From Okamejei kenojei (taxonomy: Eukaryota), in NCBI GenBank assembly GCA_035221665.1, contig CM069171.1:3100001-3164000 (forward strand): a DNA stretch of 64,000 bases. Reading direction: 5' to 3'. Under the pieces are notes generated by a model. That model saw nothing but the letters and a program-made list of their open reading frames with translations, was not told the origin of the DNA and ran no database searches. Below are positions 1 to 64,000 of this stretch, in pieces. Made by a program: the position numbers and the translations under genes. Numbering within the stretch: the first letter of the stretch is position 1; each line of letters starts with the position of its first letter.

Positions 1-20
1 CCTAAGTGGGACAGGGGCAT
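1..20. mobile_element. Right terminal inverted repeat of a PIF/Harbinger-like MITE (truncated by window edge)
   Basis: aagtgggacaggggcat matches the TIR of the elements at 2538, 17328 and 55828; followed by TA. Confidence 0.55.
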
Positions 21-261
21 TAGGATACAAAGACAAGAATCCAATTCATGAATCGTGGAACAGACACCTCCATATTCTGCTTGCTGATCAGATCGCCACT
101 TCAGTAACAAATATTCAGCAGATGTAGATTCTAATCACTATGTGCGAGTCTGATCAATTCAACAGCTGACAAGTAGATACGGCTCTGGATGGCTCATTTT
201 CAGCCTGGACACAATAGGGTAATATTCATACCCAGCGGTATGAATATTGATTCGCTAACAT

Positions 262-580
262 CAAGTAACCCTTGCATCTCTTCTCTCTCCATCCCCTCCC
301 CCAACCAAGTCCTATTAGCTTCAAAGTCATCTTGTTGAGTCTCATTATCTGTGACTCGTTTTCACCGAGCCCCGAGCAAACATCGGCCCGTTTCTTTTAT
401 CATCGTTACGTTTTTGCATACCTTTCATCCATTTGTTTTATATCTCTCTATATCACTGTCTATAACTCTTGATTCCCTTTCCCCTGACTGTCTGAAGAAA
501 GCTCTCAACCCGAAATATCACCTATTCCTTTTCTCCAGGGAAGCTATCTGACCTGCTGAGATACTCCAGCTTTTCGTGTC
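262..580 (+). mobile_element. Penelope-like element terminal-repeat fragment with degenerate hammerhead motif
   Basis: Homologous to the region downstream of the GIY-YIG fragment at 3283-3830; contains ctgaagaaagctctcaacccgaaatatc (~492-520). Confidence 0.7.
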
Positions 581-1454
581 GCAAGAGGATAAAGATCTCT
601 TCTGCATTAAAACAAGGAATCGACCACTCACCAAAAATGAAGAATAAAGTGTTCTCCATATCGACTGGACTCTAAAAATAATTATAAAAGTAGGTTATAC
701 CCTTTCAAATGAAACAAAAGATTACATTGTGGTCACATTACTGAATCAGATAACAGGAGGTTCTGCAAAGCAGGACAGGACCAATCTGTGTCACCAGATG
801 TTACAACATCCAGTAATATCTGTCTCCCTTTCAGTGCATCACATTTTAGCTTCAACCTGCTAATATATTCAACTCTTTGCCATAAATGGCACATATATTC
901 CAAAATTTGTGCCCCATGTTCAAAGCAACACAAACAACAAAAACGCAGTGATTGTGAATCAATTGTATCAGTGTTCCAACTGGCTCCCATCCAGCTTTTC
1001 GCAGTCCATTGATGATGCCCTTGTTTAACACAGTCATGTCTCACACTGTAGTTCCCACGGCACATTTAAAAAAAAGTTAAAGTAATTTTATACTTTGAAA
1101 TACAGCAAAAAAAAAAGGGCGTGTTGTAGCGTACACAAAGATCACCTTGTGTCGTCCTAGCCTGAACAGGGACAGCGTCATATCAGTCTTGCATGTTACT
1201 GCTTGCAAATGGTTGACATTTAGAAGAAAATATCTGAAGGAATAGAACTGGGTTGTAGCTCTTAATCAGTTGCTCCGTGTTTAAGACAGAACTGCAGATG
1301 CAGGATAAAATCGTAGGTAGACAAAATTGCTGGAGATACTCAGCGGGTGAGACAGCATCTATGGAGAGAAGGAATAGGCGATGTTTCGGGTCCAGACCCT
1401 TGCAATAATATGCAGACTTTTACCATGCCCGTAAATATCCCCCCTACAGGATTC

Positions 1455-1676
1455 ATAGAAACATGGAAAATAGGTGCAGGAAGAGGCCATTCGGTTCTTC
1501 GAGCCAGCACCGCCATTCATTGTGATCATGACTAATCGTCCCCAATCAATAACCCGTGCCTGCCTTCTCCCCATATCCCTTGATTCCACTAGCCCCTAGA
1601 GCTCTATCTAACTCTCTCTTCGATCCATCCAGTGAATTGGCCTCCACTGCTCTCTGTGGCAGGGAATTCCACAGAT
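1455..1676 (-). mobile_element. CR1/HER1-type LINE 3' end
   Basis: Minus ORF LWNSLPQRAVEANSLDGSKRELDRAL followed by the family 3'UTR and tctatg-type tail. Confidence 0.85.
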
Positions 1677-2537
1677 TCCTGGGTTTCAGGAAGCACATGG
1701 CAAAGAGGTGGACAATCGAGTCAGATCCTGCATTGCTACCCACTTCCCTCAGCATGCAGTACTGCATCATTAATAACAGCGAACGTTCGAAGCAAAGTTA
1801 AATGGCAAGGACTCTTTAATGCAGCAAAAAACGCGCCTGATCTGCTTCTGACTGCCAGGAACAATAAAGGATGCAAGACACCATCAATTATCATCCCTCA
1901 ATAATTATGTAACAATTTAGATTCTAGTTTAAAAAAAAATCAAAAGTAACATTAGCACACATAGTCACAAGCTCTCAACGGATCAGTCAACCTAAAGGTT
2001 ACCTTGTTCTCTCGATAATTTACCCATATGATTTTTTTAAAAAGGCAAGATTATGATCCAAAACAGTATCAGCTGCAAGGATACTGTGCGAGATAGTGTC
2101 AGAGCATTGTACTAATTCCTCATTCAGAACAATAGTTCACACAAGTTCAGTGTTTACTTCGTGAGACAGTTTCGATGTCACAAAATTACAACACTCCCAA
2201 TAGTCAAATATTTGCGGCTGCACATTGCAATTGTTCACCCAGTTCTGGCAGGGCTCCGACAGAAAGATCAATACTCTGCACACTGCCCACACTGCACAGA
2301 AACTTCAGAGACTAGTGTGTGCTGTGTTTCTCAAAGAATTCAGTTTGTAGACAGTCCTCTCCAGCCACCCACACTGGACACTATTAAAATATTAAGGCAA
2401 CTGTGCTTCAAGGCAAGAATTCAAAGATTCTAAACTGGAGCTCACATGAAAAGCTTTTTTTTAAAAAAAAAAAGCTGAATCCCCAGTTAGTTTGCATGAC
2501 AATAACTATGCAAAGAGGCAGAATTCAGCCCTTAGAA

Positions 2538-2726
2538 AGGGCCTGTCCCACTTACACGATTGTTGCGGGGTGAAGCCTGCATGGCCATGAGCAGTCGCCC
2601 AAAGAGTCGTACCTTTTTCTGGTCGCCGCTGGATTTTCAACATATTGAAAATTTTCACCCACCTGCTGCGACTGACGGGTGCCGGCAGTTGCCGAAAAAA
2701 AAAAAAGCTAAATTGGGACTGGCCCT
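2538..2726. mobile_element. Non-autonomous PIF/Harbinger-like MITE
   Basis: TIRs agggcctgtcccactt / aattgggactggccct; internal palindrome ttttcaacatattgaaaa; same family as 17328-17525 in opposite orientation. Confidence 0.75.
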
Positions 2727-2883
2727 TTACAAAGCACAAGGCAACAAGGGGAGAGGACTGATCTCCTTTGCAGCAGTGAATCTGCAGCTGGGATTCATCC
2801 TTTAGTGGGGTCAATGAAGTGAAAAGGCATGGAACGGAGTCCGTGAACAGTCACATCAAAATCGCGTAGTCTCAGGTACTCAC

Positions 2884-3251
2884 ATTAATACTGATGCTGC
2901 GCTTATTCTGCCCTCGTGTTTAATGGGACATTTCCTTTCCTTTCTCTCTCGTGCCAGGCACTGGCAGAAACTGGAGAGATTAATGGCCACCAGCAAACAA
3001 GCAGACAAAGCCAGTCTGAAAAATAAATAGATATTTACAAACTGCTTTGAAAGAGCCTGGTTAATATCTGCAGGCAATCAAGAGGCAGGTTTTGTGCCAG
3101 TGCCTGAGCTCCCACCCACAAACTGAAGAACGGTCTCGGAGGAGATGACTGAAGCAGCAGATTTTCAATGAACTGCAAATGGGAAAAAAAGCTTTTAAAT
3201 GAAGGTAATAAACCAGAAAATAGCAGAAACACTCACCAAACCTGGCAGTAT
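2884..3251 (-). other. Non-repetitive block with a cluster of minus-strand splice signals (candidate 5'UTR exons / conserved element)
   Basis: Minus-strand acceptors tttctctttctgcag (exon from 3251), tttttttcccatttgcag (3172) and tatttatttttcag (3015); donors TTG|GTGAGT (3237) and AAT|GTGAGT (2884). Confidence 0.35.
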
Positions 3252-3282
3252 CTGCAGAAAGAGAAACCGACAATGTCGGAGC

Positions 3283-3830
3283 AAGGTTACACAAAAGGCT
3301 GGAGAAACTCAGCGGGTGCAGCAGCATCTAAGGAGCGAAGGAGATAGGCGATGTTTCGGGTCGAGACCCTTCTTCAGACTGGTCAGGGAAACGAGAGATA
3401 TAGACGGTGATGTGGAGAGATAAAGAACAATGAATGAAAGATATGCAAAAAAGTATCGATGATAAAGGGAACAAGCCATTGTAAGCGGTTTGTGGTGTGA
3501 AAATGAGAAGCTAGTGCTACTAGGGTGGGGGAGGGAGATAGAGATGGAGGAAATGCCAGGGCCCGAGGGCTGAGGGAGAGGTGGGAAGGGGAGGAGACAG
3601 CAAGGGTTAACAGAATTGAGAAAATTCAATGTTCAAGCCCAGAGGATGCAGACTCCCCAAGCGAAATATGAAGTGCTGTTCCTCCAACTTGGTGTTGCTC
3701 ACTCTGGCCGTGGAGGAGACCCAGGACCGAGAGGTCGGATACGGAATGGGAGGGGGAGTTGAAGTGCTGAGCCACCGGGAGGTCGGGTTGGTTATTGCGG
3801 ACCGAGTGGAGGTGTTCGGCGAAACGATCG
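3283..3830 (-). mobile_element. Penelope-like retroelement 3' fragment: GIY-YIG endonuclease C-terminus plus terminal repeat with hammerhead motif
   Basis: Minus translation DRFAEHLHSVRNNQPDLPVAQHFNSPSHSVSDLSVLGLL...(frameshift)...LEEQHFIFRLGSLHPLGLNIEFSQFC* (stop 3607-3609); ctgaagaagggtctcgacccgaaacatc at ~3350-3378. Confidence 0.85.
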
Positions 3831-5027
3831 TCGGAGCAAGGGACTGCTGTTGCTGGTTTACAAATAAGATCCAAACTGCTGGTGCAACTGACCGGATCAG
3901 GCAGCATCGTTTGAGAACATGGATAAACTCAGCAGGTTCAGCAGCATCCCAGGAGAATATGGATAGATAATGTTTCAGCCCAGGACCTTTATTGGTGTTA
4001 ATATGTCAGGTTGAGGCCCTTTCTATTTACATGTAGTTTGGATGGAAGGAGTTTGACCTAAAACTCAATTCTTTCCATAGATGCCTTACAAGCTCCTGAA
4101 TGTTTCGTGAAATTATATTTTTTCATTTTAGAAGTTTCCAAGAGATGGAGTTAGGAAATGTGCTAACTCCAACTGTTTTCCCCAATACCCATTGCCCCAA
4201 ATGCTCCTCTTTAATTGTGGGGTTAATAATTAAAATTGACATTTACATTTTAAAATTTACATTTTGAAATGAAATGGTATTTTATTCTACCGAGGCAAAA
4301 TTGAGATCCTTTGCAGGTTGGATATGAAATCAGAGGAGAGGTTTCTTCCATCCAACTAAACAATACTCTAGCGGAAGAGGTGAAGTCTAACACTCAGAGG
4401 TTTTTCAAAATACCCATAGGAAGGCAAGAGGAAGGTGGAGTGCTAGACTTAACCTCTGCCTCATCATGCATTGAACAATCCAAAGTCCCCTTTCGATATC
4501 ACCCAAAATAAGTAACAAAGATCGCACAATATGTTGGAGTAATTCAGTGGCTGGAGCGCTAGAGTAACTTCGTGGGTCAGGCAACATCTCTGGAGAACAT
4601 GGATAGGAGACATTTAGGGTCAGGAACTGGAGGGTCCCGATCAAATCACCCACCCATCCATGTTTAAGAAAGAACTGCAGATGCTGGTTTAAATTGAAGG
4701 TAGGCACAAAATGTTGGAGCAACTCAGCGGGTAAGGCAGCATCTCTGGAGAGAAGGAATGGACGATGTTTCGGATCGAGAGCCTTCTTCAGATTTCTCCA
4801 GTCTGAAGAGAGGTCTTGGAGAGAGACGTTAGGTGGAGTTGGAGACAGACATAGGAAAATGATAAGCAGGGACACAAAAGTAACTATAATTTGATAAATA
4901 AGGAGAAAGGCAATGGGAAGTAGTCTGAAGAAGGGTCCCAACCTGAAACTTCATCTATCCATTCTCCCCACAGATGCTGCTTGATCCACTGAGTTTCTCA
5001 AGCACATTGCATTCTACTAATAATTGG

Positions 5028-5230
5028 AACATAGAAAATAGCTGCAGGAGTAGGCCATTCAGCCCTTCGAGCCTGCACCGCCATTCAATATGATCATGGC
5101 TGATCATCCAACTCAGTATCCTGTACCTGCCTTCTCTCCATACCCGCAGATCCCTTTAGCCACAAGAGCCACATCCAACTCCCTCTTAAATATAGCCAAT
5201 GAACTGGCCTCAACTACAACTGTGGCAGAG
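5028..5230 (-). mobile_element. CR1/HER1-type LINE 3' end
   Basis: Reverse complement of the 3' end of the LINE at 43344-45490. Confidence 0.85.
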
Positions 5231-6589
5231 AACGATTAAGGGAAAGATGAAGGGCAGATAAGGGTGGGGTGACAGTGGTGGATGGTAGGAGGAGGGGGAC
5301 TGAAAAGGGAGGGGGATGAAACTGGGTGTTGGAGGGAGAGTGATATGGGAAAGAGGCAAACAAACAGGAGGATGGGATCAGAAAGAGAGTAGGGAATGCA
5401 GACGAGCCTACAATTAATATTCCATTGCAGCCAACTAGAAAAAACATTCCACCATTCAATGATCGTGTTTTTCTAAGCAGGCTAACGATTTCAATCATTA
5501 GGTTATTCCATATTGGACCAACAAAGGAGACATCTTGTTGATTGGCTGAGGTGAAGGGTTAATGGAAAAAAAACGGATGGGATTTCTGTTAAATAACACA
5601 GCTAATAATACAATTATGTTGGAGGTTAATGATGTTATGACAGCTAAGCATCTTATGCTTGATGGAGCATGCAGAATTTCGACCAAACAACTGTGCCTTC
5701 TGCTGCATCAGTCCAACAAAAGGGACTAAAGTCGTGATGAAAGCACCACACATTAAATCATCCACACATTCTTCCAGATGTCACCTTCTCTGTGCATAGT
5801 GCACCCTCAGCAGAACATAGCACCAGAAAGGGCACAACAAATACTTATCAAAGAAAAGATTTGTATAAACAGACTTCAGATGAATGTTGTGAATGAAGAT
5901 GTGAAAGGGCTAGGGGAAAGAAGCAGCTATTTTTCAAACCCAATTTACTGATACATGATGGAAACACAGAGTGCTGGAGGAACTCAGTAGTTCAGGCAGC
6001 ATCTGTGGGCAGAGAGGCACAGATGCATTTCAGGCCAAAAACCTCCTTCAGACTCAAGCAAAATGTCCTGTTGGTTACTAGACTGTTCCCAGCACAGAGC
6101 AGTTTGTAGTGGTGGCATTACACCACATTAGAAGGCATAGCCAGTCAGCCCATTAGTAGCACCATTAACACAAGAGGCAGAAGTCTACAGCGATGTTCGC
6201 GCTTCCCAGCATAACAAAACAACACCAGCATGTCCTTCAACGTAACTCCAAGAATCCCAACCCAAAACATCACCTATCCATGTTCTCCAGAGATGCTGCC
6301 GACTTACTGAGTTACTCCAGCACATGGTATCCAAATTTAAAAATCACCTCACCAATGGAGGCCATGCACTGAAAAGGGCAGCAAAAGTCTGAAAACAAAA
6401 TGCAGATCTTTCGTTCATGGTCTCAATAATATTATCTTACTCTCATCTGTTTTTGCTTCCCCCTCCAAGGGCTTGGGTTCTATTTTTTTGGTTCCTGATT
6501 TTTCTTCCTCTGTAATCCTCCACAGCAAGGTAACATTAAAAATAAAGCTTCTTTATTTTTTTTGTTACAAAAACGGCTTACGTCTGTAA

Positions 6590-7080
6590 TTTAAAGTTTC
6601 CACAGCCCGTCCAGCTGCTCAGTGTTGCAACTGATAACAGGTAGACTCCCCACACATACTTACTCAGCCTCCTACACCTATCCTTACGTGGTGACGGAGA
6701 AAAGACGCCTCATTTCAATGGCGGTCAACTGCACAATCTCTTTTGGAAAACCATTACATTTTTAATTAATTCATAACACAGCATTTCAGCCCTCCAATAA
6801 TTACTCAAAGAGCTATTTCATAATTAAACGACAGACTTTAAACCAGGCTAGCAGGATACGCCAAGAATAAAGCCACAATTATTAAACATGGATTGTACAA
6901 CTTAGCCAGGTCCTCCAGTGCGGAAAAATGTTAAACTATACTTAAATAAGCCACATGCTGAAGGCAAATTCTCATGCATAATTAACCAATGGCATAATGC
7001 CAAGGCAAATAACGCATCAGGGCAACATTTAGCATTTTAAAAATTGATTACAGCAAGTGTAGAACTGGGGATAAAAGTTC
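6590..7080. promoter_or_regulatory. Putative intronic conserved non-coding element / enhancer
   Basis: Repeat-free AT-rich block dense in TAAT/TAATTA homeobox cores and a POU-type atgcataatta (~6974). Conservation not verifiable here. Confidence 0.35.
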
Positions 7081-7319
7081 ACATCCTGCTAGCTTTATAG
7101 CAACCTGGCTGGAAGGTGTGTGGAGATTAGGCAAAGGGTAGATGACACTCAGATACATAGTCACTAATAAACTAAACAGTCCTGAACCCTACTCACCCCG
7201 AACCCACAGCAGACTCTACATGGCCTCACCTCAGACTTTTGTACCGCTCTCCTCCTCCTTTGGTTTGATGGCCACATTTACCATTATTTATTCAGTTTAA
7301 TTTAGTTTAGAGATAATAG

Positions 7320-7904
7320 ACAATAGACAATAGGTACAGGAGTAGGCCATTTAGCCCTACGAGTCAGCACCGCCATTCAATGTGATCATGGCTGATCATC
7401 CCCAATCAGTACCCGTTCCTGCCTTCTCCCCATACCCCCTGACTCCGCTATTTTTAAGAGCCCTATCTAGCTCTCTCTTGAAAGCATCCAGAGAATCCGC
7501 CTCCACCGCCCTCCAAGGCAGAGAATTCCACAGACTCACCACTCTCTGTGAGAAAAAGTGTTTCCTCGTCTCCGTTCTAAATGGCTTACTCCTTATTCTT
7601 AAACTGTGGCCCCTGGTTCTGGACTCCCCCAACATCGGGAACATGTTTCCTGCCTCTAGCATGTCCAAACCCTTAACAATCTTATATGTTTCAATGAGAT
7701 CCCCTCTCATCCTTCTAAACTCCAGAGTGTACAAGCCCAGCTGCTCCATTCTCTCAGCATACGACAGTCCCGCCATCACGGGAATTAACCTTGTAAACCT
7801 ACGCTGCACTCCCTCAATAGCAAGAATGTCCTTTCTCAAATTAGGGGAGCAAAACTGCACACAATACTCCAGGTGTGGTCTCACTAGGGCTCTGTACAAC
7901 TGCA
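7320..7904 (-). mobile_element. CR1/HER1-type LINE 3' fragment (ORF2 C-terminus)
   Basis: ORF 7396-7914: LYRALVRPHLEYCVQF..RRMRGDLIETYKI..LWNSLP; tail ctattgt repeats. Confidence 0.9.
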
Positions 7905-8165
7905 GATACAGCATGGAAACAAGCCGTTCAGCTCACCAAGTCCACGCCAGCAACAATCACCAGTACACTTGTTCTATGTTATCCCACTTTCACATCCTAT
8001 TCACTAGGGATAATTTACAGAAGCCAATTAACCTACTTGTCTGGAATGTGGACTGAAGCACCCTGAGAAAATCCACGTGGTCACAGTTAGAACGTGCAAA
8101 CTCCATACATACAGCACTCGCAGTCAGGATCAAACCTGGGTCTCTGGCACTGTAAGGCAACAACC
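7905..8165 (-). mobile_element. HE1-type V-SINE
   Basis: Reverse complement of SINE at 23251; tRNA-derived head and LINE-derived tail. Confidence 0.75.
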
Positions 8166-9604
8166 AATATGATCCTTCATTAATGCTGTTCACATCTGAG
8201 TTCAGGGGGTGACAAAACCAAAGTTAAAGAGAAGCCAGTCAATAATTCTTTAAAATAAAATAATTTCACTTAACAACTGACTCCCCTAATGATCTGAGGT
8301 GCCACCTAGGATTCTACTGTCCGGTTTAACAAGGTGCAATGAAACGATAGAAGTGGTTTGAATACCCAATTATGGCTGAAATCAATACAGACCTCTAAAA
8401 AGTGGTAAATACTTTCTGAATTGCCAATAAAAGTCAGCATGCTTAACACACAACTGACTTTCATGGCAATGGCAGAGTTAGCTTCATCTGCCCGAATTAG
8501 GTAGCTTTCCATGGTGTGGATGGTGGACATTTCAAGTCAATACTGGGTTCCACTTTAATAAACTTGCCCCGACTGCTTCACTCTTTGTGGAGTTCGGTAT
8601 CGCCACTGTGATGCATGGATAATATTGGAAATTAAACACATTAACTTTCTGCCATCTCAAGCATTCTCCAGAATCCAAACTGTTAGGGACAAAGTGGGAG
8701 CATCACACAATGTTGAGCAAAATACAAGTGCTGGAGTAACTCAACCAGTCTGAGAGTATCTGTGGAGGGAATAGATAGGCCATGTTCACGAAACACCCCT
8801 CCATGGATGTTGCCCGACTCCAGCACTGTGTTTTGCTCAAGGTTAATTTGCTCAAGCATTTGCAGTTCCTTGTATCATCACAATGTTGATACATTAAAGG
8901 TGTGCAAGGCAGATAAATACTTTTAAGACTTAAAACAATATTAGCCCTCATCATCTTGCTTTAAATCTGGTCAGAACGTGGAGCCACTAGCTAGCTGATA
9001 TCCAATGTGGTTTAGAATGTGTTTTGATAAACTCAAAAGATAAATTCATACAGGCATAACTTCCATTTCATAAAATCCATCACCTTGGCTCAGTGGAGTT
9101 GAAATGAAAAGAGAAGCAATAACAAAATGAAGCATGGCAGATTTATTTGCAAAAACCCTATTCCCAAGAAAATCCAACTCTGAAGAAATTAAAACTGAAG
9201 AGTTGGAGGGAATAAGGGCTGCAGGTAGGAGTGGAATGCAGCATCTTGGCCAGGGTGGGGTGGGCCTGATGCTGGCTGCCATTTTGAGGCAGCACCTCCT
9301 ACAGGTTCATTTGATGATGGGGATGTCAGTGTTCACGACTCTTTGTAATCTCCATCATTTCTAGGGGTTCGAGTTGTCGGAGGCATCTAGTCAATATACT
9401 CTCTACTGTACACCTGTGGAAGCTCGAGAATATTCGTCGGTATCCCAAATCTGCTCGATCTTCTAAAGAAATTCTCCTTATTCTTCACTATTGTGGAATT
9501 CAATAACCCCACCCTTCAAATGTCCTAATGACATGGCTTCCAAAAGCTTCTGGAAAGGGAATTACATTACCACAATCATTTATGTGAAAAAATATTCTTC
9601 ATCT

Positions 9605-9882
9605 TTAGTTTAGCGATACAGAATGAAAACAGGCCCTTTGGCCCACTGACTCCACATCGATCACCCATGCACCAGTTCTATCCTACTCACTAGGGACAAT
9701 TTTCAGAAGCTAATTAACTTTAAAAATTGCGCATCTTTGGAATGTGGGAGGAAACTGGGAGCACCTGGAAAAACCCACGCAGTCACAGGGCAAACGTGCA
9801 AACTCTGTACAGATAGCACCCATAATCAGAATCAAACCCAGGCCTCTGGCGCAGTAAGCCTGCAACTCCACTGCTGCGCCAC
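9605..9882 (-). mobile_element. HE1-type V-SINE
   Basis: Reverse complement of SINE consensus with (taaac)n tail and V-domain tttcctcccaca. Confidence 0.8.
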
Positions 9883-10764
9883 CCTCTATAGTTGTCCGCT
9901 TGGCCTGTGTCATTTAATTCTCGACATGACATATGGGTAAACATCCTCTCAGTGCCATCTTGCCATTTTACAATCTCATGTGCTTCACGGATACTGCCTA
10001 GTGGTTAAACACAGACAAATTACAACAAACAACATAACCTTCCATTCTCATGACTCTGGGCCAGAAATTAAAATTGAAAGCAATTTAACGGTTAGCCAGT
10101 TGAAATGGCAGTATAACAATGGAAAATGTGAAAGCCAGTACTAATAGATTGTTTAACATTCACTGTAGATTAGGTGTTATAAACAAAGTCATGCCAATGC
10201 CAACAGTATTTGATTCCAGTGAATCATTCAACAGATTAAACAGACATGTTTATGGAGACGGGGATCCTCGTTTCCTCTCCCAACCCCAAACAAAAATCAT
10301 TTTAATATTTTGCAACAGATTAACCCTTATATTGGGCTGTCTCAGGATACTATTTGTTAATTATATCCTTCATGTATTCTACAGTGATTGTCCTGCAGCA
10401 TGGAAACAGGCCCTTCAGCCCAACTTGTCCATGCCGACCAAGATGCCCCATCTACATTAGCCCCATTCACTCATGTTTAGCCCCCACCCTTCCATGTACC
10501 TGTCCAAGTGTCTTTCAACCACTGTTATTGTACTGACCTCAACTACTTCCTCTGTTACTGCAAGCTAAAAATACTAAAGGCTGTGTGTTACATTGTTCAA
10601 TAGAATATCAATAGAAGAGATCCTTATCAATTTCAACGGTGAAACTAGCAATTGCATTCTTAGGAGACAATGGTGTCTGATTATTGTGGAGATGTGTAGG
10701 TGGCAGATTGATTACATGGTAACACTTTCTTTTCCCCTGATCGACAAGGCTTTCAGCACATTGG

Positions 10765-11190
10765 CCGTCAACAGTTAGAGTATTGAGTATAGAAGTTCAA
10801 GTCAAGAGAGTTTATTGTCGTGTGTCCCTGATAGGACAATGAAATTCTTGCTTTGCTTCAGCACAACAGAACATAGAAGGCATGAATACAGATCAGTGTG
10901 TCCATATACCATTATATGAATATATACACACATGAATAAATAAACTGATAAAGTTGGGATGTTACATCACAGTTGTACAAGACATTGGTGCCACATTTGG
11001 AGTATTTTGTCAGTTTTAAACACCCTGCAATAGGAAAGTTGTTGTTCAGCTGGAAAGAGTGCAGAGAAGGTTTACAAGGCTGTTGCCAGGACTTGAGGGC
11101 CTGGGGTATCAGGAGAGGTTAGGTAAAACCCAAGCACAGGAGGCAGAGGGGTGAACTTACAGGTGTATAAGATCATGAGATGTATAACAT
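10765..11190 (+). mobile_element. Older CR1-type LINE fragment with nested short insertion
   Basis: Degenerate ccacatttggagtatt..ggaaagagtgcagagaaggtttacaagg; interrupted at ~10797-10950. Confidence 0.6.
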
Positions 11191-11859
11191 TCCCTCCCAC
11201 AAGTCAGCTCTCTTCTTAAGAATGGTCCTGATCTGAAACATCACCTCTCCATGTTCTCTATAAATGGTCTGCCTGTCAATTTCCAAAGCTAATTTTAAGT
11301 GGTTGTCTCGTTCCGGACATTGTAACACATTGGACTCCGTTATTTAATTTGACATTCATGTCATATCCAATTTGCTCTATGAAAACACGTGCTGTAGTGG
11401 AACTATCTGTGTTCATTAAAGTTCAGCAGGATGAGGGATATAAGCCAATGCTCTAACAGAGCATGAAGATTGGTCCCAACCTGAAACAGCACCTATCCAC
11501 TTTCTCCAGAAATGCTGCTTGACCTGCTGAGTTACTCCAGCACTTTTTTTTTTGTTTTTGTAAACCAGCATCTGCAGTTCCTGATGTCTAAAGTTCTAAC
11601 AGGTTAGACTAGATGCAGGAAGGACATACCTGATCACTGGAGTACTAGACTGTCACGATATGTTTAACCAGGTATTGGTCTTATAGACACAAGGAACTGC
11701 AGATATTGGGTCACCGAATAATGTTGAATTAACTCAGCGAATCAGGCAGCATTTCAGGAGGACCTGGATGGATGCGGTTGAGTTGAGACCCTTCTTCAGG
11801 CGGATTGTAGTAGAGGATCTTGTATAAGTGAGTTCAGCATTCCGACTGCGCATGCCCAG

Positions 11860-12439
11860 GTCAGAGGTCACTCGTGATAAATATTCTTGGCAACTGTGCC
11901 GCTGCATGTATACAGACCTGCGTTCATTCGTAGTCAGGATTGAACGCAGGTCTCAAGTGCAGTTGAATTGTTACTGGACCGTCCCCATCCCCTCCCCTCC
12001 CGAGTGTCCCATCCCTGTCCGAGGGTGGCCCGAGATGACCAGCCCACAGCAGTGGTGGCCCAGGCTTACAGCCAGCCTGGAGAAGAAGTGCTAACTCCGG
12101 CTCAACTCTGCCTGTCCTGCCGGGTTATCCGACAGCCCTGGACTGTCAGGACACCGGCCCGGAACAGTGGAGTTAGCGCTTCTTCTCCGCGCTGGCTGTA
12201 AGCCTGGGCCACCACTGCAAGGGGCCGGTGTCCCTTCAGTCCAGGGTCATCCCGGACATCTCCGGCCGCCCCCGGACAGTGATGGGACACTCAGGAGGGG
12301 CCGGGGACGGTCCAGTAGCAATTCAACAACGCTTGCAGCGCTGGAGACCCGGGATCGATCCCGACTACGGATGAAACGCAGGTCTGTATACATGCAGCCG
12401 CACAGCCGCCGAGAATGTTTATCGCGAGTGACCTTTGAC
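11860..12439. mobile_element. ~580-bp foldback (long imperfect palindrome) MITE-like element
   Basis: Arm 11860-12087 is the reverse complement of 12168-12439, e.g. gtcagaggtcactcgtgataaa / tttatcgcgagtgacctttgac and ggtggcccaggcttacagccagc / gctggctgtaagcctgggccacc. Confidence 0.8.
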
Positions 12440-12864
12440 AAATCCCATGATTCCTTGCGTTTTTCGGAATACCAAACTCACTTATTGTACTTCAGTGTTA
12501 TGAAAACAGATTGCACAACTCGATACTTTTATGAATTGCCATCTATCCACAGATGCTGCTTGACCTGCTAAGTGACTTTGCATTTTCGGTTTACAAATCT
12601 ATACCCAGGTTTCTGCTTAGAAAAGGCTTCATAAGGTTGTAAACTAGCTGTCATTTATTTTCTGCTACTACAAACTGCATTTTGGAAATACCAGGCATAT
12701 CATCAGCAGCCACCGAGGCGCCAGAAACTCCAGTTCACGAGGAGCAATTTTAGGCTGAACACCCTCTTTTAAAAGGACTGGATATTCAGGTTAAAAATAT
12801 GTGAACTGAGGTACCTTCATGGTTATACAAGTCACAGTGATCACATTTCAAACAAGAAATGTTA

Positions 12865-13065
12865 GGGCAGCACAGCAGCGCAGTGGTAGAGTTGCTGCCG
12901 TACAGCACCGGAGTCCAGGGTTCGATCCTCACTACGAGTGCTGTCTGTACGGAGTTTGTACGTTCTCCCAGTGACCTGCATGGGTTTTCTCCGGGTGCTC
13001 CGATTTCCCCTCTCACTCCAAAGACGTACAGGTTTGTAGGTTAATTGGCTTCTGCAATTTGTACC
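12865..13065 (+). mobile_element. HE1-type V-SINE (3' truncated)
   Basis: gcgcagtggtagag..ggttcgatcc (Pol III A/B boxes) and V-domain. Confidence 0.8.
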
Positions 13066-13375
13066 TAGTATGTGTGATGAAAGGGCTTAAAAGCTAGCCA
13101 CAGCAAAAAATATATTTTCACCATGTTTTGTTAAAAATGCTTCTCCTCAGATTCTCGCGTTACACATCCTAGTAACTTTCAGACTGAAGCCAATGGTCAC
13201 ATGTCAGCAGTCTGTGTCCCTATCAGAACTTCCAGCACAAAACAAATGTGGCTTGGGTTTGAAATGTTGTGAATGTTCTGGGACCAATTTAACCCAAAGG
13301 CCTAAAGAAATACACAACAGTAAGGTGAAAAAAAAAAAGACAGCAGCACTTAAATATAAGCAACTGAAAAGAGGA

Positions 13376-13702
13376 TTAGTTTAATTTAGTTTAGTTTTAG
13401 CTTAGAGATACAGTGCGGAAACAGGCCCTTCAGCCCAGCGAGTCCGCACCGACCAGCAATCCCCACACACTAACACGATCCTACACACACTTGGGACAAT
13501 TTACACATTTGCAAAGCCAATTATCCTACAAACCTGTACGTCTTTGGAGTGTGGGGGAAACCGGAGATCTCGGAGAAAACCCACGAGGTCACGGGGAGAA
13601 CATACAAACTCCATACAGATAAACACCCGCAGTCAGGACTCAAACTGGGTCTCCGACGTTGCAAGCACTGTAAGGCAGTAACTTTACCGCTGCCTTACCG
13701 CG
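13376..13702 (-). mobile_element. HE1-type V-SINE
   Basis: Reverse complement of SINE consensus; (tttag)n tail at 13376-13400. Confidence 0.8.
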
Positions 13703-14660
13703 CTTGCCAATTAGATTGCCAACTAATTACTAAATGTAAAGGAGACACAAGGAGCTGCAGGTGCTGGAATCTTGAGCAAACCACAAAGTGCTGGAGGAAC
13801 TCTGCGGGTCAGGCTGAGTTTGTCCAGTACTGCGTCTCGCAGTAAATGTAACTGGCTAGTTTGGAAACTATGTATGATTAATCGTTAAACAGTGGCACAT
13901 ACCACAGCATATATTATGACACCATCTTGCTGAGAAGTACATTGTCAGGCCAGTTGGCTCTCGTCAATCTGTAGAGCTGCCTCTCCACATATTGACATAA
14001 GCCATCTAAACAACGTGAATTATGTGAGAAATCGATTTTCATTATCCTTGCTGCTGCATGCAGATTATGTTGTGAATTTAAAGCCTGCAGTTTGATCGAT
14101 ACAATAAGCACCGCACCACAACACTTAATCAACAGAGCTATTGCTGGACTGCAGGAACACTGCGGTCGAGTCTAAAGAAGGGCCCCGACTCGAAATGCCA
14201 CCTATCCATGTTCTCCAGAAATGCTGCATGACCCAGAGTTACTCCAGCACTTTGTGTCTTTAAAAATAAAAATAGACTAATGTCTGCAGTTCTTTGTTAA
14301 AGAAGAACAAGATGTGTAGGGTGACAGGAGGAAAAAAAGTAAGACAACAGAAAATACATGAGTGGGGGGGGGGGGGGGGGGGGGGGAGGGGGGAAAAAGA
14401 GGGAAAGAAAAAGAGGGGAAAAATAGAAAATCTGGGGGTAGAAAGAAAAAGAGAGAGGGGCAGAGAAAAGAGAAAGTGAGAGCACCTCTAATAAAGCCTT
14501 GGTAGACAAAAGTGCTGGAGAAACTCAGCGGGTGCAGCAGCATCTATGGAGCGAAGGAAATAGGCAAAGTTTCGGGCCAATCTTCAGACAAGTCTAATAA
14601 AGCCTTGTTGGACATCAATGTCACAAAGTGAGCCAAATGAAATCTACTCTTTAAAGGACA

Positions 14661-14963
14661 CTAGACCAAGTGCAGACCCGCTGGGTCTGTTCCCCCCAAT
14701 GCGCGGGGGGGGGGGGGGGGGGGGGGGGGGGGTTGGTGGAAGGGGGTGAGGGGGGGGGGGGGGTAAGGTTTCCTAAAATATTGTTTTTGGCCAGTGTAGC
14801 AAAGAAATTTGAACTCAAATTAAAATCAGTCGTATACCTATTCTTAGATATTGAGCTGAACCTCGTGCCCTGTGTTTTTGCACACACATAGTTGATTTCC
14901 AAATTTCTCTTTTCTCATTAAAAATCACAGCAAATGTTGTTTTAGTTACCGGTCTCAATCTAG
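14661..14963 (-). mobile_element. Candidate non-autonomous Helitron-like element
   Basis: Minus strand ends with hairpin cagaccc-agc-gggtctg, 8-nt spacer, CTAG, then T. The far boundary is uncertain (another CTAG at 14960-14963). Confidence 0.45.
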
Positions 14964-17327
14964 TGCATTTATTGGGAATCACAGACAAACAGTCAAGGTC
15001 CATTGGTGATCAATGATTGCCGTGGACTGGATGGGCCAAAGGGCCTGTTCCCTCGCTGTATCTCTAAACTAAGGCCCGACACTGAACACTACAAAGATCG
15101 AAAGAAAAAGGCAAGGACTGGGTAACATGATCTGCTTCATCAAATGGAGAGGGAAAACAAGAGCAGGAGACCACACTGGATCTGGATTTCAGTACAGTAA
15201 CGCTGATGAAAGGAAGTAGAGCTTATAAAATATTGTTTGGCATTTAGCGAGAACATGAGAAGAAAATTCAAAACATCTGCAACGAGAAGGAAGGAGACAG
15301 ACAAGGAATATATCCAAACAGTGACACGAGAGGTTTGCCAAGGGGCAAGTCGGGGCCTGCTGTCATGCAAGAGTCTTCTACTTCCATTCCAAGAGGGAGA
15401 CAGCTGCCAAGATAGCTCTGGAAACAGTTTACAACTCTTCTTCAGCTTTACTAAAAGCAAAGGACTGTTAAGTAGTAAAGAAGCATTTGGCAAAAGAGGA
15501 GGAAATAAGCTTATAATTCTTGTATGCAGCTTTAGCAATAGAGGAGATTATGGGAGTTCCAGGAGACTGGAGCACATCATGCCAAGAAGATTTTGGATAC
15601 AGTCACAGCAAGGCTATACTTGTCTTAAGAATACGGCGCTTTGAAGGTCTGAAACAAAAATAGAATGTTTCTGTTGCTGTTCCAATGAAGAGCAATGGCA
15701 ACATTAAACACTTCATTAAGGAGCAGCAAGGGAAGCGAATAGGAGGAATTTGGTGTGGTAGTTTCGGCAAAAGAATAGATGCATGGAGTTTAGCAATCTG
15801 AAAAGGCAAATGTGGAGAGAAAAGAGCTTAGAGTTCCTATAGAAGCAATCAAAGAAAGAGTCACCAGATAGATGTTATAAAAAGGTGCGCAGTAAGTAAG
15901 TAACACTAACTACATAACAACGAGAAGCCATGTCGAACGCATCTAATGATGTCTTCTGGAAAGCTTTGAAGATGCAAAGAATGATCAATATTTCTTTAGG
16001 GCAATAAATTATAAGAATGATTATCCAACTTTAAAAATAATGATTTGGGCTTCTAGATTTCTTTATTTTTGATGGAACATTTCAGATGGTCCTCATCTCA
16101 AGACTCCTGTTGAGCTAAGTAAATAGACACAAAGCTGGAGTAACTCAGCAGGTCAGACATCTCTGGAGAAATGGAACAGGTGACGCTTCGGGCTGAGACC
16201 CTTCAGTCTTTTCTCCTACTCCAGCTTTTTGTACCCATCTTTGGTTTAAACCAGCATCAGCAGTTCCTTCCTACATAATTGACTGCAAGATGCCTCAAAT
16301 CCAACTGAAAGCAAATTTCCATTTATCAAAGATACATTATGCCCATTTTGTAGCCGATTACTTTCATTTTTAAACACACACAGCCTGAAATAGTGTGCAC
16401 ATCTCAGCTGGTGAATCTCCACAATCCAGAAATGGGGTTCAATGGGTTTTGATTTCACGTCCCCATCAAAGCTTTTCACAAAGAGTCTTAACAACATTGT
16501 CAAACTTTTAAATCAACCAGAATTTATACGAAAATATTATTCAGCAATTTCCCGACTATAGATCAGGTAGATGCACAGAGTCTCTTGCCCAGAGTAGGGG
16601 AATCGAGGAGCAGAGGGCATGGGTTTAAGGTGAAGGGGAAATGATTTAATAGGAATCTGAGGGGTAACTTACTCACACAAAGTGTGGTGGGTGTATGGAA
16701 CAAGCTGCCAGAGCAGGCAGTTGAGGCTGGGACTATCCCAATGTTTAAGAAACAAACAGGTACATGGATAGGACAGGTTTGGAGGGATATGGACCAAACA
16801 CAGGCAGCATCTCTGGAGAAATGGAATAGGTGACATTTTGGGTCGAGACCCTTCTTCAGACTAAGAGTCAGGGGAAAGGGAAATGAGCCCTTTCACTATT
16901 ACAACTTCCACTACTTACACCATTGCTTAAGCCTGATATTACTCTCTTACTTGCCATAGATTTTTTACATTTTCATCCACGGTGAGATAACTCAATTTCT
17001 GCTGCCCTGCCCAATCTCTAGCTAAAATCAATGGCCTTCTTACTTTAATAGGCCTGGGTGTTGTCAAGGGCAGCAAGACAACAGGCTTAATTAAACCTGT
17101 TTTTTTTGTTGAATGAACATCCAACTCCACATAGATCCTGTTACATTGTCAGCTGGGTTCTTTCCTTCACAAAATATCAATAAGTAACACAAAGTATCAC
17201 TGACATTCAACCCCCCACATCAGAACCCACGGCACTTAATCTCACATATATGAGGAATCCTGATACTGTTCGGAATGCCGTTTCATCATTACTCCAATTC
17301 AATGGGACAGGCGAGAGAGAAAAATGA

Positions 17328-17525
17328 AGGGCCTGTCCCACTTACACGATTTTTTCGGCGACTGCCGGCACCCGTCTTAGGCGCAGCAGGTCGCCGAAAA
17401 TTTTCAATATGTTGAAAATCCAGCGGTGACCAGAAAAAGGTACGACTCTTTGGGCGACTACTCACGACCACAGGCGTCACCCCGCGACATGTCGCCGAAA
17501 AAAGCACGCAAGTGGGACAGGCCCT
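17328..17525. mobile_element. Non-autonomous PIF/Harbinger-like MITE
   Basis: Perfect TIRs agggcctgtcccactt / aagtgggacaggccct flanked by 3-bp TSD TGA (17325-17327, 17526-17528). Confidence 0.85.
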
Positions 17526-17832
17526 TGACTCCCTTAAATAGCCTGTCCACTACAGGAAGTATCCAGGAGTATGATAATATGAATGATGACTATTAAAACA
17601 TTGTTCATTTATTCTCCATTCCAATGATAGCACATTTTGTAACGGGATGCTGTACAAAATTTCACAGTATTTGCTTTAGTTGCTGGAGACCAACACTGGC
17701 ATATGCGCCTTCTCTGAACAAAGATCAGCGGAACAAAATCTCTACATGGTTTAGAAACATTAAAATAACATAAAACCCCCATAAATTGTTCCAAGATATC
17801 ATAAGTTTATATTTGTAAGAACATAAACCACA

Positions 17833-18110
17833 GGGGTGGCACAGCAGTTGAATTGCTGCCTCACAGCACCAGAGACCCCGGTTCAATCCTGACTACGGGT
17901 GTGGTCTGTATGGAGTTTCTACGCTCTCCCTGTGACTCAATCCAGGAGCGCCAGTTTCCTCCCACACTCCAAAAAAAACATACACATCAGTAGGTTAGTT
18001 GGCTTTGGTAAAATTGTAAATTGTTCCTAGTGTGTAGGATAGTGCTAGTGTACAGGGTGATCGCTGGTCTGTGAGCCGAAGGGCCTGTTTCTCCGTCTCT
18101 AAAGTCTAAA
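17833..18110 (+). mobile_element. HE1-type V-SINE
   Basis: ggtggcacagcag..ggttcaatcctgactacggg..gccgaagggcctgttt. Confidence 0.8.
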
Positions 18111-19634
18111 ACCAATTTACTCCAAAAATGCAAGTCCTTTTCACCTTATACCTCATTGGCAGTTTCAGCAAAACAGAAGGAAAAATGGACATGAATCATA
18201 ACTTCCCAAAGTAAAACAGCATTGTGCTTTCAAGCTTATTCTCAAATTGGAGGCACATAACAAGTTATCAGACGCACAGTTTAAAATCTATATCACTCGT
18301 GTGGCTCCAATTAATTGGATACATTGTGATGTTTCTCAATGAGCAGTTTGTTTCAGGAGGCAGCAATTCACTCCATTCAACACAAACAAGATTTCTATTT
18401 ACACAGATGTTGCTCAGCCTGATAAATACATGAATAAATGAGTTTCAGTTCAAATTTAAAATTTCTAGCGTCTGTAGTATTTTCTTTTAAGTGTGGGCGT
18501 GTTCTATTCAGATCTGTGCCTGGTAGGTAGCTTTTTAAAGTTACTACAACACTCAATTTGGTTAAATGTAATAAAAACTGCAGATGTTAGTTGTAGGAGT
18601 AGACCATTCGGCCCTTTGAGCCAGCACCGCCATTCAATGTGATCATGGCTGATCATCCCCAATCAGTACCCCGCTCCTGCCTCCTCCCCATATCCCCCGA
18701 CTCCGCTATCTTTAAGAGCCCTATCTAGCTCTCTCTTGAAAGTCAGGGAGGGTCCCAGTGTGAAACCTCACCCATCCATTTTTTTCAGAGACACTGCCTG
18801 ATACGCTGAGATACTCCAGCACTTTGTGTCTAACTCGAATTTGGTTGTTATTCTGAAATGGACCATATTGTTTAAGAAGGAACTGCAGATGCTGGAAAAT
18901 CGAAGGTGGGCAAAAATGCTGGAGAAACTCAGCGGGTGAGGCAGCATCTATGGAGCGAAGGAAATGGGCAAATGGGTTGAAACCCGAAACGTTGCCTATT
19001 TCTTTCGCTCCATAGATGCTGCCTGACCTGCTGAGTTTCTCCAGCATTTTTGTCTATCATATTTTTACATTCATGTTTTTGCTTCTGGTGTATTCTTCAG
19101 AATAAAACAGAATTGAATCGGCCCAAAATTTAACAGAGTTCAGCATTCCCATAATCAACAAGATTAAAAAAAAACCCACGAATATAACATTTTCACTCTG
19201 AATACACCCGACATTGGTTGTAATAATTAACATAAAAATAACATGAAAATAAATTGTCCAGGATGTGGGAAAGGCCTGAATTTATTCCTGGTTTTCAATT
19301 CCCCTGAACAGAGAGGTGTGGCAATGAATCACCAATAGGGTTGGTAAAAAACAGCAGAATGAAGGATGCAATTGAACCAGATGTCCCTTTGCAACAAGCT
19401 AATTATTTCATTGTCAAAGGAAAATAATCTAAAATGTAACTTCAACAGTCAGCCATGGAGGGATTTGAATTCGGGTCTCTGTATTACCTGCCCGATAACC
19501 AAACCACTAGATCCTCTGCTTCCATTTATTTTAATAAATTTGGTTGGCAGTTCACTCTGAATTAGGTACTTATATGGCCAAATTTCAATAACAAATAAGG
19601 TCCCACTGAGTTAATGAGCTTCTGTGGGTGCAGT

Positions 19635-19688
19635 GGGGTGGGAGATTGCAACCTTTACGTGGTCCGCCCTGTTTCAACGAATGCTATC
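19635..19688 (+). ncRNA. Minimal HDV-like ribozyme fold (partly degenerate copy)
   Basis: P1 GGGGUGG/CCGCCCU, P2 GAUUGCA/UGCUAUC (1 mismatch), P3 ACC/GGU, L3 UUUACGU, J4/2 CGAA. Confidence 0.7.
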
Positions 19689-19748
19689 AATCTGGTGTGC
19701 GCGATCAAATAGAACAAATTGTCCTACAACTTTAGGCATACGCAAGAA
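19635..19748 (+). mobile_element. 114-bp non-autonomous retroelement with 5' HDV-like ribozyme (copy 1)
   Basis: 11-bp TSD gtgggtgcagt (19624-19634, 19749-19759); aagaa tail; homologous to 42105-42241. Confidence 0.85.
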
Positions 19749-19984
19749 GTGGGTGCAGTGACATGCTGATCTGTCACTGGATTGCAGCTAAGTAAAAGGT
19801 ACCGATTCAGAGGCGCATGTTTGAATCCCACATTGGGCATGTAAAGTCATGTCATTAAATGCATTTGGAATAACAATACTAATCTCAGCACAGAACTACT
19901 GGATTGTTGTTACAAATTCTTCTCATGCCTGACTATTAGTCAGGGAAGGAAACCTTCAAACCTCACCTTTCTGCCCTACATGTG

Positions 19985-20580
19985 TCATTGAGGCATTGAG
20001 TATAAGAGTCAGGCGATCATGATGCAGCTTAATTGGACTTTGGTTAGGCCACATATGGAGAATTGTGTGCAGTTCTGGTCGCCCCATTGCAGGTGGGATG
20101 TGGAAGCTTCGGAGAGGGTGCAGAAAAGCTTTACCAGAATGCTGCCTGGTTTTGAGGTTATTAACTATAAAATGGCGATTGGGCAAACTTGGATTGTTTT
20201 CTCTGGAACGTCTGAGGTTGAGGGGAGACTGGATAGAAGTTTACAAAATTATGAGAGGCATAGATAGGGTAGAAAATCAGAACTGGTTTCCCCAAGGACG
20301 AAATGTCAAAGACTAGAGGGGAGAGGGGTTTAAAGTGAGAGGGGCAAAGTTGAAAAAGGTGATGTGCAGGGCAAGTTTACAGACAGACACACACATGGTG
20401 GGTGCTTGGAACACACTGCTGCATTGGTAGTGGAGGCAGCTGCAGGTACATTAGTGCCATTTACGAGGCTTTTAGGTAGGCACCTGGATGTAAAGGGGAT
20501 GGAGGGATATGTATCACATGCAGGTAAAGAAGATTTGTTTAACTTGGCTTCACGTTCGGAGTGAACATCGTGAGCCAGAG
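19985..20580 (+). mobile_element. Older CR1-type LINE 3' fragment
   Basis: LVRPHMENCVQFWSPH..LGLFSLERLRLRGDWIEVYKIMRGIDRV with frameshifts. Confidence 0.8.
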
Positions 20581-23250
20581 CACATGCAGAATTTGCTGTT
20601 CTACATTCTGCATGTGCAACTCCAGATCCACAAATGCGTGCGACTCTACTGCCTGCAGATCCCGGGGACAATAAATACCACCACCAGCAGCGTCTACGTT
20701 GCAAAGACAAACAACCGCCAGTAAAGGACATTGTCTGTTGTTTGTCATCACTGAGCCTGCGCATCATGCCTACATACCCATGCACAATAGACCATTGTGA
20801 AGCCAGGGTTTGTATAGAGAACAAATTGAAACACAGAATACAACGGTGCCAGAGTAAAAAGAGAAGACAAACCACAAAATGTATAAACCCCTCAGAATGA
20901 GACGAGAGTTGAATACCCTTTTCTAATTCTCAGGACTGTTGGACAGTGGGTGAAATCAAATTCCTCTGCATTGTATTTGGATGCCTGGAATTTTAATTCG
21001 AACGTCATTCACATTCCACCGTTTGCCTGTTGTTATGCTGCAAGAAACAAAAGCTAATGGCTTTAATCAGTCCCCCTTCAATGCAATTTTGCCTTGGTGC
21101 CTTGCATGGAATAATCAAAGCTGTGAACAGATGAAATGAAGAATGGCTGTTGGATTGGTCAAACAGTTAGTAAGAGGAATAAGCACCTCAAGGCTCGGAC
21201 AGAGTCCTGGTCTTTACTATCAAACCCACCCGCAAACCACAGGAGATAAAATAAAATGAAAGATTGTGAGAGCAGCGAAGGATAAAGCATGCAATAACTA
21301 GGTAGTAGTTTCCAACAGTAACCTTATAAATGTACATACTCAAAAATATCCATCTTTATATTAAAATAACTACCGTCATTGAAAATAACAGATACAAGGA
21401 ACTACAGGTTTTGGTTTACAGAAAAACAAAGCATTGCAGTAACTCAGCGGGTCAGGCAGCATCCTGGAACTTACTCCAGCCATTTGTTTTTATTGAAAAT
21501 GAATTGATGAATGTGACAAATTTGGTGATTAGAACAAGATATTTTCAAGTTGCCTATTTTTCCCCCCCATTTAATTTACATTTTTTATGTTTCAGTTAAT
21601 CCACTTTGCATTTACAATCATTTGGAGGAGGCGAGCTGGGTTGACAATAATACATTCACACTCTTTAATAACTAGGTCTCTAATTTCTTGACTCCAACAC
21701 ACACACAGCAAACAGGCACTTGACAATCATTCAGCAAAATGGAAAGGCACTTGTCTTGACGTGCAGTGCTCCGTCCTGCATCAAGGCACTTTTGTAGCAA
21801 GGAACCACCAACACACCCGTCACCACTCACTTTCTAGCCGCCTCCTTTATTTAGGCATTGGCAAAACTATCCCCAACCTGATACAAGGGCAGGACAAATT
21901 CTGGACATGCAAATCCCATAAATGCAAATCCCAACTGAAATAAAAGTGAAAAAAAAAAAAAAATTAAAAATCCGCTGCTCACTCTCCCGCCTGCCGATGA
22001 GTTTTCCTGCCCTCCTCACAAGGCAAAGTTCTGATTCTGCCCATTTTCTAAGAAAAATATGGCAGGTGTCTGTTCATCACACACAAAAAAAAACAGGATC
22101 CAAGGAAACAAAGCATCGTACGTTACAGGGCCATCAATGAACCTATTGTGAGCTGCCAAAAAGTGTCAAGAAAGAAGCTATTTTCTGTTTCGTCTCTTTT
22201 CAATCTGTACAAAGCATTGTGTTTACAATAAAGTGTAACGTGACACAAACTCAAATGGTTGCTATGTAAAAAAAAAAAATGTTGATTGCTCCCGATAACA
22301 GTTCTGGGTGGCAACACATTCCTCAGGATCAGGTGTGCTATATTTGTCCGCCACTCCTAAAAGAACTAAAGCAATGGCGATATAGCAGGAAGTTTGTTTC
22401 ATCTGGTGGCAAATCAGAACAAAATGGCACATGACCAATTATACAATTCCATTATAGACACAAAATGCTGAAGTAACTCAGCGGGACAGGCAGCATCTCT
22501 GGAGAGAAGGAATGGGTGGAATTCAGGAATTCAGATAAGAAGAGTCTCGACCCGAAACGTCACCCTTTCCTTTTCTCCGGAAATGTGCCTGACCTGCTGA
22601 GTTCACCAGCAATGTGTGTCTATCTTTGGTATAAACCTGCAACGGTAGTTCCTTCCTACACACATATAATTCCATTGGCTTAAATAGTCCTGGGCAGCAT
22701 CTCGATATGTCACATAATCGCAATTTAACAAGTTCTGAAAGAACACATGTGCCTTATGTTGCTTCAACACAATGTTTTCAAAATAGCCACGATAACCGTT
22801 TATGTAAACTCCCGAAAAATATTCAACTAACTCATGAGAATTTAGTGGGCTTTGGAAAGCAGAATTTGGATGTGTTTTGCATTAATTTTCAACAAATGTA
22901 AGTAGTTGTACCATTACAATTTTAACAAGAGGGAACGCTAATTGTTAATACAAGTGTATACCTATTCGTATTCTATTCCTTCTCTCCAGAGATGCGGCCT
23001 GACCCGCTGAGTTACTCCAGCATTTTGTGTCTCTCTTTGTCAATACAAGTGACAGTTACTGTGTGGATCAAAGCTGCTTTTTCTGGATGCACGCAGCAAG
23101 TTTGCTTTCTGTGACATATTTCCAAAATATTGATAATGACAGGCTGCTGGAATGCAAGAGGAATCTAGCTGGGATATGCTGAAAATGGTACGGAATAGAA
23201 ATCAACTCGATCTTCATGTCTCAGGTAGCACAAATGCCCATTCCATAACG

Positions 23251-23577
23251 GGCATCATGGTGGCGCAGCGGTGGAGTTGCTGCCTTGCAGCGCTGGAGAC
23301 CCGGGTTCGAACCCGACTACGGATACTGTCTGTACGGAGTGTGTATGCTCTCCCAAGGAGTTTTCTCCCAAATCCTCGGTTTCCTCCCACGTTTCAAAGA
23401 CGTACAAGTTTGTAGGTTAGTAGGCTTCGTATAATTGTAAATTCATTATTATTGGTATAATTGTAAATTCTCCCTAGTGAGTGTAGGTTAGTGTTAATGT
23501 GCATGGATCGCCGGTCGGTGCGAACTCGGTGGGCCGAAGGGCCTGTTTTCTGCGCTGTATCTCTAAACTAAACTAAA
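23251..23577 (+). mobile_element. Full-length HE1-type V-SINE
   Basis: tRNA-derived head (ggtggcgcagcgg..ggttcgaaccc), V-domain, LINE-like tail ending gtatctctaaactaaactaaa. Confidence 0.85.
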
Positions 23578-25722
23578 TCGAGTCTGGAATGAACATGGAT
23601 CTTTTGCTGCATCGAGCTACTAGAACATTTAATTGCACCCAGCATATGATGAAAATGAATTTTTATGGCAGTTTACAAGGGATGCTGCAGTGGGCAAAGG
23701 GCGTGACTGGGGTAACATTCAGAGCAATTAATCAAAACATAAGTCTGACTCGGGTATCAAATGAACTACTAGAAAGCTGATCGTTTGGTATGATTCAGAA
23801 CTGGCACCTTCCTTCAAACCACTGAGAAGATGCCATCTTCTAGATACTACGCACAGTTGCAGCATTATTTCAGAAAGGGGAAAGTGCTTTTATGAAAAAT
23901 TACAACAATCACTACATAAAAATAATTTTATGGGCTATAAATTTAGAAGCTGTAAAGCTATAACCTATTTAGAGGTTGGGCGTATTCCTGTAACTCTGCA
24001 TCCGCAACTGCGAAGCTATTACTGCACAGATTGCACTGGTTTAAGCCAGCACCTCACAAAGAGGAATTAATGATGGAAATTAAATGCTAGTCTTGCCTAC
24101 ATCCCATAAATTAACAATGAAAACAATAAATCAATAATGGAGCATTCACTGGTTTCACAGGAAACCACGATAAGGCATCTTATTGCGTGCGAGTACATCG
24201 GGAAATAGAAACTTTGGCAAAGGATTGCAATTACCATATAGGACACCCCTACATTCTTCTGTTCTTGGATTAGCTAAAGTGATGATACATGTTCCAGCCA
24301 AAACATGATCAAAGCAGTTATCTGTAAATTCTGGTAGTTTTGCTGTCAAATCACAGTTCAGTGGACTCGAGGGAATGGATTCAAAAGAAGTGTCTTTGTA
24401 CGTCTTGTTGCGCAGTGCAGAATACGCGGCTGCTTCAGCTGGGAATGAAGTCAGCAGAGAGTTCACATCTGTCAGGAAGAGTCGGGTTCACATCTGTCTG
24501 ACCTCCCAGTTGAAGTACTCAACTGATTATTTTTTGGGAACAGGAAGAGGAACATGCCTAACTCGTGGCGTCAGCTAACTAATGCATGTTAAGTCATAGA
24601 TGACTGAGAATTTCCAATTGGCTTTAATCAGCTATTTGAATGAAATGCATAAAATGTTGCTTCAATTAGATGTATATTAACTGATTCATAATTTTAAAAC
24701 AATCAAAGCCATGACTTGTTCCATAGGAGACAGGCTAATGAATTGCTCAGACTAATCATTAGATCCAAAAGCAGATTTTTGTTTGAAGTGATCACTGCTT
24801 GCAGGCATCTCTGGTCGCTTGTGCATGTTCAACAGATGGGAGGAACTCCAGAGTTAGCCGATCCTCATCAGCATGGTCGGTGTCATGCACTTGGACATCT
24901 TTAATTTGATGCAGAACTAGTTGGTACTTTCCCAGTCCGATCTCAGGTTCCAGTTTGGGAACTACCTCAGCTGTACATGAGCTACCACAGATGGCCTCAG
25001 TGTCTCAATGTTAAACTATTGTTGACCAAACAAGAGTCAAGAGTGTTTTAATGTATCCCAAAACGGAACAATTAAATTCCTACTTGCAGCAGCACAACAG
25101 ATATGTAAACATAGTAGTATGTAAAACTCATAATAAACAAAATGTTCAGTATGAAAACAAACAATGACAAAAAGGTTGAACAGATACTTGTTACGATAAA
25201 AAAGGCAAAGTGTTGGGTCTCTTCTTCAAACCGAGCCTCGACAATGTTCTGAGTCGGAACCCTTCTTCATCTAACTTGTTGATTCTTCCGCCTGAAGAAG
25301 GGTCCCGATCCCAAACGTTATCTATCCATGTTCGCCATAGATGCTACCTTACCCTCAGAGTTATTCCAGCACTGTGTTTTTTTTTTAAACAACAAAAAGT
25401 ACTTGTGTGAACACTGCACATATATTTGATTAGCTTACATTTTTCTATGATTACAACTACTTAAATTCAGGTGCACAATGATATCATTTCTTTGGTGAAC
25501 TTCCAAAAACCTAGGAATTATACCTAGCACAGAATCTTGGTTGACTTGCCTTTCCCTGGGCAAATATTATTGCAATGACAAGGATTCTGCAGTCACGCCA
25601 ACAGGTAAATCCACTAACTGAGCCAAGACGTGGCTTTCAAGCTTGTAACCTCCCGACTATGTGCAGAGATCACCTGCCTCTTCGACAACATTGAAACACA
25701 TTGCCTCGCAGTACTCAAAGTA

Positions 25723-26025
25723 GGGCGGTCACGGTGGCGCAGCGGTAGAGTTGCTGCCTTACAGCAAATGCAGCACCAGAGACCCGGGTTCAATCCCGAC
25801 TACGGATGCTGTCTGTACGGAGTTTGTACGGTCTCCCTAAGGGCTTTCTCTGAGATTTTCGGTTTCCTCCCACACTCCAAAGATGTACAGGTTTGTAAGT
25901 TAATTGGCTTGGTAAATGTAAAAATTTTCCTTAGTGGGCGGGTGTAGGATAGTGTTAATGTGTAGAGATCGCTGGTAGGCGGGTACCCGGTGGGCTGAAG
26001 GATCTGTTTCCGCGCTGTATCTCTG
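25723..26025 (+). mobile_element. Full-length HE1-type V-SINE
   Basis: gggcggtcacggtggcgcagcggtagag..ggttcaatccc..gcgctgtatctct. Confidence 0.85.
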
Positions 26026-26811
26026 ACCTGTATCTCTGACTCAAAAATCACAGTGAAAATGATTTGTTTGATGATAAATTACTGCAATGAAGAAAAACAG
26101 ATAATCCAAGGACTATGTTAGATTCTTCAGTAATTATCACCCAACACCCTCCTTTCACTGTCACTTCTGAAATGATTCATTTAAAATCTCTCTCCCCCGT
26201 GTGTCAGCTTTCACTCATCACCACATGCATTGCTTTACTGTTGTTGTTTTCGGGTAAAGAGCTTAATGAACTCAATGTGCAGCCTTCAATCAACCTGCAG
26301 GTTCCATAGGAAGAAGATTAACAACGACCAAATCCAAAGTCTTGGAAGATGCCAGCTTTCAGTAGCTCAGCACCTGTGAAGCTCCCTGGCGTGCAGCGTC
26401 TGTGTAACAGTTGGGTCAAATCCTCTTTAAATTACAGATCAGCAGCAATGCTGAACATCCCAACCGAGGGGGTAATACTCATCACCTTCGAGAACAAATA
26501 AAATACTGCAGATGCTGCAAAATACACCATCGAACAGTCACACGACCTGGTCAACTCTCCCTTCCTCGTCTAATGTTACAAGCATTATGTTTTTGTTCCC
26601 TTGCTCCTTTCAACTCACTGCATGCAAGCCAGGGATCAAGTAGTCATATAGCTGGGAAACAGGCCCTTCACCCCGTCTGATCCATGCCAACCAAGATGCC
26701 ACAAAAGAGTCCCATTTGCCCGCATTTGGCCCATAACCTTTCATATCTAGTGCAAGGACCACCAACTGTCTTGTCCTCAAGACATCACCACTAACTTGAG
26801 TTAATGGCGAT

Positions 26812-27112
26812 GGACCACAGTCTTAGAATAAAGGGGAGGTCATTTAAGACTGAGGTGAGAAAAAAACTTTTTTACCCGGAGAGTTGTGAATTTATGGAAT
26901 TCCCTGCCACAGAGGGCAGTGGAGGCCAAATCACTGGATGGATTTAAGAGAGAGTTGGATAGTGCTCTAGGGGCTAGTGCAGTCAAGGAATATGGGGAGA
27001 AGGCAGGCACGGGTTATTGATAGCGGACGATCAGCCATGATCACAATGAATGGCGGTGCTGGCTCGAAGGGCCAAATGGCCTCCTCCTGCACCTATTTTC
27101 CATGTTTCTATG
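26812..27112 (+). mobile_element. CR1/HER1-type LINE 3' end
   Basis: cacagtcttagaataaagggg..ctggctcgaagggcc..tttctatgt. Confidence 0.85.
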
Positions 27113-30100
27113 TAACTTTCCCAAATTTGGCAGTCTTCATGTTTTCCTCTGTAGTAAAAACAGTGAAATATTCATGAAGAATAAAACTGGGACAAACTGC
27201 TCTCCGAGTATCTCATGACATCCTTTACTGAGTGGTCATCAACCACATTCCCAATAGGCAGCAAACATGATCCCACAAGGACACGCCAACGCAACCTCAA
27301 CATTTCTTCTTTTTTTCCCCCCACATCTGTCACAGACATTGTTAGTCACAAGGAACTGCAGATGCTAGAACCTTGAATGGAACACAAAGTTGTGGAGTAA
27401 CTCAGCGGGTCAGGCAGCATCTCTGGAGGATGTGGATAGGCAACGTTGCAGGTGACATGGATAGGTGACTATTTGGTTGAGACCCTTCTTCACACTGTCA
27501 AAGAACAAGAATCACAGAGGGGGAGTGGTAAGAGAGAGTTTGACAAAACTGCAGTCGGAGAGAGGTGGAGAACTTCTTTAAAGTAGATGTTAGTACATGC
27601 TCTCTACTGTTATCTCCTCATCTTACTCAATCAGTCCAGTTATATTCCAGTCATTCTCCATAATCTACCACTCATCCAAACTCTTCATGCAAACCCCAAG
27701 CCACAGAACGTCATGCTCATCCACTGAAGATAAATCATATTTTAAACTGCATTTCTCACATCTTGCAACACCTCATGGCCTCTCACTTTTCTGGTCCATC
27801 AACCTCAATACATATCCAAAACCAAAAGCTCCTCGCAACCCTGGTCTTCCTCCCAATGCCTTCTCAAGCTCCCCATTCCTCCAGCCACTGTGTGTTGGTC
27901 CATCCACCAAAAGCCACTTCAACCCAACACTCTAGATTTCCCCCAAAACCCTTCCAGCTCCAAGTGCAATACACAAGGAACTGCAGATGCAGAGTTACAA
28001 AAAAAGAAACAAAAAAGTGCTGGAGTAACACAGCGGGTCAGGCAGCATCTCGGGACAACATGGGTAGGTGATGTTTGAAGACTTCAACTGCTTCTTATTT
28101 CACTAATTGCCAGAATCAGACAGATTCTAATAACTAGATATATTTAGTGTGTCTACAAAATGTTCACCTGCAACTTGAAGCAAAAAACAAATGGGGATTT
28201 CAGTCTTCAGACTACATTAATAATTTGCTATAAAAAAACCATACGAAAGGACTACAATTACTGTAAATTTGTTAAAAATTCGAAGAACGCAGACACTTCA
28301 AAGGCAGTGCAGCCCCACCTTCAATAATGCACTAACTTTGAAAGAAGTCGGACTTTGTATTAATTTATAATGTGTAAGTGGATAATGTCGCTGCCAAAAC
28401 CACAGGTACAGGGCAAAGTACTGCCTCTTCGAAAACTCACCTCAAAATAAAATCTTACAACGTTACCATTAAAAAAAACGTGCCCTTTGAAATTGGAAAA
28501 CATGAAACTAATTGTACTTAAACTGGGTGGTTTTAGGAAGAAGTCAAAATGAGAAGCTGGTTCCTTCCCTGTGAGGGGACAATGTGCAAAGGACGGATTG
28601 GATTATACAGAAGGTGGATTAAAATCCTATCACCGTAGCAGCCTTAGAAACTCTAGGTTGAAGAATCACATCTACTGCTCTTTTGATATTTAAACCCTAC
28701 TTTAAAAGACCTGGGTAAGAAGCCATCCTGCAAAGGCGGTCCCAACACGTAATGCTTTGTGAAGGAGGTGAATGTGTCACAGGTTGAACTCGTGTAGGTT
28801 GTTTGTGGTGGCAGTGTTGTAATATGGACTCTCGATTAGCTCTTTAGGTGGGAGCAGCACCAGTCACCGCAGATGAGGTTTTCTGTTGTGTGATTAAGCA
28901 AAAGACAGGTTGCAAAAAAAACAACAACAAATAAATGCTGTAGGAACTCAGCAGGTTAGACAACACCCGTGCAGGGAATGGACAAATGACATTGCGGGTC
29001 GGGACCCTTCTTCAGACATATTCTTCATCCTCTCCACAGAGAAACTCCTTTGTGCTTTGTTCAAGATCTCAGCATCTGCAGTTTCTTATGGATCCAAACA
29101 GTCAGATATTCCACAGGGCAAAGCTCTTTCAACTTAGAAAATGTTAATAAATCCAAATGTACCACGAAAAGCAATGCCTTGCTAAATTACCTGGGAACAT
29201 CAACGATTCTGTAACATCACTGATCAAATGTCAGCTTAGATCAGTTGGGGGAATCTTGTCTCTATTCAAGAGAACTGGAGTACACAGTCAAGCCTGGCAG
29301 TCTAATGCATTGCCAAACAAAGTGAAATGCTGTTAGATATTGGAGGAGGCCACTCAGCCCATCCAGTCTATGGAGCAATTTCATCAATCTCCACCCTTCA
29401 TTTTCCCTCATGTTCCCAACAAACTCCACCCAATACACTAAATGACAGTAATTAATTAATTTACCAACCAGATATCCTCATTACAAATGAAAAGCAATAT
29501 TGCGACTGTCTCTATCTTAGTAAAAGCTCCAGGGTGTAATTCAAAGAAGAACAAGAAATGCTGGCGATACCAAGCTCAACCATCTTCTCTCAACCAAGAC
29601 CAACAAAACCACAGCAACAAGGTGACTTCCCTCTTGTGGGATTTTGCTATGCTATGGTTGCAGCTTTTTGCCTGGGCGATAATTCTATCCCCACTTCAAA
29701 GGAATAAATTCCATGCAAACTATTATGCCATATTTTGGAGATTTGCTATGTGTATATTGTGGAAGTCTTTTTACAAAATGTTTGTTTAAGCCGCATGCCT
29801 CTAGGGCATAGGGCAGCAAACAGCATCACCTGTGTACGTCACTTCCCATGTTCCGTAAAGGCACCTGCCTTCTCGGCCTTGGTGTATTGTTCCCTTATGA
29901 GGAAGTATTCTGTTTTTTCTTCGCATTAAAACAGTCCAGCTCAGGTCAAAAATCCTGTGCCCCGTCACACAATGTTGTGAGCCCTCTTAATACACCACTG
30001 TATGCATGCCACAAATTAAACACATTCGGCTTTTAGCAACAATGTCAAACTTCTTGCTTAGACCCATTTTAAATGCCAGCTTTAAAATGCTGTACTTACA

Positions 30101-31547
30101 ATACAATGTTCAATTAGGTTTAAGATAAATAAAGCTTTCTGTTTTCCCCATACATTACCATGTAAAATAGTGTAAAACTCACTTCTATTACACAACTCTC
30201 CACAATAGAAACTAAAGCTTTATAGCTCTTGGCATTTTTGCATTACACAATAAGAGAGTTGCTTAACCATGCAACTTGACGTAACATAGAGATAGATTTG
30301 CATCAATTTGACTACCTAAAGAAAGATGCACTCATTTTAAACAATGTTCTGATAATATATGTTTCCTATATACAACTGTGACTGAACTTTTTTTAGAAAA
30401 CTTAACCGGGTTACAAAACTCTTTGGAGGATCTTGAGTTTGTGACAAGTATACAATGCAAACTCTTTCTTTGAGTTTCTGCAGATGTCTCACTGCAATTT
30501 GATGTGTTTCAGATGAACATCTTCAGCAAATTAATTTTAGTTGTCCTCACAATACTTTACTATGGGAAACGATTTAACGACGGGAAAGAGAGTGAACCTC
30601 TGCGTGGTGAAGGATGAAGAATTCATAAGATGCAACAAACAGCTTTAATTAAAACCATAACCATTAAAAGAAAAGCAGAACCTGACAAACCAAAAGCAGA
30701 AAGAAATGTAAAACCATTCATTCAGTGCGTTTGTTATCCCTACCATTAATCGCAACCATTTATTAAACAAATCTTTAGCTATTTTCCGTTCAATTGTAAA
30801 ATGCTTTAAGGAATGGGTAACATTCCTTCTATACAGAGATGCTGCCTACCCCGTCGAGTTGCTCCAGCATTTTGTGTCTACCTATTTAAACCAGCATCTG
30901 CAGTTCTTGCCTACATATATACTACAGTGGTCAAGACAAACAAATATACTACCAGCCTTCCATATGTTCCATTTCCTTTTCATCACACCAACATTGATTC
31001 CACAGGATATGAATGGGTCAGGGTAAACAAAAAGTAAATGTACGAGATATCAGTCCTGTTGATTTAGCATTCGACACAAGCACTGGCACTATATTTGACA
31101 TCTTATATGTATGCTGCTCATGTCCCGAGCAAAATATTATCTCCCATACAATTACCCCATTTTGGTTCCACATTCCTGTTTGCAATCTAGGCAGTGTAAA
31201 AAGATTGGACAAAAAACACATAAAGCAATATGGAAAAAAAGTGTTTGAATAAATCATGATCTCTTTTCAAAATCTTTATGCAGCAAAGTTTAGAATCATT
31301 TACATTCGAAAGCTCAGAAATTTGAAAATACGAATACACGCGTGAAACTAAATCAAATATACAATTTTACTGGGAGTTACAAGATATGGATAAAAGTTTA
31401 AATGAAGTTTTTCACCTAGAGTTGGGATGATTTGGTATTTTGCACATGTTGTTGTTGTTATTATTGCCCCGAGAAGGCTGTGTGTTGGATTGAGGAGCGT
31501 TTGGTGGGAGCTGCCTGCAGTTTGTTTATTTCTGTTAGAAGTAAGTG

Positions 31548-32492
31548 CAATAGTGTGGTACTTGAGTACCTAATACATACATACATATTTCCATTCTTGT
31601 ACAACTTCACACTTTTGATTTAATAATAAAAGAACAGCGAGAGAAAAAAGAAATAAAGAGTGTCAGAATAGATAGTCAAGCGAGTAGAAACAGAAAGCAA
31701 AAGAAATAAAGGACAGAGATGAGAAGTTAAAAGATTGAAAGAAAAGGAGACAGTAAAGAAATGATTAGGAGAGATCTACCTATCTCGTATTTTTTGCCCA
31801 TCCATCACCCGGTTCTAAACCATTTAATTTCTAAGATTATGTTATGATGCGCCATATGCTTGTAAAAAGTTGATAAAAGGAGACCAAATCTTTAAGAATA
31901 TGTCTACTTTGCCTAGTAGGAGGAATCTCAATTTCTCCAAGTGCCTGGAGTGGAAGCACTTTGCACCAACGATTATAGAGGAGCTCCTCTAGTATCTTTG
32001 CTTTGCACCTTCCTCCTGTCACAGCACCAGCCACAATAGTGTGGTACTTGAGTACCTAATACATACACACATATATCCATTCTTGTACAACTTCACACTT
32101 TTGATTTAATAATAAAAGAACAGTGAGAGAAAAAATAAATAAAGAGTGTCGGAATAGATAGTCAAGCGAGTAGAAACAGAAAGCAAAAGAAATAAAGGAC
32201 GGAGATGCGAAGTTAAAAGATTGAAAGAAAAGGAGAAAGTAAAGAAAAGAAAGATTAGGAGAGATCTACCCATCTCGTATTTTTTGCCCATCCGTCACCC
32301 GGTTCTAAACCATTTAATTTCTACGGTTATGTTATGTTGCACCATATGCTTATAAAAAGTTGATAAAAGGAGACCAAGTCTTTAAGAGTAGGTGTACTTT
32401 GCCCAGTAGGAGGAATCTGATTTCTCCAAGTGCCTGGAGTGGAAGCACTTTGCTCCTCTAGTATCTTTGCTTTGCACCGTCCCCCTGTCACA
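31548..32492 (-). repeat. Tandem duplication (~486-bp period) of an L1-clade 3' fragment plus flank
   Basis: caatagtgtggtacttgagtacc at 31548 and 32034; minus 31842-31943 encodes HLEKLRFLLLGKVDIFLKIWSPFINFLQAYGAS*, resembling the C-terminus of fish-type L1 ORF2. Confidence 0.8.
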
Positions 32493-32499
32493 GTCACAG

Positions 32500-33000
32500 C
32501 CGCAGCAGACAACCCTCAGCCCCCGGGAGGGGCCTACCCGACCCGCACACTCACCTCGCAAACCGCTTCCATCGAAATCACGCACCGGGCGAAACTTTTG
32601 ACTTCTGCTCGCCGGCGTTGTGCGGTGGCGGTGGCGGTGGCGGCGGCGGCGGCGACGCTCGCACTCTCCCCGTCTCTCTCGTTCTCCCTTTTACCACAGA
32701 GCGAGCGCCTCCTCGCAATGTCACTCCTCCCGCCCTCCCGCCCGCCGCTACCAACTGCCTTTGCCTCGGCCAGCCATGACGGGCGCTGTCGGCCCCCGGA
32801 GCCGGCCGGCCCGCGCCCAGCACGCTGGGAGATGTAGTCCCCGCCCCCCCCTCCATGCGTTGTCGGCCATGCGGCCGCGAACTACATTTCCCGCCAGGGG
32901 GGGTCGTCGCAGCCGGGGCCGGCGGCAAGGACTCGCAAAATGGCGCCCCGACCTGCGTCCGTCGCTCCCGAAGCACGCCGGGAGTTGTGGTTCCCATCTG
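32500..33000. promoter_or_regulatory. CpG-island promoter with ZNF143 and YY1 motifs
   Basis: SBS-type ggactacatctcccagcgtgc (minus, ~32820-32840), actacatttcccgcc (32881), aaccacaactcccggcgtgc (minus, ~32973-32992); YY1-like aaaatggcg (32937). Confidence 0.8.
32555..32830 (-). other. Probable non-coding first exon of a minus-strand gene
   Basis: CpG-rich with (gcc/acc)n tract; strong donor CGAG|GTGAGT at 32555/32554; immediately downstream (minus sense) of ZNF143/YY1 motifs. TSS approximate. Confidence 0.6.
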
Positions 33001-33024
33001 TGAACGACCAATGCACAATCTGAC

Positions 33025-33826
33025 CAGAAGGAAAGTCATCCTTGTCCTAATCTGAGGAAAGTCATCCTTGCCCTGATCTGAGGAAAGTCATCCTTGCCCT
33101 AATCTGAGGAAAGTCATCCTTGCCCTAATCTGAGGAAAGTCATCCTTGCCCTGATCTGAGGAAAGTCATCCTTGCCCTAATCTGAGTAAAGTCATCCTTG
33201 CCCTAATCTGAGGAAAGTCATCCTTGCCCTAATCTGAGGAAGGACATCCTTGCCCTGATCTGAGGAAGGACATCCTTGCCCTGATCTGAGGAAAGACATC
33301 CTTGCCCTAATCTGAGGAAAGACATTCTTGCCCTGATTTGAGGAAAGACATTCTTGCCCTAATTTGAGGAAAGTCATCCTTGCCCTGATATGAGGAAAGT
33401 CATCCTTACCTTAATCTGTGGAAAGTCATCCTTGCCCTAATCTGAGGAAATACATTCTTGCCCTGATCTGAGGAAATACATTCTTGCCCTGATCTGAGGA
33501 AAGTCATCCTTGCCCTAATCTGAGGAAAGTCATCCTTGTCCTAATCTGAGGAAAGACATTCTTGCCCTGATCTGAGGAAAGACATTCTTGCCCTGATCTG
33601 AGGAAAGACATTCTTGCCCTGATCTGAGAAAAGTCATTCTTGCCATGATCTGAGGAAAGTCATCCTTGCCCTAATCTGAGGAAAGACATTCTTGCCCTAA
33701 TCTGAGGAAAGACATTCTTGCCCCAATCTGAGGAAAGACATTCTTGACCTAATCTGAAGAAAGACATTCTTGCCCTAATCTGAGGAAAGGCATTCTTGCC
33801 CTAATCTGAGGAAAGACATTCTTGCC
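33025..33826 (+). repeat. 26-bp minisatellite (~31 copies) derived from CR1 ORF2
   Basis: Unit tctgaggaaag(t/a)cat(c/t)cttgccct(a/g)a; runs directly into CR1 sequence encoding PNLRKDILA.EGVQRRFTRL. Confidence 0.95.
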
Positions 33827-34500
33827 ACAGAGGGAGTACAGAGAAGGTTCACCAGACTGATTCCTGGGATGTCAGGACTTTCATATGAAGAAAGACTGGA
33901 TAGACTCGGCTTGTACTCGCTAGAATTTAGAAGATTGAGGGGGGATCTTATAGACTCATACGAATGCTAGATGCAGGAAGATTGTTGCCGATGTTGGGGA
34001 AGTCCAGAACACGGGGTCACAGTTTAAGGATAAGGGGGAAGTCTTTTAGGACCGAGATGAGAAAAACATCTTTCACACAGAGAGTGGTGAATCTGTGGAA
34101 TTCTCTGCCACAGAAGGTAGTTGAGGCCAGTTCAATTGAGGTAGTTGAGGCCAGTTCAAGCAAAGCAAGAATGTCATTGTCCTATCAGGGACACATGGCA
34201 ATAAGTAGGCTGAAGAAGGGTTTCGGCCCGAAATGTTGCCTATCTCCTTCGCTCCTTAGATGCTGCTGCACCTGCTGAGTTTCTCCAGCCTTTTGTGTAC
34301 ACATAACAATAAACTCACTTGAACTTGACTATATTTAAGAGGGAGTTAGATGTGGCCCTTGTGGCTAAGGGGATCAGGGGGTACGGAAAGAAGACAGGTA
34401 CAGGATACTGAGTTGGATGATCAGCCATGATCATATTGAATAGCGGTGCTGGCTCGAAGGACCGAATGGCCTGCTCCTGCACCTATTTTCTATGTTTCTA
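33800..34500 (+). mobile_element. CR1/HER1-type LINE 3' fragment with nested Penelope-derived insert
   Basis: Matches 44955-45490; interrupted at ~34155-34330 by a hammerhead-bearing repeat (ctgaagaagggtttcggcccgaaatgttg at ~34210). Confidence 0.85.
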
Positions 34501-34880
34501 TGATCACAATGAATGGCGGTGCTGACTCGAAGGGCCGAATGGTCATCTCCTGCACCTATTGTCTATGTTTCTATGATCACAATGAATGGCGGTGCTGGCT
34601 CGAAGGGCCAAATGGTCTACTCCTGCACCTATTTTCTATGTTTCTATGTTTCTATGATCACAATGAATGGCGGTGCTGGCTCGAAGGGCCGAATGGTCTA
34701 CTCCTGCACCTATTTTCTATGTTTCTATGATCACAATGAATGGCGGTGCTGGCTCGAAGGGCCAAATGGTCTACTCCTGTACCTATTTTCTATGTTTTTA
34801 TGTTTCTATGATCACAATGAATGGCGGTGCTGGCTCGAAGGGCCAAATGGTCTATTCCTGCACCTATTGTCCATGTTTCT
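34428..34880 (+). repeat. Six tandem copies (73/81 bp) of the CR1 3'UTR terminus
   Basis: Units start at 34428, 34501, 34574, 34655, 34728 and 34809 (tgatcacaatgaatggcggtgctggctcgaaggg...tttctatg). Confidence 0.9.
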
Positions 34881-35330
34881 AAGAACTACAACTACCAGAG
34901 TGCACAGCGCGGCCACGCATGCGCGCTGCCCGTGTTGAGGGAGGAGCTGGGGCTTTAACCGTCCCTCAGGAGTGTTGGTTTCTCAAGTGTTCAAGTGGAA
35001 ATTCCACCGCAAAACACAATCAACGTCGACGGGTCGACAAGTGCGCGTATCTCACCTCGTGACAGACGCACATCCGCCGGGTTAATGCCGCCCCCGCGCC
35101 GCCTGCCCGGGGCTTAGAGGTAGATCCCGGTTTTTTTTTTAAATTTTGGGATGAGGGACGGAGCCGCGCAGGCCGCACGCACGCACGCACGCCCCCTCGC
35201 GTCTGCGCGGTGACGTCACGCGGCGTCCGACGAGGAACCGCCCACGCCGCGGTTGCTAGCAACAAACCGGTTGCTGGGCAACCAGCCCCGGGGAAGCGCG
35301 CTGCAAAGTAGCTGGTGGGAGGCGCTGGGC
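34881..35330. promoter_or_regulatory. Second CpG island: ZNF143, NRF1, CRE and paired RFX X-box motifs; possible alternative minus-strand first exon
   Basis: actacaactaccagagtgc (34885), acgcatgcgc (34915), GTGACGTCAC (35210-35219), GTTGCTAGCAAC (35252-35263), GTTGCTGGGCAAC (35270-35282); minus donor CGAG|GTGAGA at 35056/35055. Confidence 0.75.
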
Positions 35331-37275
35331 TGGGGGAATCCCCGTCTGGGTCACTGTGTGTCCAGGGGGAATCCCCGGCTGTGTGTGCCGATGGATACAG
35401 GGGGGATCACCGGCTGTATTTTCCACTGTGTGTACACTGTGTCTGCGTGTCACTGTGTGTACACTGTGTGGGTCACTGTGTGTCCAGGGGGAATCCCCGG
35501 CTGTATGTTCCACTGTGTGTACACTGTGTCGGTGGGTCACTGTGTGTCCAGGGGGAATCCCCGTCTGCGTGTCTCAGTGTGTACACTGTGTCTGTGGGTC
35601 ACTGTGTGTACAGGGGGAATCCCCGACTGTGGGTCACTGTGTGTCCAGGGGGAATCCCCGTCTGCGTGTCACTGTGTGTACACTGTGTCTGTGGGTCACT
35701 GTGTGTACACTGTGTCTGTGGGTCACTGTGTGTACACTGTGTTGGGTCACTGTGTGTACACTGTGTCTGTGGGTCACTGTGTGTACAGGGGGAAATCCCC
35801 GTCTGCATGTCACTGTGTGTACACTGTGTCTGTGGGTCACTGTGTGTACACTGTGTCTGTGGGTCACTGTGTGTACACTGTGTCTGTGGGTCACTGTGTG
35901 TACAGGGGGAATCCCCGTCTGCATGTCACTGTGTGTACACTGTGTCTGTGGGTCACTGTGTGTACACTGTGTCTGTGGGTCACTGTGTGTACACTGTGTC
36001 TGTGGGTCACTGTGTGTACACTGTGTCTGTGGGTCACTGTGTGTACAGGGGGAATTCCCGTCTGCGTGTCACTGTGCGTACACTGTGTCTATGGGTCACT
36101 GTGTGTACAGGGATAATCCCCGACTGTGTGTGCCGCTGTATACAGGGGGAATCACCGGCTATATTTGCCACTGTGTGTACACTGTGTGGGTCACTGTGTG
36201 TACAGAGGGAATCCCCGACTGTGGGTCACTGTGTGTCCAGGGGGAATCCCCGGCTGTGTGTGCCGATGGATACAGGGGGGATCACCGGCTGTATTTTCCA
36301 CTGTGTGTACACTGTGTCTGCGTGTCACTGTGTGTACACTGTGTGGGTCACTGTGTGTCCAGGGGGAATCCCCGGCTGTGTGTCCCGCTGGATACAGGGG
36401 GAATCACCGGCTCTATTTGCCACTGTGTGTACTCTGTGTCTGTGGGTCACTGTGTGTACAGGGGGAATTCCCGTCTGCGTGTCACTGTGTGCACATGGAT
36501 AATCCCCGACTGTGTGTGCCGCTGTATACAGGGGGAATCACCGGCTGTATTTTCCACTGTGTGTACACTGTGTGGGTCACTGTGTCTGTGGGTCACTGTG
36601 TGTACAGGGGGAATCCCCGTCTGCGTGTCACTGTGTGTACACTCTGTCTGGGTCACTGTGTGTACAGGGGGAATCCCCGACTGTGGGTCACTGTGTGTAC
36701 ACTGTCTGTGAGTCACTGTGTGTACAGGGGGAATCCCCGACTGTGGGTCACTGTGTGTACACTGTGTCTGTGGGTCACTGTGTGTACACTGTGTCTGTGG
36801 GTCACTGTGTGTACAGGGATAATCCCCGACTGTGTGTGCCGCTGTATACGGGGGAATCACCGGCTATATTTGCCACTGTGTGTACACTGTGTGGGTCACT
36901 GTGTGTACAGAGGGAATCCCCGACTGTGGGTCACTGTGTGTACAGGGGGAATCCCCGTCTGTGGGTCACTGTGTGTACACTGTGTCTGTGGGTCACTGTG
37001 TGTACAGGGGGAATCCTCGACTGTGTGTTCCGCTGTATACAGGGGGAATCACCGGCTGTATTTGCCACTGTGTGTACACTGTGTCTGTGGGTCACTGTGT
37101 GTACAGGGGGAATCCCCGACTGTGGTTCACTGTGTGTACAGGGGGAATCCCCGTCTGCATGTCACTGTGTGTACACACTGTGTCTGTGGGTCACTGTGTG
37201 TACAGGGGGAATCACCGACTGTGTGTGCAACTGTACACAGGGGGAATCCCCAGCTGTGTGTACCATTGTGTGCCA
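35330..37275. repeat. Modular minisatellite (cactgtgtgtac / actgtgtctgtgggt / agggggaatccccg)
   Basis: Shuffled short modules with a ~150-bp block repeated at ~35348 and ~36223. Confidence 0.95.
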
Positions 37276-37609
37276 GTCAAGACCTTCAGATTCAGATTCA
37301 ATTTTATTGTCATTGCACTTTTCAGTGTAACGGAATGGTTTAGCCTGCAGTCATAACATAGAATAAATAACAAAAACACACACTCAACACAGTTTAACAT
37401 CCACCACAGTGAGTCCACCAGGAACCTCCTCACTGTGATGGAAGGCAAAAAGTCCCAAAGTCCATGTTGGAAGACCAGGTTGGAAACAATCGATATTAAG
37501 ACGCTGGTAGACAAAAAAGCTGGGGAAGCGCAGCTTGAGGCAGCATCTATGGAACGAAGGAATAGGCGACGTTTTGGGTCGAGACCCTTTAGATATTAAG
37601 ACGCTGATT

Positions 37610-38430
37610 TCTACACTGTATACAGGGGGAATCTTGCCAGTGTGTCATTGTTTACACTAGGGGAATCTCCGTCTGTGTGCCACCGTATATGGGGGGGGGA
37701 ATCCTGCATGTGTCTCAGAGTTTACACTGGGGGGAACATCATCTGCGCCTGGGCCAGAGTATACAGGGAATTCCCCGACTGTGTGCCACTGTATACAGGG
37801 GAAATCTTGCCCCTGTCACATTGTTTACACTGGAGGGAACATTGTGTGTGCGCCAGTGTGTACACTGGGGGCAATCTCTATCGGTATGTCAGTATTTACA
37901 CTGGGGGGATCCCTGTGTGTGCACCTGGGTTTACAATGTGGGAAGACCAGCCTTTGTATCAGTGTTTATATTCGGGAAATCCCTGTGTGTGTGAGCTTGG
38001 ATATAGAAGAAGAATCCCTGCAATGGTGCTAGTGTTTTCAGATGGAGAATCCCTGCCGCCTTCTGTGCCAGTGTTTACAGTGAGTAAATCCCTGCATCTG
38101 TGCCAGTGTTTACAGTGAAGGAATCCCTATGTGTGTGCTAGTGTTGAGAGTAGGGGAATCCCTTCATGTGTGTGCTAGTGTGTGCACTAGCACACACATG
38201 TGTGTGTCAGTGTTTTCACTGGGGAAGCCCTGTGTGTGCCAGTGTTTACATGGAGGGGATTCCCTGTGTATGCCAGTGTTTACATGAGGGAGGATTCCCT
38301 GTGTGTGCCAGTGTTTACACTAGGAGAATCCCTGTGTGCCAGTGCTTACCCTGGGAGAATCCGTGTGAGTATGACAGCTTTTACAATGGGAATCTCTGAG
38401 AGTGTGGCACTGCTTATTGCATCAGATCAC
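37610..38430. repeat. Degenerate older extension of the same minisatellite
   Basis: Recurrent gggaatccctgtgtgtgccagtgtttacac variants. Confidence 0.75.
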
Positions 38431-40096
38431 CGGGAATGCTTCACTATTTAGAGAAAGTCTCTGGGACTATTTGGAGAAAGTCCACATTTACAACGCCTTA
38501 GATCATAGCTGCATTTTCAGAGGTCATAAGGTCATATGTGCTAGGAGAAGAATTAGGCCATTCGGCCCATCAAGCCTACTCCGCCATTCAAGCTTGGTTG
38601 ATCAATCTCTCCCTCCTAACTCTATTCTTCTGCCTTCTCCCCATAACCCCTGACACCCGTACTAATCAAGAATATATCGCTGCCTTAAAAATATCCAAAT
38701 TGACGGCCTCACAGCCTTCTGTGGCAAAGAATTCCACAGAGACAAAGGTGTCTCTGGAAACCTATGATTAATTTGAGGGGTCATCACAGTCTGGGTAGCA
38801 CACTTCAGTCTGACGAAGGGTCTTGACCCGAAACGTCACCCATTGCTTCTCTCCAGAGATGCTGCCTGTCCCGCTGAGTCACTCCAGCATTTTGTGTCCA
38901 TCTTCGATTTTAAACCAGCATCTGCAGTTCCTTCCTAACACATTTTGTAATCTAATTCTGGACATGCACTGCACAACCAACATGTCGAAACCCCGAGCTC
39001 CTGGTGTCGCGTGGCATACTGCCCCCCAGTGTCCAGCTTGCTAATTACCATCCGTGGTCTTTAGGAGATTATTGATCCATGAAATGGTCCAGAAATGTCA
39101 CATTCTCGACAGATCGATGGAGCAACAGAATTACCATCTCGGCAACAATTGATTGCTTTTCTTCCTAAACGCCTGTAAATGTGGCAACCCCCTGGGAGCA
39201 CGTTAATAGGAGCTCATTTCAACTGCAGAACCATTTCTGCCTTTCAATTAGAGTGTGGCCAATTGTATCCCAACCTATTTGTTTTTAACCTTAACCCTTA
39301 ACGTTCTACCCAACACGAATCTGTTCATCTCCCTTTGAAATTTTTAATTCACCATCCCCACTGCAATATCTGTGATCTTTTTGATCCTCAGGTAGATAGA
39401 CAATAGACAATAGACAATAGGTGCAGGAGTAGGCCATTCGGCCCTTTGAGCCAGCACCACCGTTCAATGTGATCATTGCTGATCATCCCCAATCAGTACC
39501 CCGTTCCTGCCTTCTCCCCATATCCCCTGACTCCGCTATTTTTAAGACCCCTCCTCGGCACTGATCTTCCATGGACTTTGTTTGGTTGCACTGCGTACAT
39601 CATTCAGTTTGCACTATTACGGGCTAGTCTCCGGGGGGGGGGAGCGGCCGCTTCAGACATTCCAAGCCGCTGAGGAGTGTTTCACCCGACGCCGGAGTTC
39701 CAGCTTCCCGGCAAGAGGGCCTGAAAACATCGGACTGGCTACTGAGGCCACAAATAGGCCCCGACCTCGGGTGGACTATGAGGAGGAGGAGAACTTGACT
39801 TTTTGGTGCCTTCCCTCACAGTGGATTCTGCTGTGGGGGGACGATTCATGTTGATTCCTATAGTGTATTTTTTATTTTTTATTTATATGGATGTATGGAA
39901 ATCTAATTTCTTCTCTGTAAAGCACTTTGGCTTCAACTTGATTTGATTTAAAAGGGCTATATAAATAAAAATTACTTACTTACTTACTAAGTATCACTGA
40001 TTATCAGTTTATTGTATTATTAATCAAAGTATGATTATTTGTGTTATTGCTTTAACAGACCAGTGAAGCTGCAGCAAGTAAGAATGTCATTGTTCT

Positions 40097-40403
40097 TTAG
40101 ATTAGTTTAGTTTGGAGATGCAGCACGGAAACAGGCCCTTCAGCCCACCAAGACCACACCGACCAGTGATTCCCCTGTACATTGGCACTATCCTATACAC
40201 TAGGGACAATTTACAATTTTTACCGAAGCCAAGTAACCTACAAAAACCTGCATGTCTTTGGAATATGGGACGAAACCGGTGCATCCAGGGAAAACCCACG
40301 AGGTCACGGAGACAAACGTACAAACTCCATACAGACAGCACCCATAGTCAGGAATGAACCCTGGTCTCTAGCGCTGTAAGGCAGCAACTATCCCACTACA
40401 CCA
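40097..40403 (-). mobile_element. HE1-type V-SINE
   Basis: Reverse complement of SINE consensus with (tttag)n tail. Confidence 0.8.
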
Positions 40404-40737
40404 CTATTCTGTTCCCATGCATATGAGAATTAAATAATCTTGTGATCCCACTGGAGTTATGGAAGGAACCTGTTCGTATGGGCGGATGTCTCGGTGATTG
40501 AGGGGCACAGATTCGAACTGGGGGCACAAGACACAAGGTGGAAGAGCACAGTGACATACACACTATCTGCAGGGGGAACTGACAAAGACGCAATGGGGCT
40601 TTCAAAGGAGAAGTGGATGGGTTCAAGGGGAACTCATTTGCAGAGCCCGGGGAAAGAAAATAACCGATGTGACTCCTGTGCACATTTGATGGGCCAAATG
40701 GCCTTCTCTTGTTCCATAATGCTTGCTATGTCGTGCT

Positions 40738-41188
40738 TATGTCAGCGAATCGTCCGATCAGCTGAGAAGATTATTGGCTGCAACCTTCCCTCCATTGATG
40801 AACTGCACACTGCAAGGGCCAGGAAGCGAGCGGGCAAGATCATCTCTGGCCCCTCTCACCCTGGCCACAAACTCTTTGAATCACTTCCCTCTGGAAGGCG
40901 ACTCCGGACTGTCAAAGCCGCCACAGCCAGACATAAAAACAGTTTTTATCCACGAGTAGTTGCTCTACTCAACAGCCAAAAATATCTGTAGCCTCCCTTT
41001 GATCTGGTATTTTGTTGGTTCACATGCTTGATCAATGGTGTTTTATCATTAATGTTTTATTATTATTAATGTTTAATGTTTACTGAGTCATTCGTAACTG
41101 TCACTGTATGTCATGTTGTTACTTGTGGGCAGAGCACCAAGGCAAATTCCTTGTATGTGAATACTTGGCCAATAAACTTACTTACTTA
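40738..41188 (+). mobile_element. Rex1/Babar-type LINE 3' end
   Basis: QRIVRSAEKIIGCNLPSIDELHTARARKRAGKIISGPSHPGHKLFESLPSGRRLR..KNSFYPRVVALLN*; 3'UTR ending aataaa(ctta)n. Confidence 0.8.
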
Positions 41189-41574
41189 AATATCGCCCAG
41201 GAGCAAAGGAGGTTACAGAGAGTGGTCGACAGAGACAGGCACTGATATCCGTACCATTAATGAGACCTACAGGAGGCGTTGCCTCAAAAAGGCAACCAAT
41301 ATCATCAAAGACCAACACACAAAAAAAGACACAACGTGCTGGAGTAACTCAGCGGGTCAGGGGACATCTCAGAGATGCTGCTGGACCACTCAATTACTCC
41401 AGCGCTTTGTGTCTTTTTTTTTAACCCAGCATCTGCATTTCCCTGTGTCTACAAAGACCCACACCACCCTGGCCACGCTCTCATTTCATTCCTACCATCA
41501 GGAAGAAGGTTCAGGAGTCTGAAAACTGTGCATGCCAGGATCAAGAACAGTTTCTTACTAAACAATCATCAGGC

Positions 41575-41614
41575 TCTCTCTGGGTCTCTCTCTCTCTCTC
41601 AATCTATTTCTGTA

Positions 41615-41651
<37 letters not shown>

Positions 41652-41995
41652 GTCTTCCCTACTCTCTCTTTCTCTCTAATCTCTTATATCTCCCCCAATC
41701 ATATACACTGTTAATATTTGTGTCTCTGCCTCTTTTCTCTTTTTTCTACTTTCAGCTCTCTATTTATTTATCTCTCTCTCCCTCTCCCTCCACTCTATCT
41801 CCATCTTCTTTCTTTCGCAGTACATTTCTTCTATCTTTCCTTCTTTCTCTCTGCCCCTCTTCTCCCCCTCTCTAACAACCTATTTTTCTCTCTCATCCCT
41901 CTCACGGGTCTCTCCATGTGTCTGTCTTTCTTTCTCTCCCCCCATTCTGTATATCCCCTCTCTCTTCACCATGTGTACCTCTGCTTCTCTCTCCG
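41575..41995. repeat. CT-rich low-complexity tract
   Basis: (ct)n/pyrimidine-rich. Confidence 0.9.
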
Positions 41996-42104
41996 TAGAA
42001 CTAGTTGGTTCTTCAGTCTGCGGGAAGTTGAAACAGGCAAACTACTGACAAAATAAAGATTCTCGTCAAAAGCATTGATTGTAATCATGTATTGTCTTTC
42101 TGCT

Positions 42105-42241
42105 TCTTCATCTTTCGTGTGGCGTGCACAGCCTAAAGTTGTAGAACAACTTGTTCTATTTGATCTTCCGTTTGTGCACGTCGATTTGATTGCATTAGTC
42201 GAAACAGGGCGGACCACGTGAAGGTTGCAATCTCCCACCCC
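42105..42241 (-). mobile_element. 137-bp non-autonomous retroelement with 5' HDV-like ribozyme (copy 2)
   Basis: 11-bp TSD gtctttctgct (42094-42104, 42242-42252); gaaagatgaaga tail; same 5' end as copy 1. Confidence 0.88.
42188..42241 (-). ncRNA. Minimal (54-nt, essentially P4-less) HDV/CPEB3-like ribozyme fold, intact
   Basis: GGGGUGG-GA-GAUUGCA-ACC-UUCACGU-GGU-CCGCCCU-GUUUCGA-CUAA-UGCAAUC: P1 with G1.U wobble, perfect 7-bp P2, P3, L3 UUCACGU, putative catalytic C at 42198. Confidence 0.85.
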
Positions 42242-43343
42242 GTCTTTCTGCTGACTGGATAGCACGCAACAAAAGCTTTTCACTGTACCTCGGTACACGT
42301 GACAATACAACTAAAGTAAAACTGAAACTGAAGTCCCACCATCATCTACGTTTTACAGCTGGAATTTTAGAATAACAATTTTTACGCAGGCCCTACTCTC
42401 ATCTCCGACTCCACCGACCCACACATTAATCTCCCGAACATTCTGCTGAGCAATCAGTTTTTTGCTTCACTTTCCGAGGACCTGCCTCAGTTTACCCAGT
42501 TGGAGTTGAGCTCAGTAGCGAGCACCGAGCAAAACTAATTTGCAAAGCTGGTGATTCGTGAATCCAATGTAGTCGTGCTCGGTAATATTCTCCCCAGCAA
42601 GCGCTCGTTCTGCATTCACATTATTCAAATTCCTGACAGTCTTTTGTTTTCCACACTTTTCCAGCCCATCGATTACCTTCCCTCTTTAATACCTCCGGAT
42701 ATATATCCATCTTTTCTTATTTCCTTTTTCTTTTTTTTCCTCTGCACTGCTTTGGTAGCTTAGGGGTCTTTTTCTTGTTATTTTCTATTTTATCTCTCCA
42801 TTCTTTCTTTTCTTTCCTTGTTTTCCTTTTTTTTCCCTTTAAAAACAAAACTTTGGTTAAAAGGTTAAAAATGAATCAGTACAATAATTGTATAATTGTG
42901 ATGCTGATCATTTTATCCTTGTACAACTGCTTCTCTCCAGCGTGGGATATTTCTCTGCTTGCCGCAGTTTGTGGCTTGGAGTTTCATTCTGGTGACTTTG
43001 GGGGGGGGGGGGGGGGGGGGGCGGTTGGGTAAAACCCAGGTTACCGTACTGTTGGGGAAGGGAGGAGAAGGGGTGATGCGGTCTTTTACAGGGAGCCCAA
43101 AAGCCATGGACCTGCCCAGTCTAATTTTATAGAGGTGTATCAAATCATGAGAGGGACAGATCGGGTAGACGCACTGAGTCTCATAATAGAAACATAGAAA
43201 ATATGTGCAGGAGGAGGCCCTTCGGCCCTTCGAGTCATTCATTGTGATCATGGCTGATCGTCCCCTATCAATAACCCGTGCCTGCCTTCTCCCCATATCC
43301 CTTGACTCCACTAGCCCCTAGAGCTCTATCTAACTCTCTTAAA

Positions 43344-45490
43344 GTTATACTGGATATACAATGGAAGACATTTAAAGACTGCATGGATGAACTACAAAAA
43401 TTGTTCATCCCAGTTTGGCAAAAGAATAAATCAGGGAAGGTAGTGCATCCGTGGATAACAAGGGAAATCAGGGATAGTATCAAAGCAAAGGATGATGCGT
43501 ACAAAGTAGCCAGAAAAAGCAGCATACCAGAGGACTGGGAGAAATTCAGAGACCAGCCGAGGAGGACAAAGGGCTTAATTAGGAAAGGAAAAATAGATTA
43601 TGAAAGAAAACTGGCAGGGAACATAAAAACTGACTGCAAAAGTTTTTATAGATATGTGAAGAGAAAGAGGTTAGTTAAAAACAAATGTAGGTCCCTTGCA
43701 GTCAGAAACAGGTGAGTTGATCATGGGGAACAAGGATATGGCGGACCAATTGAATAACTACTTTGGTTCCGTCTTCACTAAGGAAGACATAAATAATCTG
43801 CCGGAAATAGCAGGGGACTGTGGGTCAAAGGAGGAATTGAGTGAAATCCAGGTCAGTCGGGAAGTGGTGTTCGGTAAATTGAATAGATTAAAGGCCGATA
43901 AATCCCCAGGGCCAGATAGGCTGCATCCCAGAGTACTTAAGGAAGTAGCTCAGGAAATAGTGGATGCATTAGTGATAATCTTTCAAAAACTCTTTAGATT
44001 CTGGAGTAGTTCCTGAGGATTGGCGGGGTAGCAAATGTAACCCCTCTTTTTAAGAAGGGAGGGAGAGAGAAAACGGGGAATTACAGACCAGTTAGTCTAA
44101 CATCGGTAGTGGGGAAACTGCTAGAGTCAGTTATTAAAGATGGGATAGCAGCACATTTGGAAAGTGGTAAAATCATTGGACAAAGTCAGCATGGATTTAC
44201 GAAAGGTAAATCATGTCTGACGAATCTTGTGGAATTTTTCGAGGATGTAACTAGTAGCGTGGATAAGGGAGAACCAGTGGATGTGGTATATCTGGACTTC
44301 CAGAAGGCTTTCGACAAGGTCCCACATAAGAGATTAGTATACAAACTTAAAGCATACGGTATTAGGGGTTCAGTATTGATGTGGATAGAGAACTGGCTGG
44401 CAAACAGGAAGCAAAGAGTAGGAGTAAACGGGTCCTTTTCACAATGGCAGGCAGTGACTAGTGGGGTACCGCAGGGCTCAGTGCTGGGACCCCAGCTATT
44501 TACAATATATATTAATGATCTGGATGAGGGAAAATTGAAGGCAATATCTCCAAGTTTGCGGATGACACTAAGCTGGGGGCAGTGTTAGCTGTGAGGAGGA
44601 TGCTAGGAGACTGCAAGGTGACTTGGATAGGCTGGGTGAGTGGGCAAATGTTTGGCAGATGCAGTATAATGTGGATAAATGTGAGGTTATCCACTTTGGT
44701 GGCAAAAACAGGAAGGCAGACTATTATTTAAATGGTGGCCGATTAGGAAAAGGGGAGATGCAGCGAGACCTGGGTGTCATGGTACACCAGTCATTGAAAG
44801 TAGGCATGCAGGTGCAGCAGGCAGTGAAAAAAGCGAATGGTATGTTAGCTTTCATAGCAAAAGGATTTGAGTACAGGAGCAGGGAGGTTCTACTTCAGTT
44901 GTACAGGGTCTTGGTGAGACCACACCTGGAGTATTGCGTACAGTTTTGGTCTCCAAATCTGAGGAAGGACATTATTGCCATAGAGGGAGTGCAGAGAAGG
45001 TTCACCAGACTGATTCCTGGGATGTCAGGACTGTCTTATGAAGAAAGACTGGATAGACTCGGTTTATACTCTCTGGAATTTAGGAGATTGAGAGGGGATC
45101 TTATAGAAACTTACAAAATTCTTAAGGGATTGGACAGGCTAGATGCAGGAAGATTGTTCCCGATGTTGGGGAAGTCCAGGGACAAGGGGTCACAGCTTAA
45201 GGATAAGGCGGAAATCCTTTAAGACCGAGATGAGAAAGACTTTTTTCACACACAGAGTGGTGAGTCTCTGGAACTCTCTGCCACAGAGGGTAGTTGAGGC
45301 CAGTTCATTGGCTATATTTAAGAGTGAGTTGGATGTGGCCCTTGTGGCTAAGGGGATCAGAGGCTATGGAGAGAAGGCAGGTACGGGATACTGAGTTGGA
45401 TGATCAGCCATGATCATATTGAATGGCGGTGCAGGCTCGAAGGGCTGAATGGCCTACTCCTGCACCTAATTTCTATGTTTCTATGTTTCT
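43344..45490 (+). mobile_element. 5'-truncated CR1/HER1-type LINE, ORF2 with reverse transcriptase (frameshifted)
   Basis: [66 protein letters not shown]; (tctatgtt)n tail. Nested in an opposite-strand CR1 3' end (43187-43343, 45491-45525). Confidence 0.95.
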
Positions 45491-46674
45491 AAATCCATCC
45501 AGTGACTTGGCCTCCACTGCCCCCTGTTGGTCTTGCCCAGAGTAGGGGAATCGAGAAGTAGAGGGCATAGGATCAAGGTGATGGGGGGGAAATTTTAGGC
45601 ATTTTGGAGGGATTGAAGGCAATGGGGAGCTGGGACAGAGATTAAAACCTGAGGCAGAGCAGCCGTGATCATATTGAATGGTGGGTTAGGCTTGAGTGCC
45701 GAGTGGCCTACTCATGCACTTGTTTTCTTGTGTTCTTATTGAGTCCAACCAGTCTGAGTGTCCTTCTCTGATGTTCCTGCCAACTTTCCTTGCATATCTT
45801 CAATTGAATTGAATTGGAAGATACAGCATGGAAACAGGCCCTTTGGTCCACTGTCCACACCGACCTTCCATCACCCCTTCACACTAGTTCCACGTCATCC
45901 CACTTTCTCATGCACTCCCTACGCACTAGGGGCAATTTACAGAGGGCCAATTAACCTGCAAACACGCACTTCTTTTGGATGTGGCGGGAAACATGCAAAC
46001 TCCTCACAGCCAGCAACCGAGATCAGGATCCAACCCAGATCTGAGCTGCGAGGAGGCTGCTTTACTAGCTGCGCTACTGTGCGGCACTTAATTTTTGTGT
46101 TGATATTTCTCTATTCAAAGCTCCTGCCATTTTTGCTCATCTAAATGTAAACATATCCTCGTACCAGGTATATCAGCTGCCATCTCTGCAGCCACATCTT
46201 GAGTTGCTGCGCGTTTCCTGCTTTTATTGTTAATGCAATAATGCTTTTGTTTCGCAAATGTCCTATTGTTTCATTTTCAAGTTTAGAATTCTATTCTTCT
46301 CGCCTCTCCAATAAGCCGCAAGTCTGTGTGTACACACGGCAAAACATTGCCAAACGCCCTCTCGCCGTCCACTTCACAACTTTAAAATGCAAATGCTGTG
46401 TTGGAAAGACATTCCAGACCAACCTACATGACGCTGAGGGATTGAAACTTTAAGAATGCTTTTACGGAACGTACAACTGTCAAAACTGAAATTTAATTAA
46501 ACAATACAGGATGTAAGGGCAAAAAAAACAAAAGCAAATGAGGATTTTGTTATTTGCATTATGCAAATAAACTGCAAACACAACAAATATGTCAATTAAC
46601 CAGTTTCCACAGCGAGCCCGCCCTTCACTACGCTCATTGGCTCAAAGCCTGACAATTAAACTGTACTGTCAAAG

Positions 46675-47580
46675 AGAGACACAAAACGCTGGAGTAACTC
46701 AGTGGGATGGGCAGCATCTCTGGAGATGGAATGGGTGACGTTTCGAGTCGAGACCCTTCTTCAGACTGACAGTCAGGGGAGAGGGAGACTAGTGATATGG
46801 ATGGGTAAGGTGTGAAAATGGCAGATCAAAGCAGACGATGTTCATAAAAATGTAGAATGGTTCATTGTTAGCGGGGGGAAGGTGACACCGACGCATGCAA
46901 TCAGAAAAAATAATCAGGAGGACAGTGGAACTAGTCGGAGAACTAGGGTGGGGGAGGGGCCGACTGACTAGTTTCACTGTCCATAGACACAAAATGCTGG
47001 AGTAACTCAGCGGGACAGGCAGCTTCTCTGTAGACAATTGAATGGGTGACAACTTGGGTCGAGACCCTTCCTCAGACTGGAAGAATCTTCTGAGCCTGAA
47101 AAAGGGTCTTGACCCAAAACATCACCCATTCCTTCTCTCCAGAGATGCTGCCTGTCCCGCTGAGTTACTCCAGCATTTAGTATCTATCTTCGGTGTAAAC
47201 CAGCATCTGCAGTTCCTTCCCACACTACTGGTTCCAATGTCCTCCAGATTATTTTTTCTGATTGTCACCTTCCCCCCTGCTAACAATGAACCATTCTACA
47301 TTTCCTTGAGCATTGTCTGCTTTGATCTGTCGTTTTCACACCTTACCCTTCCATATCTCTAGTCTCCTCTCTCTTCTGACTCTCAGCCTGAAGAAGGGTC
47401 TCGACCCAAAACATCACCCATTCCTTCTCTCCAGAGATGCTGCCCGTCCCGCCGAGTTTCCCCGGCATATTTTGTGGACGAGACAACCATTGGAATCTTG
47501 GATAAAAGCTGGAGTAACTCAGCGGGACAGGCAGCATCTCTGGAGAGAAGGAATGGGTGATGTTTCGGGTCCGGGACCCT
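46675..47580. mobile_element. Cluster of direct and inverted Penelope-derived terminal repeats with hammerhead motifs
   Basis: Repeated gacacaaaatgctggagtaactcagcggg..gggtgacgtttcg(a/g)gtcgagacccttcttcag and its reverse complement (e.g. 47388 ctgaagaagggtctcgacccaaaacatc). Confidence 0.8.
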
Positions 47581-48191
47581 CTTTTCATAGACATAGACAT
47601 AGAAAATAGGTGCAGGAGGAGGCCATTCGGCCCTTCAAGCATGCACAGCAATTAATTGTGATCATGGCTGATCATCCCCTATCAATAACCCGTGCCTGCC
47701 TTCTCCCCATATCCCTCGACTCCACCAGCCCCTAGAGCTTTAACTAACTCTCTCTTAAATCCATCCAGTGACTTGGCCTCCACGCTCCATAGATGCTGCT
47801 ACACCCACTGAGTTTCTCCAGCATTTTTGTGTGCCTTCGATTTTCCAGCATCTGCAGTTCCTTCTTAAACACTTGGCCTCCACTGCCCTCTGTGGCAGGG
47901 AATTCCACAAATTCACAACTCTCTGGGTGAAAAAGTGTTTTCTCACCTCAGTCTTAAATGACCTCCCCTTTATTCTAGGATTTCAAACTTGGAATCTTCT
48001 CCACAATTCAGAAAGATCATGGTTGACCCTTTAACGTATGCGAGGACCAGTGATGGCGATTGTACGCCAAGATACAGGTAGAAACTAGGAACTGAGTGCC
48101 GACTGAGTACAGAAATTTGTTCTTCCCGCACGCATTTAAAGCATGGAATAATCTCCATCCTACTATAGTTACCCAACCAGATGGAACTAAA

Positions 48192-48872
48192 TCTGAGGAA
48201 GGGTTTCGGCCCGAAACGTTGCCTATCTCCTTCGCTCCAGTCTGAGGAAGGGTTTTGGCCCGAAACGTTGCCTATCTCCTTCACTCAGGTCTGAGGAAGG
48301 GTTTTGGCCCGAAACGTTGCCTATCTCCTTCGCTCCAGTCTGAGGAAGAGTTTTGGCCTGAAACGTTGCCTATCTCCTTCACTCAGGTCTGAGGAAGGGT
48401 TTTGGCCCGAAACGTTGCCTATCTCCTTCGCTCCAGTCTGAGGAAGAGTTTCGGCCTGAAACGTTGCCTATCTCCTTCACTCAGGTTCTGAGGAAGGGTT
48501 TGGCCCGAAACGTTGCCTATCTCCTTCACTCAGGTCTGAGGAAGGGTTTTGGCCCGAAACGTTGCCTTTCTCCTTCACTCAGGTCTGAGGAAGGGTTTTG
48601 GCCCGAAACGTTGCCTATCTCCTTCACTCAGGTCTGAGGAAGGGTTTTTGGCCCGAAACGTTGCCTATCTCCTCGCTCCGGTCTGAGGAAGAGTTTCGGC
48701 CTGAAACGTTGCCTATCTCCTTCACTCCAGTCTGAGGAAGGGTTTCGGCCCGAAACGTTGCCTATCTCCTTCGCTCCAGTCTGAGGAAGGGTTTCGGCCC
48801 GAAACGTTGCCTATCTCCTTCCCTCCATAGATGCTGCTGCACCCGCTGAGTTTCTCCAACATTTTGTGTATC
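48192..48872 (+). repeat. 13 x 49-bp tandem array of Penelope-type minimal hammerhead motifs
   Basis: Unit tctgaggaagggtttcggcccgaaacgttgcctatctccttc(g/a)ctc(cag/agg); starts 48192, 48241 ... 48780; TSD aactaaat (48185-48192, 48877-48884). Confidence 0.9.
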
Positions 48873-49064
48873 CTGCAACTAAATTTAAGGTAGCTCTTTC
48901 TTCCCAAAAACCCTTTCTGGCTTAAGTCCTCCCTCCACCACCTCCAGTTTAAATTCCTTTTGGAATATTTTGGAGGAGCAAGAAACCAAGACGGTGGTTC
49001 AGAAGACCTACACGAACTAAACCCTGCATGCACAGTGCCAGCCTTCTCAGGTGTTGATTTGGGG

Positions 49065-49400
49065 AAATGCAAGAAGATGCAGGAAGATTGTTCCCGATGT
49101 TGGGGAGGTCCAGAACACGGGGTCACAGTCTAAGGATAAGGGGGAATTCCTTTAGGACAGAGATGAGGAAAACATTTTTCACACAGAGAGTGGTGAGTCT
49201 CTGGGATTCTCTGCCACAGAAGGTAGTTGAGGCCAGTTCATTGGCTATATTTAAGAGGGAGTTAGATGTGGCCCTGTGGTTAAAGGGATCAGGGGGTATG
49301 TAGAGAAGCCAGGTACAGGATACTGAGTTGGATGATCAGCCATGATCATATTGAAGGGCCGAATGGCCTCCTCCTGCACCTATTTTCTATGTTTCTATGT
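49065..49400 (+). mobile_element. 5'-truncated CR1 3' fragment flanked by a 164-bp direct duplication
   Basis: DAGRLFPMLGRSRTRGHSL..; flanks 48901-49064 and 49401-49564 are near-identical. Confidence 0.9.
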
Positions 49401-49569
49401 TTCCCAAAAACCCTTTCTGGCTTAAGTCCTCCCTCCACCACCTCCAGTTTAAATTCCATTTGGAATATTTTGGAGGAGCAAGAAACCAAGACGGTGGTTC
49501 AGAAAGCCTACACGAACTAAAACCTGCATGCACAGTGCCAGCCTTCTCAGGGTTGATTTGGGGGGACGT

Positions 49570-49870
49570 TGCATGTCACAACGTTGCTGCTGCTTGCTGC
49601 TGCTGCTGCTTTGACCTGGCGCTGGGCAGCTGATGAGGCGCGCGGCACCCTGGGAGTTGTAGTCCTCCTGCTGCTCGGCGCCAGCGTCGGACCAGGGTTG
49701 GGAACTACAGCCCCCGGCAGCCTCCGCGCGGCCCGGGCTCCCATGTAACAGCTGAGAGCCCCGGGGCGCTGTGACAAGCCGCAGCCGGAACGGTGCGAGT
49801 GAGTGAGTGAGCCCTTGTTTATTCCAACGCGGAAGTAGTGACCTTTTAAATTCATTTTCTGCAGGTTGCA
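49570..49870 (+). promoter_or_regulatory. CpG-island promoter / 5'UTR of the MLK gene
   Basis: ZNF143 motifs ggactacaactcccagggtgcc (minus, ~49644-49665) and actacagcccccggcag (49704); ETS cggaagt (~49830); acceptor ttcattttctgcag at 49864. Confidence 0.75.
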
Positions 49871-50016
49871 CGGGACATGTTTCTGTCGGAATCGATGCAA
49901 TGCAGAGGAATAGAAGAGATGGCAGCAAAATAAGACCCCATATGCGGGGGGAAGGGTTGCAGGGCTCCTTAAAGCCGGAGACGGGGCGAGACGCAGAAAC
50001 AGAAACCTTTCATTAA

Positions 50017-50817
<801 letters not shown>

Positions 50818-50884
50818 TAGTTCCAATGAAAAATAGGTGCATCAATAGGCCATTCGGCCCTTTGAGCCAGCACTGCCATTCATG

Positions 50885-51312
50885 ACAAGAGCCCCAGTGA
50901 GACCACACCTGGAGTATTGTGTGCAGTTTTGCCCCCCTAATTTGAGGAAGGACATTCTTGCTATTGAGGGAGTGCAGCGTGGGTTTACAAGGTTAATTCC
51001 CAGGATGGCGGGACTGTCATATGCTGAGAGAATGGAGCAGCTGGGCTTGTACACTCTGGAGTTTAGGACACTCTGATGAGAGTGGGATGTTAATCACAAC
51101 ACTAGAGGCAGGAAACGTGTTCCCAATGTTGGGGGAGTCCAGAACCAGGGGCCACAGTTTAAGAATAAGGAGTAAGCCATTTAGAACGGTGATGAGGAAA
51201 CACAGTTTTTCTCACAGAGAGTGGTGAGTCTGTGGAATTCTCTTGCCTCAGAGGGCGGTGGAGGCTGGTTTCTCTGGATGTTTTCACGAGAGAGCTAGAT
51301 AGGGCTCTTAAA
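50885..51312 (+). mobile_element. CR1/HER1-type LINE fragment in intron 1
   Basis: VRPHLEYCVQFCPPNLRKDILAIEGVQ..EAGNVFPMLGESRTRGHSL. Confidence 0.85.
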
Positions 51313-51739
51313 AATAAAAATCTGTGAAGAGAGAATATACATATGGGTAGGAAGGAACTGAAGATACTGGTTTAAACCGAGGACAGACATAAAATGCTGG
51401 AGAAACACAGTGGGAAAGGCAGCATCTCTGGAGAGAAGGAATGGGTGACGTTTTGGGTCGAGACCCTCCTTCAGACTTAGACCTCTCCAGAGATGCTGCC
51501 TGTCCCGCTGAGTTACTCCAGCATTTTGTGCCTATCTTCAGTGTAAACCAGCATCTGCAGTTCCTTCCTGCACAACTTTCTTTGGTACTTCCAGCAGTTT
51601 TTAAAGTGCTGGAGGTACTCAGCAGGTCAGGCAGCATCTATGGAGGGAATGGATAGGGGATGTTTCGGGTGGGACCTTTCTTCAGACTGATCTTAGTCCA
51701 TTGCCTCCACAGACACTTCCTGACCCATTGTACCCCCCC

Positions 51740-51770
<31 letters not shown>

Positions 51771-51869
51771 TCTTCCAGCAGTTTGTGCTTTGCTCAAGAT
51801 TCAGGCGTCTGCAGCCTCTTGTGCCTCCAGTGCTTTGTATTTCAGCTTTCTGGCTTCCGCAGAAGACCC

Positions 51870-52266
51870 CTTAGAAGATTGAGGGGGGATCTTATAGAAA
51901 CGTACTAAATTTTTAAGGGGTTGGACAGGCTAGATGCAGGAAGATTGTCCCCGATGTTGGGGAAGTCCAGAACAAGGGGTCACAGTTTAAGGATAAGGGG
52001 GAAATCTTTTAGGACTGAGATGAGAAAAACATTTTTCACACAGAGAGTGGTGAATCTGTGGAATTCTCTGCCACAGATGGTAGTTGAGGCCACTTCATTG
52101 GCTATATTTAAGAGGGAGTTAGATGTGGCTAAAGGGACCAGGGGGTACGGAGAGAAGGCAGGTACAGGATACTGAGTTCGATGATCAGCCATGATCATAT
52201 TGAATGGCAGTGCAGGCTCGAAGGGCCGAATGGCCTACTCCTGCACCTATTTTCTCTGTTTCTATG
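51870..52266 (+). mobile_element. CR1/HER1-type LINE 3' end
   Basis: RRLRGDLIETY..LDRLDAGRLSPMLGKSRTRGHSL..GTGY* plus 3'UTR. Confidence 0.9.
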
Positions 52267-55200
52267 CAGTGTTTCTGCTTTGGTCGGAGAGCGGCAGGAC
52301 ATGGTGGGAGGGATTAAATGACAGAGAGGGGGGAGGGGGGGGGTAGGCTGAAGGGGGGAGGCGAAGCAAAGAAAAAGGAGAAATAAAATACGGGTCCAGG
52401 GTGGTGCGTGTGGGAATAGCGGAGTTGCCATCCAAAATTAAAGTGAAAAGTGATGACTCCCGAGGATAGACACAAAGTGCTGGAGTAACTCAGAGGCAGC
52501 ATCTCTGCATAGAAGGAATGGATGACATTTTGTGTCGAGGCCCTTCTTCAGTCCCCGAACGTCGCCCTTTCGAACTATTGCGAGACGCTGCCTGCCCCGC
52601 TGAGTTACTCCAGCATTTTGTGCCTTATCTTCGGTGTAAAGCAGCATACTGCAGTTCCTTCCCACACGGACCCAAGCAAACTGGGCCTCCATCCAGAGGT
52701 CCATGAGGTGGGTGGGAGCACGGTATGTGTGTTCCATTTCCCCAGATCCTCCCGATTGTGGCCACAGGACTGTACAGTGTAGAAACAAGGAACTGCAGGT
52801 GCTGGTTTACAAAAAAAAAGACTCAGTGCTGGAGTAACTCAATGGATCATTCAGCATTTCTGGAGAACGTGGACAGTTGAGTTTTTGTGACTGGGCGCTT
52901 CTTCAGACTGAGGGGGAGGAGGGGGGGGGGGGAGAAAGCTGGAAGAGAGGAAGGGCGGGAGAATTGGTGGACACAAGTGGGGCGAAGGGAAGTCGTATGT
53001 CTATGGTTGGACAAAGGCCATAGATGAAAAGAAGGTAGGCATGAGAATGTGACACGGGTCTGAAGAAAAGGTCCACGACCCGAATTGTCACTTTCAGTTA
53101 TCTCAAAAGAGGCTGCCTGACCATGACTGAGTTACTCCAGCATGCTTTGCCATTTTTTTTAAATTAAATTGTACAGCACAGGAACAGGCCAGGACTGGAA
53201 ACCAGGCCCCTTGGCCTACAACATGTCCGTGCCAAACACATACATGATACAGTGTTAAACTAACCTCATCCGACTCATCACACGCTTTTCACATATCTCT
53301 CCATTCCCTGCATTTCATGTGCCAATCTCTACTATAGAGGCATACTCACGCCGCTGTTGTATTATGTCTCCACACAATGGCAGCACATCTTCAAGATACC
53401 CAATCAACTCTTTTCGACTTAATATAAGATACAGCGTGTGAAACTGGCCCTTTGGCCCATCGAGTCGTGCTGACGGCAGTGATCGCCCCCACACTAGCAG
53501 CCCACAGACGCTGGGGAAAATTTTCAATTTCACACGAAAAGCTCAATTAATTTACAAACCTGGACGTCATGGCGACGTAGAGGATGACCGTACACCAGGA
53601 AGAAACACACAAAGCGAGTCACGGGGAGAATGGCGCAAAAACTACCCAAACAGTCAGCAGCTTGTATCGGATCGAACCTGGGTCTCTGACGCTGTGAGGT
53701 CAGAACCCTATCGCTCTGCACACCCCACGCTGTACACAAACATTGGTCGCACGCATTTCCTATAATCTTTGACTCTCTCAACCTTCGAGCTATGCCCTCT
53801 AGTCTAGACTCAAATGTTTCCATTTCTGGGGAAATGGGTTCTGGCCGTCTTCACCCATGTATGCCTCTCTAATCAATATAACCTTCCCATCAGGACTCCT
53901 TCAACAACCCGTACAGATCTATCATCCTCTCAACCACACCCATACACCTGCCTATCTCACAGCCTCATTACCCCAGACAACCCGTACTACACGAGAACAC
54001 ACCACTCCCAAACCCGCCATAAAAATATCACGACTTGACCTGCACAGACTGTTCTATGCCAATGAATTCACACAGATAACACCCCTCTCAACAAAAGAAA
54101 TTTCTCCTCATCTCCTTTCAAAAGTACGCCCGCTATATATTTTGAGGCAATACTCTGGGTACCACAACTCATCGACACACTAGTGGAAACAACCTCCCCA
54201 ACATCCGACTCTTAACTATGAGGTTTCCTCCCCCACACCCTCTCCCACATTTCTAAGATGTGTTGTTATGGAATGAATAGGTGCTGAAGGGCTGTCTCCG
54301 ACTCACTGGCTGATCTGCCCTATGGCCTTGCCCAAATCAATCCCTGGCAAAGTATCTATGAAGACGCGCGATTCCTGAACTTTCAGAAGGGGGAGGGGGG
54401 GGGTGGGAGGGGGGGCGGGGGGGATGATTTCTCTTCAAATATTACCATCATCAAACCGCCTCCATTTCCCTCCAAGCGAGGCTCCAGCTAACAAACCAGG
54501 TTGAGACCCTGTCACGCAATGACCAGGATTAAAGTTGATCTCACAATGAGATCCTGAGGAAAGGGCAAGTAATGTCCGCATGCCGTCTAGGCCCTTTCGA
54601 GCCTGCACCCGCCATTCAATATGATCATCGGCTGATCATCCAACTCAATATCCCGTACCAGCCTTCTCTCGCATACCCACTAGATCCCTTTACGCCACAA
54701 AGAGCCAACACTCCTACCTCCTCTTAAATATAGGCCAATAAACTGCCATCAACTACCTTCTGTGTCAGAGAATTCCACAGATTCCACTCTCTGTGTGAAT
54801 TTTAAGTTTTTTCTCATTGTGGTGGTGTAGCTGGCCTATGCAGGGTCAGCAACGACGCTGGGAGGGGGGATATCAAACCCTGACATGTGGTTTCAGTCAG
54901 ACGAAGTTAGATAGTTCCTACCCTGTGGACAGTGATGAGGTTTTCGCCGGCTCCCAGGTAGACTCTGGTTTCCTCCCACGCTCCAAAGCACGTCAGGTTG
55001 CGTAGGTCACTTGGCGACTTCACATGTAAATTGTCACAGCGTGTGTAGTGTGACACGACTGACATTCGTCGTGGAACTACAGTGCGGTCACCGAAGGTCC
55101 TGTTTCTAGCGGTGTATCTCTCTAAAACTAAAATTAGCGTCAAAAGATACTTTGTGGTATTAGAGAGGGAGAAAGAATCATGGTAAGGTGAAGCCAGTTT

Positions 55201-55827
55201 CTGATAGGGTTAGTCAGAGAATGGCGTGAGAGATGAGATGAATAGAAAGAACAGATTTCTCTTTAGTTAGATACAGCATCAAGGAAAATGGGACCTTCAA
55301 CCCACTGAACTGGAATATAGTAGGAAAACCAGAACACCCGGAGGAAGCCCATCGCGGACCGTCTAGGCAGGGAGAAACGTGCAAATTCTCCCACAAAGAC
55401 AGCACATCCGAGGTCAGGATCGAAACCACTGGGAACCTTGGCTGTGCTGCCCCGCCGCTCTCCATCAGGCGCCCACCGTGCCCGCCCATCGGTGATATTC
55501 CGCTGAGGCGTGTGGAATTATGGCGCAGATATACACAACCATTCCAGTGGTCCGTCTCTTCCCTTGTGTATTGAGCAAAGGTCTGCGCTGTCATCACAGT
55601 AGGGCTACGTCTTACACCTGCACCAGAGGATGCCTGCCCCACTGGAAAGGAAATCAGATATAAAGCTTAAAAACACCTAGCGGGAATTTACCTGCGAGGA
55701 GCATCATTTGCATCACAGCAGCACGGAAGCTGGCCATTCTGCCCTCCTGTTGATGTTTTATCTCTCACCCTCCCCTCCTCCCCCCCCCCTTGTGGTATCA
55801 TCAACTCTCCCCCTTGACTCCGCGCCC

Positions 55828-56321
55828 TTATGTCCCCTGACCCACTTTTAGGAAACCTGAACGAAACCTCTGGAGACTTTGCGCCCCACCAAGGTTCCCG
55901 GTGCGGTTCCCAGAGGTTTTTTTTTTTTTTGTCATGTCTCCCTATTGGTCGAAAGTGGTTTCCCGCTCTTCATTGTTTCCGGCGATTATTTTCTAAAAAT
56001 TGGAAAGAACCCTCCCCCGGGAACCTGACAAAAACCTCCGGGATACCCGCAACGTAAACAGCGCTTGCGGCGCCGAGACCCGTTCGATCCCGACTACGGT
56101 GTGCTGTCCTGTACGAGAACATGCTTATCCTCCACCCGTTCGTTCTCCCTAATGTGGTTTCCGTTTTAAAAATTGACATTTTTTTTAGTCGAAGCCGGTC
56201 ACGATGCTAGTTGAAGGTGGTTGCCTGGAGACAAAAACCTCCGGGACCGCACGGAAACCTTGGGTGGTGCGCAAAGCCCTCCAGAGGTTTTCCGTTCAGC
56301 GTTCCAAGTGGGACAGGGCAT
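55828..56321. mobile_element. Harbinger-like MITE (error-rich copy) with internal SINE-head fragment
   Basis: Ends atgtcccctgacccactt / aagtgggacagggcat; internal inverted segments; gagacccgttcgatcccgactacg at ~56075. Confidence 0.6.
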
Positions 56322-57034
56322 TAGACAGTGTCTTGAGGAGGGTTCCGCACTGGTCTCCATCTCCTGCATCGGATTTTTGCACGAGTGACCTATTATTTTT
56401 GGTGGGCCTCCTACCTCCTCTCCTTCAACTGGAAACATCTTCTCTGGCGACTATTCCCATAGCTGCAAAGCTCAGGAGAGGCCCTTCATCCCACAATGTC
56501 CGTCTAACATGGTCCCAAAAGCACAACTAATCCCTTTGCATAGCTCTGCAACTGTCAATATCCAACCATAACCTGCATATCATGCCCGATCAACAAGCCC
56601 TCTTAAACGCCACAACCACCCGCCACCCCCGCAACGTGTTCCCCAGCCAACAGCACCGCATGTGTTAAATAACTAGATAGAAGCAACGGCACATCTCCTT
56701 AGAACTTCCCCCCCCTCGCCCTTTCATACAGCTATGCCCTCAGTCTTTGACATTTCCACCTGGAAGGTTCTGATGTCTAACCCTATCTACGTCTCTCATA
56801 ATTTTAAAATACTTCTAATCAAGATCTCCCCTCAACCTCTACCTCTGCTTTCCGAGAAAACAATCCAAATCTATGCAACCTCACCTTGGTATCTGAAACG
56901 CTCTAATCCAGCATTTTCCTCCGTGCACGAGGGTTAATGGACCTCTGGCGGGAGCTCCACCTCGTTCCATCTGAAACTCGATCTGTGGACTGTTTACACA
57001 CAAGCAGCTGCCTCCTGCCAAACAACCGAGCAAT

Positions 57035-57500
57035 CCCCACCTCTCCCTCCCCTCCCTCCTCTCCCCCCTCTCCCCCTCTCTCACTGCCCCCCTCTCTCTC
57101 CCCCATTCCCCCTCCATCCTCCCCTCCCCCTCTCCCCTCTTCCTCCCCTCCCCCTCCCACCTCTCTCCTGCCCCCCACTCTCCCCCCCCTCTCTCCCCCC
57201 CCTCTCCCCCCCCCTCTCTCCCCCCGCCTCTCTCCCCCCCCTCTCTCCTCCCCCCTCTCTCCCCCCTCCCTCTCTCCCCCTCCCTCCCCCTTCTCTCACC
57301 CCCCTCTCTCCCCCCCCCCTCTCTCCCCCCCCTCTCACCCCCCCCTCTCTCCCCCCCCACTCTCCCTCTCTCCCCCCCCCCACACCCCCCCCTCTCTCCC
57401 CCCTCTCCCCCCCTCTCCTTTCCCTCCCCTCCCCGCCCCCCCAACTCCTCCCTCCCTCACCCCTCCCCTCTCCCCCTCTCCCCACCTGCCCAACCCCCAC
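57035..57500. repeat. C/T low-complexity tract (G-rich on minus strand)
   Basis: (ccccctct)n-like sequence. Confidence 0.9.
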
Positions 57501-57912
57501 TGTGTTCAGGGTCTGAAGACCACGCTCGGTTTTGGTGTCCCCGTTGGCTTGGCACCGGCAGCGGAGCTGCCATCTGCTCCTCCAGTGCCCCTGTGCCTAC
57601 ACTGCACCAACAAATTAAGAGTCAGCCTCGCAGACGTGATAATTAGCCTCTAATTACCAATTAGCGGAGGAGCAGCTTCCCCAAGAGGAGTGCACCTTGG
57701 GTGAGAGGTGAACGATCACTGCTGGTGCTGAACCATTTAACTGGACCCACCCTCCGCCACCACACACACACACTGCCCACGGTGGGAACGTCAAAGACTT
57801 ACCAAATGTCAAAGTTCTTCATCCAGAGGGTGGTGCATCTGTGGCATTCATTGCCGTGGAGGCCAGGTCGTTTGGTATTTTTACAGCGGAGATCGATAGG
57901 TACTTGATTGGC

Positions 57913-58195
57913 ATTTAGTGATATAGCGTGGAAATAGGCCCTTCGGCCCACCGCGTACATACTGGCCAGCGATCACCCCGTACACCAGCACTATCCTATA
58001 TGCTAGGGGAAATTTATCACTTTATCGAAGCCAATTAAATTACAAACCCGTACGACTTTGGAGTGTGGGAGGAAACCGGAGCACCCGGAGATAACCGATG
58101 TGGCCAGAGGGAGAACGTACAAACTCCGTACGGACAGCGCCCGTAGTCAGGATCGTACCTGGGTCTCTGGTGCTGTAAGGCAGCAGCTCTATTGT
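57913..58195 (-). mobile_element. HE1-type V-SINE
   Basis: Reverse complement of SINE consensus. Confidence 0.8.
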
Positions 58196-58942
58196 GAACT
58201 GTTGTGCTAAACTCTAGTTTAGTTTATTATCACGAATACTGAGGTACAGTGAAAAGCTTTTTTACGTTGTTGTTGCTGTCTGCTATCCAGTCATGGGAAA
58301 GACTATGTATAATTACAATCAAGTTGCCTACAGTAAACTGATACAGGATGAAGGGAAGGTTGACAAGAATGCTGCAGAACACAGCGGGTCAGCAGCATCT
58401 ATGGAGCAAAGGAAAATGGGCGACGTTTCGGGTCGAGACCCTTCTTCAGACTGATGTGAGGGGGAAGAAGAAAGGAAGAGGTGGAGACAGTGGGCTGAGA
58501 AGGGGAGGAGATAATATTTTAGTGCGAGATTAATTCTGACTAAAGACTGTTTGAGGGCCTCCAATGAGGTAGATGGTAGGTCATGACCGCTCTATAGTTT
58601 TTTTTTTAAATTTCAATATAACTTTATTCGAATGATAAATATATACAATACATTAACCTTGCGGTAAATCCATCCGACATTTTCGGAGGTCGCTGTACAA
58701 TAGATCAATACAGTTTAGACATTTTCTTTTTACCCAAGTTTCCACAAATCAGTCCCCCTCACTCCATGCCACATTGGCGTGGGATTGACCGCTTATCTAT
58801 AGTTGGTGGCAGGGTGGTTCAGTTGCCCGATAACAGCTGGAAGGAAACTGCCCCTGAATCGGGAGGTGTGCGTTTTCACACTTAATTAGTCAAGGGTGTT
58901 AAAGTTTACAAGGAGAATGGGGTTGAGAGGGAACGGTAGATC

Positions 58943-59474
58943 ATAGAAGCAGAGGAAAATAGGTGCCGGAGGAGGCCATTTGGCCCTTTGAGCCAGCATC
59001 GCCATTCAATATGATCATGGCTGATCATCCACAATCAGTAACCCGTGCCTGCCTTCTCCCCATATCACTTGATTCTGCTAGCCACTTGAGCTCTATCTAA
59101 CTGTTTTAAATTCATCCAGTGAATTGGCCTCCACTGCCCTCTGTGGCAGGGAATTCCACAAATTCACAACTCTCTGGGTGAAAAAGTTTTTTCTCACCTC
59201 AGTCTTAAATGACCTCGCCTTTATTCTAAGAATGTGGCCCCTGGTTCTGGACTCGCCCAACATTGGGAACATTTTTCCTGCATCTAGCTTGTCCAGTTCT
59301 CTTATCATTATATACGTTTCTATAAGATCCCCCCCTCATCCTTTTAAATTCCAGTGAATACAAGTCCAGTCTTTCCAATTTTTCCTCATATGGCAGTCCC
59401 GCCATCCCGGGGATTAACCTGGAGAACCTTCGCTGCACTGCCTCAATAGCAAGGATGTCCTTCCTCAAATTAGG
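58943..59474 (-). mobile_element. CR1/HER1-type LINE 3' fragment
   Basis: PNLRKDILAIEAVQRRFSRLIPG..LDAGKMFPMLGESRTRGH..LWNSLPQ. Confidence 0.9.
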
Positions 59475-60518
59475 ATCGGTCGGAGATAGAAGGTAGACAA
59501 AAATGCTGGAGAAACTCAGCGGGTGAGGCAGCATCTATGGAGCAAAGGAATAAGTGATGTTTCGAATCGAGACCCTTCTTCAGGTAGAGATTGGGGGCAG
59601 TCAGCACCTTTTCCCCAGGTTAGAAATATCAAGTTCTGGAGAGCATAGCTTTAGGTATAAAATTTAAATTTTAATTAACACAGAAGGTGCTGAGTGCCTG
59701 CAAAGAATTGGCAACAGCCATGGGGCAGATACGGTGGTGACGTTTCAGAAGCGATTTGGATAGGCACATAGATATGCCAAGAGTGAAGGGAAATGGATTG
59801 CGTGCAGGCAGAGTGGATTAGTCTAATTTGTCATCCAGATTGACACGGACATGGCGGGTGGAAGGGCATGTTCCTGTACTGTTCTGTTCTTATCCCAGCT
59901 GTATAAACAGGGTTTTGAATGCCCTCAAGCTTAAAGCGCTCAGAAATAGATACATCGACTTTGATTAGCTGAAGGTGATATCAGTGGAGCCTTTTGGAGA
60001 TACCTTTACTTGTAACTTAACCTGGCTAATGAAACTTTCAGCAGTTCCATCGCTCAGCAGACTGAAACCAAGTCTCGTTAATCTTTCGTCCGCTCGGTGT
60101 CGGTGCCAGGGAGTGACTCCTGGCCAGCGGCAACGATGCCTGGGATCTGGGAAACGCGCTTTGGTTTAGTTTAGTTTGGAGATACAGAGCGGAAACAGGC
60201 CCTTCGGCCCACCGAGCCTACGCCGACCAGCGATCCCCGCACCTTAATACTATCCCTCCCCCTCGCGGGGCAGGCGGCATCTCTGGAGAAAAAGGATCGG
60301 TGATGTTTTGAGTCTGAACCTTTCCTCAGACCAGCCAAGACTCACTCCCTCCCTCCCCTTTCTTGATCTCTCCGTCACAGGAGATAGACTATCGACTGAA
60401 GAAGGGATCCGACCCGAAACGTCACCTATCCTTTCTCTCTGGAGATGCTGTCTGATCTCCTGAGTTACTCCAGCACTTTGCATCTATGTTTGGTATAAAC
60501 CAGCACCTGCAGTTCCTT

Positions 60519-60897
60519 CAATGGTGTTTTATCATTAATGTTTTATTATTATTAATGTTTACTGTTTTCTGAATCATTTGTAACTGTCACTGTGTGTCGT
60601 GTTGTTACTTGTGAGCGGAGCACCAAGGCAAATTGCTTGTATGTGAATACTTGGCCAATAAACTTACTTACTTAACGCCGGGCACTAATAAAACATTCAT
60701 GATAAAACACCATTGATTAAGCATGTGAACCAACAAAATACCAGATCAAAGGGAGGCTACAGATTTCTGGCTGTTGAGTAGAGCAACTATTCTTGGATAA
60801 AAACTGTTTTTATGTCTGGCTGTGGCAGCTTTGACAGTCCGGAGTCGCCTTCCAGAGGGAAGTGATTCAAAGAGTTTGTGGCCCAGGGTGAGAGGGG
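60519..60897. mobile_element. Rex1/Babar-type LINE 3' fragment with inverted terminus
   Basis: 60688-60897 (minus) matches 40850-41062; 60519-60675 (plus) matches 41033-41188. Confidence 0.75.
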
Positions 60898-62519
60898 TCA
60901 GAGATGACTCCCAGAGGCTGCCATGCTGTCTATTGAGAGTCAATAGACTGTGTGTGTGTGTCACCCAGCAACACTCGCAGTGCCGTGTAACAGAGTCGGG
61001 AGAGAGGAATGCAAACATACTTGTGCAGATAATTGGACGTGGCAGGGCTCCAACCTGCCTGCCTCCTGACCTGGCCGGCTGCCGCCCAGGATCACCGCTG
61101 GCCACAGCTACACCCTGACTCCACAGCCCTGCGTCCGCCACACCACGCCGGCCCCCTCCCCCACGCGGGCTACCGGTTCCATTCCCACTCCAGGCTCAGC
61201 GAGTGCCCCCCGCAGCGCAGCAGGTAGAGCTGCTGCCTCACTGCCCCAGAGTCTAAAACCACAGCACATGGCCTCAAAATTAAAGGACGTTCCGTGAGGA
61301 GGAATTGGTGGTCCTGAAGAAGGCCAAGTGGTTTTTTAAGACGGAGATAGATTCTTGATTAGTACGGGTGTTCGGGGGTTGTGGGGAGAAGGCAGGAGAA
61401 TGGGGTTAGAGGGAGAGATAGATCAGCCTTGATAGAATCTTGATAGAAATCAATTCAGCAATTAAAGCAATCGCACAGTTTCACACTTCAAACCCTGAGC
61501 CCAAACTAAAAACTGCCCCTGGACTTTGACACTCGCCGGTTAACCAGCCCCTGCTATCAGTCCTTTCACATATGGACCCAGGTTCAATCCTGACGTGTGT
61601 GTGTGTGTGTGTGTGTCCTCCCTGTGCGACGGTTTCCTTCCACATCCCAATACGTGCAGGAGTAGGCCATTCGGCCCTTCGAGCCAGCACCGCCATTCAA
61701 TGTGATCGTGGCTGATCATCCCCAATCAGTACCCCCGTTCCTGCCTTCTCCCCATATCCCCCTGACTCCACGATGTTTAAGAGCCCTATCTAGATCTCTC
61801 TCGAAAGTATCCAGAGAACCGGCCTCCACCGCCTGAAGACCTGTCCCGGCTGGCTTGTGGGTTAGATGTGGGTGCATCTTTAAACTAAACTAAACAGGAA
61901 CTCTGGAGAGACATTATTTTAATCAAAATAAAAAATACATGCAAAACATGAACTTTGCAAAAATTCTTCCGACATTCTCGGGGCTAAATGTACATCATAG
62001 TGCGTTGAAATTAGGTCAGGTTCACTGCGAATTTCAATACCTGGCACCCTTGCCATTTATGTAGCAAGAAGGATAGTTGGGTTGAAAGAACTGCAGGATG
62101 CTGGTTTAATCGAAGATTGGACACAAAATGCTGGAGTAACCAGCGCAGACGGCACAGGCAGCATCTCTGGAGAGAAGGAATGGGTGACGTTTCGGGACCA
62201 AACGTCCACCCCTTCCTCTCTCAGAGATGCAGCCTGTCCCCGCTGAGTTTACTCCAGCATTTTGTGTCTATCTCCGTGAGAGTGGATGAATTGTGGAGTA
62301 TTGTTTGCAGCATATTCGAGGCCCTAACTCTGTGAGTTTTGATGATTTCTAGTTCACCTTTACAAGCCAGGCAGGGCTGGTACAACCGCTGAGTGTCAAA
62401 GATCCCAGGCATTTTTAGTTGGCTCAGGGTTTGAAGTGTGAAACGACTCGATTGCTTTAATTGCTGAATTGGTTTCTTATCACCAGCGCCACTGTCCACT
62501 TCCATCTACAGACCAGAAT

Positions 62520-63230
62520 CATTGCGCATCTCTGATTTGGGCGCTAAATAAACCGACGGAGATTTTCTCCAGGGACCATTCGGAAGACAGACATCGGTGT
62601 CCTGTTGGGCGATCGGGGATCGCGCGCGTTGGCAGTCTGCCAGAACCTTGTGGCCTTCCCAGATCCAGCGCGAGGTCTCCCTCTGCGGAATGTTGCCGAC
62701 TGGCCCGCGTATCCAACCGACTGCTGCGAGGGACTCACTGAGCTCGTGCAGCCAGCGCCTAAAGACCTACAAGCGAGCAAGATAACACTCGACGAAAAAA
62801 AGGCGCAGTCCGGTTCCGAGAGGGCAGATTCACCGGTAATTTCCAGGGCCCATTTCCGTAACCGCTTCCGTCTCTCTCCCATCCCAAAGATCCGTAGCGG
62901 AGCCAAGAATAACCAGTGCGGAGACAGGAAGCCGTTACGATACATCCTGCGTAAAAACAAAGTTATTTGGTAAAAAGCTTCTCCCTATTTTCAGGATTTT
63001 AATTTTACTAACACAAACAAGTTCCCACCGCAATGTTGATTAACACACTGGCTAGTCGGGTCTGGTTTCGAAAATGGATGTAAAAAGGCCCACGTTCTGC
63101 TCCGTTGTGTACTACACGCCAGCCCCAATAAGCGTTAGCAGGGAGTGTCTATTTAATCTTGGTTCGCGATAGGATCTTTGGCCAACACCCAAAGGCTCTG
63201 TGGGGACGGACCACAGTTCTCGTGGGTCCT
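62520..63230. mobile_element. Unclassified CpG-rich interspersed element (probable transposon remnant)
   Basis: CpG-rich block without promoter motifs or recognisable ORF homology, in an error-rich region. Confidence 0.3.
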
Positions 63231-64000
63231 GCTGCTAGCTGGACGTTTAAAGCACTTCTTTCACACAAGTAGGATATCACCCCAGGTGCGGCCAACATGT
63301 ATGTCAAGTGCTTGACTTTAGAGACCATAGTCTTGAACAGCCTAACTGGCTACAGATTCATTCCAAACCAATTCCACGCTGACCAGGCGATATCGCTGTA
63401 CCACTTCTTCTGCGATTGAAACATAAACCAACGCGGAATAGTTGGGATCTCCAAGCAGGTTGTTGCTCTGTTGCGTGCCAATGTCTGCCAGGTGCCTGAC
63501 ACAGCTCACCCATTTGGTGGGTGGTGAGCGGCACCCGAGAATGACATTGGTGGCGAGCTGTCAGTTGTTCAGCCTCCGCATTTTTCCACAGCTGGGCTCT
63601 GGGCGGAGGGAGCGCCCCATCTCCACACGCTTGGCATTGGAACGCCCCAACTCCAGGTACCAAGTCTGTGATAGACCTCACACCATGCCCCAGTACACTG
63701 ATAGCTATCCTCGCATAGCTTGGACAATTTTACAACTCACCCGAAGCCAAATTTAACATGCAAACCTGTACGTCATCGTGGACGTTGGGTGAAAACCAGA
63801 ATGCCCAGAAAAAAACACAGCACGCGGTCCCATGTGAAGGAGAGGTACAAACTCTGTGACAGACAGCGCCCATAGTCAGGATTGAACCCGTGGCCTCTGG
63901 AACTGTGGACGCCACTTTGTGTATATAGCTGCGAACATTACTGACTAGACACTAAAAATACGAGCGTAAGACGCTGAAAATGATCGACGAGTTGTACATT

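Follow-up and report, generated by a model that had tools for sequence, protein, structure and literature searches.

An array of 13 hammerhead motifs in Okamejei kenojei: probably a neutral minisatellite derived from a Penelope-like element

Background

The closest described counterparts of the repeat array considered here are the minimal hammerhead ribozymes of Penelope-like elements (PLEs) and the retrozymes, small retroelements built of tandem hammerhead-bearing units. What the hammerheads of Penelope elements do is called unclear in the relevant part of a paper that also lists 5' truncation, an optional tail of 30-40 nt, and tandem or inverted arrangements as features of PLE insertions (PMC8557442). 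Stem I of the PLE minimal hammerheads comprises 4-5 bp, with an atypical motif of D. virilis at 2 bp (PMC4209133), and GUU appears among the active cleavage sites in a list that, in the part pertinent here, gives no rates (PMC3138052). A recent preprint, as far as its main text goes, proposes the same route from a pLTR to a local tandem repeat that is favored below, and describes cleavage for one of nine elements (bioRxiv 10.64898/2026.07.22.740005). A literature search on Penelope minisatellites of chondrichthyans found no paper. How does an array of such motifs in Okamejei kenojei compare with these systems?

Structure of the array

In the window, by which we mean the whole analysed stretch of 64,000 nt, TRF delimits a repeat at 48192-48826 with a period of 49, 13.0 copies and 92% matches, in agreement with the 13-unit, 49-nt-period array of hammerheads described in the earlier note. 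The element order CUGAGGA-A-stem II-GAAAC-GUU-GCCU is maintained in 13/13 units, and the hammerhead core that had been claimed for each unit (CUGAGGA, the unpaired A, GAAAC and GUU) is indeed present in all of them; it conforms to the CUGANGA and GAAA pattern, followed by an NUH triplet, that characterizes PLE minimal hammerheads. Ten of the 13 units have an intact stem II with the G10.1-C11.1 pair and, 5' of that pair, the unpaired base; the remaining ones, units 4, 6 and 11, have lost it and are the three copies in which damage had been recognized. The loop of stem II had been given as UUCG, with UUUG in some copies; the latter holds (six units), but UUCG is found in only 5 of 13, with UUG and UUUUG in one unit each. 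Pairing of stem I, proposed for one linker variant, can reach 4 bp in five units (3, 5, 8, 9 and 10) and 1-3 bp in the other eight. An Rfam scan of positions 46000-51000 up to E=1 returned four unrelated matches and no hammerhead family.

The block is bounded by a TSD and interrupts a LINE remnant, as had been noticed; 9/9 other copies of the host LINE run uninterrupted through the insertion site with a single target, from which the TSD follows as 11 bp (one mismatch) and not the 8 bp originally given. Nor does the block consist of repeats alone: at 48827-48873, unit 13 is continued by the 3' tail that is normal for the parent element. Further along the LINE, a 164-nt direct duplication of its tail (48901-49064, 49401-49563) encloses ~340 nt from a different repeat; this arrangement immediately precedes the kinase promoter. 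The window contains five more single hammerhead-bearing Penelope ends (3350, 38810, 46737, 58422 and 60396), along with more diverged and inverted Penelope ends at 47.0-47.6 kb. It also harbors large minisatellites at 33029-33826, 35441-37272 and 38064-38367 (26-nt x 31; 35/62-nt families); by eye, the 26-nt unit includes CUGAGGA without a hammerhead stem.

Features of the array, its surroundings and the related junction clusters (window coordinates, except for the last row)
Feature	Position	Strand	Remarks
Interrupted LINE remnant, left part (ORF end)	48104..48192	+	40 matches scored, ~90% identity
Left TSD	48182..48192	+	11 bp, 1 mismatch vs right copy; target once in 9/9 host-LINE copies
12 full head-to-tail units, 48-50 nt, hammerhead-bearing Penelope-like end	48193..48780	+	Per unit: CUGAGGA core, stem II, GAAAC, GUU cleavage triplet, linker
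Unit 13 and normal 3' tail	48781..48873	+	Stop at the first of the family's two usual 3' end points; at most 89/90 nt identical to dispersed monomer
Right TSD	48874..48884	+	Comparison with host-LINE copies
Interrupted LINE remnant, right part	48885..49064	+	Stretch 48901-49064 duplicated at 49401-49563
CpG-rich promoter and first-exon region of kinase gene	49501..50550	.	Predicted; CpG content
First coding exon, MLK-family kinase (SH3 and kinase N-terminal part)	50086..50820	+	Domain matches
Junction clusters (G000)	C22:2.59-6.28, C25:39.06-40.52, C17:1.84-3.07, C16:55.04-56.07, C38:16.09-16.81 Mb		Loci L076, L078, L129-L145, L149-L167

The parent element and the 5' ends of its copies

Comparison with the rest of the genome shows the array unit to be the terminal repeat of a Penelope-like element. 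At four loci (L123, L124, L125 and L127), the hammerhead of this subfamily directly follows an ORF end and a pyrimidine-rich UTR, and pieces of ORFs upstream of family hammerheads match RVT_1 (PF00078; E 5e-6, 4e-7) and GIY-YIG (PF01541; E 6e-4). The Atlas neighbours are HTH_animal/GIY-YIG/RVT_1 clusters (score 0.96). The initial attribution to minimal hammerheads of the Penelope type is supported.

The family is abundant. An unbiased sample of 40 loci of 10 kb each (400 kb, from two fixed positions on each of the 20 largest contigs) contained 70 cores, against none in the reversed 400-kb control; this amounts to ~175 cores per Mb, or one per ~6 kb, and extrapolates to ~5x10^5 copies in the 2.76-Gb genome. 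The characteristic features of PLE insertions, namely 5' truncation, the optional 30-40-nt tail, and tandem and inverted arrangements, are all present in the family, and in the unbiased sample 27 of 90 motifs have an inverted partner. In dispersed monomers from 11 loci, most of them chosen for likeness, 83-89 of 89-90 nt are identical to unit 13 with its tail. The insertion diverges by 1-3% from its closest dispersed copies, and this near identity indicates that it is young.

Among 93 tail-anchored copies from the unbiased sample, 24 start at -5..0 from the core, 13 include upstream UTR, 6 start near the cleavage site and 50 are spread. Hammerhead-cut templates have to be rejected as the main source of insertions since only 6/93 copies start near the cut site, and the copied RNA thus seems to be usually uncut. 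Copying apparently often stops just ahead of the hammerhead core. With start points so frequently 0-5 nt ahead of the core, a complete core is the default in truncated copies and in duplicates of them; judged from these ends, the intact core in every unit of the array is a by-product of where family copies start.

The same point recurs in duplications. A genome-wide pattern search for exact head-to-tail junctions of this subfamily recovered 92 (control 0), 10 belonging to the array and 82 to other loci, and the periods are 40-52 nt; the GUC subfamilies yielded 198 exact direct junctions, 100 of them listed (control 0). These patterns were anchored at the point before the core and select re-entry there, so that they demonstrate recurrence, not exclusivity. 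In 25 of 59 junction events (neighbours collapsed), the parental C four bases before the core is replaced by G, which in 20 of the 25 (20/59 events) is not templated downstream. A cap can be copied as G, and the site just before the core presumably resembles an initiator. In our reading, the untemplated G may reflect run-off of the reverse transcriptase at the capped end of the RNA, followed by re-priming; a literature search on cap-derived G found no paper. A rival reading of the 5' stop and the G invokes a splice acceptor at the point before the core, such as is described for D. virilis in the part of PMC4209133 concerned. The abrupt 5' end point directly ahead of the core, in many cases accompanied by an untemplated G, is relevant to the movement of Penelope elements and to the role of their hammerheads.

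Predicted folding and cleavage

Could the array cleave itself? The earlier note had proposed that adjacent units dimerize in cis and cut read-through RNA ahead of the kinase gene, which the predictions do not support. The best cis double hammerhead reaches -13.7 kcal/mol compared to an MFE of about -35 to -36, and in 12/12 adjacent pairs it lies at least 21 kcal/mol above the MFE. The multiloop penalty makes part of such gaps, so junctions were compared like with like. A single hammerhead across an array junction, of type III topology with a 5-bp stem III, is predicted to cost 11.7-22.2 kcal/mol; under the same folding treatment, 22 junctions from other loci cost 1.7-12.3 kcal/mol. Among eight junctions with a 44-nt period and a 5-bp stem I, the best natural type, six cost 1.7-3.8 kcal/mol and the others 5.2 and 7.3. 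The penalty in the array comes from the linker, a near inverted repeat of the next core: the junctions are quasi-palindromes in which the core should, by prediction, be buried, and the mean pairing probability of the core is 0.65-1.0 in the fold of the whole array.

Individual units have a motif MFE of -5.5 to -10.2 kcal/mol, and the best of them, 5/13, fold as stems I+II when cut out as 38-mers, which counts against a purely neutral origin. So does the commonest linker variant, which lengthens stem I from 2 to 4 bp. Selection for stem I is nevertheless not needed to account for this variant because the change improves the quasi-palindrome at the junction and leaves the competing helix dominant. 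Quasi-palindromes undergo templated correction, and GUU is a weaker cleavage triplet than GUC. On these predictions, the array is probably inert, with the reservation that nearest-neighbour models ignore tertiary contacts, Mg2+ and protein, and that a PLE hammerhead is protein-assisted in vitro according to the part of PMC11167929 concerned.

Growth of the array

Taken together, the observations are best accommodated by a neutral, PLE-derived minisatellite: a 5'-truncated Penelope-like insertion, the front end of which was duplicated head-to-tail and then grew in DNA, is the explanation that we consider probable. The unit derives from the terminal repeat of the element, and a truncated copy starting 0-5 nt before the core keeps that core whole, as the family comparison shows. 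The reverse transcriptase would then run off at this start point, probably the 5' end of the RNA, and either re-prime 40-52 nt downstream or snap back, giving direct or inverted duplications; the 49-nt junction fits a 3-nt microhomology. After insertion and CpG decay, the dimer would have expanded via slippage or unequal exchange, as the variants common to several units suggest. In the array transcript, the linker would pair with the next core such that cleavage is predicted to be weak or absent, and the array would be a passenger beside the kinase promoter.

Three of the four CpGs have decayed, with changes common to 8, 7 and 3 units; units 4, 6 and 11 each have both stem II lesions; and an alternation across units 2-6 forms a 98-nt higher-order repeat. 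These shared CpG variants, linked lesions and higher-order structure point to expansion at the DNA level, in methylated DNA, after insertion. Furthermore, a second array of the family (L073, C536:169033-169484; 12 x 41 nt), which shows a similar alternation, has CUGA broken in 12/12 units, indicating that expansion needs no ribozyme; neutral expansion, originally mentioned as a fallback, is supported. The genome search for similar arrays that had been suggested also recovered shorter ones (L074, L146) and the 49-nt period at L008, L009 and L014, the present array being the longest with intact cores among those seen in searches that were not exhaustive. Two further observations weigh against a neutral minisatellite. 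Direct duplications are rare (0/90 motifs in the unbiased sample), and all 13 units retain the core and the CpG of stem III. Only 1 of ~8 substitution events in the array falls at a conserved position, but the test for selection acting on the core of the units does not reach significance (P=0.21).

Alternative explanations

Several other scenarios have to be weighed. The whole array could have arisen in one insertion event through repeated jumps of the reverse transcriptase on one RNA, which would suit the single pair of TSDs that brackets all 13 units, the two junction types within the array, and the trimers and tetramers with mixed junctions elsewhere; however, independent jumps elsewhere give many periods (40-52) whereas all 12 array junctions are in one register, and the variants are mostly CpG transitions distributed as a mosaic among units, so we regard this scenario as very unlikely. 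Inflation of the unit number by an assembly error is hinted at by homopolymer indels in units 6, 7 and 10, but the 12 full units comprise 9 distinct sequences in an ordered pattern, and the chance of such an error seems minimal. Presence in other samples was examined by comparing reads with 48732-50400 (4 of 24 runs); the signal is drowned by repeats, and the junction between tail and LINE is spanned by none of the listed pieces. The X5 reads give a single-copy contig over 49432-50400 with 16 differences and leave 49012-49067 almost uncovered, a gap that proves nothing. Another alternative is an active mini-retrozyme, in which the array RNA would cleave itself, perhaps with PLE protein, into 49-nt monomers able to circularize and be reverse-transcribed, the array having arisen or been kept in this way. 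The intact cores in all units, the five units with 4 bp in both stems I and II, the 5-bp stem III possible across each junction, the demonstrable re-copying of the family's dimer junctions to new sites, and the circles made by known retrozymes (described in the pertinent part of PMC7229834) all speak for it. Against it, the block terminates as an ordinary truncated PLE copy does, and not as a cut circle would; neither the CpG variants common to several units nor the higher-order repeat is compatible with a single rolling-circle round; and the predicted folding penalty is 11.7-22.2 kcal/mol. Exact-match searches for the array's junctions found no progeny at new loci, and none of these junctions elsewhere on its contig, the two other matches belonging to another subfamily. 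Known activities are discouraging as well: poor cleavage, also of dimers and trimers, is described for the minimal PLE hammerheads in the part of PMC4209133 concerned, and cleavage was seen in one of nine frog retrozyme dimers in the main text of the preprint (bioRxiv 10.64898/2026.07.22.740005). All told, we consider the mini-retrozyme quite unlikely.

The remaining alternative concerns the neighbouring gene. The kinase gene lies 1.2 kb downstream of the array, with its first in-frame ATG at 50086, and encodes SH3 and kinase domains of the MLK family; the position upstream of such a gene stands, but MAP3K10 is only a candidate for its identity, given that in a similarity ranking the kinase part matches MAP3K9 best and the SH3 domain marginally favors MAP3K10, by 1.5 bits. 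An upstream CpG island at 32401-33150 contains an apparent first exon on the minus strand, with a splice donor near 32555 (by eye), of a gene divergent from the kinase gene. Might the array have been co-opted to act in cis, cutting read-through RNA and shielding or tuning the kinase promoter? It is on the same strand as the kinase gene and 0.63 kb from the CpG-rich region, but at ~175 cores per Mb such closeness is expected by chance, and with a core every ~6 kb proximity to the kinase is uninformative. Moreover, the insertion is young; the next upstream promoter appears to point away; an mRNA started at the kinase promoter would exclude the array; and antisense transcription upstream would run through the inactive strand. 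A scan of 19 ORFs besides the kinase exon (of 75), in which short exons would be missed, found no plus-strand host gene upstream and a single match, to a LINE RT. Given also the predicted cost of cis cutting and the equally successful growth of the family array with dead cores, the cutting proposal is not supported: we deem the array unlikely to act as an RNA-cutting switch for the kinase gene and assign co-option a very low probability.

Clustered composites marked by junctions

A different pattern emerges from the junctions that did multiply. One 44-nt junction is present at 13 loci, 12 of which have unrelated flanks and several their own TSD; seven lie on C22 within 3.7 Mb, five on C25 within 1.5 Mb and one on a small contig. 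For 11 of the 13 loci, the median nearest-neighbour distance is 0.19 Mb compared with 92 Mb under uniform placement (0/20000 simulations), a null that ignores density variation and was applied to a cluster chosen after the fact. Similar clusters occur on C17 (10/10 with unrelated flanks), C16 (9/9) and C38 (6). The clustered loci are short palindromic composites of Penelope ends in which the cut in the upstream unit and the inversion point vary, as expected if RNA of a duplicated locus is copied repeatedly and inserted nearby. Segmental duplication is rejected for all but one pair (L131/L133) among the 38 loci compared. The clusters would reflect local hopping or, alternatively, local gene conversion; no paper on local hopping of Penelope-like elements was apparent, to judge from a listing.

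Does folding have anything to do with this multiplication? As isolated 54-mers, the 44-nt junctions of seven loci (L131, L133, L138, L130, L137, L129 and L076) are predicted to form a compact hammerhead of type III topology, with stems of 5/3-4/5 bp, within 1.7-3.8 kcal/mol of the ensemble; in most genomic contexts, it is masked by an inverted arm. The idea that junctions multiply because they fold well is not supported, since poorly folding junctions cluster too (C38). One could still envisage the genome as a nursery of mini-retrozymes, where two weak type I motifs, brought together by head-to-tail duplication, make up a single compact hammerhead with type III topology (54-59 nt) and the composites, re-copied by the Penelope machinery, land within a few Mb of their source. 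In this picture, activity would be exemplified by the 44-nt junction family, and the 49-nt array would be a member that had expanded and that releases 49-nt monomers once protein opens the competing helix; this is a speculative proposal, and we consider it rather unlikely. The clustering of junction-marked lineages at the megabase scale bears on Penelope movement and on the function of the hammerheads, and it is this clustering, rather than the array, that is a lead worth following; the junction variants that occur naturally, ~10 kcal/mol apart in predicted folding, offer a cheap test set.

Comparison with known systems

Among the described systems, the minimal type I hammerheads of metazoan PLE pLTRs (Cervera & De la Pena 2014, PMC4209133) are the closest in kind. 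In the part of that work bearing on motif structure, they share with the array unit the core, the unpaired base between 9 and 10.1, G10.1-C11.1, the palindromic 15.2-16.2 and a short stem I; they likewise reside mostly in truncated copies, and dimeric action is predicted for them. They differ in spacing, the motif recurring every 49 nt here compared with every ~3 kb there, and in that stem II is only 4 bp and the parental stem I 2 bp in the present case. The Poseidon element of Anolis, as covered in the part of PMC11167929 concerned, similarly has two 3' end points (tail) ~35 nt apart, and uncut RNA is its usual template, as the tally of 5' ends suggests for the element studied here.

With regard to the retrozymes, the array has the features that define the non-LTR type operationally, that is, a TRF repeat, at least two consecutive complete hammerheads and a motif MFE below -5 kcal/mol, as judged by TRF, core pattern and MFE (the preprint's own screen is an rnabob descriptor). 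Like the non-LTR retrozymes in the main text of the preprint (bioRxiv 10.64898/2026.07.22.740005), it carries hammerheads in consecutive tandem units, derives from a pLTR, is intergenic and was locally amplified. The differences are that its unit is 49 nt compared with 51-972 bp (mean 363 in their one chondrichthyan), that it has 13 units whereas 75% of their families have a maximum of 7, and that it is a single locus with no progeny seen in exact-match searches. The unit is thus 2 nt below the shortest family in the main text of the preprint, the supplements of which may list such units. Classical animal retrozymes, in the part of PMC7229834 concerned, also contain tandem type I hammerheads, with dimeric cleavage in the axolotl case, but have units of 150-450 nt, canonical hammerheads with loop-loop contacts in corals, and demonstrated RNA, whereas the array is known from DNA sequence. 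The significance of the array itself is little; it is a worked example of the conversion of a Penelope end into a repeat resembling a retrozyme, at the lower limit of the lengths known.
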